IMG/VR virus record: IMGVR_UViG_3300020112_002303
Span: 1 to 64,000 of that record
Direction: 5' to 3' (one strand)
DNA length: 64,000 nt
From: a virus
Lineage: Duplodnaviria; Caudoviricetes
A program made the translations under genes and the position numbers. The notes beneath the pieces are model-generated. The model was not told where the DNA came from and ran no database searches. It saw only the letters and a program-made list of their open reading frames with translations. Of this stretch, positions 1 to 64,000 are shown one piece after another; position 1 is the first letter of the stretch; every line of letters starts with the position of its first letter.

Positions 1-14
1 TAACAAAATTTTTC

Positions 15-43
15 TTAACAAAACGAACTTTATATGATATAAT
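15..43 (+). promoter_or_regulatory. SigA-type promoter of lysis cassette
   Basis: TTAACA-17-TATAAT with extended -10 TG; AAGGAGG RBS downstream. Confidence 0.65.
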
Positions 44-65
44 CTTTTAAAAGGAGGAATAATTT

Positions 66-224
66 ATGAAAAAAGCAATCAGAATATCAATAGCACTGCT
101 TATCGTAATCGGATTTACTGTCGGATTTATTTTGAAAAAGAATAATAAGGAGATTCCGTTTTATGATTCCTGCGACCAAAGCAAAACTTTCCTTATTAAA
201 AAGAAGAAAACAAACAAAAAATAA
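66..224 (+). CDS. small membrane protein, 52 aa (not in ORF track)
   Basis: AAGGAGG RBS; MKKAIRISIALLIVIGFTVGFILKK, one TM helix plus basic tail. Confidence 0.65.
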   Translation: MKKAIRISIALLIVIGFTVGFILKKNNKEIPFYDSCDQSKTFLIKKKKTNKK

Positions 225-241
225 CAAAAGGAGAAACATTT

Positions 242-373
242 ATGAAAAGAAAAATAATTTTACCGAAACCCGCAGAAATTGTTGAATTTAACGAAGAACT
301 TTATAAAATCAATATTGCAGAAAATGAATTTGCCGACAACGAAGACGGTAAAGGAGACAGAGCTAATGGTTAG
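242..373 (+). CDS. small acidic hypothetical protein, 43 aa
   Basis: AAGGAG RBS; stop overlaps endolysin start. Confidence 0.5.
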   Translation: MKRKIILPKPAEIVEFNEELYKINIAENEFADNEDGKGDRANG

Positions 374-1883
374 TATAACACAAGTTACGATGCCCACCTC
401 GAAATACGGCACCAAATGTCCCTATTCAATGTCACCACAATACATCACGATACACAACACCGCAAACGATGCTTCTGCAATGAGTGAAGTGTCATACATG
501 ATAGGTAACGCAAACGAAACCTCTTATCATTACGCCGTAGACGACACACACGCCGTCCAAGGAGTACCGCTCAACAGAAATGCTTGGCACGCAGGCGACG
601 GCGGAAACGGTACAGGAAACAGAAAAAGTATCGGTATCGAAATTTGCTATTCGAAGTCAGGCGGAGAGAGATTTACAAAAGCAATGCATAACGCCGCAGA
701 GCTTACCGCAACACTTTTAAAGCAATACGGCTGGGGAATTGATAGGGTTAGAACACATCAATCGTTTTCTGGTAAATACTGTCCTCACCGCATTCTCTCC
801 GAGTACGGCTGGCAAAATTTCTTAAATCTTGTTACCGCTTATGTAAATGGCGCTGTCAATGGTACATCAGAACCTGCGACATCTTCCGATAAAGTATCAG
901 TTACTTATCAGGTTTATACCGAGAAAAGAAAAGATTTTCTTAGCAATGTAACTGATAACACTGACTTTGCAGGAAGCAGAAACGAAGATATAAGCTGTGT
1001 TTACGCAAATCTTTCAAAGGGAAATATTTCTTATGCCGTTCATATTCTCGGTAACGCAGAAAATGCATGGCTTCCTTTTGTTACAAATAGAGAAGACTTT
1101 GCCGGTATTAAAGGTAAACCAATTGACTGTATTATGATGAAGACTGATATCGGAACAGTTCACTATCAAGTTCGTTCAAAAACATCAGGTAAATGGATGG
1201 GATACGTAACGGGTTGCGATAAGACCGACAAAAATAACGGCTATGCGGGTGTTTACGGTACACCGATAGATGGTTTACAAATTTATGTTGACGGAGTTGT
1301 ATTTTCAACGCCCACATCCATAAAAAAAGAAAAAGTCACAGGATATCTTGACGGCGCAAATGAAAGCAGTTGCACAGGATGGGCTTATAACAGCATCAAT
1401 GACAACGTTGTTTCTGTTAACTGTCACGTTTCCGTAGGCGGAGCAGATGTTAAGGTTTATAACGGCGAAGCTAATGTTTACAGAGAAGATTTAGTGAAAG
1501 CAGGAATAGGCAACGGAAAGCACGGCTTTAATATCAGTTATGACATATTAAAAGACCTTGGTGAAGGAACATATGATGTAAGAGCTTACGGTGTAAGTTC
1601 CGACGGTACAAAGACGCAACTTAGCGGAACACTCCCTGTAATTGTTAAAAAGGCAGAGCCTGTAGTTGTAACGGGTCCTGAAATAAAAACTCCTGTTATT
1701 ACAGGCGAACCTAATGTTGTCGAAGCACCAGTTGAAACACCGGTTGAAACACCAGTTGAAACACCAGTTGAAATAAAACCCGTGGAAGTTTCAGTTAATA
1801 AAAATAATTTTAAGGACATTCTCGATATGGTCTTTGATTTTATTAAGAAAATCGTAAATTATTTTAAAGGTGGTGAAAAATAA
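366..1883 (+). CDS. endolysin: Amidase_2 (XlyA-like) N-acetylmuramoyl-L-alanine amidase with cell-wall-binding repeats
   Basis: IHNT, HYAVDD, AWHAGDG, SIGIEICYS, HQSFSGKYCPH motifs; ChW-like repeats; RBS supports ATG 366 rather than TTG 279; adjacent holin. Confidence 0.9.
   Translation: MVSITQVTMPTSKYGTKCPYSMSPQYITIHNTANDASAMSEVSYMIGNANETSYHYAVDDTHAVQGVPLNRNAWHAGDGGNGTGNRKSIGIEICYSKSGGERFTKAMHNAAELTATLLKQYGWGIDRVRTHQSFSGKYCPHRILSEYGWQNFLNLVTAYVNGAVNGTSEPATSSDKVSVTYQVYTEKRKDFLSNVTDNTDFAGSRNEDISCVYANLSKGNISYAVHILGNAENAWLPFVTNREDFAGIKGKPIDCIMMKTDIGTVHYQVRSKTSGKWMGYVTGCDKTDKNNGYAGVYGTPIDGLQIYVDGVVFSTPTSIKKEKVTGYLDGANESSCTGWAYNSINDNVVSVNCHVSVGGADVKVYNGEANVYREDLVKAGIGNGKHGFNISYDILKDLGEGTYDVRAYGVSSDGTKTQLSGTLPVIVKKAEPVVVTGPEIKTPVITGEPNVVEAPVETPVETPVETPVEIKPVEVSVNKNNFKDILDMVFDFIKKIVNYFKGGEK
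1728..1775 (+). repeat. 4 x 12-bp tandem repeat (PVET linker)
   Basis: CC(A/G)GTTGAAA(C/T)A x4. Confidence 0.9.
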
Positions 1884-2143
1884 TGGCAGAAAACAAAACA
1901 AAAATTAAGAAGAGCACGGTCATCAGAACAATTGTATTGTTCGTTTCTCTTGTTAACTCGCTTCTTGCAGCAAAAGGAATTTCCCCTATTTCTTTTCTTT
2001 CGGATGACACTCAAATCACAGCATTTGCCTCTGATTTAGTTACCGGTGTTATCGCAGTTTGGGCTTGGTGGAAGAACAACTCCTTCACCGAAAATGCTAA
2101 GAAGGCTGACGAGTACAAGGCGGAGCTTGATTCTAAGAAGTAA
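1883..2143 (+). CDS. holin, SPP1 family
   Basis: two TM segments, AWWKNNSFT motif, TAATG overlap with endolysin. Confidence 0.9.
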   Translation: MAENKTKIKKSTVIRTIVLFVSLVNSLLAAKGISPISFLSDDTQITAFASDLVTGVIAVWAWWKNNSFTENAKKADEYKAELDSKK

Positions 2144-2146
2144 TCA

Positions 2147-2181
2147 TAAAAGAACACCCTATTTAATAGGGTGTTCTTTTA
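2147..2181 (+). terminator. intrinsic terminator
   Basis: 17-bp inverted repeat TAAAAGAACACCCTATT/AATAGGGTGTTCTTTTA. Confidence 0.85.
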
Positions 2182-2183
2182 TA

Positions 2184-2212
2184 TTGCAATTTTTGAGTGA
2201 GTGAGATATAAT
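2184..2212 (+). promoter_or_regulatory. SigA-type promoter
   Basis: TTGCAA-17-TATAAT. Confidence 0.7.
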
Positions 2213-2245
2213 AGGCATAAGAAATTTATTTATGGAGGAGCAGAT

Positions 2246-3101
2246 ATGTCTAACTTGCTTATGCAAAAAACAGCTTCAAGGTCTTGGAGAAAAATCTCGG
2301 AAATTTAAGTGAAGAGTCGAGGCAAAGGCTAGTTGATTCTAAGATTCTTGATTATAAAAGGGATATGAAAGGGTTAAAGGAAGGTACAGAAGCCATACTT
2401 GGTAAGAATGGAACTAAGCAAATTTCACCCCGAAAAATGAAAAAACACACAACTAAAATATTTATTGATGCAATAAATTCGTCTCCAGAATTAAAGAAAT
2501 CAATAGCTCGTGATTATTCGATACCTCTGTTAAATAGTGAAAACAAAATTGTGTCAAATAGCATTGTAAAAGGGGTAGCAAAAGCGAATGTAAGACAAAG
2601 GATTAATCAATCCGGAGGGTATATATCCTCTAACGACGGAAAATATGTCTCTTTTGGTAAAAGCCCTAAAAAATTGAACAAACATCCTGCAGTGGGATCA
2701 GAATTAAAAGAAATATATAAAAAAATGTTACCATTAGAAAAGCAATATGTCGATAAAGTATTCAGAAGGCATGAGATTGACGAAACAAGAGAGCTTCTTT
2801 CTAAAAAGAAGAGCAATAGAAGGGTAAATATTCTTGGTGTAAGCGCTCCCGCTACTTCAACAAGCTTTGGTCATTATTCCCCAGGGTATTATTTAGGGAA
2901 TCATCAAATGTTGCATCGGCTCCGAAAAATGTGAGAGATTATTTTGATACACTGAGAAGCAAAACATATGAAAAGGATTGGCTTAAAAATTACTCTAATC
3001 ATGATTATGGAAAAAATGGCGTTTTTGATAAGAAAAACAGCAATTACTTATCAAATACTATTTCGCGTGCAAACAGAAATGCTCTAAACAGTAAAACATA
3101 A
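2246..3101 (+). pseudogene. leader-bearing HExxE protein interrupted by two single-base frameshifts
   Basis: GGAGGAG RBS + MSNLLMQKTAS at 2246; one extra A near 2290 joins ORF 2284; one extra G near 2885 extends it to TAA 3101; RRHEIDE motif. Confidence 0.65.
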
Positions 3102-3137
3102 CGAAAAAGATTGAAAAAAGTAATGAGGTGATGATTT

Positions 3138-4148
3138 ATGTTGGAGTCGTCTTTGGAAAAAATAGCAACAGTAGATAAAGGGGCGAGAAATTATATAATA
3201 GATACCCTTACTAATCGAGATGTTAAGGAAACAAGCTTTCCTAATCAAGCCAAATCAGAACTATTTCGCAACTATAAAGGATGGGAAAAGTCTGACCGGG
3301 AATCTCATAAAAAAGTTTACGAACAAATGAAAAAAACCTTTAATAAAGATAGAGAAGGATATTGTAAATTAGACAGTGATATGAGACGTTATCACGGTAT
3401 GACATATGATATTCCGAGATATAAAAAAGATAATAGTAAAATACGAAAATTTTTAATGATTGAAAGAAAAATTCCTAACCCGGAATGGGAAAAGGCAAAT
3501 AGTAATTATAAAAAACTTTATAACCTTAGGTACAATAAACTTTTTTATGATGCAGATGCTAATGCTTTCGCATTAGAGCAAAAAGGCAAAAAACAAGAAA
3601 AGGAAGCGAACGAAATGTCTGTGTTACTACAAGAAAAACTCGCATATTCGGATGCAAATGTTAACCGCGCAGTACAAATGAATCCGGACGGCACTTATGG
3701 TATGAAAAATAATCTTCGTACCAACTTTAATCATATCAAGCTTGATGTGAAGAATAATACCAATACCACTAAAATCGGAAAAGGCATAAATACCATTAAG
3801 AGTGACGCAACCAATATAAGGAACGCCTTTAAAACAAGCGGAAGTGCCGTAGGAGACGCTTTTAAAAACGGAACATCAAATGTAGTAGGTGCAATCAAAA
3901 ACAAGACAGGCGTAGGTACAGCCATTAAAAACAGTACGTCAAGTGTAGGAAGCGCTATTAAAACCGGCACAGGTACTGTTGGCAACGCAATTAAAGGATT
4001 GAGCAAAGGTTCTAAAATAGGTCTTGGTATTGCGGCCGCAGGTACAGCCGCAGCTATCATAGGAAGTAAGATTAAAAAGAAAAAGGAACAAAATAAAACC
4101 GCCGAAACCTTCGAAGAAATGCTTGAAAAAATGGCAAAAGAACAATAA
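3138..4148 (+). CDS. putative internal-head cargo polyprotein (two modules)
   Basis: MLESSLEKIA leader; internal MSVLLQEKLA at 3615; 11-mer repeats; TM helix + KKKK; ends KTAETFEEMLEKMA. Confidence 0.7.
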   Translation: MLESSLEKIATVDKGARNYIIDTLTNRDVKETSFPNQAKSELFRNYKGWEKSDRESHKKVYEQMKKTFNKDREGYCKLDSDMRRYHGMTYDIPRYKKDNSKIRKFLMIERKIPNPEWEKANSNYKKLYNLRYNKLFYDADANAFALEQKGKKQEKEANEMSVLLQEKLAYSDANVNRAVQMNPDGTYGMKNNLRTNFNHIKLDVKNNTNTTKIGKGINTIKSDATNIRNAFKTSGSAVGDAFKNGTSNVVGAIKNKTGVGTAIKNSTSSVGSAIKTGTGTVGNAIKGLSKGSKIGLGIAAAGTAAAIIGSKIKKKKEQNKTAETFEEMLEKMAKEQ

Positions 4149-4156
4149 GTATTAAC

Positions 4157-4183
4157 AAAGAACCTCCAAAAGAGGTTCTTTTT
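4157..4183 (+). terminator. intrinsic terminator
   Basis: AAAGAACCTC-caaaa-GAGGTTCTTT + T tract. Confidence 0.8.
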
Positions 4184-4188
4184 ATTTA

Positions 4189-4217
4189 TAGACTTTTGAA
4201 AATCCTTGTGATATAAT
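4189..4217 (+). promoter_or_regulatory. SigA-type promoter
   Basis: TAGACT-17-TATAAT, extended -10. Confidence 0.6.
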
Positions 4218-4245
4218 TAAAAAAAATGCAAAGGAGTAGTGATAT

Positions 4246-7083
4246 ATGAGCGCATCACAAGACCAAATTTATTTTAATATAGACGGCAGGATTGTAACTT
4301 CGCCGATTCAATGGGAAGATGTTGCTGTCGTAGGAGATTCCGGTTCTCGAAAAATAAAGTTTATTACAAATAAATTTGTAGACGGAATAAATCTCTATAC
4401 AAAGAATATTAGAGTTAATTTCGTAAATGCCGGTCTTGAGGAAGGTCAAGATTTAGTATCAGAAAAAGAAAATATATCAACAGAAAAGTTCTGTTTTTAT
4501 TGGGTGTTATCATCTAATGTTTGCAAGACCGAAGGTTTTGTTAAATTTTCAATAGAGTTTTATTCTGAAGCAGAAAGTTTTACCCTTTCAACTATTCAAA
4601 ATTCGAATAAAATATTTATCCAAAAGTCTATAACTTTAGGAGAACATGAAGTATTTCCCCCGACAGTACAACAGGGCGATTATAAGGACGATCCTGTATT
4701 TATCTCAAACAGACAGATTATTATTCCTGACAATAAAAAGATAAGCGCCGTAGAAGGCGATAAGAATTCCCAATTTATTTCGTTTATAATGGATAAAAAA
4801 ATAGACGGGATAGATCTAACAAAAAAAACCGCTCATATTGCATATATTAACGCAGAAGGAATCAAGGGCTGTGCTCCGACAACACAAGTTTCTGTTGTTC
4901 AAAGCGATGATAGCCTTATTACTTTCGGTTGGATACTTGATGCTCTTGTTTGTAACAAACCGGGCAAAGTGTCATTTAGCGTATTCTTTACAAATCCTAC
5001 AAATGATTCTGATGATGAGACAGAAGATACCGAATCAGATTATTTTTGGTCAACTATGCCGGCAACCGTTTTTATCGAAAAAGGTATCGGCGAAATCTCG
5101 ATTTCTCCTCAGCCCACTGAAACATGGATGGCGAATTGGCTTCGACAATTAAGTCAAGTCGCTCAAATTGCCGCATCCTATCATATTGATTATAATATTC
5201 ATACAGTATATAGTGACCCACAAGAATCTACCGTAACTGAACTTAAAATAGGATTTAAAGGTAAAAATGATACAGATTTTAATTATACCCCAGATATAGT
5301 TAAAATAATAGAAGGTATAATAGGTGATAAAATTTCTTCTGATACGACGCTTAGGGCTGCTATACTGGCAATAGCTCAAGAAGTCATACCCAGTCAGTTT
5401 ATTGTCGATCAAACTTTCGATGGAACAAGCATAAGAGCACAGAGCGGCGTAGCTATAAGCAGTATAGTTAACGCAAAAGCGAATAAAGATGCTCTTGAAG
5501 AAGCCAACAAAAGAATCGAGAATTTAGCTTTGCTTGCTAAGGGCGTATTATACAATGATCAGATTGATTCGACTGTGGCTTACACTAAAGCTATTCCTGC
5601 GGGTGCACAAAAATATGCGTCGATTGACAAAATTGGCGGCAAAACCGTTGTATTTAATCAGCTGGCGAACAAAGCTCTTTATCCTGCGACAACTACGTAT
5701 AATGGTGTTACTTTTACAAATAATAATGATGGAACCATTACTGCGAATGGTACCAATGTTTCAGTTGATGAATTAGTATACACGTTACAAAGTTTAACAT
5801 TAGATACAACTCATAAATACTTATCGATAGGTTGTCCTGTTACAGATTTTCCGCAATTACAAAAACCTTTTTTAAGAATAACAAATGCTACCGATTCTGA
5901 TTATGGCAATGGTGCAATATTGCAACCGACCGTGTCATCAACATCAATGTCAATTAGAATACCCGCAAGTATTACAGTTTCTGCTATTATTTTTAAACCG
6001 CAGTTATTCGATTTAACATTAATGTTCGGCGCAGGAAATGAGCCGACAACAGTTGATCAATTCAGAAAGATGTTTCCGGATACCATGTATTCGTATGACG
6101 CCGGTAGTTTGTTGTCAGCAAAAACAAACAAAATTGTCAGTGTAAGTAAAAATTTATTTGATTTTTCGAAATTACCTAATACAATAACTAACGCAACAGT
6201 AAACAAAACAAATAACACTATAACTGTTAATGCTAACACGACTAATGTAGGTTCCGGAAAAACACTAAAACAACTTTGTCCGGAATTAAGAGCCGGCGAC
6301 ACCGTTACATTGAATGCAGTGAATTCGAGTGCTGTTGCTGATAAATTGATATATTTATATTCTATACAAACATCATGGAGTTTTGGTACATCAAAAACAA
6401 TAACACAAGATATCTTGAATAGTTCTGTTTACTTTTACAATAAAGTAAATAATCCTGATGCTAACACTATTTCAGAAATACAAATAGTAAGAGGATCGTA
6501 TACATCTCAAACAATTCCTTCTTATACACCGTACAAATCACCTATCGAAAAAACAATACCGCAAGCAGTACTGAATTTAGAAGGTTATGGTTTGAGTGCC
6601 GGCACAGTATATAATGAAATCGACTGGGAAAGAAGAAAACTTATTAAGAGAGTTGGAAGTATCGATCTTGGCACACTGACATGGGTAGTAGGTTACGATG
6701 GTTTTTATACTGCCGGTATATCTAACATTAAATACGCCAGTACAACGACAGAGCAAGCAAATATCGTGTGCAAAAACTATGTTACAAAATCATATTCCGC
6801 CAAACAAAATAAAACAATTTGTGCTTGGAGCGGAGGAAATTGCGTGCTAATTACCGACAATTCATACAGTTCGGCAGAAGCATTTAAAACAGCAATGAAT
6901 GGAGTTATACTTTATTACGAGCTCGTGACACCAGCCGAAGTAGATATTTCTGATAAAATTTCAGAAGATAATTTAATCGAAGTCGAAGCAGGCGGTTCAC
7001 TAACTTTCGAGCAAGTCGGAAATTATCAATTACCGACACCAAACACAGAAACATTTATTATAAAGGTGGCTAACGCAATATGA
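4246..7083 (+). CDS. tail fibre / baseplate-attached protein with two BppU-like N-terminal domains
   Basis: duplicated V.GD.(S/N)S..I.F...K..DGI.L...F.W.L...VC...G.V.FS module; Thr/Asn-rich fibre C-terminus ending LYYEL..P typical of Firmicute phage fibres. Confidence 0.7.
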   Translation: MSASQDQIYFNIDGRIVTSPIQWEDVAVVGDSGSRKIKFITNKFVDGINLYTKNIRVNFVNAGLEEGQDLVSEKENISTEKFCFYWVLSSNVCKTEGFVKFSIEFYSEAESFTLSTIQNSNKIFIQKSITLGEHEVFPPTVQQGDYKDDPVFISNRQIIIPDNKKISAVEGDKNSQFISFIMDKKIDGIDLTKKTAHIAYINAEGIKGCAPTTQVSVVQSDDSLITFGWILDALVCNKPGKVSFSVFFTNPTNDSDDETEDTESDYFWSTMPATVFIEKGIGEISISPQPTETWMANWLRQLSQVAQIAASYHIDYNIHTVYSDPQESTVTELKIGFKGKNDTDFNYTPDIVKIIEGIIGDKISSDTTLRAAILAIAQEVIPSQFIVDQTFDGTSIRAQSGVAISSIVNAKANKDALEEANKRIENLALLAKGVLYNDQIDSTVAYTKAIPAGAQKYASIDKIGGKTVVFNQLANKALYPATTTYNGVTFTNNNDGTITANGTNVSVDELVYTLQSLTLDTTHKYLSIGCPVTDFPQLQKPFLRITNATDSDYGNGAILQPTVSSTSMSIRIPASITVSAIIFKPQLFDLTLMFGAGNEPTTVDQFRKMFPDTMYSYDAGSLLSAKTNKIVSVSKNLFDFSKLPNTITNATVNKTNNTITVNANTTNVGSGKTLKQLCPELRAGDTVTLNAVNSSAVADKLIYLYSIQTSWSFGTSKTITQDILNSSVYFYNKVNNPDANTISEIQIVRGSYTSQTIPSYTPYKSPIEKTIPQAVLNLEGYGLSAGTVYNEIDWERRKLIKRVGSIDLGTLTWVVGYDGFYTAGISNIKYASTTTEQANIVCKNYVTKSYSAKQNKTICAWSGGNCVLITDNSYSSAEAFKTAMNGVILYYELVTPAEVDISDKISEDNLIEVEAGGSLTFEQVGNYQLPTPNTETFIIKVANAI

Positions 7084-7226
7084 TGAGTAAAGATAAATTG
7101 ATTGAAAAATTAGGCCTTAATAAAAAGGACTTCGAGCCTAAAGAAGAAACGACGGAAGAAATAACAACTGAACAGCGATTAGAAGCTCTTGAAAAAGTTG
7201 TTCTTGAAATTTTAGGCGGTGAATAA
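7080..7226 (+). CDS. small tail-fibre-associated protein, 48 aa
   Basis: ATGA overlap; TTEQRLEALE coiled motif. Confidence 0.6.
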   Translation: MMSKDKLIEKLGLNKKDFEPKEETTEEITTEQRLEALEKVVLEILGGE

Positions 7227-7227
7227 T

Positions 7228-7338
7228 ATGGATGCAAAAATAAATTTTTATGTAATTCAAATTAAAGTTGGAAACATTAAAATAAAAGATGTTCCCGAAC
7301 AATATAAAAAAGAAGTTAAAGCCGCATTAAAGAAATAA
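7228..7338 (+). CDS. CD1375/XkdX-like small protein, 36 aa
   Basis: FYVIQIKVGNIKIKDVPEQYKKEV pattern; GGCGGTGA RBS; follows fibre gene. Confidence 0.6.
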   Translation: MDAKINFYVIQIKVGNIKIKDVPEQYKKEVKAALKK

Positions 7339-7357
7339 TTAGGACGGTGAACAAACA

Positions 7358-9172
7358 ATGCCAACATTATATCCAAACAACACAGCAGGATACGAAGGAC
7401 AGCGAAGAGGATTTTGCGCATATTATAATGGAAGATCAGCAAATTACGACTGGTTCGGAGCTAAATTTCAGGCTCCGAACAAAGCTATAAAAGTAAAGAA
7501 AATTTTTATACAGGTTGATGGTCGAACCGGTTATGCAAATCCTGCTGTCGCAGTATTTATAAATATGCTGAACGATCAACAAACAATAACAGATTATGTT
7601 TCAGGCGAATTTCAACTTACCGGGAAATCAACAATCAACACTTCCACATTTAAAGTATCCTCTTATGGTAGTGGACTTACGATCAACTGCGACAAAGAGA
7701 TACCTGCCGGTAAAGAATTTGGAGTAGGTATTAGAAGTGCAAGTAACGCGCCTATCGTAATGGCACAATATGGTAATGCAGGATCGAAACCGAAACAAAA
7801 TCATTTCGCCTTATTAAATTCGTCTAACCCTCCAGCATTTAACAGTGTTCAACAATGGTATCAAGTAGTATCCAGCGGTAAGGACGAAGTTCTTTATTGT
7901 TATGTCGAATACGAAGATGCTTATCATCCGGTAACGTCAATTACTCTTAATACCGGAAACTTCGATTTATGGAATGATGCAACTAAAACAATAACAGCAA
8001 CGATTAGCCCTGATAATGCAACAGATAAAAATGTTTCTTGGTCTTCAAGTAATACGAGTGTAGCGACTGTAAACACAAACGGCGTTGTTAGTCCTGTAAG
8101 CCCCGGAACATCAATCATTACATGTCGTGGTGCTGACGGAAAATCTGCATCAGTTATTGCTACTGTTAAACAACATGTAACAAGTATAACTATTACACCA
8201 ACAAAAAATGTAATGTCGACTTATATAGACGATAAGACCGCAAATTACACAGTTACAGTCTTGCCTGAAAATGCCACATATAAAGATTACACATTAAGCA
8301 TGTCTGATATCGGCTTTATAAGCGCCTCAGATGGTGTTATAACGGCTTGTGACGAATTTCCATCAAGTTATCAGCAGGGAAGCAAAACCGTCACTCTGAC
8401 CGTCATAGCGAATGACGGAGGCATAACAGGTTCAGTTTCTAAAACAGGAACCACTTCGATAGAAGTAAGGCAGTATGCAAGTAGTATATCTGTAAATGGA
8501 GGACAAGATAAAACCGTAGATTTTCTTATTAGTCCTCAAAGTTTTGCTGTCGGAGCAGTAGTTTACAGTCCCACTGTTATATACGACAATAATATAGCGT
8601 GGTCCACATCAGACCCCACACTCGTGACAGTCGAAAACAATATGGTTACAGTATCAGGCGCAGGCCCAACAGGTTATGCAGAAGTTGATATTTATGCTGA
8701 TATGCAAGGCGGAATAAATCACACTATTCGGGGTTCATACAAAGTAAAGATTACGCAAAAACCAACGCAAATCAGAGGAACTCTTAAAAGCGGTTTTGAT
8801 AGCGGAGAAAAAGTTGAGTTGTTAGCGGAAATGTATCCTAATAACACATTTGACTGCTCAATAGAAGCAACATCATCAAATAATGCCATTATGAAAATCG
8901 TATCAATAACAGATACTGATCTGAGATACATAAAAAAAGTATTATTAGAAGCTGATGAAATGGGCGATGCAAATCTTGTTATCAAAAGCGCAACAAAACA
9001 GTCTGTTACTAAAAATTTTTCCGTAACCGTAGAACCGCCAATAAAAAGATTATGTGGAGGAGTACTTGCAAAAGTAAAGAAAATGTGGTATTTTAATGGA
9101 GTAGACTTTGAGCGAGCAAAAAAAGCTTATTCATTCGACGGAAAAAATATAAAACAATCTAAAAGGAGATAG
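7358..9172 (+). CDS. virion protein with tandem Ig-like (Big_2) domains
   Basis: VTSITL...ATISPDNATDKNVSWSSSNTSVATV..G repeated in degenerate form. Confidence 0.85.
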   Translation: MPTLYPNNTAGYEGQRRGFCAYYNGRSANYDWFGAKFQAPNKAIKVKKIFIQVDGRTGYANPAVAVFINMLNDQQTITDYVSGEFQLTGKSTINTSTFKVSSYGSGLTINCDKEIPAGKEFGVGIRSASNAPIVMAQYGNAGSKPKQNHFALLNSSNPPAFNSVQQWYQVVSSGKDEVLYCYVEYEDAYHPVTSITLNTGNFDLWNDATKTITATISPDNATDKNVSWSSSNTSVATVNTNGVVSPVSPGTSIITCRGADGKSASVIATVKQHVTSITITPTKNVMSTYIDDKTANYTVTVLPENATYKDYTLSMSDIGFISASDGVITACDEFPSSYQQGSKTVTLTVIANDGGITGSVSKTGTTSIEVRQYASSISVNGGQDKTVDFLISPQSFAVGAVVYSPTVIYDNNIAWSTSDPTLVTVENNMVTVSGAGPTGYAEVDIYADMQGGINHTIRGSYKVKITQKPTQIRGTLKSGFDSGEKVELLAEMYPNNTFDCSIEATSSNNAIMKIVSITDTDLRYIKKVLLEADEMGDANLVIKSATKQSVTKNFSVTVEPPIKRLCGGVLAKVKKMWYFNGVDFERAKKAYSFDGKNIKQSKRR

Positions 9173-9177
9173 CAATT

Positions 9178-9648
9178 ATGTCAAATTTACTTATGGAAAA
9201 AATCGCAAAAGACAAGAAAGAGAAAGAAACAGGCCTATCTGATATGCCTCTCGTAAAAGGTCATCCTGAGTTTGGAACAGCAAAAAGCAGAAAAACTTAT
9301 AAAGCCCTACGTACTATTAGCGGCGGGGTAGTAGGCGGTTTCTCAGCACCGGCAGCTCTTGAACTTATTGGAGGAGCGGCTCATGATAAAAAAGGATATA
9401 AATCCAATCCAACAATAAGCACGAAACATAAACTTGTAGGAGCCGGTACAGGCGCACTTATCGGAGCAATAAATGCTGATAGGCAAATAAAAAAGGAAGA
9501 CAATAAAAATATGCTTAAAATGTTTAACGGAAATCAAGAAGCCGTTAATTACGCAAAAGTTCATGGCCTCGAATCTGCAATAAAAAAGTACGGTGACTTC
9601 ACAAAGAAAGCATCTTTCGAAGAAATGCTTGAAAATTACGAAAAATAA
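9178..9648 (+). CDS. putative head cargo protein, Gly-zipper
   Basis: MSNLLMEKIA leader; GGVVGG and GAGTGALIGA helices; KKASFEEMLENYEK tail. Confidence 0.7.
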   Translation: MSNLLMEKIAKDKKEKETGLSDMPLVKGHPEFGTAKSRKTYKALRTISGGVVGGFSAPAALELIGGAAHDKKGYKSNPTISTKHKLVGAGTGALIGAINADRQIKKEDNKNMLKMFNGNQEAVNYAKVHGLESAIKKYGDFTKKASFEEMLENYEK

Positions 9649-9657
9649 TTTTTTATA

Positions 9658-9686
9658 TTGCATTTTTAATGTAATATAGTTATAAT
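9658..9686 (+). promoter_or_regulatory. SigA-type promoter
   Basis: TTGCAT-17-TATAAT. Confidence 0.7.
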
Positions 9687-9748
9687 TAAACAAAAGAACA
9701 AAAGAACCTATTGTTCTTAAAAATAAAAATTAAAAAGGAGTTTTAATT

Positions 9749-10690
9749 ATGTCATATTTATTAGAAGAAAAACTTGACGCAGAGAAAATTGCTCGAGCCG
9801 ATAAGCATGGTTATGACAAGAAGATAGATCATAGCACAGGAGCAAATTTTGATGTATTTGCTCTCCCGGCAAAAGGAAAAAGTGGTGCCGGAATTGGCGC
9901 AAGAGTAAGCGAGGCAAAGAGAGAAGTGCCTAAAAAAGTAAATAGTACAATTGAAGGAACAAAAAAGACTTTTGAAGGCGCAAAAAAGACACTTTCAAAA
10001 TATACCCCTAAAAATTATGTTCGTGATGCCGGTTACGACGCATACAATAAAGCCATGAGAGGTTATACTGAAGGAACCGTTAAATTTGACGATATTGCAA
10101 AAGCACAAAAGAAAGGCAGAGTTGTAGGCGGAATCAAATACGGTCTTGGCGCTGCAGGTACTGCTGCAGCTCTTACAGGTGCAACTGTAGGCGGAATCGC
10201 TCTCGCAAAGCATATTAAGAACAAGAAAAAGAAAGAGGAAGAAAAGTCAGCTTTTGATGTTGTTGATGAATTTTACAACGAAAAGTTAGCGTATGATGAT
10301 GCCAGAGTTAATCGTGCAGTGAAAATAAATAAAGATGGTACATATGCCATGAAGAAAAATCCCAGCACGATACTCAATAATGCAAAGTCTAAAGCAAAAG
10401 ATTATATTGGCAAATCAGGCGACAATGCAATGGCAAAAGCCGTAGAAAATTATGCTGCAAATTCCCCCGATATCGATCTCGGCGAATACTTAAATAAGGC
10501 AAAAGCAAGAGGACAAATGGCAGCAAAAGCTAAATTAGGTCTTGGTGCTGTCGGTACCGCTGCAGCTCTTGCAGGTGCAACCGCAGGTGGAATTGCTCTT
10601 ACGAAGCACATTAAGAACAAGAAAAAGAAAGAGGAAGAAAAGTCCGCTTTCGAAATTGTTGATGAAGCATACGAAGAGATTCTTGGTTAA
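9749..10690 (+). CDS. putative head cargo polyprotein with two TM-polyLys modules
   Basis: MSYLLEEKLDAEKIA; EKSAFDVVDEFYNEKLA linker; EKSAFEIVDEAYEE tail. Confidence 0.75.
   Translation: MSYLLEEKLDAEKIARADKHGYDKKIDHSTGANFDVFALPAKGKSGAGIGARVSEAKREVPKKVNSTIEGTKKTFEGAKKTLSKYTPKNYVRDAGYDAYNKAMRGYTEGTVKFDDIAKAQKKGRVVGGIKYGLGAAGTAAALTGATVGGIALAKHIKNKKKKEEEKSAFDVVDEFYNEKLAYDDARVNRAVKINKDGTYAMKKNPSTILNNAKSKAKDYIGKSGDNAMAKAVENYAANSPDIDLGEYLNKAKARGQMAAKAKLGLGAVGTAAALAGATAGGIALTKHIKNKKKKEEEKSAFEIVDEAYEEILG
10142..10666 (+). repeat. 129-bp imperfect direct repeat (10142-10270, 10538-10666)
   Basis: both copies encode GLGAxGTAAALxGATxGGIALxKHIKNKKKKEEEKSAFxxVDE. Confidence 0.9.
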
Positions 10691-10704
10691 TCGGGAGTGA
10701 TCCT

Positions 10705-11130
10705 ATGATTAACAAAGATCCTTCATCAAAAACATCTATATCAAAAGGTAAGGCGCCAATAGTGCGACCCAAACAAGAAATTGGTGGTATCGAAATGCTA
10801 TGGCCGGGACAAAAACAAGTCAGACCGACTGCAACAAAATCGGCGTTTGAAATTATTGATGATTATTTTGAAAAGAAAGCATCAATAGGTGCTGTAGCAG
10901 GAAAAGTCGGCAAAACAGTTCTTAATGGCGCAAAAACTCTCGGCAGAGATGTTGCAAGCGATTTAAGTAATCCATTTACAATGTTAAATGTAGGTTTAAC
11001 AGTAGCTCCTGCAATTTCAGAAGCAGTTGAAAACAGGAGAAAAGTAAAAGAGATGAGAGAAATACGATCTTCTAAAGCACCACAACAGCCTAAGGTACCA
11101 CAACAACCAAAAACACCTCAAATAAATTAA
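10705..11130 (+). CDS. putative head cargo protein
   Basis: internal KSAFEIIDDYFEKKAS linker followed by amphipathic/hydrophobic helix. Confidence 0.65.
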   Translation: MINKDPSSKTSISKGKAPIVRPKQEIGGIEMLWPGQKQVRPTATKSAFEIIDDYFEKKASIGAVAGKVGKTVLNGAKTLGRDVASDLSNPFTMLNVGLTVAPAISEAVENRRKVKEMREIRSSKAPQQPKVPQQPKTPQIN

Positions 11131-11131
11131 T

Positions 11132-11162
11132 AAAAAACACCGGGCAATGCCCGGTGTTTTTT
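11132..11162. terminator. bidirectional terminator
   Basis: A6-CACCGGGCA-a-TGCCCGGTG-T6 between convergent genes. Confidence 0.9.
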
Positions 11163-12370
11163 CATGTAAGTTCAACGAGATATTTTATTGTACACTGATC
11201 TTCTCTATAAATAATAATTTCATCGTTTCTAAGCATAGACCCTTTATGTGCATGCAAACAGTGCGCCAAAGGGGCTGTCTTTTTTAATTTATCATAATTA
11301 AAATTATAATATTTGGAATCAAACTGATACACATCAAAAGGTTTTCCGTAAGCAACATCATAAAGTCCCATTAAAGAAAAATCGGAATTACCATTAGCCC
11401 AATACGAACCTTTGTGGCTTGTATAGCCGAAACTCTTCTGAGCACTGTTAGCATAATATATACCGTAACCAAACATTTTGCCCGTTATAATAGCATTAGG
11501 TTTAAGTAAAAGTCCTGACGAAGCAATGCTCCACCAATTTTCATTTCTTGAGCCGTGCCATAACATTTTGGTATCCGCTATACTGTTATCTTTTACAAAA
11601 GAATCGAATGCACTTTGAGTTTTAATGTTTGTAACTTTCCAAGAATCCTTATATTTATCAGATAAATGGCCAAGCGATTTTTTAATTTTATCAATATCAT
11701 CATCGTTAGTTTCTTCAAAAGTCAAACCGAACATTTCAAGAATAGTTTTATCGAATACGGTATCGCCGGATTGATTTTCGACAGTGACCTTGTTTTTCAC
11801 CATGCCACGCATAACATCAAGAAGATCTTGTTCACGCTTAAATATTTTAGCAAAATCGTCAGGTGTTTTTGCTAAATAATCAGACACTTTTTTCATAGCC
11901 CTTGGAATAACGCTAAATAATTTAGTTAATGTTTTATTAAAATCATTAACAGAGCTGTTTTTACTTGCAGCAAGAACAATAAGGAGTTTGTCTGCCTCAT
12001 CAATCATTTTCTGTGTAACGGCTTCGGACGAAACGGTATAATTCTTTTTTACCGCATCATTTGCAAGACCAATAAGTCTATCAACTATCTTTGAGATGTT
12101 TTGGTTTTCTATTGGTTTGTATTTATTTTCAGAAGATTCAACCTTTACATCCATTAGGTCTGATTGGTCAGCATAACCCTTTTTAACTTTACTGTTGTAT
12201 ATTCGGCACCAATCGGAGCGAGGATAGGTTTTAGTTTGAAAATTGCTATTACCTATCCTTCCGTATTCAACAGTAAATGTATCGCCTTTTGGAATCATTC
12301 GATAGAACTTATTATTATTTGCATCAGCTGTAATCATTACAAGATATTTTGGACAATAGCCGCTATCCAC
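11162..12370 (-). CDS. poly(ADP-ribose) polymerase (WGR + helical + ART catalytic domains)
   Basis: NNKFY..YGRIG WGR-like; LWHGSR, GKMFGYGIYYANSAQKSFGY, NDEIIIY = H-Y-E triad. Confidence 0.9.
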   Translation of the reverse strand: MDSGYCPKYLVMITADANNNKFYRMIPKGDTFTVEYGRIGNSNFQTKTYPRSDWCRIYNSKVKKGYADQSDLMDVKVESSENKYKPIENQNISKIVDRLIGLANDAVKKNYTVSSEAVTQKMIDEADKLLIVLAASKNSSVNDFNKTLTKLFSVIPRAMKKVSDYLAKTPDDFAKIFKREQDLLDVMRGMVKNKVTVENQSGDTVFDKTILEMFGLTFEETNDDDIDKIKKSLGHLSDKYKDSWKVTNIKTQSAFDSFVKDNSIADTKMLWHGSRNENWWSIASSGLLLKPNAIITGKMFGYGIYYANSAQKSFGYTSHKGSYWANGNSDFSLMGLYDVAYGKPFDVYQFDSKYYNFNYDKLKKTAPLAHCLHAHKGSMLRNDEIIIYREDQCTIKYLVELT

Positions 12371-12848
12371 GATCTAATACACCTGCCTCTTGAAGAACAT
12401 GTTTGTCTTTTTCGAGATAACAGACAACAATTTCTAAATCTTTGCCGATATCGGCAAAAAGTCTGTGTAATTCACAGTCAACAAAACCCCATTTCAATCC
12501 GTCTAAACCGCATCCGATAAGCGGAATGCCGATTTTAGAAATATTATGTTTTATAACATAATCCCTGAATTTTTCTAATGAAGCGGAGAAATTTTCTTTT
12601 GTCGGCTTTTCCCAGCACTTATTTTTTGTGACAAGATTGACGATACCGGCAATAACTGCAATATCTCCGGCTCTTGTATCATCTCTAAATTGGCATCGAA
12701 GAATTAAATGTTCTCTCATATTGAATCTTTTGTTGAATTCTACGGCAATTCCTGCCCCTAACGCACAATCTGCCGAAATACAATGAGCAAGAGTATATTT
12801 ATAGCTCAAATCAAATAAATCTTGTTCTGAATAAATAATACTTAACAT
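12363..12848 (-). CDS. macrodomain ADP-ribosylhydrolase, TARG1/Poa1/DarG-like
   Basis: DLF, AHCISADCALGAGIA, NLVTK, PLIGCGLDGL. Confidence 0.9.
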   Translation of the reverse strand: MLSIIYSEQDLFDLSYKYTLAHCISADCALGAGIAVEFNKRFNMREHLILRCQFRDDTRAGDIAVIAGIVNLVTKNKCWEKPTKENFSASLEKFRDYVIKHNISKIGIPLIGCGLDGLKWGFVDCELHRLFADIGKDLEIVVCYLEKDKHVLQEAGVLDRG

Positions 12849-12854
12849 AAAAAA

Positions 12855-14027
12855 CTACCTCACATAAATTATATTTTTCTTTGCTCTTGTAACGGCCGTA
12901 TATAGCCACCGCATTGTCGTTTCTTTACCGACTATTTTTCTCGGAACATCATCGTAAATAATGACATTATCATATTCACTGCCTTGTGCCTTATGAACAG
13001 TTATAGCGTAACCATAATCAAACAAGCACAATTCCTTATCGAATCTGTCTACATAACTACACTCCTGAAACGGATGTCGGCAAACATAAATAATTTCCTC
13101 GTCATCAGTATATTCCGGAGAAAATAAAATCTTAAACGAATAAGGTTTTTCGATTTCGCAAGGCACAGCATTAGATCTTGCAGTACCGATAGTACCGTTA
13201 ATAAGAGGAAGGCCGCCAATATTAATATCCCAATTATTTTTAGTACAAATAAGCTTATCGCCATAAATCGGATAATCACCCTCAAGACTATTGAGAGCTC
13301 TTATTTTTTCGTTCAGCTCTCTTCTCGTGTCATTTTTGTAGCAAAGAACCTGGTCGGCATTTTTAAAAGAAGAATCTTCACATCTTGTTCCGATATCTAA
13401 CTTTATATTTTTTCCGTATCTTTTATTTGGAACATAGCCGTATTCTAATATATCTCTCGACAAAAGAATAATAGGATTGTCTTTTTCCTGTCTTACTATT
13501 TCGTCTAAATGGGCGTCTGAAGAAGTTAAAAGTTTAGGGTCATCTTCTATTGGCGGCAACTGCATTGGATCTCCGATAAGAAGAATTGGTACGCTGAAAG
13601 ACAACAAATCTTTCATAATCTTTGAGCTAATCATAGAAGCCTCGTCAATAACGATAAGTTTAATATTATTATCAATGCTTGTTACCTTGCTGAAAATCAA
13701 GTCAGCTTTAGATTTACCCTGAAGCTTTTTAGTAGGAATAATCTCAAAAGGATCATCCGCTTCTTGTTCAAGTCGATAAATTAACTTGTGGATAGTTACA
13801 GCAGGTATACCCTTAGAATTCAACACCATTGCCGCCTTACCCGTAAAACTTAGGTATACAGTGTTGTTTCGTATACCTAAGTTTTCTACTATTGCAGGAA
13901 CAATAGTAGTTTTACCTGTTCCTGCAAGTCCGGTAAGAACAAAAATTTGTTTTCTATTTTCATCTTTAAACCAATTCGATATGGCTTCGATTGCTTTTTT
14001 CTGTCCTTCATTATATTCAATTTCCAT
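12855..14027 (-). CDS. SF1B helicase, RecD/Dda-like
   Basis: GLAGTGKT, IDEASM, GDPMQLPP, YAITVHKAQGSEY, LYTAVTRA; start chosen from RBS. Confidence 0.93.
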   Translation of the reverse strand: MEIEYNEGQKKAIEAISNWFKDENRKQIFVLTGLAGTGKTTIVPAIVENLGIRNNTVYLSFTGKAAMVLNSKGIPAVTIHKLIYRLEQEADDPFEIIPTKKLQGKSKADLIFSKVTSIDNNIKLIVIDEASMISSKIMKDLLSFSVPILLIGDPMQLPPIEDDPKLLTSSDAHLDEIVRQEKDNPIILLSRDILEYGYVPNKRYGKNIKLDIGTRCEDSSFKNADQVLCYKNDTRRELNEKIRALNSLEGDYPIYGDKLICTKNNWDINIGGLPLINGTIGTARSNAVPCEIEKPYSFKILFSPEYTDDEEIIYVCRHPFQECSYVDRFDKELCLFDYGYAITVHKAQGSEYDNVIIYDDVPRKIVGKETTMRWLYTAVTRAKKNIIYVR

Positions 14028-14421
14028 TTTCATCCCCCTTTTCAAAGTAAACATATTCATCGTCAAATGCTATTTCGGGCAATTTAACCTTATCTATAAT
14101 ATCAGGTTCATAGAAAAGTTCCATATAAAATTTTTCGTTTTCTTCTGACAAATTAACAAGATCGCCCTTAGAATTAAATTCTGATATTAGAAAATCTCCG
14201 GCTATAATTTCCCCATTAAATATTCTGTTTCCCGGAAGGCCTATTTTTTTAGAGTTCCTATTATAAAACAAAAACAGAGAGTTATTATTTCTTGCCTTAT
14301 TAGTTATTGGTTTTTCGGCAAATTCACCATTAACTTCCTTTTGAAAAAATTCAATAAAAGAAGCAGTATCTTTTATTTCTGGATGTTTACCGGGACTAAC
14401 TTTAATTATCTTCGTAATCAT
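14017..14421 (-). CDS. DUF3846-like protein
   Basis: PGKHP..Q..VNG..GLPGNR..IIAGDF pattern. Confidence 0.6.
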   Translation of the reverse strand: MITKIIKVSPGKHPEIKDTASFIEFFQKEVNGEFAEKPITNKARNNNSLFLFYNRNSKKIGLPGNRIFNGEIIAGDFLISEFNSKGDLVNLSEENEKFYMELFYEPDIIDKVKLPEIAFDDEYVYFEKGDENGN

Positions 14422-14614
14422 CACCTTCTTCATCGTGATAAATAATATTTGAATGTCTTCCGAGTTCTTTTTCGGACGGGAATGGAGATAAAATAACATC
14501 GCCATTAGAAATAAAAACCTTAAATATAGTATTTTCGTCTACATTCAAACTATTTCTTATTTGGACAGGAATAACAACTCTTCCTGCCTTATCTATACCA
14601 ACAACTTTACTCAT
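14402..14614 (-). CDS. AbrB/MazE/SpoVT-family DNA-binding protein
   Basis: IDKAGRVVIPVQIRNSL. Confidence 0.85.
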   Translation of the reverse strand: MSKVVGIDKAGRVVIPVQIRNSLNVDENTIFKVFISNGDVILSPFPSEKELGRHSNIIYHDEEGDDYEDN

Positions 14615-15149
14615 TTTCTTTTTCCTTTCTTTTAAAATATTTGCTTTCATCAAAAGCGACAATTTCGATTTCCGATACCTTATCACCGATTCTTCTTCCT
14701 GAAAAAACTCTATCAGTATTACCAAGATCAGAATAAAAAATTAGATATTTACCATTTCTGATATATATTCTTTCTTTTTCTCTGACGGTTTTACAAGCAA
14801 AATAATCTGACCATGTGTCTTCCGGGAACATTTCTTCAAAACCTTCAGGTAATTCGTCACGATTTTTATAGTATATCGGTGACCCGACATAAATTAAACC
14901 GGAATCAGAATGAATAGTAATAGACTCCTTTTCAACTCCGTATAATCTGATTTTTTCTGATTTAACTAAAGATACTTTCCAAATACTTGACTTACTATCT
15001 TCTGATAATCTTTTTTCTACGATAACACTATCTATGTCGCAATCTTTTATTAGCAAATATTTGTCATCATAAAAAGGATCGCAGGCAATGATAGGACCTT
15101 TTAAATTTATTTTGTAGGTTATTTTAGGTGGATGAGAGATAATAATCAT
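14607..15149 (-). CDS. hypothetical protein
   Basis: AAGGA RBS, first gene of minus-strand operon. Confidence 0.65.
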   Translation of the reverse strand: MIIISHPPKITYKINLKGPIIACDPFYDDKYLLIKDCDIDSVIVEKRLSEDSKSSIWKVSLVKSEKIRLYGVEKESITIHSDSGLIYVGSPIYYKNRDELPEGFEEMFPEDTWSDYFACKTVREKERIYIRNGKYLIFYSDLGNTDRVFSGRRIGDKVSEIEIVAFDESKYFKRKEKENE

Positions 15150-15169
15150 ATCCTTTCACTTAATACTGT

Positions 15170-15198
15170 TTGACAATATTTAATTTTTGTGTTATTCT
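15170..15198 (+). promoter_or_regulatory. SigA-type promoter
   Basis: TTGACA-17-TATTCT. Confidence 0.7.
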
Positions 15199-15233
15199 TT
15201 ATTAAAGAATAAAAAAATTGGAGTTGGTTTTTA

Positions 15234-15563
15234 ATGAATAATCTTTTTTCTTCACTTCATGTATGGAGTTCAAATTTACTTAATTCAACACAAGATACAA
15301 TATCGACAGATCCCGTTTACCAAACATCTGCAGCTAATGAAGTATTAGTATTAAAAGATGTCAGAAACGATAACAGGGTTAGTCTTTATGATGCAGTCAT
15401 TACTAATGCAGGAAGCGATGCTTTTTCATTTAGTCCTAACGGAGAAGATGCAGTAATATCTTTGGGTGCAGGAGAGTCATTTGACTTTAAAAAGAATTTG
15501 CTATCAGTAGTAAAAGTTCTTACTTCCGGAGCAAAGATTAAGATTACAGGATTTTACGATTAA
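15234..15563 (+). CDS. hypothetical beta-rich protein
   Basis: GGAG RBS, promoter upstream. Confidence 0.7.
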   Translation: MNNLFSSLHVWSSNLLNSTQDTISTDPVYQTSAANEVLVLKDVRNDNRVSLYDAVITNAGSDAFSFSPNGEDAVISLGAGESFDFKKNLLSVVKVLTSGAKIKITGFYD

Positions 15564-15567
15564 GCAG

Positions 15568-15819
15568 GTGATAGCCGTGGATGAAAAAAAATCAAATAGC
15601 AAACTAAAGGATATAAATTGTTCAGTTTGCGGATATAACGGCGAACCTAAACTTGATGGTAGGTGTCCATCATGTGGAGCAATCGGCGGACAAACACCAT
15701 ACGAACCAGTAGATAGAAACAAAAATAAAGAATATTCAAGAAGTGAATCTTCCGCTGAATATCAAAAAGAAGTGCAAAAAGCACTTCGTGAAAAATTCAC
15801 ATTCTTAAATATATGGTAA
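15568..15819 (+). CDS. zinc-ribbon protein
   Basis: CSVCGY...CPSCG. Confidence 0.7.
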   Translation: MIAVDEKKSNSKLKDINCSVCGYNGEPKLDGRCPSCGAIGGQTPYEPVDRNKNKEYSRSESSAEYQKEVQKALREKFTFLNIW

Positions 15820-15820
15820 A

Positions 15821-15857
15821 AAAATAAAAGGGAGCGCAATGTGCGCTCCTTATTTTT
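15821..15857. terminator. bidirectional terminator
   Basis: GGAGCGCA-atg-TGCGCTCC flanked by A/T tracts. Confidence 0.8.
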
Positions 15858-16317
15858 ATTCTTCGTCTTCGTCAATTTCGATATCTTCGATATCTTCATC
15901 TTCGATGTCTTCGTCATTCTTCTTGCTTTTAATAACAAGAATTGTTGTTGCGACTGCTGCTGTTGCTGCCAAAACTGATCCTGCGATGATAAGTAGTTTC
16001 TTTTTGCTCATCTTGTTTTCAGCTCCTTCGATCATTTTATCTGCTCCGTTTTCTGGTGCTTCAACTGTTTTCTCAACTGTCTCGTTAACGGTTTCTTCAA
16101 CTGTTTCCTCAACTGCCTTTGCCATCTCTGGTTCCTCCTTTTTGATTTCTTCTTTGACTTCATTAGTCTTTGCCATTGTGGTTTCCTCCTTTTTTGTCTC
16201 AACCTTTTCGGTTTTAACTGTCTTTGCTTTTTTGGTTTCATTTGCCTTTGCCATTTTTACTGTCTCCTTTTTTGTTTCTTTTTGAGTTTCATTTGTTTTT
16301 GTTTGAGTCTTTGCCAT
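15856..16317 (-). CDS. membrane-anchored low-complexity protein with six SD-preceded in-frame starts
   Basis: ATGs at 16317, 16254, 16176, 16125, 16035, 16011, each after GGAG(G)/GGAAGG; C-terminal TM helix + acidic tail. Confidence 0.8.
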   Translation of the reverse strand: MAKTQTKTNETQKETKKETVKMAKANETKKAKTVKTEKVETKKEETTMAKTNEVKEEIKKEEPEMAKAVEETVEETVNETVEKTVEAPENGADKMIEGAENKMSKKKLLIIAGSVLAATAAVATTILVIKSKKNDEDIEDEDIEDIEIDEDEE

Positions 16318-16341
16318 TTTTAGTTTCCTTCCTTTCTTTTG

Positions 16342-16359
16342 GTTTTATATCTTATACGA
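16342..16359 (-). promoter_or_regulatory. candidate phage-specific promoter/operator, copy 1
   Basis: TCGTATAAGATATAAAAC, 17/18 identical to 39041-39058. Confidence 0.5.
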
Positions 16360-16453
16360 TAAAAATACCATTTTTAAAAAAATGGTAAAATGGTAAAATA
16401 CCAATTAAACAGTTACGAATAGGATAACCATTTAACAACAATTTATTTAAAAG

Positions 16454-16482
16454 TTGACGAAATAGCATTTTTGATATATAAT
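16454..16482 (+). promoter_or_regulatory. SigA-type promoter of packaging operon
   Basis: TTGACG-17-TATAAT. Confidence 0.8.
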
Positions 16483-16547
16483 GTTTTCAGCAAAACGATT
16501 CCAACAAAATAACATCTTTAACAAAAAAAGAAAGGAAATGGTTATTA

Positions 16548-17840
16548 ATGACCGATCGACTCGAAGTTAACATCCAAGATTTACCTGACGAATGTAAACA
16601 CACAATATTAACGATGGAAAAACTTGGGCATTTAAAATATCTTAGATATTTATTATCAAAAAGATATCCACCACTACCATTGATAATGGAATTAAAAAAA
16701 CTTGGTCTATCTTCTCCTCAAGAAGATATGCTGATTGTTTATTTTAATAATGTTATTTGGCCAGCAGTAGAAAAATTCGGACTAAAAGGATTTTATGGTG
16801 AATATAAAGCGAATATAAATAATAAGAAAAAGATTCGCACAAATAAAAGTGTTTTAAATTTTCGTATAGATGTAGCACCGAATGTTGATTCCCAAGTAAA
16901 TTTTTTAAAATTTATCTTTTATCTCGATGTAGACAATTTATGGATGAGCGAAGTAAAGAGATATTACGGATCTTCTTCAAATTTTCCTGTAGATGAAAAC
17001 GGAGACAGATTGCTTGTGTCGAGTTTTGGTAGTGCAACCGCCACATCATATACCTTTGAAAAAATAGTTCAGCATCCCAAAAGATATATGATAGACAAAA
17101 TGATTCTTGAAGATGTTCCTGACACAAGAATAAGTGAATGGGTAAAAAGAGAATTAAACATGAGCCTGTCAGTAGCAGACATCACATTGTACAGAATATC
17201 TTTCTTTAATATTAGAGCATTCAGTATAGAAGAAAAAATAAAGATGTTAGAAAAAGAGCAGAAGTATTTTGAGCAAACGCTTAAGGATTTAGACAGAGAA
17301 AATGCGAGTTTGCCAGAGCAAATGACTTCCGGCGAAAAATTAGGCTTGATAAGAGCAGCGGAACTCCGAATAGCTGAAATCAAGGATAATATATTGACCT
17401 TAAATTCTCGATATAACAATACTGTAAACGGTATTTTAAATCAAGATTCCGAAGATGTTGTAACAATGGTCGAAACAATGATCAGAAAAACTTATGACAA
17501 ATTCTCCGAAGTATCACAAACACATGACCCGTCTGCTATTTCCCCGATGTATACCTTAACAAGAAGTTTCTGTTTATTAACGGATAAATTGGAAACCGTT
17601 AAAAATCAAAGTGCTTCTAATCCCGAAAGAAATCATACTGATGCCGGTGCGGACGCTGCCATTCTTCAACTTTACAAACAAAAGATTGAAGATATGAACG
17701 GAGCAGACGGCTACATGTTCGATGAGAATGAAGGAGTTTCTCCAAGCGACATATCGGGTATAGAAGAACTAAATGTTGCATATAAAGACGACGATGATGA
17801 AGATATAGAAATGGATGATGGTGAAGATTATGGAGAATAA
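16548..17840 (+). CDS. hypothetical helical protein, possible terminase small subunit
   Basis: upstream of TerL; two HTH-like segments, coiled coil, acidic tail; function inferred from position only. Confidence 0.4.
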   Translation: MTDRLEVNIQDLPDECKHTILTMEKLGHLKYLRYLLSKRYPPLPLIMELKKLGLSSPQEDMLIVYFNNVIWPAVEKFGLKGFYGEYKANINNKKKIRTNKSVLNFRIDVAPNVDSQVNFLKFIFYLDVDNLWMSEVKRYYGSSSNFPVDENGDRLLVSSFGSATATSYTFEKIVQHPKRYMIDKMILEDVPDTRISEWVKRELNMSLSVADITLYRISFFNIRAFSIEEKIKMLEKEQKYFEQTLKDLDRENASLPEQMTSGEKLGLIRAAELRIAEIKDNILTLNSRYNNTVNGILNQDSEDVVTMVETMIRKTYDKFSEVSQTHDPSAISPMYTLTRSFCLLTDKLETVKNQSASNPERNHTDAGADAAILQLYKQKIEDMNGADGYMFDENEGVSPSDISGIEELNVAYKDDDDEDIEMDDGEDYGE

Positions 17841-18420
17841 TTTTTCAGTAATGAAAGAAAGCGCAATTTCAATAATAAAGGAAGTCGTATCAAAATACAA
17901 TAGCGACAATTATTGCATTGTTGATAAAATAAATACGGGCGATTATTTTGATGTATTAAGAAATTCTATGTACGAATATAGCGGTAACTATATTTTAGCA
18001 GAAAGATTTTATAAAAAATCAAAATGCGTACCGGAAATTGTAAAAACGAAAGTTATCAGTAAGGATTCAATAGAGGCTCTTATTAAGTTTGAAGGTGCTC
18101 TTAAAAAAATAAAAGCCGATGAATCTCAGGTAGATACAGAGGAGCTTAAAAAAATAGTAGACAAGGTAAACAATCCTGATTTCAACGAAGAAGAAAGAAA
18201 AATATTTACTTATAAAGAAAGTGATGTTTCTTCAAAAAAATATACTGTTATTTCTGCTGACGAGGCAATCGGAGATCATGTAGAAAATGTATGTGGTATA
18301 TACTTTGATTTCGCTTTTGCCCTATACAGATTTATTTATCAAGGAATTATACCTCAGGGACTTGAAATAGTAGAGCTTGAAAATGAAGATTATTATGATA
18401 TACTATTCAAATATGTTTAA
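17830..18420 (+). CDS. hypothetical protein
   Basis: operonic ORF, GGTGA RBS. Confidence 0.65.
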   Translation: MENNFSVMKESAISIIKEVVSKYNSDNYCIVDKINTGDYFDVLRNSMYEYSGNYILAERFYKKSKCVPEIVKTKVISKDSIEALIKFEGALKKIKADESQVDTEELKKIVDKVNNPDFNEEERKIFTYKESDVSSKKYTVISADEAIGDHVENVCGIYFDFAFALYRFIYQGIIPQGLEIVELENEDYYDILFKYV

Positions 18421-18710
18421 TGGGGGCAATTATGAAAAAAATTATATTGAAAATATTTTTTAAAAAATACGCAAATTTACTGTACGATATTTATGACGAT
18501 CTGGAGAGTTTTCAAAAAATCAGAAATAAAACATCAAAAGATATTCAAACAAAGCCAACTCATTTATTAATGTTAGTAAGCAGTACAAATAACATTAATG
18601 TTCTTGAAACGAACAATCGTTTATATATCGACAAAAAACCATTTTTGCGCAAGAAAGGGCGTTATGCTGAGGACCAGTCAATAACAACACAATGGCAGGC
18701 AATAAAATAA
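18420..18710 (+). CDS. hypothetical basic protein
   Basis: operonic ORF. Confidence 0.55.
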   Translation: MGAIMKKIILKIFFKKYANLLYDIYDDLESFQKIRNKTSKDIQTKPTHLLMLVSSTNNINVLETNNRLYIDKKPFLRKKGRYAEDQSITTQWQAIK

Positions 18711-18720
18711 CTTGGAGTGA

Positions 18721-20349
18721 TTGCACTTGAAACAGAATACGATTAAAATAAAACCCTCCGAGTTTGCGGAGTTGGTTTTCAATCTTGATGGTGCACCATT
18801 TAGACTTGGACCTCGTAGATATCTGTTACCTATTTATGATGCCGATATAGAAGAGGGTATAATAATGTCAGGCAGACAGGTAGAAAAATCTACCACAAAT
18901 GCAACTAAAATGGGGACGCATACATTAATGCAAAAAAACTTTAAAGCATTATATGTTGCTCCTCAAAATGCTCAAGTTAAAGAATTTTCTCGTGAACGAA
19001 TCGGAAAATTCTATGATTTTAGTCAAAATGACATTGTAAATAAAGAATACAGAAACACTAGGTATGATTTAAACAATGTTTCCATGAAGCAGTTTTCTAA
19101 AGTTAATTCAATAAATTATTTTAGACATTGTTACGAAATGGGCGATAACATTCGTGGTATAACTGCCAACGGTATATGGTTTGACGAAGTTCAAGACATA
19201 AATGTTGATGCTATCCCGGTAGTAAAAGAATGCCAAGCTCACGCTCTCGATACTGGTTCGAGAACGAGGGTAACATGGTATACTGGAACGCCGAAAACAT
19301 TCAGCAACACAATACAACAATATTACGAAAGAAGTACTCAAAATGAATGGGTAATAAAATGTGAACATTGTGGAACACAGCAAATCTTAGGCGTAAAAAA
19401 TCTTACACCAACAAAATTCATCTGCAGAAAATGCGGCATGGAATTAACAAAAGAAATGATAGCAAATGGCAGATGGTATAGTTTAGCGCCTAATAATGCC
19501 ATTCAGGGATTTAGAATTTCTCAGATGATGGTTCCATGGTCTCAACCAAAAGATTTATGGGCAAAATATGAAACTTATTCTAAGGGCAAGTTTTATAACG
19601 AGGTTCTTGGAAGAAGCTACGAAGACGCTCAAAAACCATTAAATATGCCGTTGCTATTATCTATATGCGATAATGACTTTATTCTTTCAGAAGCACTACC
19701 CCCGGAATACAACAACAGGAAGACCTATATGGGTGTAGACTGGGGTACAGGAGGAAAGTCATATACGATAGCAGAGGTTTATGGTGAAGATCAGTATGGT
19801 AATTTAAGATTGTTATTCGCCAAAAAATTTGCCATTGGAGATGAAACCGAGCCGGATTACCAGGTTCAATATATATCACAGCTTATGCATATATTTAGGG
19901 TAAATAAATGCGTTCTCGACTGGGGTTTCGGTTTTGTTCAAAATAAAGATCTTGTAAGAATGTTCGGAAAAAGAATGGAAATCTGTTATTATTCAGCATC
20001 TCAAAATAAAGCAAGAAAATATAACGTAGATAAGGGATTTTGGACTGTAAATAGAACAGAAATGATATCAACCTACTTAAAAGATATAAAAGAGCACAGA
20101 ATTATTTGGCCGGGAAGAAGCAAAGACCAAATAGACTTTATGTTCGATCATCATTTGGCAGAATTGTCAGAATACAGAAAGTCATTAAATGGAAAATCGG
20201 AAGAATTATTTTATTTTCATTCCGAATCCACTCCAGATGACGCACTTCATGCCGGGGTTTATGCAAAATTAGCATGTATACTTGATAGGGAAAGTACAAA
20301 TAATTCATATAGTTTTTCCGGTGTTTACATGCCAAATGAAGATTTTTAA
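18721..20349 (+). CDS. terL: terminase large subunit (gpA-like)
   Basis: GRQVEKST Walker A, WFDE Walker B, TGTP, CxxC..CxxC, GVDWG and DDALHA nuclease motifs. Confidence 0.9.
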   Translation: MHLKQNTIKIKPSEFAELVFNLDGAPFRLGPRRYLLPIYDADIEEGIIMSGRQVEKSTTNATKMGTHTLMQKNFKALYVAPQNAQVKEFSRERIGKFYDFSQNDIVNKEYRNTRYDLNNVSMKQFSKVNSINYFRHCYEMGDNIRGITANGIWFDEVQDINVDAIPVVKECQAHALDTGSRTRVTWYTGTPKTFSNTIQQYYERSTQNEWVIKCEHCGTQQILGVKNLTPTKFICRKCGMELTKEMIANGRWYSLAPNNAIQGFRISQMMVPWSQPKDLWAKYETYSKGKFYNEVLGRSYEDAQKPLNMPLLLSICDNDFILSEALPPEYNNRKTYMGVDWGTGGKSYTIAEVYGEDQYGNLRLLFAKKFAIGDETEPDYQVQYISQLMHIFRVNKCVLDWGFGFVQNKDLVRMFGKRMEICYYSASQNKARKYNVDKGFWTVNRTEMISTYLKDIKEHRIIWPGRSKDQIDFMFDHHLAELSEYRKSLNGKSEELFYFHSESTPDDALHAGVYAKLACILDRESTNNSYSFSGVYMPNEDF

Positions 20350-20358
20350 TAAAATATC

Positions 20359-20387
20359 TTGTATTTTATTGGCAAATAGAATATACT
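20359..20387 (+). promoter_or_regulatory. SigA-type promoter
   Basis: TTGTAT-17-TATACT. Confidence 0.55.
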
Positions 20388-20422
20388 ATACATAGTATAG
20401 TTAAATGAAAGGATGCGGTCAG

Positions 20423-21505
20423 ATGAGCACATTGCTCGAAGCTTTATCTAATGGATCTTATGATCTTCAAAACAGGAAAGATATGTCAACTACATTTTCT
20501 ATAGATTTGCCAAGATATAGAGATGAAATTGTAAGTAAATATCTTAACGATGAAAATATCGACATTAATAAAGAAATTCTTAACTTGGCGAAAGCAAAAA
20601 GTCTTAATGATGATCAGATAAAACGCGTAATAGAAAGTGTAAACAATCAAATATATTTGATTTGTTATAATCGTATGACCAATAAGCCTGAAAGGAATGT
20701 ATCATTTAACCTCGCAGACTTCAATAAGATTAAAGAAGAAAGCGAAAATAAAGACGATGCAAAAAAGACCGAAGATAAAAAGGCTTCCGAAGAAGAATCA
20801 ACTTTAGAAAAATCAGCATCTTATCAAGAATACGATGACACATTTGGATTTTTCTTAAGAGACAGAATCGGTGGTCCTCTCGGAGAAAGTGCTGCACCGG
20901 ATAGAAACGCCGATTTTTATAAGCATGCCGCCGAAAGAATTCTTTCTGATTACGAAAAACTATCTTCAAAAGAAGAAAAATATGCAAGCTATATTTTTGA
21001 CGATGCAAGAACTATCGGAGAAGCATTCGTTGAGTATATGAAAAAGAAGGCTAATGTTCAAGAGATTTTCGATGAAATGACAAAGAAAGCAGGAATGAAT
21101 AAGAAATACCAAGATTTCTTAATTGCTTCATGTAATTCGGTTGTCGATGATTATAAAAAAGAACACCGCCTACCTAAACAAGCATCAATTAAACTTGCAA
21201 GCGATAATAATAAGGATATTGAAAAGTTTACACTTGGAAAATATTCTTTGTCAAAAGTTGCATCTTTTGTAGAATGCCCGAATGTTTATGTTAACGGAAG
21301 AAATGTTTCAAATATCGGATCATTAATAAAAATTGCAACGGATATCGTTGATAATTACAATATTCTTTCGGAGACAAAAAAGCAAAAGAAAGCGTTAATG
21401 TCAAAAATTTCAAAAGAAAATCTTGACATTGACGGAATAAAGAAGATGGCAGAATGCGGAAGAGCATGGGTAAATAATATCCTTGACAATAAAAACTCAA
21501 AATAA
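20423..21505 (+). CDS. putative head/core protein rich in KxA sites
   Basis: KKAS, EKSAS, EKYAS, KQAS, KVAS, KIAT, KMAE; lies between TerL and portal. Confidence 0.6.
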   Translation: MSTLLEALSNGSYDLQNRKDMSTTFSIDLPRYRDEIVSKYLNDENIDINKEILNLAKAKSLNDDQIKRVIESVNNQIYLICYNRMTNKPERNVSFNLADFNKIKEESENKDDAKKTEDKKASEEESTLEKSASYQEYDDTFGFFLRDRIGGPLGESAAPDRNADFYKHAAERILSDYEKLSSKEEKYASYIFDDARTIGEAFVEYMKKKANVQEIFDEMTKKAGMNKKYQDFLIASCNSVVDDYKKEHRLPKQASIKLASDNNKDIEKFTLGKYSLSKVASFVECPNVYVNGRNVSNIGSLIKIATDIVDNYNILSETKKQKKALMSKISKENLDIDGIKKMAECGRAWVNNILDNKNSK

Positions 21506-21539
21506 TAATATTGCATTTTTTATGAAAATGTAATATTAT
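21483..21539 (+). promoter_or_regulatory. tandem SigA-type promoters
   Basis: TTGACA-17-TAATAT and TTGCAT-17-TATTAT. Confidence 0.6.
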
Positions 21540-21584
21540 ATATTTATAAAAAATTTTATTAAAAACAAAAAGGAGTATTTTGTT

Positions 21585-22169
21585 ATGAGTAAGTATAATG
21601 AACTTATTGAAAAGTGGGCAGAGGAAATGGTTGATGAAGCAGATGTTGCTGATGTTGACAATATTTCCGAAGACGAAGAAATGACCGCAGCAGAAGCAGC
21701 TGAAATTCTCGGCGAAGAATATGAAAATGTTTCCGATGTTATGGATCAAGCTCTTGCAGCCATGAAGGAAGCAGAAGAATATTTTGATGCCGCTGAAGAA
21801 GTAAGCAAGGAAGCAGAAGAGCAGTATGAAGCAGCTCAAGAGTATCTTGAGGATGCTGAAAAGAGAGCTTGTGCTTGCGAAGAAGTTTGCGATGCTATTG
21901 ATGAAGAAGGTCTTGATATCGAGGCCGACGAAGTTTCTGCTTATCTCGAAAAGACAGCATCTGTTTACAGTTCTGCATCAGAAGATATGGATACTTCATT
22001 GTCAATGATGAAGGAAGCTTCTGATAATTTTGATTCAGCAGAATCAGTAAAAGAGGCAGCTATTGAGCAGTACAACGAAGCAATGGAAATTCTTGAGAGT
22101 GCTGAAAAGTACGCTTGCGAATTAGAAGCTGCAGCAGAAGAATTATACGACTCTGTATCTGAAGAGTAA
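21585..22169 (+). CDS. very acidic coiled-coil protein, putative scaffold/core
   Basis: E/D/A-rich, internal duplication, many KxA sites, own promoter and terminator. Confidence 0.65.
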   Translation: MSKYNELIEKWAEEMVDEADVADVDNISEDEEMTAAEAAEILGEEYENVSDVMDQALAAMKEAEEYFDAAEEVSKEAEEQYEAAQEYLEDAEKRACACEEVCDAIDEEGLDIEADEVSAYLEKTASVYSSASEDMDTSLSMMKEASDNFDSAESVKEAAIEQYNEAMEILESAEKYACELEAAAEELYDSVSEE

Positions 22170-22187
22170 TTTTTAAACAGAGCACTT

Positions 22188-22228
22188 TATTGAGGCGAGA
22201 GTATTTGGTGCTTTCGCCTCAATTTTTT
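22188..22228 (+). terminator. intrinsic terminator
   Basis: ATTGAGGCGAGA...TTTCGCCTCAAT + T tract. Confidence 0.75.
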
Positions 22229-22241
22229 AAGGAGAATAGTT

Positions 22242-23636
22242 ATGGGACAAATACCAAGTACTGGAATAGTTAATCGTGCAATGGGGACATTAAATGTCAT
22301 CGGTGAAACAAAAAATGCTATAGCGGCTCCAAAGAAAAAAGAAGAAGAAAAATTGGAGACTTGTAATATGGCAAGAGCTAATAAATATTACAGACAATCG
22401 ATTGCAAGTCAGTCTGAATATAATATGGAGAAGCAAGCAAAAAAAATACAGATAAAAGCTCTCGGAGGAAAAGCATACAGTGCTGCTGTTAGAGGAGCAA
22501 ATTCTTACGACCAAAAAACTTTAAATTATCTTCATGGTACAGGTGCCGGAGATAAAGCAAAGGGAATAGGTATGGCAACTGCGGCAACAGCTATCAATTT
22601 AGTACCTGCCATTCTTACCACTGCCGCCGCAAAGAAGATAGAGAGAAAAAGGTATGAAAAAGAACTCGAAAAAAATCCTAATGCAACAGAAAATAAAGTA
22701 TATCCTTATATTTTAGGTGCAACGGTTGCAGCACCAACAATAGCGTCAATGATTGCTAATAAGTCTTTTGTGGCGCCGTTAAGGGTGACAAAAAATGCTT
22801 TGTTTGATTCAAAAGCCGATATTATTTTAGATTCGCTTGGTGGCACCAGAGATTCTGCAGCAGTTATAAATTCAATTAAAACTGTTAATAAAGGCAGAAA
22901 AGATGCGGTAAATGACATCATCAATGAAGCAAAGAAAGAAAAAAAGAGAGCAGCAATTTCTTTAAGCAAAACTTTAAATAGCGAACATGACCCCGAGAAG
23001 AAAAAAGAGATCGTTAAAAAATTAAAGAGGCTTGGAGAAAACACTGGAAACGTATCAAAGTTTGCCTATTCTTCTTTTGAAGGAGAAGAAAAAGAGGCAG
23101 GAATAGTTGATAATGTAAAAAATACAGCATCAAAGTTTAAACCTGCTAATATTGTAAAATCCGTAAAGAATTTTAAGGTTCCGATTCCTACCGTAAACGG
23201 ACAGAACTTTAAAGACAAAATGAGCAAGAATAAGAGAAGTATAGCGAAAGATATAGTAGTTGGCTCATCGTTAGCTATGCTCCCCGCTGCAATAAAGGGA
23301 TTATCTCGAAGAGATTTGAAAAACGGCTGGAGAATAGACGAGGACTTTGAAGAGCAAAACGAAAAAGAAGCAGCTTTTAAAATTCCAACAAAAAGAGTAG
23401 ATATCTCTGGCGGACTCGCAGACTTTACTACCGGCGCAGCTATAATGTTAGGTTCGAGCATGGTTCCTGCAGCCGTAATGAAAATAACAAAAAGAAATCC
23501 TTATAATGCTTTTGAAAAAATAAAAACAAAAGAGAAAAATCAAAAGTTAATTAATGAACCGGTTGAAGAAAATCCGACAAATACTAATAATAATTTGAAC
23601 GCTAAAAAGGCGGAAATGTTAAAAGAAGCAAAATAA
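22242..23636 (+). CDS. putative internal-head polyprotein with several hydrophobic helices
   Basis: EKQA, KFAYSSFEGEEKEA and EKEA linkers separate basic modules with TM-like helices. Confidence 0.6.
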   Translation: MGQIPSTGIVNRAMGTLNVIGETKNAIAAPKKKEEEKLETCNMARANKYYRQSIASQSEYNMEKQAKKIQIKALGGKAYSAAVRGANSYDQKTLNYLHGTGAGDKAKGIGMATAATAINLVPAILTTAAAKKIERKRYEKELEKNPNATENKVYPYILGATVAAPTIASMIANKSFVAPLRVTKNALFDSKADIILDSLGGTRDSAAVINSIKTVNKGRKDAVNDIINEAKKEKKRAAISLSKTLNSEHDPEKKKEIVKKLKRLGENTGNVSKFAYSSFEGEEKEAGIVDNVKNTASKFKPANIVKSVKNFKVPIPTVNGQNFKDKMSKNKRSIAKDIVVGSSLAMLPAAIKGLSRRDLKNGWRIDEDFEEQNEKEAAFKIPTKRVDISGGLADFTTGAAIMLGSSMVPAAVMKITKRNPYNAFEKIKTKEKNQKLINEPVEENPTNTNNNLNAKKAEMLKEAK

Positions 23637-23639
23637 TTC

Positions 23640-23668
23640 TTTACAATAAGAGCAAAATGTTATAAAAT
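23640..23668 (+). promoter_or_regulatory. SigA-type promoter
   Basis: TTTACA-17-TAAAAT. Confidence 0.55.
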
Positions 23669-23700
23669 AAAGAAAAACAATAAGGACAGGAGTTTTTAAT

Positions 23701-23820
23701 ATGGATCAAAATTCTTATGCAGGACACCCCGGATTTATGCCTTTTACAAAAGCTAATGTTAAAATCAATAAAGATAATAAGGCAGATAGCAATAGTAAAG
23801 ATAAAAAGTCCGAAAAGTAA
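23701..23820 (+). CDS. small hypothetical protein, 39 aa
   Basis: CAGGAG RBS; MDQNSYAGHPGFMPF... Confidence 0.45.
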   Translation: MDQNSYAGHPGFMPFTKANVKINKDNKADSNSKDKKSEK

Positions 23821-23837
23821 CATCAAATAATTAAACA

Positions 23838-25658
23838 ATGGAGGCGGTAGGGCGTAATATTTTATGTCCTACCGAAATTTTTATGAATACAATGTCACAA
23901 TTAAACATCAATACTCCGGATATGTATCCACCTTCCCACAAAATGGAAGATGCCGCACGTTATCCAAACAAAAAATTAAATTTTGGGGTAGGGCCAGGAA
24001 TAGCAATAGGGTCCCTATTAGGATTAAATAACTGGTTAAAGAAAAAACAAAGACAGGAAGAAATAGATAGCCTTCCCGTCTATCCTGTTATGCCTAAAGA
24101 GAAGAAGCAACCGAAAGTTAAAAGTCCTTTTTTAACATCAGGTAATCTTTATAAAGACATTGATAAATTATCAAAAAATCTGTCAGTAGAAATTACCCCT
24201 ATAGGCGTTTCGTGTTACATGAAAGCCAACGGTATGGTGACTAATTTTGAAAATATAGAAATGTCTCAAATGGATGACACAATGCTTTCTTATTGGAAAA
24301 ACAAGGATAAGGGGTATTTTAAAAATCTTATATTGCTAAAAATTTATTCGGAGGCAAAGATAGCAGAGCAAGTTTTTGCCGAAAAAATGATAAGAAAAAT
24401 ATCATACGGAAAGACTGCGAGTGAAATTCTTGATGATAATTGTTCTTTTGTTGATATTGAAAACATTGTTTTTGCAATAAAAAACAAAATAGATGATGCT
24501 ACCGTTGAAAGATTTGAAAAAATAGCAGAAGACATAGATTGTTCTGAAGACGATTATGAAATAAGTCTTGATTTACCAGGAGGATTTTCGGATTATTCCG
24601 AGCTTGTCGATGGTATTGGCGAAGAAAAATTATGTTTTTTTGAAGCAGGCAACAAAAAAGAAAATAAATACTTTGACCCATCTTTCTTAAAGAAAAATGT
24701 AAAAGTTGGCTTTATGCCAGATAGAGTTATTTTCGTTTCTAAGAATGTGCTTCTTGGAACTCTCCCAACCCTCAACATGAATGAGGACGGATATGAACAT
24801 TTTCAAGATAAAGACAAGAAATATTTCAAGGACTTTTTTATTCAAGAATCCAAAAAAGGAATATCCGAAATGAACAAAAATGCAGAAGAGTTATTAGAAA
24901 GCGCTGATACTTCTGATATTTTTGAATTATCAACAATTCATCCGTTAGTATATAAAGCTGTCCTTGATAAAAAATACGGTAAACAATGGGTAAACTTTGA
25001 TTCTTACGCAACAGTAAGAATCATAGAAAAAGACTTCTTGCAAGGTCGACAAATTAACGATATAGCATTAAATAAAATTATTGCCATACAAACTGTTAAT
25101 GCTCCAGAAAATATAATATTTACGAACCACCATGCGTTTGAAAAAGCAGTTAGATGTTTTACTGATAAGCCGATAGATTTTTTACGAAGAGAAAACGAAG
25201 ATCTTGACATTTCAGATTTTGTTTTTGCTATTGACATCATTCAAAGATCTATGTATGACGGTTCTGATGTATATCAAAAATTTTCAGCAGAAGTTATTCA
25301 ATACATAGCCGATGTTCTTGCAAAAAAAGAAATATACACCTATGAACCAATGGAAAACAAAAAGACATCAATGGAACCCGCATTTTGTGCGCTGCTAAAT
25401 TTGTCAATAGAACGCAGTTTAATAAAAAGATTTACCGAATCTTCATCTTCCGAAACAGATAAAGAAAAGATTTCTAATAAAGTAAGAAAAACTATAGATG
25501 TTATTCAATCAAGTCTTGAAAAAGGAACAGCACCTGAAGACGCAACTGATATAGAACGCATCCAAATAAAATTACAAGTGGCAGTTAACGATTTTATAAA
25601 AAACAAAAACGAGCTACTTAAAAAACAGAAAACACTATATATCGAAAGTGGTGATTAA
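23838..25658 (+). CDS. putative head protein with internal domain duplication
   Basis: precedes portal; KTAS, EKIA, KNA sites; repeated KN(L/V).V...KDK.YFK unit; start uncertain. Confidence 0.6.
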   Translation: MEAVGRNILCPTEIFMNTMSQLNINTPDMYPPSHKMEDAARYPNKKLNFGVGPGIAIGSLLGLNNWLKKKQRQEEIDSLPVYPVMPKEKKQPKVKSPFLTSGNLYKDIDKLSKNLSVEITPIGVSCYMKANGMVTNFENIEMSQMDDTMLSYWKNKDKGYFKNLILLKIYSEAKIAEQVFAEKMIRKISYGKTASEILDDNCSFVDIENIVFAIKNKIDDATVERFEKIAEDIDCSEDDYEISLDLPGGFSDYSELVDGIGEEKLCFFEAGNKKENKYFDPSFLKKNVKVGFMPDRVIFVSKNVLLGTLPTLNMNEDGYEHFQDKDKKYFKDFFIQESKKGISEMNKNAEELLESADTSDIFELSTIHPLVYKAVLDKKYGKQWVNFDSYATVRIIEKDFLQGRQINDIALNKIIAIQTVNAPENIIFTNHHAFEKAVRCFTDKPIDFLRRENEDLDISDFVFAIDIIQRSMYDGSDVYQKFSAEVIQYIADVLAKKEIYTYEPMENKKTSMEPAFCALLNLSIERSLIKRFTESSSSETDKEKISNKVRKTIDVIQSSLEKGTAPEDATDIERIQIKLQVAVNDFIKNKNELLKKQKTLYIESGD

Positions 25659-25661
25659 CAG

Positions 25662-27668
25662 ATGGATAACAAAAACAATGAAACATCTCTCGGTAAAGAC
25701 GTATCCGAATTAGGAGTATATACTCTTGGAAGTGATGAGGAAATAAAGAATGCGTCCGTTGATGAAGAAATGATTAACAAGGTTCTTGCAGCCAAAAAAG
25801 CATCCGTTGGGAATGCTATAGATGTTTCCGAATTAGAAAAAACAGCAGGTTTTGACGATAGCGGTATGTATGCCGGAACAATGGGTGTAAGAGGATCAGT
25901 ACAATCACCATATCCGTCACCGTTCCTCACTTTATCAGATTTAAAAATACCTAATTCTGCAACAGAAATATTCCAATGGTGCAAATATACATTTATGTTC
26001 GACCCACTTATTAGCGGTGCCATAAATGCATTGTCGACATTCCCTGTCACAGAAATATCGTTGGAAGATAAGAATACGGAAAAGTCTGAAAATGGAGATA
26101 AAACTAAAGACTCAGATACATTAAAGCTATATAATCGAGTATTATTTGAAAATCTCAATATTTATAAGATATTAGTTGATATCGGTATTGATTATTGGTT
26201 ATTTGGAAACTGTTTTATTTTCGGCGAATTATATACAAACCCCAACACAAAGCAAATAGAATGGAAGCGTATTACTCGTCTTGCGCCAGATAAAATGACT
26301 ATAGACTATAATCCGTCAACAGGAAATAAAACTTATCGTTGGACTGTTCCGGAAAGAATAAAACAAATAGTTCTTAATAAAAAACCGTTCGAAGAATATG
26401 AGCGTATACCAGATGCAATAAAAATCGCCGTAAGAGAAAGAAAAACTATCGTTTTAAATCCGGAGAACATATATCACTTCTCTCGTCCTTCGAACTCGAC
26501 AGGAAATGATACCGGATGGGGCACACCGGTAGTGGCAAATGTGCTTAAACTTATTATGTATAGAAATGTGCTAAGACAAGCACAGGAAGCTATTGCTCGT
26601 GAACACATAGTTCCTTTCAGGGCCTTTTATCTGAATCCTTCTCAAAATGCTAACCCGAATACTGACTGGGCTAACGTGGCAAAGAATTTCGCAGCAGAAC
26701 TTATGAAATCTGTTCGTGACCCTAACTACAAGTCGGTATCGCCTTTCCCGATAGGTATGGTTGAAGCTGGAGGAAACGGAAGAGCTCTTATGCTTACTTC
26801 TGAGATTGAACAAGTTCAAAATGAAATTCTTGCAGGAATGAACGTTCCAAGAGAATTTATTTTTGGTGGCGTAGGATATTCGGGCGGAAGTATAGCCTTA
26901 AAGATTCTTGAAAATAACTTTGCGACTTACAGATTGTTCCTTACTGACTTTATCAAAAATTTCCTGATAAAAGGAATGGCTAAAGCAAGAGGAGAGTGGT
27001 TAAGCGAAAAAGATGATGAAAATTTAATTACCGTAAGATTTTCTGACCTTAAAATGATGGATGATACTCAGAAAAAACAAATGGTAATAAATCTTAATCA
27101 AGCAGGCAAGGTAAGTGATGACCATCTTTGGCAGGAACTCGGAATAAATCCAGAGAAGATGAGAAAAATGCTTAAAGATGAACAGGTATCAAGAGTAAAA
27201 AATGAGCTTGAAATGCAAAAAGAACAATATAAGGCATCGCTTGATTTAAAGGTTTATCAAGCAAAATTATTCGAGGAATATGCGAAAAAATATCCTGATA
27301 TTTTTGGAGAACAAAACCCTGACATGACTAACCCGGAAATTCAACAAGATCAACAGGGTGATACACAACAACCACAACAAGCAGAAGAACAGCAACCTGT
27401 TGCTGAAGGTAATGCTCAAGATAATGTCGAACAAGAAAATCCGATACAATTATCGAGCGATGAATTGAATGTTGCGAATCAAATAAAAAATCTCAATAAA
27501 AATGAACAAGCAATTGTGTTTAACAAATTACCGAAACAGATTGCCCAAAAAATAATGGCATATCTTGAAGCAGAAAAAAATGCTCAAAAACAAGAAGATA
27601 AAACCAAAACGGATATGACTCCGTTACCTCTTCAAAAACCTCCTCGTAGAGAACAATTAAACGGATAG
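25662..27668 (+). CDS. portal protein
   Basis: DPLISGAI, DYWLFGNCF, NIYHF, GWGTP, LRQAQEAIA, EILAGMNVP; position in head operon. Confidence 0.8.
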   Translation: MDNKNNETSLGKDVSELGVYTLGSDEEIKNASVDEEMINKVLAAKKASVGNAIDVSELEKTAGFDDSGMYAGTMGVRGSVQSPYPSPFLTLSDLKIPNSATEIFQWCKYTFMFDPLISGAINALSTFPVTEISLEDKNTEKSENGDKTKDSDTLKLYNRVLFENLNIYKILVDIGIDYWLFGNCFIFGELYTNPNTKQIEWKRITRLAPDKMTIDYNPSTGNKTYRWTVPERIKQIVLNKKPFEEYERIPDAIKIAVRERKTIVLNPENIYHFSRPSNSTGNDTGWGTPVVANVLKLIMYRNVLRQAQEAIAREHIVPFRAFYLNPSQNANPNTDWANVAKNFAAELMKSVRDPNYKSVSPFPIGMVEAGGNGRALMLTSEIEQVQNEILAGMNVPREFIFGGVGYSGGSIALKILENNFATYRLFLTDFIKNFLIKGMAKARGEWLSEKDDENLITVRFSDLKMMDDTQKKQMVINLNQAGKVSDDHLWQELGINPEKMRKMLKDEQVSRVKNELEMQKEQYKASLDLKVYQAKLFEEYAKKYPDIFGEQNPDMTNPEIQQDQQGDTQQPQQAEEQQPVAEGNAQDNVEQENPIQLSSDELNVANQIKNLNKNEQAIVFNKLPKQIAQKIMAYLEAEKNAQKQEDKTKTDMTPLPLQKPPRREQLNG

Positions 27669-27676
27669 GTGATCAT

Positions 27677-27922
27677 ATGGACCAAGAAAAACAATATTAT
27701 TGTGAGACTCTCGTCTTCCCTGGGGACGAAAAAAATCTTGCGTATATTTACAACAATTTTTGCGAGGACATATATAAAGAAATGAAATCCCCAAGCAAAA
27801 CATTGTTAATACTTACAATAATGTTTAAATGTTTTCCTGAAGAATACGAAGAATATTTAAAAGAATGTCCCCATAAAACAACAGATGAAAAGGTAGGAAA
27901 TAATGATGACTTTGAATTCTAA
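27677..27922 (+). CDS. hypothetical protein coupled to RNAP gene
   Basis: AGGTGA RBS, overlaps RNAP start. Confidence 0.6.
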   Translation: MDQEKQYYCETLVFPGDEKNLAYIYNNFCEDIYKEMKSPSKTLLILTIMFKCFPEEYEEYLKECPHKTTDEKVGNNDDFEF

Positions 27923-30900
27923 AACAACAGAATTAAAGAATAGAATACTCGACTTCTTTAAAAAACAACCGGTAATAAAATCTGACAGCGGATATTCTGC
28001 AAAAATATCCGACATTAAAATAGATATACCGAAGGGTGCAACAGATTTATCGGAGCAAATGAAAATAAAATATAAGTCAGAAAGTCTTGAGGGTAAGGTT
28101 AAGGGCGTTTTAACGATTTATGATCCGTCAGGAAGCGTACTGAGTAAAAGCGCATCGATGATGTTGTTAAAATTTCCGTTATTTACCGATAGAAGCACAA
28201 TAATATCGAATGGTTCGGAAAAGTTTATTCAAAATCAAATCAGAACTAAGCCAGGCGTATACACAACAAAAGGTAACTCTGCCGGTGTTGCAAGAACGGA
28301 AATTAAATTTCCAAGAATATCCGGCGGAACAAGAACAATGCCTTCTTTTAATATAGTTGCTAATTCTGATAAAAAAACATTTGTTGTTGAAATTAAGGGT
28401 TCTGGGAAAACACTAAACGTCAATGTTGTTAACTTCATGAGAGAATTAGGGTTTTCCGACCAAGAAATTGCAAGCAGTCTCGGTAACGGTTCTTATAGTG
28501 ATTATCTTTTTAAAAGAGCAAATTCTAATTACAAATCTATTTTCGACATTCATCGTGTTATTGTGGGTGGAACACAAAACAATTTAACGCCCGATGCTGC
28601 AAGGTCTCAAGTAATAGATTTCTTGGAAAACAATTCTTCGTTTGAATCCGGTCAATCTGTTGTTCAAAAAAATCTTGGCGTATCAGCAAGTAAGGCAAAG
28701 TTTTTGTCGAGAGATGTTATCTCTAAAGCAGTAGAAAAAACTATGGCAGTAGAGATGGGAGATAAGCCCGAAGATGAAAGAGATGACATTAGGAATGCAG
28801 ATATTCTTTCGGATATAGATTTAATCATCGAAAATATATCCGGTGATTACAAAGAATTCGAAAAAAATGCGAAAGCAGAGCTTGATAATTATAGAAATTT
28901 AAATCAAAATTCTGCCAAGAGCTTCAAATCGATTCTTAATTTAGGAAATAATCTTAACGGATTTTTAACACAGTCATCTGTTGTTCATACTGTTTCAGAG
29001 GGGTCTAATCCTGTAGCAGTAGAATCTAACCAAAGAGAAATCACTCAATTTGGTGATAAGTATGCTCCCACAACACTCAAATCGGGCAATAATAACGATG
29101 ATATTGGTACGGCGGGAAAAAGAGTTCTGACACTATCAGAGTTCAATAAAATAGACCCTGTTGAAGTTCCGGAAAACGCTAAATTAGGATTAGTCCAACA
29201 TTTAGCACAAGGTGCCAAAGTAAAAAACAAAACTGTTTACATTGATGTTTACAAAGTTTCTGGTAAATATGTAAAAACTGATTCAAGTAATAAAAAGACT
29301 ATCTCTGTTGACGATGAGTATAATAGCAAAATAGCATTTTATGACAAAAAATATATCACTGTTGACAGTAAAAAAGGCGAACTTCGTTTTAATGGTCCAA
29401 GAGCACTTGCAAGATATAAAGGGAAAGTTGACGAAATGCTCGTTAGCGATATTCAGTATATCGATGTAAACGCATCAAATACTCTTGGAACAACTGCTAA
29501 TTTGGTTCCTTTTGTGTCGCACGATGATGGTGCAAGAATAATAATGGCTACATCTCAGCAAAAACAAGCCGTTGTATTAAAGAATAGAGAAGAACCGGTT
29601 GTTTCTATGTTGTATGATCCTAAAACAAAAGAAACTTATGAAGAAAAAATGGGTAAAGATTATGGAAAGCCCGTAATTTGTGATGTTAACGGAAAAGTAA
29701 CATCTATATCCGATAGTAAAATTAAAGTTAAAGATTCTGCAGGAAAAGTGTATATCTACCAATACTACAACCATTACCCTTTTAATGGTTCATATATAAA
29801 TAACGAATTAAAAGTGTCTGTTGGCGACGAAGTAAAGAAAGGACAAATGTTAGCTGAAGGATGGCAAACAAAAAACGGCAAACTTGCTATCGGATTAAAT
29901 GCGAATGTAATGTTCCTTCCGTATAAAGGATATAATTACGAAGACGGCATAGTAATATCTCAAAGTTTGGCTAAAAGAATGTCATCAGAAGAAACAACAG
30001 AATACGAAATTAATATTCCGTCCGACTGCAAGGGTGGTAGAGGTAGCGGTATATTAAAAGAGGTATCTATTTATTCTTCGGACCCCGATTTACATTTACT
30101 TGATAGAGACGGTATAGTTAAAGAAGGTACTTATGTAAAATCAGGAAGTCTTATAGCCGCTTTCCTTTCTCCTGTTGACACATCTAACGCTTCTGTTTTT
30201 GATCTCGTTAAATCTATGGATAAAAACAGCAAATATGTAGAAAAATTAAAACGAATAGACAGCAACAGTTACATCGAAGGTAAAATTGTTCGAATCGTCG
30301 TTTTAAATAATCCTGACAAAATAACTAAACAGAGAATAGTGTTTACTATTTCAACCGATAAGCCACTTAAAGTGGGAGATAAGTTATCGGGTCGTCACGG
30401 AAACAAAGGTACTGTTACAAAAATTCTTCCTGATGAACAAATGCCGTTTTCGGAAGATAATGTTAGAGCAGACGTTTTACTTTCCCCTCTTGGCGTTCCT
30501 TCCCGTAAAAATGTCGGTCAGGTACTTGAAGTAGGCGCAGGTTTAATTAAACGCAAAACCGGTAAAGACAGAGTTATTGAAAACTTTGACTCGTCAGAAA
30601 AAGACAAACTTCTTAAAGATATGGAAGCAGCAGGTCTTGGTGACGGAAGAATGAAAGTTTATGTTCCGGAAGTTGATAAAAACGGAAAAATTGTAAATGT
30701 TCCCACTGAGGCAAAAGTCGATGTAGGCAGCATGTACATGATTAAACTTAAACACAAGGTTGACGATAAGGCTCAGGCAAGAAGTAACCTCGAAACATCC
30801 CTTTCTCAAAAAAATTATATGCCAAGCAAAAGAGTTGGTATGGCTCAAGGCGAAAAAAGAAACCCTCAAGCTCTCGGAGAAATGGAATTCAAATCTCTAA

Positions 30901-33900
30901 TAGGTCACGGCGCCGTCTGGAATGCGTTAGAATCGTCCACATTGAAGTCTGATGGCGGAGGCAATATAACGAATAGGTTAGCAATATTTAACGCCTTAAA
31001 GGGGCAAAAAATCAATCCTGACGAGCTTGATTTTGCAGCCACACCAGAAAGCTTTAAATTATTTGCTGACAATCTTAAGGCATTAGGTCTTGTTGTAAAG
31101 CCACAATACAATGGGAAAGATGTAAAATCGTTTGATGACGCTTATGATAGCCTTGCTCTTGTTCCACTAAAGACAAAAGATTTTGTTAAACTTGTAGGCA
31201 AGGACAAAAAAGTAACATCATCGAATATTTATAATGCTAAAAATATTAAGAGTGGAAATGCTAAGGGACTCGAGGGTGGTTTATATGATCCTAAGATTTT
31301 TGGCGATAATTCTGAACCCGACAACAATAGAAATAAATGGGGCTATATAGAATTATCTTCCCCTGTTGCAAATCCTATTTTCGCTGACAGAACAGACAGT
31401 AGCAATATCTATGCTCTTGTTACCAACATGAAAGCATCTGATATTAAGGCTATTTCAGAAGGCAAAAAGGTAATTGTTGAATCGCCTGAAACTTTTGAAG
31501 GATTTAAAAAGATGAACGCTGAAGAGCGCAAGGAAAATATCAAAAAATCCCTTGAAGCTATGTCCGAATTAGGAGTAAAAGCAGGAGATCTTGTAGATCC
31601 TAAGATTCTCGAAAAGTATTTAGAAAAAGGTGTAATAATTCCGTTCTCTGCAGGAGGAAAAGCAATATATTCAGCTCTTGAAAAAGTTGATATAAAGAAG
31701 GAATTAAAGAAAGCACAAAAATCACTTGACTCTGCAAAAGGAGCAAACATAGACAAAAACTATAAACGGGTTAAAGCATTGTCTAATTTAGTTAAAAATA
31801 ATTTTAAGGCAACAGACTTAATGCTGACAGCAATTCCTGTAACACCGACACATATTCGTCCTGTTATAGTTAACGAAAAAGATAATACCTTTATCAATAG
31901 CGATTTAAATGTTCTTTATTCAAATCTTATTGTAGCAAATAAATATTCTGTTCCAAACGCAAGCAATACCGATAGTATTATTCTTCCTCCAAGTGAAACG
32001 GCAAGAAGATCGGCAAATTTGTATAACTCGGTTGCACAGTTAATGGGTAAAAAGAAAGCATTAACACTAAAGGGAAAAACCTCTGATGTAAAAGGCATTC
32101 TCGATACTCTTGGCGGAAAGGGAGGCGTTGTACGAAATAATCTTCTAAGAAAAAGAATTGATTTTTCAGGAAGATCTGTTATCGGCGTAGACCCCAACCT
32201 AACTATTGACGAAGTTGCATTACCTATGGACTTAGCTAAATATGTATATAAACCTTTCTTAGTAAAGGAACTTGTTCGTTCTGGAGCAGCAGGAAATGAC
32301 CGTCAAGCACTTAAGATGATAGATAAGTCTGACCCAGAAATAAAGAAAGCATTAACAAATATAGCTAATGATAGACCTATCCTTATTGGTAGACAGCCAA
32401 GTTTGCATAAATATGGATTACAAGCATTTAAACCGGTTATAAAAGATACTGAGGATGGATCAGTCGTAAGAAGCATTCATTTGAATCCGTTGGTAACAAA
32501 AGGGTTTAATGCCGACTTCGACGGAGACACAATGTATATAACAACACCTATCACTGATAAGGCAAAAGAAGAAGCCAAAAAACTTATGATGCCAAGTCAA
32601 ACAATGATGAATCCTACAGACGGAAAAATGGTTGTAGGTATATCGGCAGAAATGCTTGCAGGACTATACTTAATATCTGTTGGCAAGCCAAAAGGAAAAG
32701 TTAAAACATATAGCACATATAAATCCCTATATGATGATTATTTTTCCGGTAAAGTTAATTCTGACAGTGCGGTTAAAACACCGTTGTCACCGAACACTAT
32801 TTCCGCAGGTCAAGCACTTATTAACTGGTGTATTCCAGATAAAGTTAAATCAAAGAATCGTCAATTTACAAGTATTTGGGGAAAAAGTGAAATTACCGGA
32901 CTGATGACGAATCTGTACAGAATAGGCGAAGCAAGCGAATGGAAAACAATATCTATGACGGAGGTCGCAGAGGTTCTTGATAAATTAAAAGATTTAGGAT
33001 TTAAGGCATCTACAAGAGCCGGATTATCTATTTCCACATCCGATTTTATGGGTGTTAGCGGAATCGAAGATATGTATAACAGACGCCTTAAAGAGACAAA
33101 GAAGACATACGGAAATATGGACGCAGCTCAAATAAAAGCATGGCAGTCTGTTGAAAGCGATATAGAAAAACAAATAGCGGAAGGTAAATTACTTTCGAAG
33201 GATAATAATCTTAATATTATGATGCGTTCGGGAGCCAAAGGTAACAAAGGTCAAATTAAGAAGATGGTTGCGACTGTTGGTGTATTTGCTGACATAAAAA
33301 ATAATTTAAGTCAGCCTGTCAAATCTTCTTTCTTCAATGGTTTGTCACCACAAGAATATTTCAATCAAGGTAACGAAGCAAGAAAGGGTATTTTTGATAG
33401 GTCTGTTTCTGTAGTAGCGCCCGGAACATTATCAAGAGAGATGTGGCATGCCGCACAAGATGTTATTATTTCTGAAAAAGATTGCAAAACAAACGAATAC
33501 ATCACTATGTTAAAGACCGACCCCAATATAAGAGGCAGATATTGTGCCGCTAATGTTAGATCTTCTAAGAAAAAGATTATTTGCAAGAAAGGTCAAATCA
33601 TAGATGATGCAGTAATTAATGCAATGGCTAAAGACGATAGTATCGAAGGCGTAAAAGTCAGATCTCCGATGAGATGTAAAACTGTAAACGGATGTTGTGT
33701 AAAATGTTATGGTTGTTTGCCGGGCACATTAACACCTGTAACCGTAGGAACACCTGTAGGAACTCTTGCAACACAAGCACTTGGTGAACCTGTTACTCAG
33801 ATGACAATGAAAACATTCCATACCGGAGGTGCAGATTCGAGCGCAACATTGGGATTACAAAGAGTTCAAGACATATTAAACCTTTCCGACATCAAGAACA

Positions 33901-34865
33901 ATAAAGCGGTTCTGGCTGTCGAAAACGGAGTAGTATCGAAAATTGACGAATCCACCAATAAAACAATTGTAACAATCGGCTCTAAAAAATACACAATTAA
34001 ATCTAATTCTGACGGCTCGAATAAGGTATTAAGAGTTAAGATAGGTGATGTTGTACGAAAAGGCGATATGATTACTCTTGGAACACCGTCAGATATATCT
34101 AAATCGCTATCGAACAAAAAAGACAATGCACAACTTACCTTCGCTAATCCAAGACAAATGTTTGATATGAAAAAACAGGAACTTGGAGGAAAAGAAGCAG
34201 TTAAGGATATTCAAGACTATTTGTCAAAGAGCATGGAATATGCTTTCGGCAAAACGGTAGGTAATGATGCCATGAATTCTAAGCATACTGAAATAATGGT
34301 TGGAAAAATGACATCAAATGTAAAAATTCTTGATCCGGGCAATTCAGATTATTTAAAAGGTCAAGTCGTCAATCGTAACGAAGCAGAAAAATATAATCAA
34401 TCCATTAAAAACGGAGCCGGTAAAAAGAAACTCGGAATAACCAATGTAAACGGGATATTAAATCATCCGTCCGCAAAAACTTATAAGTTTAAGAACCAAG
34501 TTGTTGTTAAGGCCGGACAACCGATAACAAAAACGGATATTTCTAAATTAAAATCATTAAGGGTTAAAAATATAGAAGTATTACCTAAGCCGGTTGTTTA
34601 TGACGAAATGATAATGTCAAAGAACACTGTTCCTTATGCTGGACATGATAACTGGCTAAGCAATGTTGGTTACGAAAACATCAATTCCGGTCTTGCTTCT
34701 GGGGCAGCGTTTGGTCAGGTAGACAAAATTGATAGTCCGAAAACAAGACTTATGACGGGAAAAATCATGAACGTTGGCGAAGGATTTAATGCTGATAAGT
34801 CGACCGTTTCAGGATTCGGAAGAAAAATGTACAATTTCTTCGCTAAACCCCGAAAGAAAAAGTAA
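27903..34865 (+). CDS. phage DNA-directed RNA polymerase, fused beta+beta' single chain
   Basis: beta: NGSEK, HDDGAR, GYNYED, GDKLSGRHGNKG, GVPSR, KLKHKVDDK, GEME; beta': DFSGRSVI, RQPSLH, NADFDGD, SGAKG, GEPVTQMTMKTFHTGG. Confidence 0.95.
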   Translation: MMTLNSKTTELKNRILDFFKKQPVIKSDSGYSAKISDIKIDIPKGATDLSEQMKIKYKSESLEGKVKGVLTIYDPSGSVLSKSASMMLLKFPLFTDRSTIISNGSEKFIQNQIRTKPGVYTTKGNSAGVARTEIKFPRISGGTRTMPSFNIVANSDKKTFVVEIKGSGKTLNVNVVNFMRELGFSDQEIASSLGNGSYSDYLFKRANSNYKSIFDIHRVIVGGTQNNLTPDAARSQVIDFLENNSSFESGQSVVQKNLGVSASKAKFLSRDVISKAVEKTMAVEMGDKPEDERDDIRNADILSDIDLIIENISGDYKEFEKNAKAELDNYRNLNQNSAKSFKSILNLGNNLNGFLTQSSVVHTVSEGSNPVAVESNQREITQFGDKYAPTTLKSGNNNDDIGTAGKRVLTLSEFNKIDPVEVPENAKLGLVQHLAQGAKVKNKTVYIDVYKVSGKYVKTDSSNKKTISVDDEYNSKIAFYDKKYITVDSKKGELRFNGPRALARYKGKVDEMLVSDIQYIDVNASNTLGTTANLVPFVSHDDGARIIMATSQQKQAVVLKNREEPVVSMLYDPKTKETYEEKMGKDYGKPVICDVNGKVTSISDSKIKVKDSAGKVYIYQYYNHYPFNGSYINNELKVSVGDEVKKGQMLAEGWQTKNGKLAIGLNANVMFLPYKGYNYEDGIVISQSLAKRMSSEETTEYEINIPSDCKGGRGSGILKEVSIYSSDPDLHLLDRDGIVKEGTYVKSGSLIAAFLSPVDTSNASVFDLVKSMDKNSKYVEKLKRIDSNSYIEGKIVRIVVLNNPDKITKQRIVFTISTDKPLKVGDKLSGRHGNKGTVTKILPDEQMPFSEDNVRADVLLSPLGVPSRKNVGQVLEVGAGLIKRKTGKDRVIENFDSSEKDKLLKDMEAAGLGDGRMKVYVPEVDKNGKIVNVPTEAKVDVGSMYMIKLKHKVDDKAQARSNLETSLSQKNYMPSKRVGMAQGEKRNPQALGEMEFKSLIGHGAVWNALESSTLKSDGGGNITNRLAIFNALKGQKINPDELDFAATPESFKLFADNLKALGLVVKPQYNGKDVKSFDDAYDSLALVPLKTKDFVKLVGKDKKVTSSNIYNAKNIKSGNAKGLEGGLYDPKIFGDNSEPDNNRNKWGYIELSSPVANPIFADRTDSSNIYALVTNMKASDIKAISEGKKVIVESPETFEGFKKMNAEERKENIKKSLEAMSELGVKAGDLVDPKILEKYLEKGVIIPFSAGGKAIYSALEKVDIKKELKKAQKSLDSAKGANIDKNYKRVKALSNLVKNNFKATDLMLTAIPVTPTHIRPVIVNEKDNTFINSDLNVLYSNLIVANKYSVPNASNTDSIILPPSETARRSANLYNSVAQLMGKKKALTLKGKTSDVKGILDTLGGKGGVVRNNLLRKRIDFSGRSVIGVDPNLTIDEVALPMDLAKYVYKPFLVKELVRSGAAGNDRQALKMIDKSDPEIKKALTNIANDRPILIGRQPSLHKYGLQAFKPVIKDTEDGSVVRSIHLNPLVTKGFNADFDGDTMYITTPITDKAKEEAKKLMMPSQTMMNPTDGKMVVGISAEMLAGLYLISVGKPKGKVKTYSTYKSLYDDYFSGKVNSDSAVKTPLSPNTISAGQALINWCIPDKVKSKNRQFTSIWGKSEITGLMTNLYRIGEASEWKTISMTEVAEVLDKLKDLGFKASTRAGLSISTSDFMGVSGIEDMYNRRLKETKKTYGNMDAAQIKAWQSVESDIEKQIAEGKLLSKDNNLNIMMRSGAKGNKGQIKKMVATVGVFADIKNNLSQPVKSSFFNGLSPQEYFNQGNEARKGIFDRSVSVVAPGTLSREMWHAAQDVIISEKDCKTNEYITMLKTDPNIRGRYCAANVRSSKKKIICKKGQIIDDAVINAMAKDDSIEGVKVRSPMRCKTVNGCCVKCYGCLPGTLTPVTVGTPVGTLATQALGEPVTQMTMKTFHTGGADSSATLGLQRVQDILNLSDIKNNKAVLAVENGVVSKIDESTNKTIVTIGSKKYTIKSNSDGSNKVLRVKIGDVVRKGDMITLGTPSDISKSLSNKKDNAQLTFANPRQMFDMKKQELGGKEAVKDIQDYLSKSMEYAFGKTVGNDAMNSKHTEIMVGKMTSNVKILDPGNSDYLKGQVVNRNEAEKYNQSIKNGAGKKKLGITNVNGILNHPSAKTYKFKNQVVVKAGQPITKTDISKLKSLRVKNIEVLPKPVVYDEMIMSKNTVPYAGHDNWLSNVGYENINSGLASGAAFGQVDKIDSPKTRLMTGKIMNVGEGFNADKSTVSGFGRKMYNFFAKPRKKK

Positions 34866-34868
34866 TAC

Positions 34869-34897
34869 TTGACACAGTAAGTATTCAATACTATAAT
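34869..34897 (+). promoter_or_regulatory. consensus SigA promoter
   Basis: TTGACA-17-TATAAT; AATACTT/AAGTATT inverted repeat overlaps -35. Confidence 0.85.
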
Positions 34898-34922
34898 ATA
34901 AAGCAAGGCGGTGAGCATTACA

Positions 34923-35198
34923 ATGAACACAGAACCAGGCACCGAAATTACAGAGAAAAGTCCAAATAAAATGAACACTAGTGCTGTAATTCTTCAAGAG
35001 ATGATTCAAAAAGCAAGAGAAAATCTCATAAGCATACAGTACGAGATATCTTTTAAGGAAAAGTTACAAGAAGACAGTCGCTTTTCTCTTGATTTAAATC
35101 CAGTCACAATCAACGATTTAAAGAAACAAGAGGAATATTGGCTCGAAAGACTCCGGTTCTTTAAAGCCAAAAGAGACGAAAAGATTAAGCCTTTATAG
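34923..35198 (+). CDS. hypothetical coiled-coil protein
   Basis: GGCGGTGA RBS, own promoter. Confidence 0.65.
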   Translation: MNTEPGTEITEKSPNKMNTSAVILQEMIQKARENLISIQYEISFKEKLQEDSRFSLDLNPVTINDLKKQEEYWLERLRFFKAKRDEKIKPL

Positions 35199-35280
35199 GT
35201 AAAACCTATCCGTGAGCTGTGGTACAGGCGCACCGTTTTTCAGGGCCAAGAAAAAATGTAAGGATAGTTTTTATATGCGC

Positions 35281-35312
35281 AAAAAAATCACGGGGGCAAC
35301 CCCGTGGTTTTT
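35281..35312. terminator. bidirectional terminator
   Basis: A7-TCACGGGG-GCAA-CCCCGTGG-T tract. Confidence 0.9.
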
Positions 35313-35686
35313 TATTTTTTGGTATATTCGCCTTGTATTATACTGTTATCATTAGATGACAACCATTTTGCCACTATATGTCTATGACAAAAATCGTCAC
35401 TTTTCTCATAGCAAACAAGAGCAATATCATTGTCGTTACTTAGCAATTTTAAATCGTTGATTACATCTCCGTATTTTAAATTAGAAAGTACCTGTTTTTG
35501 GAAGCTTTCTTCAAACATATTTTTATTGCCATTTGTTTTATATAAAGACAATATATTTGCTGTTGGGGAAAGTTTTTTATAAACTAATCCCTTATAAAAT
35601 TTAGGTGTATATAATGCGATAGATATAGGAATAATATTTTCTGGAAGTTTTCTTAATTTTGCATAATAGCTGGTATATATTTTCAT
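35312..35686 (-). CDS. DUF488-family protein
   Basis: IYTSY..., LSP, ALVCYEK..FCHRH. Confidence 0.8.
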   Translation of the reverse strand: MKIYTSYYAKLRKLPENIIPISIALYTPKFYKGLVYKKLSPTANILSLYKTNGNKNMFEESFQKQVLSNLKYGDVINDLKLLSNDNDIALVCYEKSDDFCHRHIVAKWLSSNDNSIIQGEYTKK

Positions 35687-35697
35687 ACTAAATAAAA

Positions 35698-35721
35698 AGA
35701 CGGGGAGCTAACTCCCCGTCT
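35698..35721 (-). terminator. intrinsic terminator
   Basis: AGACGGGGAG/CTCCCCGTCT stem with T tract on minus strand. Confidence 0.7.
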
Positions 35722-35875
35722 CCTTTCTATATTTTCTTTCGTTTTCTCTGCCGGTAATATATGCCTGGATTTTTATTTGGGCATCATGTTCATTATCAGC
35801 GGAAAACAATAGTTTTTTATCTTCAAAAATCTCAATTCCATTTTCTGTTTTTCTGAATTCAAATTTATTACACAT
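35708..35875 (-). CDS. small hypothetical protein, 55 aa
   Basis: GGTGA RBS; MCNKFEFRKTENGIEIFEDKKLLF... Confidence 0.55.
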   Translation of the reverse strand: MCNKFEFRKTENGIEIFEDKKLLFSADNEHDAQIKIQAYITGRENERKYRKETGS

Positions 35876-35956
35876 AGTTATCACCAACCTTTCCTTGAAC
35901 TATGTACAAAATGAATTCATAGTATCACCACGCTTTTTATCGTTATGATTTATATT

Positions 35957-36412
35957 TTATACCCCATTGTTTTTATGCCCTATTGTCCAAATGCAACAAA
36001 GTATATTCCATAAAAATGCCCTGTCGTGAGGTTCGTCTTCATCTTTGCGTAAGAGTTTTAAATAATGGCGAACAGCACTATCGATATAGCAACTTTCAGG
36101 AAGTCCCTTTTGCCAATTATTTTCCCCGTATTTTTTAGCGCCTTCCTCAAAATGTTTACTTACTTCGAGCATTGCATTTGGTAAACTGTTAAAATGCTCA
36201 CAACTAAACACCCTTACTGCATCATACAGATTTGTTGCATCTCCATTTTCACAAAACATAGATATAGAACATAATATCGGGTCGTCTAATAGATAACCGA
36301 CTACTGATAATGGTAACAAGTCACATCTACCTTTGCCTTCTTGAATATCTCTAACGGCGCCGGATTCAAATTCTCTTCTTGCGCCACTATCAAGAATCCT
36401 CTTTTCACTCAT
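35957..36412 (-). CDS. dATP/dGTP diphosphohydrolase-like (DUF5664)
   Basis: GAVRD..GKGRCDLLP, GAKKYGENNWQKG, SAVRH, EPH. Confidence 0.85.
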   Translation of the reverse strand: MSEKRILDSGARREFESGAVRDIQEGKGRCDLLPLSVVGYLLDDPILCSISMFCENGDATNLYDAVRVFSCEHFNSLPNAMLEVSKHFEEGAKKYGENNWQKGLPESCYIDSAVRHYLKLLRKDEDEPHDRAFLWNILCCIWTIGHKNNGV

Positions 36413-37085
36413 TATCATCACTCTTTTCAGCAAAAGATTGTTTAAGAGCTTTGGCTATTACTTGTGGGCAAGAAGGACTGTTTTTGCCGGAATTTTTCAT
36501 ACATTTTATTGTTTTTAGTTGGCTAACCATTTCATCAACAGGAACGCCGTATCTTAAACCAAGAGATATCATTCTTGATAATGCTTTTAAATAACCGCAA
36601 CCACCACGCATACTTTTTCCTCTTTGGGTAAAGATCTCGTATGGCATATCGTCTTTTTTGTTTACAGTAACAAATAAATAACCGCAACCTGTTAAACTAC
36701 AAGTTGTTTGACCTGAAAGTACCTTGTCTCTCGGAATAGGATAATTAGGTTCTTCATTAGCTTCATTATCGCAATCACAGGTATCTTCGTTAATAAAAAC
36801 CTCAGATAATTCAGTAGGTGAATTATTATATCCCGGAATAATATCAAGCAAGGTCGCATATTCCGAACACAGATCTATCGCACTGTTTTTGTTTGTGATA
36901 ATAAAATCGCGTTCATCGAAACCTCCAAGTGCAATTACTGATTTTTTAAACGTTTCAAGAACGCCTGTTGAATCGTTGGTAAGTATGCGATAAAGATTTT
37001 GTGTTTCATCATCATTTTTATGAATAAATATTAGCGCATAATTACCATTTTCGTTTTCGTTATGGATTTCCGTTTGTAAATTCAT
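36405..37085 (-). CDS. TSCPD-domain protein (class II RNR C-terminal-like)
   Basis: TGCGYLFVTVN, PYEIF, GGC, SRMISLGLRYG, IKC, SCP. Confidence 0.8.
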   Translation of the reverse strand: MNLQTEIHNENENGNYALIFIHKNDDETQNLYRILTNDSTGVLETFKKSVIALGGFDERDFIITNKNSAIDLCSEYATLLDIIPGYNNSPTELSEVFINEDTCDCDNEANEEPNYPIPRDKVLSGQTTCSLTGCGYLFVTVNKKDDMPYEIFTQRGKSMRGGCGYLKALSRMISLGLRYGVPVDEMVSQLKTIKCMKNSGKNSPSCPQVIAKALKQSFAEKSDDNE

Positions 37086-37767
37086 ATTTTTTCTCCTTTT
37101 TTATTTTTTCGTACCAATAATTAAAAACCACGCATGCGTCACTTTCATCGTCGGATAGAAATTTTATATGATATTTGTCTTCCATTATTTCTCTTAACAC
37201 TGCTTTGCCTATATCGGGAATTTTTGCGAGCACATCACTTGAACGAGTTTTTGTGAATTCTTTGCTTAATTTTCCCATATCGAAAAGACTCCGAACTTCA
37301 TTAACAGCGTATTCTTCTAATGGAATGTTCACAGAACCTGCTATACCAATCAAAACTCCCATGACCTTTGCGAGCAATACGGTAGTTAATATGCCGTTAA
37401 ATATACAGTTTTTCTCAACAATTATCAAATCCGGTTTTATCGTTAAGATAATTTCCGATAATCGTTTGCCTATATATTCGAGTATAGTTATGTCTTTTTG
37501 ACCTCTGACTTCTCTATCTCGCCTTTGTTTTTCTGCAAAAGAAATATTTGAATAAGGAGGAATCTCGTTGGTTTTTACATAACTTTTATATCGCTTTCCT
37601 TTTTTAGAAATAATTTCTTTTTTGGTTTTACAGTAACCTAAAACAGATGGAGAAAATGACGGAGGCATAATAGGGCACGATGCAATTTTAATAACGTTGT
37701 TTTCTTGCACTTCTGCCGCAACAACGCCTATGCATTTTGTAGACAAATCGAAAGCAATGACTTTCAT
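37060..37767 (-). CDS. RuvC-like Holliday junction resolvase
   Basis: AFDLST..G, PDLIIVE, DDESDA. Confidence 0.8.
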   Translation of the reverse strand: MKVIAFDLSTKCIGVVAAEVQENNVIKIASCPIMPPSFSPSVLGYCKTKKEIISKKGKRYKSYVKTNEIPPYSNISFAEKQRRDREVRGQKDITILEYIGKRLSEIILTIKPDLIIVEKNCIFNGILTTVLLAKVMGVLIGIAGSVNIPLEEYAVNEVRSLFDMGKLSKEFTKTRSSDVLAKIPDIGKAVLREIMEDKYHIKFLSDDESDACVVFNYWYEKIKKEKKYEFTNGNP

Positions 37768-37786
37768 ACTATCACGCTCCTAAAAA

Positions 37787-37816
37787 AGAAAGAGTGGCAA
37801 TATTGCCACTCTTTCT
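37787..37816 (-). terminator. terminator (30-bp perfect palindrome)
   Basis: AGAAAGAGTGGCAAT/ATTGCCACTCTTTCT with T tract on minus strand. Confidence 0.8.
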
Positions 37817-37825
37817 GTGAGTTAA

Positions 37826-38680
37826 TTAAAACGGAGCATCTTCATCGCTGGGTTCGAAATCAACCTCAGGGATACTACCATCATTAGTAGAAAGGTTGTT
37901 TTTCTTGTTTTGCATAGCAAGACTATCAGCATAACTCTTGTATGTATCAACAAGTGCCTTGTAATAATCAGTGTCTACTCCCATTGGGAATTGTTCTGAT
38001 TTTCCGGGATACAATTTCTTATTCATTTCGATTTCGCCGAAATTAAGAGTGTAGAAAGAACCCTTATCATTTGAAACAAAATCGGAACCGATTGTTGTCT
38101 TAAATGAGAAAGCATTTCCGCCGGCCTTATTTGCTATCTTATATAACTTCTGAATAAATTCCTTTGCGGGCTTATAGCTTGCACCGCCTGCCTTAAGTTT
38201 AAACAATGTGCCATCTTCAAGGTTTTGGCAGAGAAGAACATAAGACTGTGAGCAAGGAGAAGATTTTGTCTCTTTATTGAACTTTGCAAATTCGCAATGT
38301 TCACATCCTTGTTCGCTACCGCATCCATCCTCAACTTTTGATTTGCCATCAAAAGAACGGCAAATAGGAGAATCGCCGCGCTTGAAGTTTTCGGACCACA
38401 TTGTTCTGTCTTTTCCAAAATAAATAACAGTGATATCCAACTTTTCAAATTGCTTCTGTTCCTCGCCATTAAGTAAGAAACAACCGGCTGACAATTTACC
38501 CTTGCTTGCAACTACATCTTTTGATGTAGGTTGTAGTAATGTCATAAATGGAACTCTAATTGCTACATCGGATGCGTCAAGACCATCAAATCCAAGTCCT
38601 ACAGATTCCATACCTTCGAATTGAGGAAGAATAATTTCCTCAGTGCTTGCTGTTGTCATTTCTGTGTTTTTTGTTGCCAT
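37826..38680 (-). CDS. putative ssDNA-binding protein
   Basis: P..TLLQ, CRSFDG, C..C..C, acidic DEDAPF tail. Confidence 0.7.
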   Translation of the reverse strand: MATKNTEMTTASTEEIILPQFEGMESVGLGFDGLDASDVAIRVPFMTLLQPTSKDVVASKGKLSAGCFLLNGEEQKQFEKLDITVIYFGKDRTMWSENFKRGDSPICRSFDGKSKVEDGCGSEQGCEHCEFAKFNKETKSSPCSQSYVLLCQNLEDGTLFKLKAGGASYKPAKEFIQKLYKIANKAGGNAFSFKTTIGSDFVSNDKGSFYTLNFGEIEMNKKLYPGKSEQFPMGVDTDYYKALVDTYKSYADSLAMQNKKNNLSTNDGSIPEVDFEPSDEDAPF

Positions 38681-38697
38681 TTTTCATCTTTCCTTTC

Positions 38698-38985
38698 TTA
38701 ATTAAAAAGTGCTCTGCCCGAACGAGTAATCTTTACTTTAACAGTGTTATACGGTTCGGTAACAATTTTTTCGCCCGTCTTTGGATTTTTACATTCACGA
38801 GACGGTACATTAATCTTAACAAGATATCCGCCCGGGATAAGTACTTTTTCCCCTGCTGATAAATCGCTAATGATTTTTTGTTCGATTTTCTCATAGATTT
38901 CTGTCGCCTTAGATGTAGAAATCTGCTGTCCAAGTTCTTCATTCGCAAGATTTTGGACAAATTTGATTTGCTCTGACTTAGTCAT
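38698..38985 (-). CDS. HU/IHF-family DNA-binding protein
   Basis: MTKSE..., GEKVLIPG, RECKNPKTGEKI. Confidence 0.88.
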   Translation of the reverse strand: MTKSEQIKFVQNLANEELGQQISTSKATEIYEKIEQKIISDLSAGEKVLIPGGYLVKINVPSRECKNPKTGEKIVTEPYNTVKVKITRSGRALFN

Positions 38986-39011
38986 TTTTTAAACTCCTAA
39001 CATAATAAAAT

Positions 39012-39044
39012 AAACAGAAATGCACGAAAGGTACATTTCTGTTT
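39012..39044 (-). other. stem-loop in HU leader (terminator or 5' stabiliser)
   Basis: AAACAGAAATGTAC-CTTTC-GTGCATTTCTGTTT on minus strand. Confidence 0.6.
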
Positions 39045-39058
39045 TATAGCTTATACGA
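39041..39058 (-). promoter_or_regulatory. candidate phage-specific promoter/operator, copy 2
   Basis: TCGTATAAGCTATAAAAC. Confidence 0.5.
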
Positions 39059-39088
39059 CTATTTTTTTATATTCATTTTTTTTGCAAG

Positions 39089-39547
39089 CTATTCAATAAC
39101 TTTTTTAAAAGTGTTTCTTACTTCGGCATCAAAAGCGAACAGAACAGTCATATCCATTTTTCCGATATCGGTATCTGTTGAAGCTACTGCGGCATCAAAT
39201 TTATCGAGATCAAACATTTCGATGCATTTTGTGCAAAGTCCAAGTCCATCGGGAAATGTTGCAAATTCTTTTTTACATTCGGGGCAAATGACAACTTTGT
39301 TTATATCGGTCTTATATTTCTTAATGTCAGAATTATAAAACCAATCGTTTGCATCGATAAATTTTCTTATTCCGACTTTTTTAATATCTTCGATAGAATA
39401 TCCGGTATATTCTTCATATTCTTTTGCTTCATGCTTAGTGAAGTGTCGCCATAATCTGTCATAATCTTTTTTCTCTCTTCTTATCAATTTGTTGCCGTTT
39501 ACATATTTGTATTGTACCGGAGAGAATTTAAGTACTTTTTCGCTCAT
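39089..39547 (-). CDS. zinc-finger hypothetical protein
   Basis: CPEC...CTKC; TTTACA-17-TATTCT upstream (39614-39586). Confidence 0.7.
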   Translation of the reverse strand: MSEKVLKFSPVQYKYVNGNKLIRREKKDYDRLWRHFTKHEAKEYEEYTGYSIEDIKKVGIRKFIDANDWFYNSDIKKYKTDINKVVICPECKKEFATFPDGLGLCTKCIEMFDLDKFDAAVASTDTDIGKMDMTVLFAFDAEVRNTFKKVIE

Positions 39548-39723
39548 TGTTCGTTACCTTCTTTTGTTAATTTATTGTTATACAAAGAATATCACATAAT
39601 TCTATTTATGTAAAGATATTTTTTAAAACTAACCTTATTTCATTGATTTTTTAAAATATGCTTTATTTTTTTGATAATAGATGTTATACTATAATCAACA
39701 AAATTTGTAAGGAGGGTTCTATT

Positions 39724-42048
39724 TTGTCATTTTGTAAAACAACTTCTTTTGAATTGAACGGAGATAACACAGAAGTTCTAACAGGCGAATTAAATAAAAC
39801 TGCTTCGTTTTCTTTGCCTGATGGATTCGTGTATGATCCTGAATATCTTTATTTAAAAGTAAGAGCTGTTAGTGGTGGAGAATACTGGGGTTGCAATAAG
39901 AATTACGATTATTTTCCTTGGGAAGAATTAAAAGCTCAAGCCAATACTTTCTTGTCCGCTCATGTATTTAAAAATCATGAAAACAAAAAGATTGAAGATG
40001 CTATCGGCGATATACTTTCAGTTATAGTTAACGATGAAATGAAATGTGTAGAGCTGATAATCAGAATCAGCAAAAGCGTTGCACCATCAATAACTAAAGG
40101 GTTTGAAAAAGGATTCATGACCGATGTTAGTATGGGATGCAGAGTAAAATATTCTGTTTGTTCAATTTGCGGAAACAAAGCAAAAACTAAGGTTGATTTT
40201 TGTGACCACATTAAATACGAACGTGGCCGAATCTATGATGACGGAAGACAAGTTTACGAAATAAATGTTGAGCCAAAATTTCACGATATATCTGCCGTTC
40301 TTAACGGTGCAGAAAAATCGGCAAAAGTATTAGACCTTAAACTTGAAACTTCGGATAATGTTAAAATTGATAGACCTATCACATCTATTAAAGTTGCTTG
40401 TGAGAATCAAAATGCTCTTGAAAAAGTTGCATCAGAAACTCCAATAAAGAGATTTACTTCTCCATTTTATTCTCCCGATATTGAAATGGAACATTTTATA
40501 GACAAGGAAGCACATTTAAATAAAATTTCCGAAATATCAAAGAGATTGGATGGAAAAGTTATTTCCTCATCTATTTCTGAATACAGGGATGATTTAGAAA
40601 AAAGATTGGGTAATATTGTTCCTCAACTTAAAATGCTATATGAAGATTTTCTTGATGAAAGATCCTGTGTTGATATAGGAAGAAAACTTCAGCGAATAGC
40701 CGACGAAAATCATTTAACAGAAAATGCTGTGTTCGGAAAATTCCTCGAATGCGCAGATTATTGTTCGATAGAATTTTCACCGCTTGAAATTTCACTGATA
40801 TTCAAATCTCTTATAGGTAAAAAAGTCAGCGAACAAAATCCTGCTCCTGAAATTCCGCAAAATCTTGATTCCGCGTACTCGGAGAATATTCCGTCAGGCG
40901 TCACCTGCACCAAAGTTCTTCGAGCTATTCCGAGAATGCAAACCTCATTACCCGCACTATCAAATAGTTCAAATCCTGGAACTGCGGCAAAGATTATTAT
41001 AATGAAAAGAATTTCAGGCACGCCGAAAGACGATGGTGTCGACACAGTTCGGAATATTTCTCCGATACTTGATATCCTTCGTCCTCTTATGGAAAGTCGT
41101 AGTATGCAAGCACAGTTCTTAGGGCCTCGTCTTACGAAGATGGCTTCTGAAAAGAGGAAACCAAATTTTGCAAGAGCTTCTAAGCATTTTGCTCCCATTC
41201 TGAAACTCAACAATCCTATATTTAAAACGGCTTCTGATATTGAAGATTTTGTAACAGGATATGCTTGGGCTGCTTACGAAAAAGAAAGAGAAGTAAGAGC
41301 GATGTCAAACAACTTTGACAGTAACGCAGAAAAAATCGCTTGCTTAATGGATGATGAATGCTTATCAAAACAAGCATCAGCTTTTACAAAATCATTAACT
41401 ATTGGTGTTCCTGCCGCATATGCTTATTCTGCTTGGCAAAGAGCAAGAATGAGAAACGGCAAGAAAGTATCGAGTATAAACAGAGCTATTGCAGAGAATC
41501 CTGATGGAACAGCCATGACTCAATTTTTAGCCGTAAACGGCGCCGCTAAATTTTTAAATAAAAATAAAACAGGTCAAGCAATAAAGAGTGGTGCAACCGG
41601 TATCGGTCGTGCGGTAAAAAGCGGAATAACTAACAATAAAATCGTAAAAGGCATTACAAATAAGATTCCAAAAGTTGCATTTGAAAAAAATATTATTGAA
41701 AATTCGTCTTTGGTATTGAATAATTCTGATATTGACGATATAATGATAAAAGAGGGTTATACTATTGACGATGTCAAGGCTATTAAAGCAAGTATTGTTT
41801 TCAACGAACTCAAAAAGGACGATTTAGCTGGAGATGTTTTGAAAAAAGCATCGTTAAATGAGGAAGATGTTAAAAATTACTTGCATTCCGCCAAAGACTT
41901 TGTTAAAATAAACCTTGAGAAAAATGCTCAACTTATATCTGATATGTCCTGCGGTAAATTAGGAGATGGAGATATGTTGGATATTGGAATGTTATCGAAA
42001 CTATACGATATTAAAAAAACATTTTTCAAAAAACCGAAAGGAGAATAA
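39724..42048 (+). CDS. prohead protease (assemblin/HK97-like fold) with long KxA-rich extension
   Basis: N.N.D.F, FKNH, VSMGC, CSICGN..CDH, F.DISAV; upstream of scaffolds and MCP; TTG start after GGAGG. Confidence 0.75.
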   Translation: MSFCKTTSFELNGDNTEVLTGELNKTASFSLPDGFVYDPEYLYLKVRAVSGGEYWGCNKNYDYFPWEELKAQANTFLSAHVFKNHENKKIEDAIGDILSVIVNDEMKCVELIIRISKSVAPSITKGFEKGFMTDVSMGCRVKYSVCSICGNKAKTKVDFCDHIKYERGRIYDDGRQVYEINVEPKFHDISAVLNGAEKSAKVLDLKLETSDNVKIDRPITSIKVACENQNALEKVASETPIKRFTSPFYSPDIEMEHFIDKEAHLNKISEISKRLDGKVISSSISEYRDDLEKRLGNIVPQLKMLYEDFLDERSCVDIGRKLQRIADENHLTENAVFGKFLECADYCSIEFSPLEISLIFKSLIGKKVSEQNPAPEIPQNLDSAYSENIPSGVTCTKVLRAIPRMQTSLPALSNSSNPGTAAKIIIMKRISGTPKDDGVDTVRNISPILDILRPLMESRSMQAQFLGPRLTKMASEKRKPNFARASKHFAPILKLNNPIFKTASDIEDFVTGYAWAAYEKEREVRAMSNNFDSNAEKIACLMDDECLSKQASAFTKSLTIGVPAAYAYSAWQRARMRNGKKVSSINRAIAENPDGTAMTQFLAVNGAAKFLNKNKTGQAIKSGATGIGRAVKSGITNNKIVKGITNKIPKVAFEKNIIENSSLVLNNSDIDDIMIKEGYTIDDVKAIKASIVFNELKKDDLAGDVLKKASLNEEDVKNYLHSAKDFVKINLEKNAQLISDMSCGKLGDGDMLDIGMLSKLYDIKKTFFKKPKGE

Positions 42049-42052
42049 TTTC

Positions 42053-42625
42053 ATGGATGCAAAAAATTCTATGCTCTCTGCATTTGAATCTCTTGGGTTA
42101 GATCCAAACTATTCTAATGTATCAGAGAAAACAGCAGACGAAATCGAAGACGATGTTGAGGTCGTTGACGACAATATCGATCTTGCCGGTTATTTAAAAT
42201 TTGCAGAAAGTCTCTCAGAAGCTGCAGAAGATGACGGCGACGATTCCGATGTTAACGAAGGCGCTGATGATGACAATGATGATGATGTAGTTATCGAAAA
42301 CGCTGACGAAGGCGACGAAAGCGTTGCTGACGAAGGTGCTGACGAAGGTGCTGACGAAGGTGCTGACGAAGGCGAAGGTGCTGATGTTGAGGCTTCGGAA
42401 AGTGATGCCGAGGTTGAAAAGTTTGCTTACGAAGTGATCGAAACAAAGATGGATATGTTAGGTCTTTCTTTGAAAGATTATGTAGAACGTCAAATTCAAA
42501 ATGAAGTTCTTGCTGAAACAATCTCTGTTGATGCTGAGAAAGTTGCTTCTGTTACTCAAGTGTCTCCGTATAAAGTTGCGGACGATATGATTGATGCTTT
42601 GATTTCAAAATTGTCACAGTCTTAA
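42053..42625 (+). CDS. acidic scaffold-like protein
   Basis: D/E-rich; EKTA, KFA, EKFA, EKVAS sites. Confidence 0.65.
   Translation: MDAKNSMLSAFESLGLDPNYSNVSEKTADEIEDDVEVVDDNIDLAGYLKFAESLSEAAEDDGDDSDVNEGADDDNDDDVVIENADEGDESVADEGADEGADEGADEGEGADVEASESDAEVEKFAYEVIETKMDMLGLSLKDYVERQIQNEVLAETISVDAEKVASVTQVSPYKVADDMIDALISKLSQS
42326..42373 (+). repeat. 4 x 12-bp tandem repeat (ADEG)
   Basis: GCTGACGAAGG(T/C) x4. Confidence 0.9.
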
Positions 42626-42641
42626 AAGGCGGTGACGGTTC

Positions 42642-43088
42642 ATGAAAAAGAGGCAAAAAAACCTTGTACGAATGTCTGATCTTCAAGGTCTTTTAAAAAA
42701 AGCTTCTGTAGCAGTGAACGAATTAACAAGCGAATTAGCGAAGTACAAAGATGCTTACGAAAAAAAGGTTGTAGAAAATCAATCTTTAAGATTAGAAGCC
42801 AAAAGACTTCGTGAAGAGCTATCTAAGATCAAAAAGCGTTCGTATGTAGATAGTCTTATTGGTGAAATGGTCGATAAGAGACTTGTTAAACCGAGTCAAA
42901 AAGAGGTTAGAGCTTCGGAACTTATGGACATGGACAACAGTTCACTTGAAGCACTAAAGAATGCTATTGATTCTGTTGAAAAGCTAAATACCGAAAAACT
43001 CGGAGTTCAAAGCTTTCAGTATCTTTTTGATGAGAATCCCGGATACGAAGAAAAAGAAGACATGCTAACAAATTTTAGTAGAAATTAA
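42642..43088 (+). CDS. coiled-coil scaffold-like protein
   Basis: heptad pattern, KKAS site, position before decoration/MCP genes. Confidence 0.6.
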   Translation: MKKRQKNLVRMSDLQGLLKKASVAVNELTSELAKYKDAYEKKVVENQSLRLEAKRLREELSKIKKRSYVDSLIGEMVDKRLVKPSQKEVRASELMDMDNSSLEALKNAIDSVEKLNTEKLGVQSFQYLFDENPGYEEKEDMLTNFSRN

Positions 43089-43103
43089 GCGAGGTAGAAA
43101 ATA

Positions 43104-43703
43104 ATGATTAAACCTGCAAACAGATTTGATAATTATACTTACAGGGTATCAGAGTATAATGTTGCAAGTTCCCTTTTGGGTTCTACGCTCGAAGCAGGAA
43201 CATTTGTTAAGGTTAACTCTAATCACGAGTTAATTAAGGCAACTGGTGCTTCAGGTGAAAAAGCATTCATTATGACATCCTCTGAAGTAGTCGGAAGAGA
43301 TACTCTTACCGGAAGAGCAACTTGTAAGGGCAATATCCTTATGGGTGCTCATATTCTTGATACCGATCAGTTTGATAAAACCGAAGGTGTTACTTATGCG
43401 CCGGGCAAGGCATTAAAAGTGTCTGCAAACGGTATTCTTACACCTGTAACAATAGCCGTTTATAATGCTGTAACAGGTGAAACCGCTCCTGAATGGGTAG
43501 CAAATACCTATTATTCAAAGAGTGGCAACGCATATATTTTGACAACTGAACAGCCTGCTGATTGGGCAACAACCTATACATCTTATTATACAAAGTCAAT
43601 AGTGGATGGTGTTGATGCTTCAATCGTAAAAGGCACAATTGTTGCTTATGCTCTTTCCGGAGTACAAAGCGACGGCACAATTAGGGTTTATATTTTGCCG
43701 TAA
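43104..43703 (+). CDS. capsid decoration protein, paralog 1 (with aromatic insert)
   Basis: paralogous to 43759-44232; lies upstream of MCP. Confidence 0.7.
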   Translation: MIKPANRFDNYTYRVSEYNVASSLLGSTLEAGTFVKVNSNHELIKATGASGEKAFIMTSSEVVGRDTLTGRATCKGNILMGAHILDTDQFDKTEGVTYAPGKALKVSANGILTPVTIAVYNAVTGETAPEWVANTYYSKSGNAYILTTEQPADWATTYTSYYTKSIVDGVDASIVKGTIVAYALSGVQSDGTIRVYILP

Positions 43704-43758
43704 GGTAAAGTTTTAAACAAATAAAATATTTAAAAACAAAAAATAAGGAGGAACCTCA

Positions 43759-44232
43759 ATGATTCAATTTAGTAATCGTTATGATGCATATGCTTACAGA
43801 AATTCTCAGTTTCCACTCTCAGAAGCTCTTAAGGGTTCAAATTTCGAGGCTGGTATTTTTGTAACATTAAATGCTAACGGAGAACTCGTTTTGCCAACAG
43901 ACGCAGGCACCGCAGGCGGTGGCTCAGCAACAGGCGTTAAAGTGGCAGGCGAAAAAGTATTCATGCTCACAACCTCAAAGGTTGCAGGTCGTGATCTCGT
44001 TTCTGGCAAGGCAACCACAAAGGGTAATGTACTTATGGGTGCATTTATCGCTGCTACTAACCAGTACGATGCAACAGGAACTTATGCTCCTGGCACCGCT
44101 CTTACAGTTAAGCCTGATGGCAAACTCAAGCCAATCACTCCTACAGCAAGTGTTGTAGAAGGTGATATTGTCGGCTATTGCGTATCCGGCGTTCAAGAAG
44201 ATAGCACAATCAGAGTTTACATCTTACCATAA
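43759..44232 (+). CDS. capsid decoration protein, paralog 2
   Basis: EAG.FV, T.QYD..YAPG..L.V..G.L.P; strong RBS. Confidence 0.7.
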   Translation: MIQFSNRYDAYAYRNSQFPLSEALKGSNFEAGIFVTLNANGELVLPTDAGTAGGGSATGVKVAGEKVFMLTTSKVAGRDLVSGKATTKGNVLMGAFIAATNQYDATGTYAPGTALTVKPDGKLKPITPTASVVEGDIVGYCVSGVQEDSTIRVYILP

Positions 44233-44263
44233 ATAATATTTATTAGAAAGGAACGTGTCCAAT

Positions 44264-45328
44264 ATGGCAAATACAAGAATTAAGACAGCTTCAGAGACTG
44301 TCAGCGCAGATTACAATATCGCAAGAATGCTTGAAGAGCCCGATGGTTTTAACAAGATCGCTCTTGAAAAGCTTCCCCCATTCATTCGTGAACTTCGTGA
44401 TTATGAGGCTTTCGGTAGAAAGATTCTTATGACTCACAATGTTTCTTCTGAAGACCTTCACCTCATTGATGGTGAACCTTATGTTTACTATCCGAAGGAT
44501 CAAAATGCTCATGCGGCATTCTTCGGTGATGATGCAGAGACTCCTCGTTACCAAGTTGAAGGCGACGGCGTTAATGTTGGTATTATGACCATCATTTCCG
44601 ACAACCACACCATTCATCTTAAGAGATTGATGGTTCAAAAGTATCAATATCTTGAGCGTGTTCGTGAGCTTTCTGCTCAATCTATGGTTAAGGCTGAAGA
44701 CCTTAAGATTATTGAACTTACCGAGCGTTTGCTCATGGGTAACGGCGGCGACGGTGCTACCGGCCACTCAGCTCCTGCTAATGCTGGCCAAATCGCAACA
44801 ACTACATCTACCGTACTCCAAAAGAATGATCTTATCGGTCTTATGCAAAAGATTTCTCAGAACGACATCCCTGTTGGTGCTTTCGTAATGAACCAAGCTA
44901 CTATCCAAGACACTCTTAAGTGGGGCTTTGGTACTACCGGTTCTGATATCGACCAGCTCACACAGAGAGAGATGCTCGAAACCGGCGTTAAGTATAAGTT
45001 CTGGAATATCCCGATGGTTACATCTCGTATTATCCCAAGAACTCTCGTATACTGCTATGCTGACAAGGAATTTGTTGGCCGTATGCCAATCCTTAAGGAC
45101 TTGACCGTTGAACTCACCAATACTTCTACTCGTCTTGAAAAGGGTTTGTTTATGTATGAGTTCGTAGGTATGTACCTTGCTTCTCAAAAGGCAGTTGCAA
45201 AACTTATCATCGGCTTTACTGACGGCGACAAGAAGATTCACCTTACTAGCGATGCTGAAGGTGTTTATGCTCGTGAAATGGAAATTATCAAAGACATCAA
45301 GGGTTACGGCTCTCGCGAAGGTCGCTAA
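44264..45328 (+). CDS. major capsid protein (HK97 fold)
   Basis: about 354 aa, strongly biased codon usage, LRDYEAFGRK, KAEDLKII, FVMN, IPMVTSRIIP; followed by terminator. Confidence 0.85.
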   Translation: MANTRIKTASETVSADYNIARMLEEPDGFNKIALEKLPPFIRELRDYEAFGRKILMTHNVSSEDLHLIDGEPYVYYPKDQNAHAAFFGDDAETPRYQVEGDGVNVGIMTIISDNHTIHLKRLMVQKYQYLERVRELSAQSMVKAEDLKIIELTERLLMGNGGDGATGHSAPANAGQIATTTSTVLQKNDLIGLMQKISQNDIPVGAFVMNQATIQDTLKWGFGTTGSDIDQLTQREMLETGVKYKFWNIPMVTSRIIPRTLVYCYADKEFVGRMPILKDLTVELTNTSTRLEKGLFMYEFVGMYLASQKAVAKLIIGFTDGDKKIHLTSDAEGVYAREMEIIKDIKGYGSREGR

Positions 45329-45363
45329 TTTAACACCATAATTTATCATAAGCGAGTTTTGAT

Positions 45364-45398
45364 TACGAGAGCAGGGATTTTCCTTGCTCTCGTATTTT
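45364..45398 (+). terminator. intrinsic terminator after MCP
   Basis: TACGAGAGCAGGGA-ttt-TCCTTGCTCTCGTA-TTTT. Confidence 0.85.
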
Positions 45399-45423
45399 AA
45401 AATAACAACAAAGGAGAACAATT

Positions 45424-45852
45424 ATGATTACAATTAAAGTAAAATATATCGGCAATGACGAAGAAGGAATTCTTATTGGCGGAGAACTTTGTCGACCAGG
45501 AAAAGTGAGAGAAGTCACTATTGATGAAGAACAATTGGAAGTTCTCAAGAAAGCGACGAAGAGAGTTCCTCCGTGGATTGAATTAACTGATTACGATGTA
45601 GCTGTTGCCGAAGAAACTGTTGAAAAAACTGTTGAAGAACCGGTTGTTGAAGAAACAGTTGTTGAAGAAACAGTTGTTGAAGAAACAGTTGTTGAAGAAA
45701 CAGTTGTTGAAGAAACAGTTGTTGAAGAAACAGTTGAAGAAACAGTTGAAGAAACAGTTGAAGAAACAGTTGATGAACCGGCTGTTGAAGAAGTAGCTAC
45801 TGAAAAAGTAGCCGAAGAAGCTCCGAAGACCAAAAAAGGTCGCAAAAAATAA
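45424..45852 (+). CDS. small post-capsid protein with VVEET repeats and basic tail
   Basis: AAGGAG RBS; low-complexity linker. Confidence 0.75.
   Translation: MITIKVKYIGNDEEGILIGGELCRPGKVREVTIDEEQLEVLKKATKRVPPWIELTDYDVAVAEETVEKTVEEPVVEETVVEETVVEETVVEETVVEETVVEETVEETVEETVEETVDEPAVEEVATEKVAEEAPKTKKGRKK
45643..45768 (+). repeat. 6 x 15-bp + 3 x 12-bp perfect tandem repeat
   Basis: GTTGTTGAAGAAACA x6, GTTGAAGAAACA x3. Confidence 0.95.
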
Positions 45853-45874
45853 ATGAAAGAAATCGGTGTTAAAT

Positions 45875-46450
45875 ATGATTGCTGAAATAAATAAGGTTTT
45901 TTCGGTATCTTTTTTAGTCACTGATAGCGCGGGGCAGTCTGTAACTAACGATTGCCCCGTTTTGACTATTAGAAATGCGCAAACAAACAAGTACTTTAAT
46001 GGAGTTTCTTGGTCTGATTCCCCGTCCGAATTATCAATGAATCGTTTATCAGTATCGGGCGGCGTCTATACTTGTTCGTTTACTCCTAATATATCGGGAG
46101 AATACGATATAAAATGTACAAGTAAAGATTACGGAGTAGAATCATTTTGCAGTATCAATGTAGGGCTATCAGATAGCGAACCATACACTCAAAGTTTGAA
46201 CCTATCTGAAGTATCGATAGGAAGTTTTAATTTTGATAACGGAAAAGATACTAACAGTGTAATAAAAACTCTCGGAAACAATCCTCTTGGTGGAGTAAAA
46301 ATATCATGTATCAATGCTAACGGTGGTATTACGGCAAGTTCGCTATCAACCTCTGGTGGAGAATGGGCAATGTCAATTCCTCACGGTACATATACTTTTA
46401 TATTCGAAAAAGACGGATTCATATCAAAGAGTTATGTGAGGACGGTGTAA
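45875..46450 (+). CDS. virion protein with two beta-sandwich domains
   Basis: carboxypeptidase-regulatory-like C-terminus (G.YTFIFEKDGF). Confidence 0.6.
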   Translation: MIAEINKVFSVSFLVTDSAGQSVTNDCPVLTIRNAQTNKYFNGVSWSDSPSELSMNRLSVSGGVYTCSFTPNISGEYDIKCTSKDYGVESFCSINVGLSDSEPYTQSLNLSEVSIGSFNFDNGKDTNSVIKTLGNNPLGGVKISCINANGGITASSLSTSGGEWAMSIPHGTYTFIFEKDGFISKSYVRTV

Positions 46451-46453
46451 AAA

Positions 46454-46984
46454 ATGCCAATATATTTAGAAAGAATAAGTGATATATCCGGCAATTATAC
46501 ACCGGAAGAAAAAGAAATATTGCTTTCCTTAACCGAATCGTTCAGGTTGATTATTGCTGATGATGATGCAACGAAAAATATTCTTAATAAACAAAAACTT
46601 ACGTACACGAATAAAAAAATAATAAGTTTACTTGAAAGAGCAGTTTCCGATATAAATGTTTCCGCTCCAATGACTAAATATTCTCTTTTTGATATTTATT
46701 TTAAATCGGGAGAGATGTTGATAGTTAAAGGTGCAGTAATATTTGCGTTATTGTCTGAAGGTCTTCTTCAAACAAAGAATCAAACGAATTTTAATGACTC
46801 AGGATTAAGTATAAACTTTTTTGACAAAACCCCATTATATCAGAGTTGGTTAGGAATGCTTGTTAATGACTATCTATCTCTTAAAAACGAGTTTAAGTCA
46901 AGCGTTATTGCCTCGTCTCCAAATTCAGGATTCTATGGTGTAACATCAGAATTCGGCTACGGACCATTTGCATGGTGGAGGTAA
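46454..46984 (+). CDS. putative head-tail adaptor
   Basis: position, helical 176 aa. Confidence 0.5.
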   Translation: MPIYLERISDISGNYTPEEKEILLSLTESFRLIIADDDATKNILNKQKLTYTNKKIISLLERAVSDINVSAPMTKYSLFDIYFKSGEMLIVKGAVIFALLSEGLLQTKNQTNFNDSGLSINFFDKTPLYQSWLGMLVNDYLSLKNEFKSSVIASSPNSGFYGVTSEFGYGPFAWWR

Positions 46985-46987
46985 GCG

Positions 46988-47776
46988 ATGATTAAAATAT
47001 CTAACCTTCAAGTTACAAATAGATTCAGTCTTGATTTTTTAGTTATAATGTTTGATATTCTTGATACCGAAGAAAAACTGAGTGATTACCGCTTAGATTT
47101 ATATCGGTCAAATGGCCCGGAAGGTCCGTTTGAAATGGCAGGACACAACTTAAAAACAACATCGTATAAAGATTACGATGTAAATTTAAAAAATGATGAT
47201 ATTGAATATTACTATAAAATAAATGTTGTTCGTTTAAGAGATGGTTTTTCCGAATTCACAGAAACGGTTAGATATATTACAAGTCCGGTAAATAATTACA
47301 CATTTTTTATTAAATGGAATTATGACAAATACCTTGATGACATCGTTGATAATGGAAATTTCTATTTGATGAAAAAAATTCGTTCAGGCCAACTTTGTCC
47401 TTATACTGACGAAGTTAGGGGTGCTTGTAAAAATCCTCGTTGTACAGAATGTTATGGGACAGGATATCTTTATGGGTATTATGCTCCGATAAAAATAAAA
47501 ATATCGTTTCAAGCTCCTTCACAAGAAAATGAATCTGTGAACAGAATAGGAATTACCAATGATGATGCTCCTTATCAAGTATGGTGCGGTTCATATCCTA
47601 TAATAGCTGTTGGTGATATTCTTGTCGGAACAAATCAGCTCGGTGGCAGATATAAAGTTATATCTGTAACCCAGACAACATATCAAAATTTAGTTGTCAG
47701 CCAGAGAGTTGTAATGCAAACAATCGCTCCAACAGATATAGCATATTCAATTCCAATGGAAAGAGAGGGATTTTAG
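46988..47776 (+). CDS. putative head-closure/neck protein (FnIII-like + Zn finger)
   Basis: LYRS..GPF, YYYKI; CP...CTECYGTG. Confidence 0.55.
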   Translation: MIKISNLQVTNRFSLDFLVIMFDILDTEEKLSDYRLDLYRSNGPEGPFEMAGHNLKTTSYKDYDVNLKNDDIEYYYKINVVRLRDGFSEFTETVRYITSPVNNYTFFIKWNYDKYLDDIVDNGNFYLMKKIRSGQLCPYTDEVRGACKNPRCTECYGTGYLYGYYAPIKIKISFQAPSQENESVNRIGITNDDAPYQVWCGSYPIIAVGDILVGTNQLGGRYKVISVTQTTYQNLVVSQRVVMQTIAPTDIAYSIPMEREGF

Positions 47777-47777
47777 T

Positions 47778-48428
47778 ATGTCGGATAGTTCAGTTACAAA
47801 TAATATTATCCCTCCGGTCAGAAAAAATTTCGATGAACATTATGAAATTGAAAAAAAATTAAAAAAATATTTGCAAGAATCATTTAGTACAGATAGAACT
47901 TTTAAGTATTCAAGAGATATTTCTGATTCGAAACTTAGAATTGCAGTAGAATACCCTGATATAAACGAAACACCAGATTTCGTACCACACATTGTAATTT
48001 CTAATATTTCTACATCAAATAATCCTAATGCAACCCTTTTTCATAACTTTTTTAGGGATGTAAAAGATGAAAACGGCAATATTTTGTATGAAGAACAGTT
48101 GTATTTTTTGCGATATAGTGTTACAATGTTTTGTGTAGCAGGGAATTCCTCTTTATGCAAAGATCTTTCGACTAAATTGCAAAGAAAACTTTCCGTTACA
48201 GATGTTTATTATATTAGTGATATTATGAATCTTAATATTGAGGGTGATGTTGTTAAAGGTCCTGCGACTCTTAGACAACAATTTCCCGTAAAGATGTATG
48301 AAAGTGCTGTTCAGTTTAGCGGAACTATGTGCTGTATGTACAGAAGAAAATACGGAAATACCGACTTTATTACAGATGTACCATTAACAGATATAACTGT
48401 TAAAGTAGAAGATTTTAACGAACAATAA
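47778..48428 (+). CDS. putative tail terminator/completion protein
   Basis: immediately upstream of sheath; EYP...P.IVI. Confidence 0.5.
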   Translation: MSDSSVTNNIIPPVRKNFDEHYEIEKKLKKYLQESFSTDRTFKYSRDISDSKLRIAVEYPDINETPDFVPHIVISNISTSNNPNATLFHNFFRDVKDENGNILYEEQLYFLRYSVTMFCVAGNSSLCKDLSTKLQRKLSVTDVYYISDIMNLNIEGDVVKGPATLRQQFPVKMYESAVQFSGTMCCMYRRKYGNTDFITDVPLTDITVKVEDFNEQ

Positions 48429-48452
48429 ATATAAGAAAGGATTGATTCCAAT

Positions 48453-50318
48453 ATGTTAACAAACAAAAGAGCATATACTGAGCCGGGTGCATTCCTTAAG
48501 CTCGTAGATGCTACAGAAACCAATAACACGGCAACATCCAATATGGTGCCATTGTTTATCGGTACCGCTGGAAACTATGTTTTCAAAAACAGTAATCGAG
48601 TTACCAGAGGAGAAGCAAGCACAACTACAGGGTCAGTAACAACAATAAAATACGACAGTATCGATGTAGATGGAAACATTTCATCTTCCGGCAGCGAACC
48701 TTCCAACATTGTATCTCTCGGTTTTAGACCTGACCAAGAAGATTTTGTAGCCGGCGAACTAACTAAGTCGAGTGATATATATACTCTGACTGACTCTGAA
48801 CCTTCCGACTGGTCAAAAAACTACAAATCGTATTATACAGTGGCCACTTATGCTGCTGTAACAGGTTCGACTGCTCCAGTTTGGGTTGCAAAAAAATATT
48901 TCTCTAAATCCGGAAATGTGTACACATTAACAACAACGCAACCTGCTGATTGGGCAACAACTTACACATCTTATTATACGGCTGCTACTTATGCTGCTGT
49001 AACAGGTTCTACTGCTCCTACTTGGGTTGTAAATACCTATTACTCAAAACACAATCCTGTAATAGGAGTAACTAACGACTATGCAACAGAAGTAATTTAT
49101 GATTCCGCTACAAAAAAATCAACAATCAATATCTATTGGAGCGTTGCTGGTTGTGCTAAGATTTTTACAGGATCTTATTACTATGTAAAGTATAAATTGC
49201 CACTTGGTTTCGGAATAAGCGAAGTAATGACTATTAGTGATGCTTCTAAAATTACAGAAACCTTGGGCGAATACACTTATATAGAAGGTACAGGAAGTAG
49301 TGCAACAAAAAAGATTAATCAACTTGCACTCGCAGTATATTTAGCATTAACTAATGGCGCGCCGTATGTTTATGCCCTCCCAATAAGCGAACCCAGTGGC
49401 ACAGAAACATACGCTTCATTGTATGCGAAGGCGCTTGCAGACAAAGCAGCATTTGTTAGTGATATTTGGAGAATTGTTCCTGTTGATATGCCTAAAATTG
49501 ATCAAAATCAAATTACAGTTCAAGATATTGCAGAATACAAGAGTATTCATGCTGCAGTCGATACTCATATCACAGCATGTTCTTCTTATGAAGAGAGAAA
49601 AGAGCGCACAGCGATTTATGGATTTGTTCCCGCAAATAGCGGTGAAGGCGCTGCTACAACAAAAGATGATAGACTTCAAGCAACTGCAAATTATGCAAGC
49701 ACCAAGAATAATCACAGAATAACCGTTGTTTATCCTTCGTATATATCTGTTGTTATTCCGGGAGATTCAACATTTACAGAAGTTGGCCCTCAGTTCCTTG
49801 CAGCGGCTTATACCGGAAGAGAAGCAAGTATAGTAGGATATTTACCAAAAACAAGAACAAGCTTACAAGGAATTTACGCTATCGGCGGAGATAAATTATC
49901 TCGTTCGGAAATGAATGCGCTAGCAAGTTACGGTGTAATGATTATCACCCAAGAAAAGGGTGAAGGTTCAGAAGTTTTAGTTCGTCATCAGTTGACTACT
50001 GCTTCCGATGAAAGCGCTATAACTAAGGGGATATCCGAAAATTCAATCGTTTATATTCGTGATTATTGTTCTAAGGTTTTAAGAGCAGTTTGCGAACAAT
50101 ACATCGGAACAGGTAATATTAACAATGAATTGATTGCAAGAATCAAAGGATCTCTTAACTCTCAAATATCAGCATTAAAAACCTCCGGTTACATTATTGA
50201 CGGAGAAATTACTGATATAGCGCAGAATCCTGAAAAAAGAGGATCTATCTTTGTTAACATTGCTGTTGCTGTTCCGTATCCTTGCAACACAATCGAATTA
50301 ACATTATATGTAGAATAA
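48453..50318 (+). CDS. tail sheath protein
   Basis: YTEPG.F, ALTNGA, LVRHQLTT, V.VPYPCN.I C-terminus. Confidence 0.88.
   Translation: MLTNKRAYTEPGAFLKLVDATETNNTATSNMVPLFIGTAGNYVFKNSNRVTRGEASTTTGSVTTIKYDSIDVDGNISSSGSEPSNIVSLGFRPDQEDFVAGELTKSSDIYTLTDSEPSDWSKNYKSYYTVATYAAVTGSTAPVWVAKKYFSKSGNVYTLTTTQPADWATTYTSYYTAATYAAVTGSTAPTWVVNTYYSKHNPVIGVTNDYATEVIYDSATKKSTINIYWSVAGCAKIFTGSYYYVKYKLPLGFGISEVMTISDASKITETLGEYTYIEGTGSSATKKINQLALAVYLALTNGAPYVYALPISEPSGTETYASLYAKALADKAAFVSDIWRIVPVDMPKIDQNQITVQDIAEYKSIHAAVDTHITACSSYEERKERTAIYGFVPANSGEGAATTKDDRLQATANYASTKNNHRITVVYPSYISVVIPGDSTFTEVGPQFLAAAYTGREASIVGYLPKTRTSLQGIYAIGGDKLSRSEMNALASYGVMIITQEKGEGSEVLVRHQLTTASDESAITKGISENSIVYIRDYCSKVLRAVCEQYIGTGNINNELIARIKGSLNSQISALKTSGYIIDGEITDIAQNPEKRGSIFVNIAVAVPYPCNTIELTLYVE
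48780..49049 (+). repeat. 47-aa-period aromatic repeat inserted in sheath
   Basis: YTLT..P.DW..Y.SYYT..TYAAVTGSTAP.W..Y(F/Y)SK x2. Confidence 0.85.
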
Positions 50319-50331
50319 GGAGGAATAATTC

Positions 50332-50955
50332 ATGCCAGAAAGTTATAATTACGTTTCTACATGGGACTTTTCAGAAAAGCATGTGGATCCTAATATCGGC
50401 GGAGCCGATACAAATTCTTTCTTGTCATCAGCAAGATGTTTGATTTATGCCAAACCATCTTCTGATGCTTCAAGCGCTACAAGTAGTGCTAACTTTAAAA
50501 GAATCGGTGTTGTTCAAGGTTTTGCTTACCATGAGCAGAAGGATGTATCTCCTATATTTGAACTCGGAAGCGATATTCCTTATATGGTTCCTGGAAGAAC
50601 ACAAGGTCAAGTAAGCTTAACACGTGTTCTTTTGTCGGGTGAAGATTTGTTTAACCTTGTATATAATACAGGTGACGGCTCCGGCCCAATCGGCACAGAG
50701 AAATATATCACAACTCTTCGTGATAATCGTCTTAATCGCCCGTTCGATTTGTTGTTCGTTTATTACGGAAGTGATCCTGATGCAAACAGTCTTGAATTTA
50801 AGGAAACTTATTCGAGACTATTTAAGGGTTGCTTGTTCCAGAGCAGAAGCGAATCCTTGTCAGCAGGACAAATTATTGTCGCTGAACAACTCGGAATAAT
50901 GTACACTCATATTGCCAGTGTAGAGTTCATTAAAAACAAGAGTTTCCGTGAATAA
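50332..50955 (+). CDS. tail tube protein
   Basis: follows sheath; IGVVQ, IFELGS, VPGR. Confidence 0.8.
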   Translation: MPESYNYVSTWDFSEKHVDPNIGGADTNSFLSSARCLIYAKPSSDASSATSSANFKRIGVVQGFAYHEQKDVSPIFELGSDIPYMVPGRTQGQVSLTRVLLSGEDLFNLVYNTGDGSGPIGTEKYITTLRDNRLNRPFDLLFVYYGSDPDANSLEFKETYSRLFKGCLFQSRSESLSAGQIIVAEQLGIMYTHIASVEFIKNKSFRE

Positions 50956-50961
50956 TATCTC

Positions 50962-50998
50962 AAATAAAGAGGAATTCAAAATTCCTCTTTATTTTTTT
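50962..50998 (+). terminator. intrinsic terminator
   Basis: AATAAAGAGGAATT-caa-AATTCCTCTTTATT + T tract. Confidence 0.8.
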
Positions 50999-51053
50999 AT
51001 ACATATAGAGTATAATAATATCACAAGATTAAAAACATTTGGAGGAAAACACC

Positions 51054-51497
51054 ATGTCAAACAAAACAGAAAACAGATCAGAAAGCAAAATCATCGCATT
51101 AGATAATATCTTTGATGATTTTATCAAACCCGGTCAAATCCAAGAAGAAAAAGAAATCGTTCCCGGATTTAAGATTAAGGTTAAACCTCTTAATCTTCAA
51201 GACCTTGCATTATCGGACCTTGTAAATGGCGCAGATATGATGCCGAACGATGTTCTCGTTAAGGTTAAGGCAGCAAAAGTTTTATCTATGGCAATATTGG
51301 CCGTTAATGATAAACTTATAGAGTCGGATGACGAAAACGAGGAATCAAAACTTAGAGAAGCACTATACAAGAATCTTATGAAACTTCCTGCAATTGTAGT
51401 TCAAAAATCGTATGAATTTTATTTAGATATATCTAAAAAGAGAGACGAGCTGTTTATTAATAGCAAAGAGGTAAGCGAAACGCTCGAAAATTTTTAG
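51054..51497 (+). CDS. tail assembly chaperone (G-like)
   Basis: between tube and TMP; ends at slippery site. Confidence 0.75.
   Translation: MSNKTENRSESKIIALDNIFDDFIKPGQIQEEKEIVPGFKIKVKPLNLQDLALSDLVNGADMMPNDVLVKVKAAKVLSMAILAVNDKLIESDDENEESKLREALYKNLMKLPAIVVQKSYEFYLDISKKRDELFINSKEVSETLENF
51488..51494 (+). other. programmed -1 frameshift heptamer A AAT TTT
   Basis: GAA AAT TTT TAG; -1 frame is open into ORF 51527-51919. Confidence 0.8.
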
Positions 51498-51919
51498 GTA
51501 CCTCTTCCGGAGAAATAATCTCAACTGTGCTTTATTATAAAAACGGGGTTATAACTGAAGACCGCTTTCAGAAAATGACTCCGTTTCAGTGGTTATTTCA
51601 CTATCTGGAAATTATGAAACATAAAAAGGATAATATTAAAAATATATTAGAGCCAACGGTAGAAGAAATCAGACAGCTTTTAATTTTTGTTGGCTCCTGC
51701 TCTGACGAAGAAAGAGCAAGAGCTCTTGTAGAGGAATTGTATAAAAAGAAAGAAAATAAACTTAGCGAGACCGACGAAGAGCAAATTACGGAGCTTAAGA
51801 AAGCACCGAGGGAGCTTGAAGTAAAAATTAGTGAAGGAATTGAAACAATAAGAAAAGAAGATTCCGATAAAATACTAAAAAAGTTTATCCCTAAATTAGA
51901 ATATTACGAAAAGAAGTGA
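51494..51919 (+). CDS. tail chaperone frameshift extension (GT-like)
   Basis: -1 frame LGTSSGEIISTVLYY...MTPFQWLFHY. Confidence 0.7.
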   Translation, partial: LGTSSGEIISTVLYYKNGVITEDRFQKMTPFQWLFHYLEIMKHKKDNIKNILEPTVEEIRQLLIFVGSCSDEERARALVEELYKKKENKLSETDEEQITELKKAPRELEVKISEGIETIRKEDSDKILKKFIPKLEYYEKK

Positions 51920-54900
51920 TTTCATTGAGGCAAGACGGCGCCATGAACTATAACGACGAATCTTTACAGGAACTCGTCTCATTATCAAGAGAACAACTTA
52001 ATATTATGCAACAGCTTAATGTTAAATCTAACCCTGGAGGTATTTCAAGGATTGGTTCCGGGCAAGGTATTGCTGAGTATTCTGATATTCCGAGAGATGA
52101 AACGGAAGGACTGTTCAGTAGACTTTCAAAACAAGCCTCGGAAATGGGTAAAGATTTAAAGGAGAAAATGAGTAGGGCTCAGCAAGTTTCTCCCGAAGCA
52201 ACAAGTTATAGAAGCATGGATAAAAGTTCGTCCGGCGCATCCACGATAATGAGTGTTGTAGGAAATCTCGGAGCAAACGCATTAGGTGCTGCATCAAAAA
52301 GTCTTTTAGGTATGACAGTGATTCCTGCGGCTATAGGTGCTTATGTTGGATACGGAGTAAATCAGTTTGGTAATGTCAACGATATAGCTAAATATTCTCA
52401 AAGGTTTTCTACTAATTATATAGACTTTACAGAATCAAACAATAACAGAGGTAGCTCAGGATTTAGCGTAAGAGAGTCTTATGAGGTTGGTAGAGGAATA
52501 TATAATCTCGCCCCCAAAATGCGTATGAGCGTAGATACAATGAAAGATTTGACTATGCAATATTCCGAAAGCGGATTGCTTCGTAATGCATCAGATACTT
52601 CTTCTGTTATATCCAAAATAGAAGAACTTACAACTCAAGCAAAACAAATGGGAATTCTTCTTAATGAAATGAATGAAAACGGCAAAGTTGTAGCCCAAAT
52701 GGCTCAACTTTATAAAATGGGTGTTGGTACATCAAATTCTACAACTATCGCAGCAAGAACTAATCTTGCTAGCGGATTTCTCGGCGTTAATGCATCAACT
52801 CTCATGGACGCTACCGTACAAAATACAGCAAATATAGTAAGTGGTACAGGCATTTCCGCAACAAGTGTCGCAGGCGATATTTCTTCTGCAAACCTTGTTG
52901 GCGGAATGATGTATTCTCAGCTTGACAAATCAGGCACAATGACTTATGCTCAACGCCAAGCGTACAACTATATGAATAATATAGGTAAAGAAAATGTTGG
53001 CACGGAAATAACACAGTTAACGCAAGGTATTCTTAGTAGCAGTTTTACTGCTCCATTTCTTGCTTCTATTTACAAGTATGATGCATCTTCGGGACAAATG
53101 GTGATTGACCCATCCGCATTTAGTCAAGTTAGCAGTATGAGCAGTCTTACCCAAATGGGTCAATTAGGAAGCTCTAACTTGCAGGCTGCAGGTGTAACTA
53201 ATCCGAGCGCCGTTACAGAATTTATGAGCACAGCAGGAACTCGTGCAATGAATGATTTAGGAACAGTAGATAGAATCTCTCTTATTAAATCATTAGTTCA
53301 AAAAATAAAAAATCAATCTGGCGGAAGGCTTTCTGATATACAGATACTTCAAAGCTATTTTGGATTTTCATCAGAACAAGCAGCCCTAATGTCTACTTAT
53401 TTAAGTATTGATACTAATACGCTCGTTTCAGCTCAAGCCGTAACAAATACGCAAGAAAGCATGTCTGAAACGAGAGCAGCATTATATGGCGGATTAGGAG
53501 GATCGGTAAGTTCTTTTTTCGGTTCTATAGGTCAAGGTATAGCATCGCCTTTCGTTGCTATCGGATCAGGACTATCTTCATTAGGGTCCGATATAGGAAA
53601 AATAGGCGAGACTATTTGGTACGGAGACCAAATGTATGCAAATGATTTTGTTACTAATACGGATTTCTTTAATGTGGATCAAGACGAAAAAACAAAAAGA
53701 ATTAAAGCATGGAACGAACAAACAGCCAACACAAAATCACTTTATGACAATTTGTCCAGCAAACAAAAAGCTGCAATTAAAGGTTTAGGTTTCAGTCATA
53801 TAGGTGAAGATTTTGTTAATGCAGATGAAGTAGAATATGACAAATATGGTAAAATCAAAATAAGTTCTATGAATTTTGATGTTCTTGAAGACGGATATTC
53901 TTCAAAAGACATCGAAAACATGATAAAGCTCAAAAATCTCGGTATTACATCATCAAAAGAAATTACTCAATTATTGTACGAAGGGGAAAAATTCGGATTA
54001 AGTGACGATTCATATGAAGATATGGTAAAATGGATAAGGAATCCAGATGTTGATACAGTAAAAGTCATGAAATATCTTAATGATGCGGACACGGAAACAC
54101 TGCAAAGTATTTATAAGGAAAAAACTAATATTGAAGACCAGCAAGCCGATTTAGTTAAAAAAGCCATCGTCAGTCAAAAAATAAATGATAACCCTAATAA
54201 TAGTGCATGGGGTGGATTAAAACAATGGAGTGCCGAAAATAAAAAAGGAACTCGTTTTCTTGGTGATGCTCTTCTTGTAACTGGTGCTGCGCAAACAGCA
54301 TATACGATAGGACTTGCAGGAACAGCGGCCGCAGCCAGCACAACAGCATTGACCGTTGCGGGTTCTTCAACCGCACTGACCGTTGCAGGCACAGCCGCAG
54401 CAGGAGGAATGGCGGCTGCAGGATTATCTGCTGCGGCAACCGGCGTAGGAATTGGTGTTGGTGTAGCATTATTGATAGGTGCAGCATTACTTTATGCGTC
54501 ATCTATGGGTAATGAAGACGCAGAATTTCTACAAAAGATGAAAGAAAAAGTAGACAACGGAGAAACCTTAACTGAAGCAGAGACTAAAAAAGTGAATCGC
54601 CTTCTCGATGAGCATAACAAGGCCACAGCCAAAAATATTCTTAATACTTTTGAAAGTGGTAAAGGAATAACCGATGAGAACGGCAATTATTTAAAAACAA
54701 GCAAGAACAGAGAAACACAGCAAGGATTGAACTTGATTAATAATAATGTTGTTGATGAAGTTACCGGTCTTTCTGCAAAAGATATTCTTGAAAACACTGC
54801 TACTGCTAAAAAATATTTTGCAGAACATACTAACCAAACTGCCGAGGATGCAGTACAAAGAATGACTCTTAAATACAGCACGGTTTCAAAGAACGTTCTT

Positions 54901-55095
54901 AGTGCAATGACTGAAACCAATATAGCCGAAGAAGTCGTTGAAAATCCGCTACTCGGAAGAATCGATAAGAGTGTTCTTGGTATCTATAATTTGATGTTAA
55001 GAGATGCTGGCAAGGATGAAGATTGGGCTAATGAAAATCTATACGGCGAGAATAGCATTTATCATGATCCCGGTAACACAGCTATCGTAAATTAA
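51916..55095 (+). CDS. tape measure protein
   Basis: 1059 aa, A/G/S-rich helical with hydrophobic stretches, follows chaperone. Confidence 0.8.
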   Translation: MISLRQDGAMNYNDESLQELVSLSREQLNIMQQLNVKSNPGGISRIGSGQGIAEYSDIPRDETEGLFSRLSKQASEMGKDLKEKMSRAQQVSPEATSYRSMDKSSSGASTIMSVVGNLGANALGAASKSLLGMTVIPAAIGAYVGYGVNQFGNVNDIAKYSQRFSTNYIDFTESNNNRGSSGFSVRESYEVGRGIYNLAPKMRMSVDTMKDLTMQYSESGLLRNASDTSSVISKIEELTTQAKQMGILLNEMNENGKVVAQMAQLYKMGVGTSNSTTIAARTNLASGFLGVNASTLMDATVQNTANIVSGTGISATSVAGDISSANLVGGMMYSQLDKSGTMTYAQRQAYNYMNNIGKENVGTEITQLTQGILSSSFTAPFLASIYKYDASSGQMVIDPSAFSQVSSMSSLTQMGQLGSSNLQAAGVTNPSAVTEFMSTAGTRAMNDLGTVDRISLIKSLVQKIKNQSGGRLSDIQILQSYFGFSSEQAALMSTYLSIDTNTLVSAQAVTNTQESMSETRAALYGGLGGSVSSFFGSIGQGIASPFVAIGSGLSSLGSDIGKIGETIWYGDQMYANDFVTNTDFFNVDQDEKTKRIKAWNEQTANTKSLYDNLSSKQKAAIKGLGFSHIGEDFVNADEVEYDKYGKIKISSMNFDVLEDGYSSKDIENMIKLKNLGITSSKEITQLLYEGEKFGLSDDSYEDMVKWIRNPDVDTVKVMKYLNDADTETLQSIYKEKTNIEDQQADLVKKAIVSQKINDNPNNSAWGGLKQWSAENKKGTRFLGDALLVTGAAQTAYTIGLAGTAAAASTTALTVAGSSTALTVAGTAAAGGMAAAGLSAAATGVGIGVGVALLIGAALLYASSMGNEDAEFLQKMKEKVDNGETLTEAETKKVNRLLDEHNKATAKNILNTFESGKGITDENGNYLKTSKNRETQQGLNLINNNVVDEVTGLSAKDILENTATAKKYFAEHTNQTAEDAVQRMTLKYSTVSKNVLSAMTETNIAEEVVENPLLGRIDKSVLGIYNLMLRDAGKDEDWANENLYGENSIYHDPGNTAIVN

Positions 55096-55109
55096 AAGGA
55101 GCATTAATT

Positions 55110-55760
55110 ATGTCCATAAAAAACGATTTTATGATTCAACGAACGAATGACGACAGGGCACAAATAAATGTTTTGTCTGACAAAATGGATGAGATTTATA
55201 GAGAAGTCGTAAAAATAAAAGAAGCTAATGCCGGTTATATTTCCAGCTCTGTTTATGCGCCATATATTTCAAAAGCAAGAAATATTTGTTCTGATTTGCA
55301 AGAATTTTATGATACTTATATGAACGATAGGATATTATATCGAAAAGGATCTAATGCGTATATTCAAGCAATAAATGAAGCCGCCGATAAATCTGTTAAT
55401 AACATTCATATTATTAAAAGTGGGATTTTAACAAATAATGGCCAAGCAATATCAAATACACCAGAAATAACAATAAGCAATAATAGTAGTGGTTATTATG
55501 GAAGCCCAAATAAACTGGCAGTCAAATGTACTATTGCTCGGAGTGATTCTTCCTCTGTATCCGAAATTGTTAAGACTAAAGGTAGTTTTCCGGAAATATA
55601 TCCAGGTAATATAAAAATAATTTCATTAACAAAACCTACATTTTCCGGCGCAGGTGGCACGTACACAAAAATGGTCACAGAAATACTTAAATATTATGAC
55701 GATGATTCAGGATACGATGTAATTGCTTCTTATCTCGAAAGTTGCAATCTAACCTTTTAA
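55110..55760 (+). CDS. hypothetical tail-region protein
   Basis: operonic, AAGGAG RBS. Confidence 0.6.
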   Translation: MSIKNDFMIQRTNDDRAQINVLSDKMDEIYREVVKIKEANAGYISSSVYAPYISKARNICSDLQEFYDTYMNDRILYRKGSNAYIQAINEAADKSVNNIHIIKSGILTNNGQAISNTPEITISNNSSGYYGSPNKLAVKCTIARSDSSSVSEIVKTKGSFPEIYPGNIKIISLTKPTFSGAGGTYTKMVTEILKYYDDDSGYDVIASYLESCNLTF

Positions 55761-55777
55761 TGATAGGAGAAATATAA

Positions 55778-56872
55778 ATGGCTATTAAAAACGAATACAA
55801 GGGAACTGTCATTGAAGCTGATTTGAACAAGAGAAGCTGTTTTGTTTTCAGTCTTTTAAGCGACGAAAAAATGATAGATTACAGTATGTACACATCCACA
55901 TCTTCGTATGTTAATGTTCTTAATAACGCATATCTAAATAACTCTATGGATATTGCTCCGTATCATATAGTTGTTGGAAAAGACGAAATTATTTTTAACA
56001 AAAATTTATATCAAGCAGTTAATTTCTCGGACGAAAGAAAAATATATAATAATGACATTTCAATTTTATTTTGCGTAGAATCTCTGTTCGATATTCCAAA
56101 CAAAATATTTGCGAGTCTTGCAAAATCAATAGCACAATGTTCTATTGATTTTCAACTTTATATAAACGACATCGTTATGTTTAACGAGCCTGATTTAATT
56201 GTATTTCATGATAAATTATTATTGTTAAAAAAGATATCTGTAATGATTAGAAATTATTATGAACCAATTTTTTCTGTTGCAGAAGATTATTTGCTTGATT
56301 TGAGTGAAGTTGTTCATACTGAAAGTATCCCGGTATCAAGAATGATTACGGGGTACACTTTTACTGTATCGAACTTAAATTGTGAGGAAACACCGGTATT
56401 TATTTTCTTAAAAACGCCAATCAGTTATGACCTTAATGTTCCATTATTGTTTGGTGATTTTACTCAAAAATATAAACCGGAATTGCTTTCAAGTAGTTTT
56501 ACAATTCGAAAGAACGCTAGCGGGGTAGGGATTAATTATCCTGCTACAATTTATAAATTTAATAACAAAGATACATATATTAAAAACGAATCTATATCGA
56601 TAAAAAAAGTGAGTCCGTCCAATAATGATTCTGAATATAAAAGAATATCTCAAGCGTATGATGCTATAATTAAACAAGACGGCGTTGATGTAAATCTTTT
56701 TGATAAAATAAATCCTATCAGACAAAATGCACCCGAATCATTAAAAACAATGAAAGAATTAGGTATGTCATTTATGTTTGTTCCAAAACGATTCGATACA
56801 GATAACGATAAGACCGCTCTCACAAAAATAAAAAAATCTCAAATGCAATTCGAAAAAATTAAAAATCTTTAA
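55778..56872 (+). CDS. tail-region protein, possible degenerate amidase/PGRP fold
   Basis: DIAPYHIVVGKD..I and ISILFC resemble Amidase_2 core without clear Zn ligands. Confidence 0.4.
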   Translation: MAIKNEYKGTVIEADLNKRSCFVFSLLSDEKMIDYSMYTSTSSYVNVLNNAYLNNSMDIAPYHIVVGKDEIIFNKNLYQAVNFSDERKIYNNDISILFCVESLFDIPNKIFASLAKSIAQCSIDFQLYINDIVMFNEPDLIVFHDKLLLLKKISVMIRNYYEPIFSVAEDYLLDLSEVVHTESIPVSRMITGYTFTVSNLNCEETPVFIFLKTPISYDLNVPLLFGDFTQKYKPELLSSSFTIRKNASGVGINYPATIYKFNNKDTYIKNESISIKKVSPSNNDSEYKRISQAYDAIIKQDGVDVNLFDKINPIRQNAPESLKTMKELGMSFMFVPKRFDTDNDKTALTKIKKSQMQFEKIKNL

Positions 56873-56883
56873 GGGGGGATATT

Positions 56884-58365
56884 ATGGGAAAATATTTAGG
56901 CGGGAATATCATATACGAGCTTCCTAATTATAAAAACTGTACTTTATATTTCACTGATGATAAGGCTCGTTATAGTGTCGGTTTTCTCGTATCCCCCTCG
57001 TCATATTCCGCCCTACAATCATTTACAAGAAATTCCACAAAAATGCTTAATGGCTGGAGTATTCATTCTACCGGCAAAGAACCGGGCAATCTGAACATTT
57101 CGGGATTTTTCCTCGACTCTTATCAAATTCAAGAAAGACTCAATTTTATTATACAGTATCGCCTTTTAATGCAGTGCGAACAAAATGATGTTCACGAATA
57201 CACAAATCAATTCGAGCAAGAAATCGAAATTGAAGGAATGATATATCGGGGATTAGTTTCAAGCTTTTCATATTCAAAAGACCAGTCCCGACCATATTTA
57301 TATAATTTCAGTCTTACATTTGTTTTTGTAGAAGTTCGAGAATCTTCCCCGTCGGATTCACGACTCCCGGAATACGCCAGAGATAAACTTAACGATGGAA
57401 GAACATATGTTTATGATGATCAAATGTCGCTTGTGCCTGAAGCACCGACAAAAGTTTCTATTGATACTGTAACCGGTAATAATTATAGTCGAATATATAC
57501 TGTATCGTCAGATACGAAACTTCAAGAAAAAGAAGAGGTTCAAAAAAAAGAACAAGATAAAGAAGATAGGCAGGATGGAAAATTTTATGTAAATAAATCT
57601 TCTCACAAACTTTCTATCGATGGAGGAAAAAGTTTTTTTTATGGTGCCAAAATAACCGATACCGATGAGAGAAACTTAGTAGAATATATTGTAGACGCTT
57701 TAAAAGGAGATTTGATTCAGATTTATTTTATAGAAACTAGCGATACAGCAAAATACACTGCTACTAATTATGATAAAAGTGAAGATTCCGTAAAATTTTC
57801 AAAAGACAAAGTTAAATTTAAGTCTAAGTCTAATCTTATTTGCAAACTTGAGAGTTGGGCAGGAGGAAATGCAGGAAATCCGGATTACGGAAATGTTAAA
57901 AGAGCCGATTTAGGCAAGGCAAAGAACTGGGAAATTGATACAAAGTATACAAGTTTATCAAAAAAAGTCACTACAACAAAAAGCACATCAAGCTATTCGT
58001 CGATTAAGACTATTTCTACTCTTACTCCAACAGTTACTATTACTCTTGATAGTGATGGTAATCCTACAAAATATAAAACAGTTATGACCGTTCAAGCGAC
58101 AGGATACACTTATACCGGCAATAAATGCTCTACTGGTGTTTGGCCACAACCTGGATATATAGCAGTAAATCCTGAAAAAATTCCATATGGGACGAAAATG
58201 TATATTAAATCTTCTGACGGAAAATATATTTATGGATACGCTGAAGCAAAGGATACCGGAGGATTTATAAAAGAAAAGCCAAACAATGTTGATTTGTTTT
58301 TTGAGACGACTAAAGAATGTAAGGATTTTGGCAGAAGAAATGTTGAAATTTATATACTTGAATAA
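56884..58365 (+). CDS. baseplate/tube-initiator protein with C-terminal 3D domain
   Basis: ATGYT, IAVNP.KIPYGT, A.DTGGFIK, VDLF, FGRR. Confidence 0.8.
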   Translation: MGKYLGGNIIYELPNYKNCTLYFTDDKARYSVGFLVSPSSYSALQSFTRNSTKMLNGWSIHSTGKEPGNLNISGFFLDSYQIQERLNFIIQYRLLMQCEQNDVHEYTNQFEQEIEIEGMIYRGLVSSFSYSKDQSRPYLYNFSLTFVFVEVRESSPSDSRLPEYARDKLNDGRTYVYDDQMSLVPEAPTKVSIDTVTGNNYSRIYTVSSDTKLQEKEEVQKKEQDKEDRQDGKFYVNKSSHKLSIDGGKSFFYGAKITDTDERNLVEYIVDALKGDLIQIYFIETSDTAKYTATNYDKSEDSVKFSKDKVKFKSKSNLICKLESWAGGNAGNPDYGNVKRADLGKAKNWEIDTKYTSLSKKVTTTKSTSSYSSIKTISTLTPTVTITLDSDGNPTKYKTVMTVQATGYTYTGNKCSTGVWPQPGYIAVNPEKIPYGTKMYIKSSDGKYIYGYAEAKDTGGFIKEKPNNVDLFFETTKECKDFGRRNVEIYILE

Positions 58366-58374
58366 AGGAGGATA

Positions 58375-59457
58375 TTGTTGATGAACTCTATTGAAAAACG
58401 AGAAAGGTCTCGATGGGAAAGCAATCCGTCAACAGTATTTTCCTCTCAAGATATTATTGACGAGAATTCAAATTATTTATATGAAAACGGAGTAATAAAA
58501 TTCACAGATAATAATGACAATGTTCACAAAGTAGGTTTTATGGTAGGTCCTAATGCTTATTCTGTTATTTATCAAAATAAAGTAGGGACTAAAAAGACGA
58601 CATCTGGAAATCATCTTTACTACTCCGGTGTTTATCCCGGACAGCTAAGTATTTCGAGTTATCTTATCGATACCGCAGATCTTCCGGAAAGATTGGTGCT
58701 TATTGATAACATTGCAAAAAATGCGACTGACTGCAAAAACGACGAAGGATATCATTCTGTGTTATCTTGTTCAATTGATATTGAAGGAGTGGAATATTTC
58801 GGAGAAATATCATCATTTTCTTACGAAAAATCTTCGAGCCAACAATTTCTATATCAATTTTCATTATCTTTCGTTTTTTATAATGTTCGCACCACTGTTC
58901 CCGATCTTTCTGCGACTGACGTGGAAAATACATTATCAGACGAAGGTGTAGTTTTAAGTGAATCGGATTATTTCAATATTAAAGATACTTCTAAGCAAGG
59001 ATTTTCAACAGATGATACTCAGTCTTCCGAAAATTCCACAATAGAAGAAGATGCAACTTTCACGTCAAAAATAAATGCTCATGCTCAGATAAAATTAACA
59101 AAAGGAACTGCCATTTATAATGTTAATCCTTCAAACGGAAATATAAAAGGTATGTTCTATATTGTTCCGGTAAAAATGAAAACGAATAAAAAGACTACTG
59201 ATAAATACATTTCCGTAGTCGAAGGAAAAACGTATATACTTATAAATACAACAGATTCTGAAGGAAATCTTCCTTCTGAATGTAAAATATATTCGAAAAA
59301 ATACTTAGATGTCGAGAATTATTATCCTCCTCAAGAAAATCCTCACAAGATTGTTGAGGATTTGCAAAAGAATGCATCAAAAAGAATAGTATCAGAACAA
59401 AAATCTTCATCTGATAGTGTTTTTATTGTTGATAAAAAATATGTTGACTTCGCTTAA
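58375..59457 (+). CDS. baseplate protein paralogous to N-terminus of 56884
   Basis: VGF.V.P, PG.L.IS, IEG..Y.G..SSFSY.K, Y.FSL.FVF shared. Confidence 0.7.
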   Translation: MLMNSIEKRERSRWESNPSTVFSSQDIIDENSNYLYENGVIKFTDNNDNVHKVGFMVGPNAYSVIYQNKVGTKKTTSGNHLYYSGVYPGQLSISSYLIDTADLPERLVLIDNIAKNATDCKNDEGYHSVLSCSIDIEGVEYFGEISSFSYEKSSSQQFLYQFSLSFVFYNVRTTVPDLSATDVENTLSDEGVVLSESDYFNIKDTSKQGFSTDDTQSSENSTIEEDATFTSKINAHAQIKLTKGTAIYNVNPSNGNIKGMFYIVPVKMKTNKKTTDKYISVVEGKTYILINTTDSEGNLPSECKIYSKKYLDVENYYPPQENPHKIVEDLQKNASKRIVSEQKSSSDSVFIVDKKYVDFA

Positions 59458-59486
59458 CAAAAAATAAAAACAAAAGAGGGATTAAC

Positions 59487-62084
59487 TTGTCTTATAAAAA
59501 TAGACGATTAGCATTGCGTGGAAATCACGACTATAAAATATTTTTTGATGATATACAGGTAGATCATTTAGTTGAGTCGTACTCTTGTACAATAAGCTGT
59601 AATGGTTCATATAATTCTGCGTCAATAACGATGATATATCATCCTGATTTAGACAGAATTACCCATAACTTAAATAAGGACAATGTTATTTCTTATAACT
59701 TAAATCTTGCAGATAACGAAAAACGCGTCTTCACTATAGATGATGGCGTAGAAAACATGACAAATATTCGTATTTTCGTCAAAAATATATTTTCAGGAAG
59801 ATATATTCAAATATTCGAAGGAAATGTTAGAGCGAAGAGAAGCTCAATAATTGACGGAGAAAGGTCAATTACATTCGTTGCTTATGATTACATGAACTGG
59901 CTTAATCGAATATTGTGTCCGTGGACTGTAAGTATTAATAGTGAGATTTTTGCACCGGACTTGTTGCAATGGGCAGCGTATGGCATTAAAATAAGTGATG
60001 CAGTTATAGCAAATTCTACCACAAACCAATACGAAAATAAAGCATTGTCCCTTGCTGTTGCAATAAATAGAGCTATACAATTTTCTTATCTAAACAATAT
60101 TTTTCTTAGTGAAGAAGATTCTGTTCTTGCTTGGGATAAACCGCTGTTGCGTTTCGATTTAATGGGTGATATATCTGAAAAATTAAGAAATGAAAGTTTC
60201 TGGGGAAATGTTATAGAAACTACTGTAACAAGAACGGACTCTTTTTATTTGAAGTTACAACAAATTTTGAACAATCTTATATTTGAATATTTTCAAGATA
60301 GAGACGGAATAATAAGGATAAAACCATCGTTTTGGAATATGGATGTTTTAAAAAATTCCGTTATTGATTCCTCGATGATACAGAGCTTTAATGACGAAAC
60401 AAATTGGAATAATTTTTATACAAGGATGGTCTGTAAGGGTGAGGCTGATCAGATATATACTGATGATGCAACCATGTTTACGCCTACTGCTGTCGCAACA
60501 TTTAAGGGTGCCGTTACAAGTAAATCAAAAGAAGCTGCTCAAAACGATAAGGTTTTAAACATATCAGGGACTTCGGCTGCCACTAATGATAATGCTGTCG
60601 GTGAAGACGGACTTGTTTGTTATCCTTATATTGACTCTTTTACAATTACACAAAAATGGAAAACAGGAACTCATAACGGTATAGATTTGGTTGGGTCATC
60701 AAATACTGCTCCGCTTTATAGTATTGTAGGAGGAGAGGTTACTCATGTCAATGATGAGCTCGGTCATACACAAGGGTATTGTTTAGAAGTATATAGTGAA
60801 CGATATAATGTTTATGTTGTATTTATGCATATGAACAGTGCGCCGCGCAGAAGTAATGGATTAGCTATAAAGAAGGGGGATACTGTTACTGCCGGAGAGC
60901 TTGTAGGATATCAAGGCAACACCGGTGAATCCAGAGGATATCATTTGCATTTAGAAGTTAATAATGTTCCTTGGGCAAAAAGAAAAACAACAAACAATTG
61001 GAACGCTAACCCCGCAGCATTTATAGGAATAGAAAATGTAGAAGGCAAATCTTATGTTCTCATTAGCAAAAGCAATAAAAACAGAAGTGGTGGTTCCGGC
61101 AACTCGCCTTATGATAAATCGAAATCCCCGTCGACAGTGTCGTCAGGCATAGAAAATAATATCTACCCTTCCATTTCTTACGACTATGACGAAGAAGCAG
61201 CTAAAAAATTGCTTGAAATGAGTGAAATGGAAAAAAGATACGGACCACTTATTGATGATAAAACACAACCTATGATTAAGTTTGAAAATGTAGAGGGGTA
61301 CACTTACGGATTTGATAGTTCAAGTGCAACGGAATCCGAAATAGAGACAAAGGCTTACGAAGCTCTTGTAGAGTATGCTAAGTTTGAACTTAATTATAGG
61401 AACGCTGAAAGCAGTGTTGCTAATGCGACTACAGTTTCTATGCCTTGGCTTAGACCGGGAACAAATGTATGGATAGATCCTACAAGTATTGATAAAATAT
61501 TTTACCTTTCATCTATAACTCATTCCGGAAATCCTAAAAGCGGTTGTTTTTCAAGTCTTACATTAAATATAGGTAGACGGAGAGAAAATTTCTTGAACGG
61601 AACAGTTGCTTTTGGAGCAAGACTGGATAATGGAACACAGGACATTTTTGTGAGCGAGGTTTACAAGGATGTTTCCACTTTCGGAGAAACAGTAGATGAT
61701 TATGATAAAGTAAGAGAAGATCTTGATGATTATCATAAGGTAAAGAAAGAAAAAGTATTAAATGCCGAGTTGGATGAAAACATATTAAAAACGCTATACA
61801 CAAATGATAATAATACTATCAGAAAAAACGAAGTGTCTTTTGAAGCAAGCGGAGATAATTTTGGCTCCGGTGGAACTGATGATAAAAAGACGGTTAGTGG
61901 TTCTTTTTTGGTTTTCGATGGAGAGTATTCATTGGCTCAAATACAGTCCGCCCTTACAGATCTTTATACTTCAGATTCGACTCCTGATATTATAAAAAAG
62001 AGAAGATCGAGGCTGAAATCAATTATAGAAAATGTTACAACAGTAATGAAATCTATTTATGTTTCAGAAAATCCAATAAAATAA
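59487..62084 (+). CDS. baseplate hub with inserted M23 peptidase
   Basis: EYFQDRDG, PWLRPG, YLSSITH hub motifs; HNGID, MHM, GNTG.S.GYHLH. Confidence 0.82.
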   Translation: MSYKNRRLALRGNHDYKIFFDDIQVDHLVESYSCTISCNGSYNSASITMIYHPDLDRITHNLNKDNVISYNLNLADNEKRVFTIDDGVENMTNIRIFVKNIFSGRYIQIFEGNVRAKRSSIIDGERSITFVAYDYMNWLNRILCPWTVSINSEIFAPDLLQWAAYGIKISDAVIANSTTNQYENKALSLAVAINRAIQFSYLNNIFLSEEDSVLAWDKPLLRFDLMGDISEKLRNESFWGNVIETTVTRTDSFYLKLQQILNNLIFEYFQDRDGIIRIKPSFWNMDVLKNSVIDSSMIQSFNDETNWNNFYTRMVCKGEADQIYTDDATMFTPTAVATFKGAVTSKSKEAAQNDKVLNISGTSAATNDNAVGEDGLVCYPYIDSFTITQKWKTGTHNGIDLVGSSNTAPLYSIVGGEVTHVNDELGHTQGYCLEVYSERYNVYVVFMHMNSAPRRSNGLAIKKGDTVTAGELVGYQGNTGESRGYHLHLEVNNVPWAKRKTTNNWNANPAAFIGIENVEGKSYVLISKSNKNRSGGSGNSPYDKSKSPSTVSSGIENNIYPSISYDYDEEAAKKLLEMSEMEKRYGPLIDDKTQPMIKFENVEGYTYGFDSSSATESEIETKAYEALVEYAKFELNYRNAESSVANATTVSMPWLRPGTNVWIDPTSIDKIFYLSSITHSGNPKSGCFSSLTLNIGRRRENFLNGTVAFGARLDNGTQDIFVSEVYKDVSTFGETVDDYDKVREDLDDYHKVKKEKVLNAELDENILKTLYTNDNNTIRKNEVSFEASGDNFGSGGTDDKKTVSGSFLVFDGEYSLAQIQSALTDLYTSDSTPDIIKKRRSRLKSIIENVTTVMKSIYVSENPIK

Positions 62085-62098
62085 GAGGTGAATTTTAA

Positions 62099-63163
62099 GT
62101 GAACAACCTGGATACATTTAATGGCACAAGAGAATATGCGCAGAGACAAAAAGACCGTCCCATTCTTGATATTGGATATGTAACGGCTGTTGACCCTGTA
62201 AACATCAAAGCCTCCGTAAAATTGCCTTATAGAAATACTATATTAAAAAATCTGCCGATATCTTTTAATTTCATGTCTTATGAGTTCGGAAACATTTCTT
62301 TTCCGCAAATAGGGAGCCCTGTAATTATTATGAGGTCGAGAAATATTCCTCCGTTCATTCTTTGTTCTGCTGGAAAACTGTTCAATTACGGTTCACGAAG
62401 CGATCTCACTGATATCGAACAATTGTTTGCAAATAAGGCAAGAGCATTCTTAAAACAAGCTTGTGACGGAGGACAAAATTTAGTTAGTGGTAATTTTGAT
62501 GTTTTCGAGCAAGATTCATTAGGGCAAACATCCAAAATAAGTAGATCGTTTGCTGACATTACACCTAATTGCAGAGATTTTGTAACAACAATAATAAATG
62601 GATATGGAATAAATTATAAGAAGATTGTTCAAAGAACTATAAGATATACTGTCTCAAGTGCCAGTACGATTGAAACAAATGCCGTAAATATTATTGAATA
62701 TGCAAAAGCTCTTGCTGATAAGCTTGACGCTTGTATTAATGCGCCGAATGGAGAAAATCCTGTCACTATCAACAGTTTGCGTTCTATTTCCGAATTTCTT
62801 GATACAAAGGATATTTTTGGAGAGACCGAATATCCAACAAGCACTAAAGATAATATTGATGAATTTTCGGAAGCAATATTAAATGTATCGAGTTTGATGC
62901 TTTGGTTTAATGGCTCGGAGATTGTGCAGTATGGCGATGTCGTCGTGGTACAAACCGGCGCACGAATTTCAAGCAATATAGAAAATATAAATGAGCTCGA
63001 AGATGAAATGGCAGACACTGTTGATTTCAGCGGAGCAAGAACGATATTCTCATTGGATTATGCATCAAGTAAAAATGGTGATTTAGAAAAGAAATTTTCC
63101 GTTACTAATAGGGGCGCAAAAATAAATGAAGGTAGTATCGGACGATTTGTACCGAATAATTAG
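62099..63163 (+). CDS. putative baseplate spike (gpV/gp5-like OB fold)
   Basis: G.VTAVD...V..P, FPQIGS.V. Confidence 0.55.
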   Translation: MNNLDTFNGTREYAQRQKDRPILDIGYVTAVDPVNIKASVKLPYRNTILKNLPISFNFMSYEFGNISFPQIGSPVIIMRSRNIPPFILCSAGKLFNYGSRSDLTDIEQLFANKARAFLKQACDGGQNLVSGNFDVFEQDSLGQTSKISRSFADITPNCRDFVTTIINGYGINYKKIVQRTIRYTVSSASTIETNAVNIIEYAKALADKLDACINAPNGENPVTINSLRSISEFLDTKDIFGETEYPTSTKDNIDEFSEAILNVSSLMLWFNGSEIVQYGDVVVVQTGARISSNIENINELEDEMADTVDFSGARTIFSLDYASSKNGDLEKKFSVTNRGAKINEGSIGRFVPNN

Positions 63164-63178
63164 TAGGGGGAAATCACT

Positions 63179-63505
63179 ATGTCGCAATTGCTTATGGAAA
63201 AGATGGCAATGATAAGAAATACTGTTGAAAGTTCAAATATCCGCTCTATTGGATATAGTCCAATTAGCAGAAAAATGGAAATTGAATTTAAAGGCGGAAG
63301 CATTTATCAATACAAGGGTGCATCAGCAAATGTGTATAAAAACATTATGGATGCGGAGTCGAAGGGTAAATATTTTCATAAAAATATCAGATATAAGTTG
63401 CCATATAAACAAGTATTAAATAAAGATGGTGAAAAAGTTAAGAGCGATTGGAAAGTATTAGATAATCCTAAATCTAAAAAGAAAACAGATGAAGACAAAT
63501 CATGA
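63179..63505 (+). CDS. KTSC-domain protein with MSQLLMEKMA leader
   Basis: VESSNIRSIGY, IEFKGGSIYQY, AESKGKYFHKNIR. Confidence 0.9.
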   Translation: MSQLLMEKMAMIRNTVESSNIRSIGYSPISRKMEIEFKGGSIYQYKGASANVYKNIMDAESKGKYFHKNIRYKLPYKQVLNKDGEKVKSDWKVLDNPKSKKKTDEDKS

Positions 63506-63534
63506 TATTTTAAAATGCAAATTTTAACAAGAAG

Positions 63535-63562
63535 AAAAAAGAGGGCCTGAGCCCTCTTTTTT
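63535..63562. terminator. bidirectional terminator
   Basis: A6-GAGGGC-ctga-GCCCTC-T6. Confidence 0.85.
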
Positions 63563-63998
63563 ATTTGAAATAGTGATTTTCTATATAACTTTTTTCGTTA
63601 AGCCATAGATTCAGATAATTAACCCTTGCGATATTTTTATCTTTTCTTTTCAAATTGCAATAATCCCTTTTAATGTAATTCATATAAATATCCGTAACTT
63701 TTGCAAGAGATATCTTTTTTATGAGTTCTTTTGTTTGAGTTGTTGCATTTTCAAAAAGCTTACTATTCATGTGTCCCGTTATAAATAAAGATTGTGCGTC
63801 TGTTTTCTTTAACAAATTCTTTATTTCGTCACTTTCTTTTTTGTCACGCAGAATTTTTCTTTGTGCTTTTTCGATTTCCTTTCTAATTCGAGAAATATCT
63901 CTGTTTATCTTGCTAATATTTCTGTTAACAATTGGTCCTGTGATTTGCTGTCCCATACCTTTAATGGTTCCGATTTTGCCTGATGTGCTTTCGTACAA
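63561..63998 (-). CDS. hypothetical basic protein, probably 5'-truncated by the window edge
   Basis: open frame to end of window. Confidence 0.55.
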   Translation of the reverse strand: MYESTSGKIGTIKGMGQQITGPIVNRNISKINRDISRIRKEIEKAQRKILRDKKESDEIKNLLKKTDAQSLFITGHMNSKLFENATTQTKELIKKISLAKVTDIYMNYIKRDYCNLKRKDKNIARVNYLNLWLNEKSYIENHYFK

Positions 63999-64000
63999 AA

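Follow-up and report, generated by a model that had tools for sequence, protein, structure and literature searches.

How does a phage come to carry a bacterial-type RNA polymerase (RNAP) in a single gene among its head genes, and with which partners would such an enzyme work? Bacterial RNAP is normally built on a dimer of the α subunit. The question was raised by a 64,000-nt stretch of DNA (the window) from an uncultured, low-GC tailed phage, in which a first-pass annotation, made from the letters alone, had described β and β′ motifs in one reading frame. That frame lies in a block of co-oriented genes that starts with the terminase and includes the portal and major head protein genes:

18721-20349, + strand: terminase large subunit (TerL), start of the co-oriented head block (PHROG 3.7e-76; Pfam GpA_ATPase)
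25662-27668, + strand: portal protein gene, immediately upstream (PHROG portal, 9.3e-18)
27677-27922, + strand: small conserved ORF of 81 aa between portal and RNAP, overlapping the RNAP start by 20 nt
27903-34865, + strand: fused β-β′ RNAP ORF (P0001), 2320 aa (no internal stop, Pfam order, PDB matches)
39658-42048, + strand: prohead protease-like protein (weak PHROG match to head maturation protease; conserved synteny)
44255-45328, + strand: major head protein (PHROG 2.5e-29)

Megablast against phage records gave no match, and neither Rfam nor tRNA scans of the window gave any hit.

A single chain with the parts of a bacterial core

The claim of one uninterrupted 2320-aa ORF with the core motifs of β followed by those of β′ was borne out: all 2320 codons are open and the order of the Pfam domains agrees. 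Residues 394-1066 match Rpb2_3 (weakly, below the cut-off), Rpb2_6 (2.5e-58) and Rpb2_7 (5.7e-08), and Rpb1_1 to Rpb1_5 follow in order over residues 1104-2155. Seven β/β′ domains are thus above the cut-off and an eighth, Rpb2_3, is below it. Against PDB chains, P0001 matched β′ at 1e-108 and β at 1e-74, and it has the β and β′ double-psi barrels of a bacterial-type RNAP. We located the following parts:

27903-31112, + strand: β module, residues 1-1070 (alignment to B. subtilis and cyanobacterial β)
31128-34865, + strand: β′ module, residues 1076-2320 (Pfam Rpb1_1 to Rpb1_5, PDB β′ matches)
30390-30410, + strand: β active-site motif GRHGNKG, residues 830-836 (family and E. coli alignments)
32508-32528, + strand: catalytic, Mg-binding motif NADFDGD, residues 1536-1542 (alignment)
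33483-33707, + strand: second β′ zinc site, C1861/C1925/C1932/C1935, retained (alignment with E. coli C814/C888/C895/C898)
31893-32048, + strand: clamp-helices (coiled-coil) region, the expected docking site of σ region 2 (aligns with E. coli β′ 260-309)

The chain opens with TELKNRILDFFKKQP, the counterpart of the bacterial β N-terminus, and the RNAP therefore has no leader peptide. An AlphaFold model of the divergent residues 1-420 (pLDDT 79) matched the B1/B2 lobes of RNAP β (Foldseek E 9e-16). Because these 420 residues are predicted to fold as normal lobes, the earlier description of the enzyme as minimised is overstated; at 2320 aa, as against 1193 + 1199 (2392) aa for B. subtilis β plus β′, any reduction is at most slight.

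The catalytic motifs are all intact. Across a 48-member alignment the β motif reads G[RK]HGNKG, with K in two of the rows shown, and its H, G, N, K and G are invariant among 14 sequences. The Mg-binding motif reads [NG]ADFDGD across the 48 members, with G at the first position in two of the rows shown, and the three Asp are invariant, as are the cysteines of the second zinc site in the family alignment. Upstream of that site lies the bridge helix (~residues 1812-1856), and downstream of it the trigger loop (residues 1961-1977), which has no SI3 insert. In the alignment with E. coli β′ the clamp helices are kept but divergent, with an insertion at the tip, and the β flap and the β′ C-terminal region are present, the flap tip being divergent. 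From its sequence, P0001 is predicted to be the complete, single catalytic core of a phage-encoded bacterial-type RNAP.

The junction, the zinc ribbon and the rifampicin pocket

Alignments placed three further features, at which P0001 departs from separate bacterial subunits:

31113-31127, + strand: β/β′ junction, a linker of ~5 residues, GKDVK (alignments)
31305-31337, + strand: site of the deleted β′ zinc ribbon, loop DNSEPDNNRNK (residues 1135-1145) between IFG and WGYIEL
28971-29057, + strand: counterpart of rifampicin cluster I at residues 357-385 (E. coli β aligned by MAFFT)

The β part aligns to B. subtilis β up to residue 1070, where it ends in ..LGLVVKPQYN, and β′ begins at residue 1076 with SFDDAYDSL, its N-terminus SFDDAYDSLALVPL fitting the bacterial F..IKIGLASP. 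The junction is thereby located at nt 31112-31128, inside the range of 31090-31150 first proposed. So short a link is possible because the C-terminus of β and the N-terminus of β′ adjoin in the folded enzyme, and in the alignment the junction is equally short throughout the phage clade.

In bacterial β′ the N-terminal zinc ribbon helps to build the RNA exit channel and contacts regulators. Here the E. coli cysteines C70/C72/C85/C88 face a gap of ~27 residues, and Cys is wholly lacking in P0001 between residues 710 and 1642, in agreement with the suggestion that a short loop had replaced this domain. The ribbon is missing in all members of the phage clade that were examined; bacterial fused forms have it. 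Equally well founded was the remark that the rifampicin pocket is divergent: cluster I carries seven substitutions relative to E. coli β (Q513H, F514T, D516E, H526N, R529E, S531T and L533F).

A family of fused phage polymerases

To judge from the predicted proteins, the β-β′ fusion is a family trait. There are ~50 protein clusters of full-length fused homologues (2225-2339 aa, 35-54% identity) and a further ~70 fused clusters at 25-28% identity to P0001. With a query based on the alignment (P0001 alone retrieved none), we found 24 IMG/VR loci that encode a fused RNAP. Five complete relatives have exactly one RNAP ORF each, of 2244-2329 aa and without stops, and complete genomes of the lineage measure ~150-190 kb. 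In the literature we found no description of the fused β-β′ design as seen here.

We then placed the family in an unrooted tree of 63 taxa, phages and bacteria without archaea or eukaryotes. Within this sampling the phage RNAPs group together, apart from every bacterium included (support for the split 1.0, branch length 0.88), in keeping with a deep-branching phage lineage. The best 80 cellular matches of P0001 come from many phyla, all at 27-32% identity. Recent capture from a Firmicute host was rejected because the tree distances of P0001 to Firmicutes (3.04) and to other phyla (3.11) are equal, P0001 being no closer to Firmicutes.

As with any metagenomic contig, there is the general possibility of an artefact: a mis-assembled or contaminating rpoB-rpoC, or a recently captured host gene pair read through a sequencing error. 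Nothing beyond that generality speaks for it here. The ORF is flanked by phage genes and does not differ in GC from the remainder of the contig, the fused length recurs in more than 100 independent clusters, and the clade stands apart from all sampled bacteria with full support. This reading is effectively refuted, and we give it almost no weight.

Within the phage clade (support 1.0) are also Salmonella phage Arash (gp206 + gp216, σ Gp10; OQ632216; PMC10585845) and the Vibrio phages D69, D148 and D181. They share with the present phage the order portal, small ORF, RNAP, a very short junction, the missing zinc ribbon, a homologous σ and the lack of an annotated α. Unlike the single 2320-aa chain of P0001, the Arash-type enzymes, at ~25% identity, are split inside β′ (1525 aa + 606 aa). 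They form a sister group, B, with shorter proteins (2000-2170 aa when fused), and the σ of Arash has no LEKxA leader, whereas that of the present phage has one.

The closest published description is that of the multisubunit-RNAP-encoding Caudovirales (mReC; Weinheimer & Aylward 2020, PMC7481178). These are tailed-phage contigs with β and β′ that carry NADxDGD and form one phage clade outside the cellular clades. P0001 likewise sits among phage hallmarks (TerL, portal, major head protein), comprises both subunits and branches outside the sampled bacteria. The accessible part of the paper makes no mention of a single-chain fusion, a partner σ, a missing zinc ribbon, a portal-adjacent position or virion packaging, and in the accessible part of its supplements no IMG identifier of six related loci turned up. 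The P0001 lineage appears, by these sequence traits, to be a deep-branching phage RNAP lineage of the mReC kind.

Fused cellular rpoBC is known in Helicobacter and Wolbachia. The cellular fused proteins compared here (one of 2281 aa from the Paceibacterota MAG L038, and P0101) carry β and β′ in a single ORF, ordered as in P0001. Both branch inside Bacteria, however, and keep the zinc-ribbon segment, with one of the four Cys replaced in L038, whereas P0001 falls outside all sampled bacteria and lacks the ribbon. Genomes with cellular fused RpoBC also encode α and ω. The cellular and the phage fusions are independent events.

Other phage enzymes are more distant. The phiKZ/AR9 RNAPs are, like P0001, phage-encoded two-barrel enzymes without α or ω, and one of their sets is virion-packaged. 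They consist of 4-5 polypeptides in two paralogous sets, have no σ70-family factor and are far more divergent from bacterial RNAP (PMC7824862, PMC13282480); the P0001 lineage differs in its one chain, its one RNAP gene per complete relative and its σ. Single-chain two-barrel RNAPs, some of them virion-delivered, are also found in the group of crAss-like gp66, YonO and the P23-45 enzyme fused to the tape-measure protein (TMP). That type has no detectable similarity to the Pfam/COG β and β′ models (PMC7481178), in contrast to P0001 with its seven Pfam domains above the cut-off and its PDB β′ match of 1e-108.

A dedicated σ factor and no recognisable α

No α, ω or σ had been recognised in the window, and at threshold no Pfam domain of the three is found there. 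The enzyme is nevertheless not σ-less, as a gene of the σ70 family lies just outside the window:

genome 65187-66065: σ70-family gene, 1.2 kb past the window end (family profile against PDB σ chains)

As a single sequence this protein had no Pfam match and reached only E 0.11 against SigF, so a family profile was needed. The profile matched 61 PDB chains, all annotated as σ factors (best E 1.6e-14). Its matches to SigA, SigF and RpoS extend over positions 21-280 of the profile, with regions 2, 3 and 4 detectable. A homologue is present in all five complete relatives, and Arash Gp10 is a homologue of the family (hhalign 97.6%, E 2.6e-12). Inside the window, a Sigma70_r4 match (15 bits, 21672-21770, in the ORF at 21585-22169) was rejected as a σ on the strength of its Atlas model, a PcsB-like coiled coil.

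Neither α nor ω was found in this genome record (~67% complete), nor was α in the five complete relatives, which were searched for α only. The first-pass annotation had attributed independence from α to the fusion itself. Fusion is not needed for this, since the Arash-type relatives are split inside β′ and the phiKZ/AR9 enzymes are both split and α-less.

Could the single chain instead be part of a hybrid enzyme that recruits the host α dimer (and ω), and possibly a host σ, like the fused RpoBC of Helicobacter? Fused cellular RpoBC enzymes do still use α, P0001 is highly similar to bacterial β (1e-74) and β′ (1e-108), and both its β′ C-terminal region and its β flap are present. Yet ~3 substitutions per site separate P0001 from each of the bacteria sampled, its flap tip and clamp helices have diverged, and a dedicated phage σ co-occurs with the enzyme in 5/5 relatives. 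The family, moreover, spans phages whose hosts differ widely (Salmonella, Vibrio and low-GC hosts), so docking to each host's α would be hard to maintain. We consider a hybrid very unlikely; the sequences suggest rather that the RNAP and its own σ may form a two-protein transcription machine.

Candidate promoters

Two types of site could serve such a machine. One is a family-conserved, promoter-like motif with two copies in the window:

39042-39057, - strand: promoter-like motif CGTATAAGNWATAAAA, copy 1, family-conserved
16343-16358, - strand: promoter-like motif CGTATAAGNWATAAAA, copy 2, family-conserved

By chance, 0.05 copies would be expected. The motif was found by inspection, k-mer enrichment upstream of genes having mainly given the Shine-Dalgarno sequence AAAGGAG, and it recurs in five relatives (L009, L010, L012, L014 and L023), mostly between genes. 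The other type is the host-type σA promoter: good examples precede several genes, among them a perfect 12/12 match to TTGACA-17-TATAAT at 34869-34897. Part of the transcription programme may therefore fall to host RNAP.

Is the polymerase carried in the virion?

At 19 of the 26 loci compared the RNAP directly follows a portal homologue, and at two more the portal homologue is several kb upstream; the other five have no portal match. TerL, portal, small ORF and RNAP follow one another in a conserved order, which the last three keep as far as Arash. Adjacency of portal and RNAP across such distant relatives argues for selection.

Packaging is inferred from the virion proteome of Arash, at ~25% identity, and the place of the gene in the head module lends it further indirect support. 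In the Arash particles the RNAP chains ranked among the most-detected proteins: the larger part, Gp206, led them all with 3516 spectra, with 1210 for Gp216, 467 for the σ factor Gp10 and 1333 for the major capsid protein (PMC10585845). The authors counted 116 proteins as virion proteins and cautioned that non-structural enzymes present in abundance may be contaminants of the particle preparations (PMC10585845).

That caution bears on an alternative in which the RNAP is not carried in the virion and serves middle and late transcription only, host RNAP with σA reads the early genes, and the place beside the portal is a historical accident. The σA-like promoters upstream of several genes, including the perfect one at 34869-34897, would suit this arrangement. 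So would the N-terminus of the RNAP: a LEKxA-type leader, common to putative cargo proteins, stands on the σ and other proteins of this genome and is missing from the RNAP, so that no loading signal is evident. Accident, however, accounts poorly for an adjacency kept down to relatives of 25% identity, and carry-over poorly for an RNAP that out-counted the major capsid protein, 3516 to 1333 spectra (PMC10585845). The homologous σ, too, is in the Arash virion list, and its gene lies among structural genes. We regard the non-virion alternative as unlikely, though it deserves serious consideration; by analogy with Arash, a virion-packaged role is plausible.

Our favoured explanation, which we hold to be moderately probable, is a single-chain core with its own σ and without α or ω, packaged in the virion for rifampicin-insensitive early transcription. 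The RNAP would be expressed late, with the head genes, and packed into the capsid together with σ. After injection it would start early transcription insensitive to rifampicin, initiating with the phage's σ70-family factor (genome 65187-66065) at phage promoters, for which the conserved GTATAAGNWATAAAA element and/or the sigma-A-like TTGACA-17-TATAAT sites are candidates. The chain would need neither an α dimer nor ω, because, we propose, α-assisted assembly is made superfluous by the covalent link together with surfaces that have been lost or have changed. Since there is only one RNAP gene, the same gene would also supply the later phases.

A natural, widespread single polypeptide with bacterial-type catalysis and σ dependence that dispenses with α, ω and the zinc ribbon would offer a minimal model of core assembly and σ docking. 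It would also make a compact expression system of two genes, probably insensitive to rifampicin. If virion-delivered, it would be a fourth architecture of injected phage RNAP, beside those of N4, phiKZ and crAss, and would explain how these phages of ~150-190 kb become independent of host transcription. The fused-RNAP lineage is large and, biochemically, essentially unstudied.

The small ORF between portal and polymerase

The 81-aa protein encoded between portal and RNAP is predicted to have a β-α-β-β-α fold (AlphaFold, pLDDT 79). This topology, together with a weak match to chain C of the ASFV RNAP, had given rise to the idea of an α/RPB11-like or ω-like subunit. The idea is unsupported: a wide VIA-align search gave only generic ferredoxin/ACT-like matches (top Z 6.7), with no RNAP subunit among the top 50 matches of the model. 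With its four Cys, the protein was also considered as a zinc-ribbon substitute acting in trans, and this was rejected because the Cys are not conserved in the positional homologues.

A more specific form of the packaging proposal gives the small protein another part. RNAP and σ would be loaded into the capsid and injected as a two-protein holoenzyme, the conserved LEKxA leader that σ shares with other small proteins of this genome would be a signal for capsid targeting and protease cleavage that brings the untagged RNAP along, and the small ORF would assist loading or folding; we think this doubtful in its full detail. The positional homologues of the small protein in relatives share the motif F.LPG.E...LN.P...KEG....YEE, which is looser in Arash gp205 and in D69.

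A single-chain RNA polymerase

The first-pass annotation had described the ORF at window 27903–34865 (+) as a single-chain, minimised beta-beta′ RNA polymerase (RNAP). The single chain was confirmed: P0001, the encoded protein, spans 2320 uninterrupted codons, with the Pfam domains Rpb2_3 (weak), Rpb2_6 and Rpb2_7 at residues 394–1066 followed in order by Rpb1_1 to Rpb1_5 at residues 1104–2155, and its top solved-structure matches were bacterial beta′ chains at E 1e-108 and beta chains at E 1e-74. Because the beta alignment ends at residue 1070 (..LGLVVKPQYN) and the beta′ N-terminus starts at residue 1076 with SFDDAYDSLALVPL, the counterpart of bacterial F..IKIGLASP, the junction lies at nt 31112–31128, with a linker of ~5 residues. 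The N-terminus of the protein, TELKNRILDFFKKQP, is the counterpart of the bacterial beta N-terminus; the polymerase therefore has no leader peptide. "Minimised" was an overstatement, since the B. subtilis subunits have 1193 + 1199 aa. The divergent first 420 residues, which had no match in a Pfam search, also argue against it: with Foldseek (best E 9e-16) their fold model (pLDDT 79) retrieved RNAP beta chains, among them the B1/B2 lobes of M. tuberculosis solved on their own, and they thus fold as ordinary beta lobes.

The chain keeps the following core elements, together with the bridge helix and a trigger loop that lacks an SI3 insert.

Conserved elements of P0001
residues 830–836, GRHGNKG
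residues 1536–1542, NADFDGD
C1861, C1925, C1932, C1935, second zinc site, present

Where E. coli has the beta′ zinc ribbon (C70/C72/C85/C88), P0001 has a short loop instead, DNSEPDNNRNK, as had been noticed at first, and no Cys occurs between positions 710 and 1642. Every phage sequence compared lacks the ribbon and has a very short junction. Two fused bacterial forms, P0101 and the 2281-aa protein of L038 (a Candidatus Paceibacterota MAG), retain the zinc-ribbon segment; in L038 a different residue stands at one of the four Cys positions. The rifampicin pocket is indeed divergent, with seven changes in cluster I (Q513H, F514T, D516E, H526N, R529E, S531T, L533F). Since several of these positions are classical resistance sites, insensitivity of the enzyme to rifampicin is a reasonable prediction.

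Distribution and evolutionary position of the fused enzyme

A homologue search of 5.8 billion proteins returned ~50 clusters of 2225–2339 aa with full coverage and 35–54% identity to P0001, and ~70 further clusters of roughly 2000–2170 aa with 25–28% identity. P0001 belongs to a low-GC 2.3-kaa subfamily. In IMG/VR a fused relative was found at 24 loci, and five complete relatives (152–174 kb; four with terminal repeats) each encode exactly one RNAP ORF of 2244–2329 aa without stops. The fusion is a trait of the family. Some fused phage RNAPs reach 2400–3100 aa (P0028, P0038, P0054, P0060, P0088, P0099 and others); these contain domains that Pfam assigns to inteins or homing endonucleases (PF14528, PF14890, PF05204), suggesting inteins within the polymerase gene. 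The isolates Salmonella phage Arash (gp206/gp216, L001) and Vibrio phage D69 (L002) differ in that their enzyme is split inside beta′, after ~550 beta′ residues, roughly where cyanobacterial beta′ is divided into gamma and beta′, although their beta/beta′ junction remains fused, as in P0001.

In a tree that we built from 63 concatenated or fused beta plus beta′ sequences (1921 columns, FastTree LG+gamma), the phage sequences were all separated from all bacterial ones (support 1.0, branch length 0.88). Group A (2.3-kaa, containing P0001) and group B (shorter, containing Arash and D69) were each monophyletic with support 1.0. For P0001 the distance was 3.04 substitutions per site to Firmicutes and 3.11 to the other phyla, compared with a bacteria-to-bacteria mean of 1.04, and its best 80 matches among 185,579 species genomes came from many phyla at 27–32% identity. 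This position matches the deep-branching clade described for multisubunit-RNAP-encoding Caudovirales (mReC; PMC7481178). Our tree is unrooted and free of archaeal and eukaryotic sequences, so deep branching and fast evolution are inseparable in it. In the text consulted, PMC7481178 mentions fusion for crAss-like phages only. The cellular fused rpoBC of L038:172–7017 (CPR) branched with other Patescibacteria and, as it also keeps the zinc-ribbon segment, arose independently of the phage fusion.

Partner subunits and promoters

Pfam searches found neither alpha (PF01000, PF01193) nor omega (PF01192) in this virus genome, and no alpha (PF01000) in the five complete relatives. Fusion had been invoked to explain the missing alpha, but it is not required for that loss, because alpha is likewise missing from split members of the clade and from the phiKZ/AR9 enzymes. 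The first interpretation is borne out in part, with one further correction, that the enzyme is not sigma-independent: a sigma-70-family gene lies 1.2 kb past the window end (genome 65187–66065, in whole-record coordinates; L003:1187–2065), with one homologue in each of the five complete relatives. Taken alone, its product gave E 0.11 against SigF and no match in a Pfam search, and was sigma-like in a language-model atlas. Exhaustive HMMER searching found 52 relatives, and a family profile of 46 relatives matched 61 solved chains across regions 2–4 (best E 1.6e-14), every one of which is annotated as a sigma factor. Arash Gp10 is a homologue of the family (hhalign 97.6%, E 2.6e-12). About two thirds of the 46 members have an N-terminal leader ending ..L-E-K-x-A upstream of region 2; here it reads ..YILEKIA, a candidate targeting or cleavage signal.

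A promoter-like element, CGTATAAGNWATAAAA, also written (T)CTCGTATAAGNWATAAAA, occurs twice in the window versus 0.05 expected.

Copies of the element
16343–16358 (−), window
39042–39057 (−), window
genome 64081, 64374, 64946, 87115, 87391, 95737 (−), six further copies

Several copies stand 10–20 nt upstream of a Shine-Dalgarno sequence, and three lie a little beyond the window, where small minus-strand genes are clustered in tandem. The element recurs in the related phage loci L009, L010, L012, L014 and L023 (36–43% identity in the RNAP), and in one case its inter-gene position is also the same; this recurrence suggests a family-specific promoter. Good sigma-A-type promoters also precede several genes. 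A perfect TTGACA-17-TATAAT sigma-70 consensus (an estimated ~0.15 expected by chance in the window) lies at 34869–34897 (+), 4 nt past the RNAP stop codon, followed by a small ORF (ATG 34924 or GTG 34911, ending at 35198, +) and a strong terminator at 35282–35313; window 34869–35313 (+) resembles a self-contained transcription unit of the host type. Together, the promoter evidence is mixed.

Genome neighbourhood and probable virion packaging

The source record is a linear IMG/VR virus of 102,257 bp (CheckV completeness 67%), with even GC content across the RNAP region.

Genes around the RNAP
18721–20349, terminase large subunit, co-oriented with RNAP
25662–27668, portal, co-oriented with RNAP
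27677–27922 (+), 81-aa ORF between portal and RNAP, overlapping the RNAP start by 20 nt
39658–42048, protease-like protein
44255–45328, major head protein

A divergent block with a RuvC-like gene separates the RNAP from the protease-like and major head proteins. Elsewhere in the genome, the DNA polymerase III alpha gene occupies two minus-strand ORFs (genome 97683–101619; L004:13683–17619); the break, a 292-nt gap in which Rfam found no group I intron, falls exactly inside Pfam DNA_pol3_alpha (profile positions 2–102 and 103–260).

The 81-aa ORF may be connected with the RNAP or the portal. Its position and the motif F.LPG.E...LN.P...KEG....YEE are conserved clade-wide, it is duplicated in some relatives, and structure prediction gives it a ferredoxin/ACT-like b-a-b-b-a fold, for which no structural match was informative.

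At 19 of the 26 loci compared, including the closer loci, Arash and D69, the RNAP directly follows a portal homologue; at two more the portal homologue is several kb upstream, and the five without a match are all distant. Most closer loci keep the order TerL ... portal, RNAP ... RuvC(−) ... protease. The Arash virion proteome is the sole experimental anchor for function. Its most-detected protein is Gp206 (beta with the N-terminal portion of beta′; 3516 spectra), with 1210 spectra for Gp216 (C-terminal part of beta′), 1333 for the major capsid protein and 467 for sigma Gp10, and its authors caution that enzymes present in abundance could be carry-over (PMC10585845). While the phage lineage and this one proteome are already published, literature searches found no description of a design in which a single chain lacking the zinc ribbon and alpha is partnered by a sigma. 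Packaging of the RNAP in the virion is the best reading, one that we favour slightly, in view of three facts taken jointly: the deep conservation of the portal-RNAP adjacency, a sigma among structural genes and a single RNAP gene per genome.
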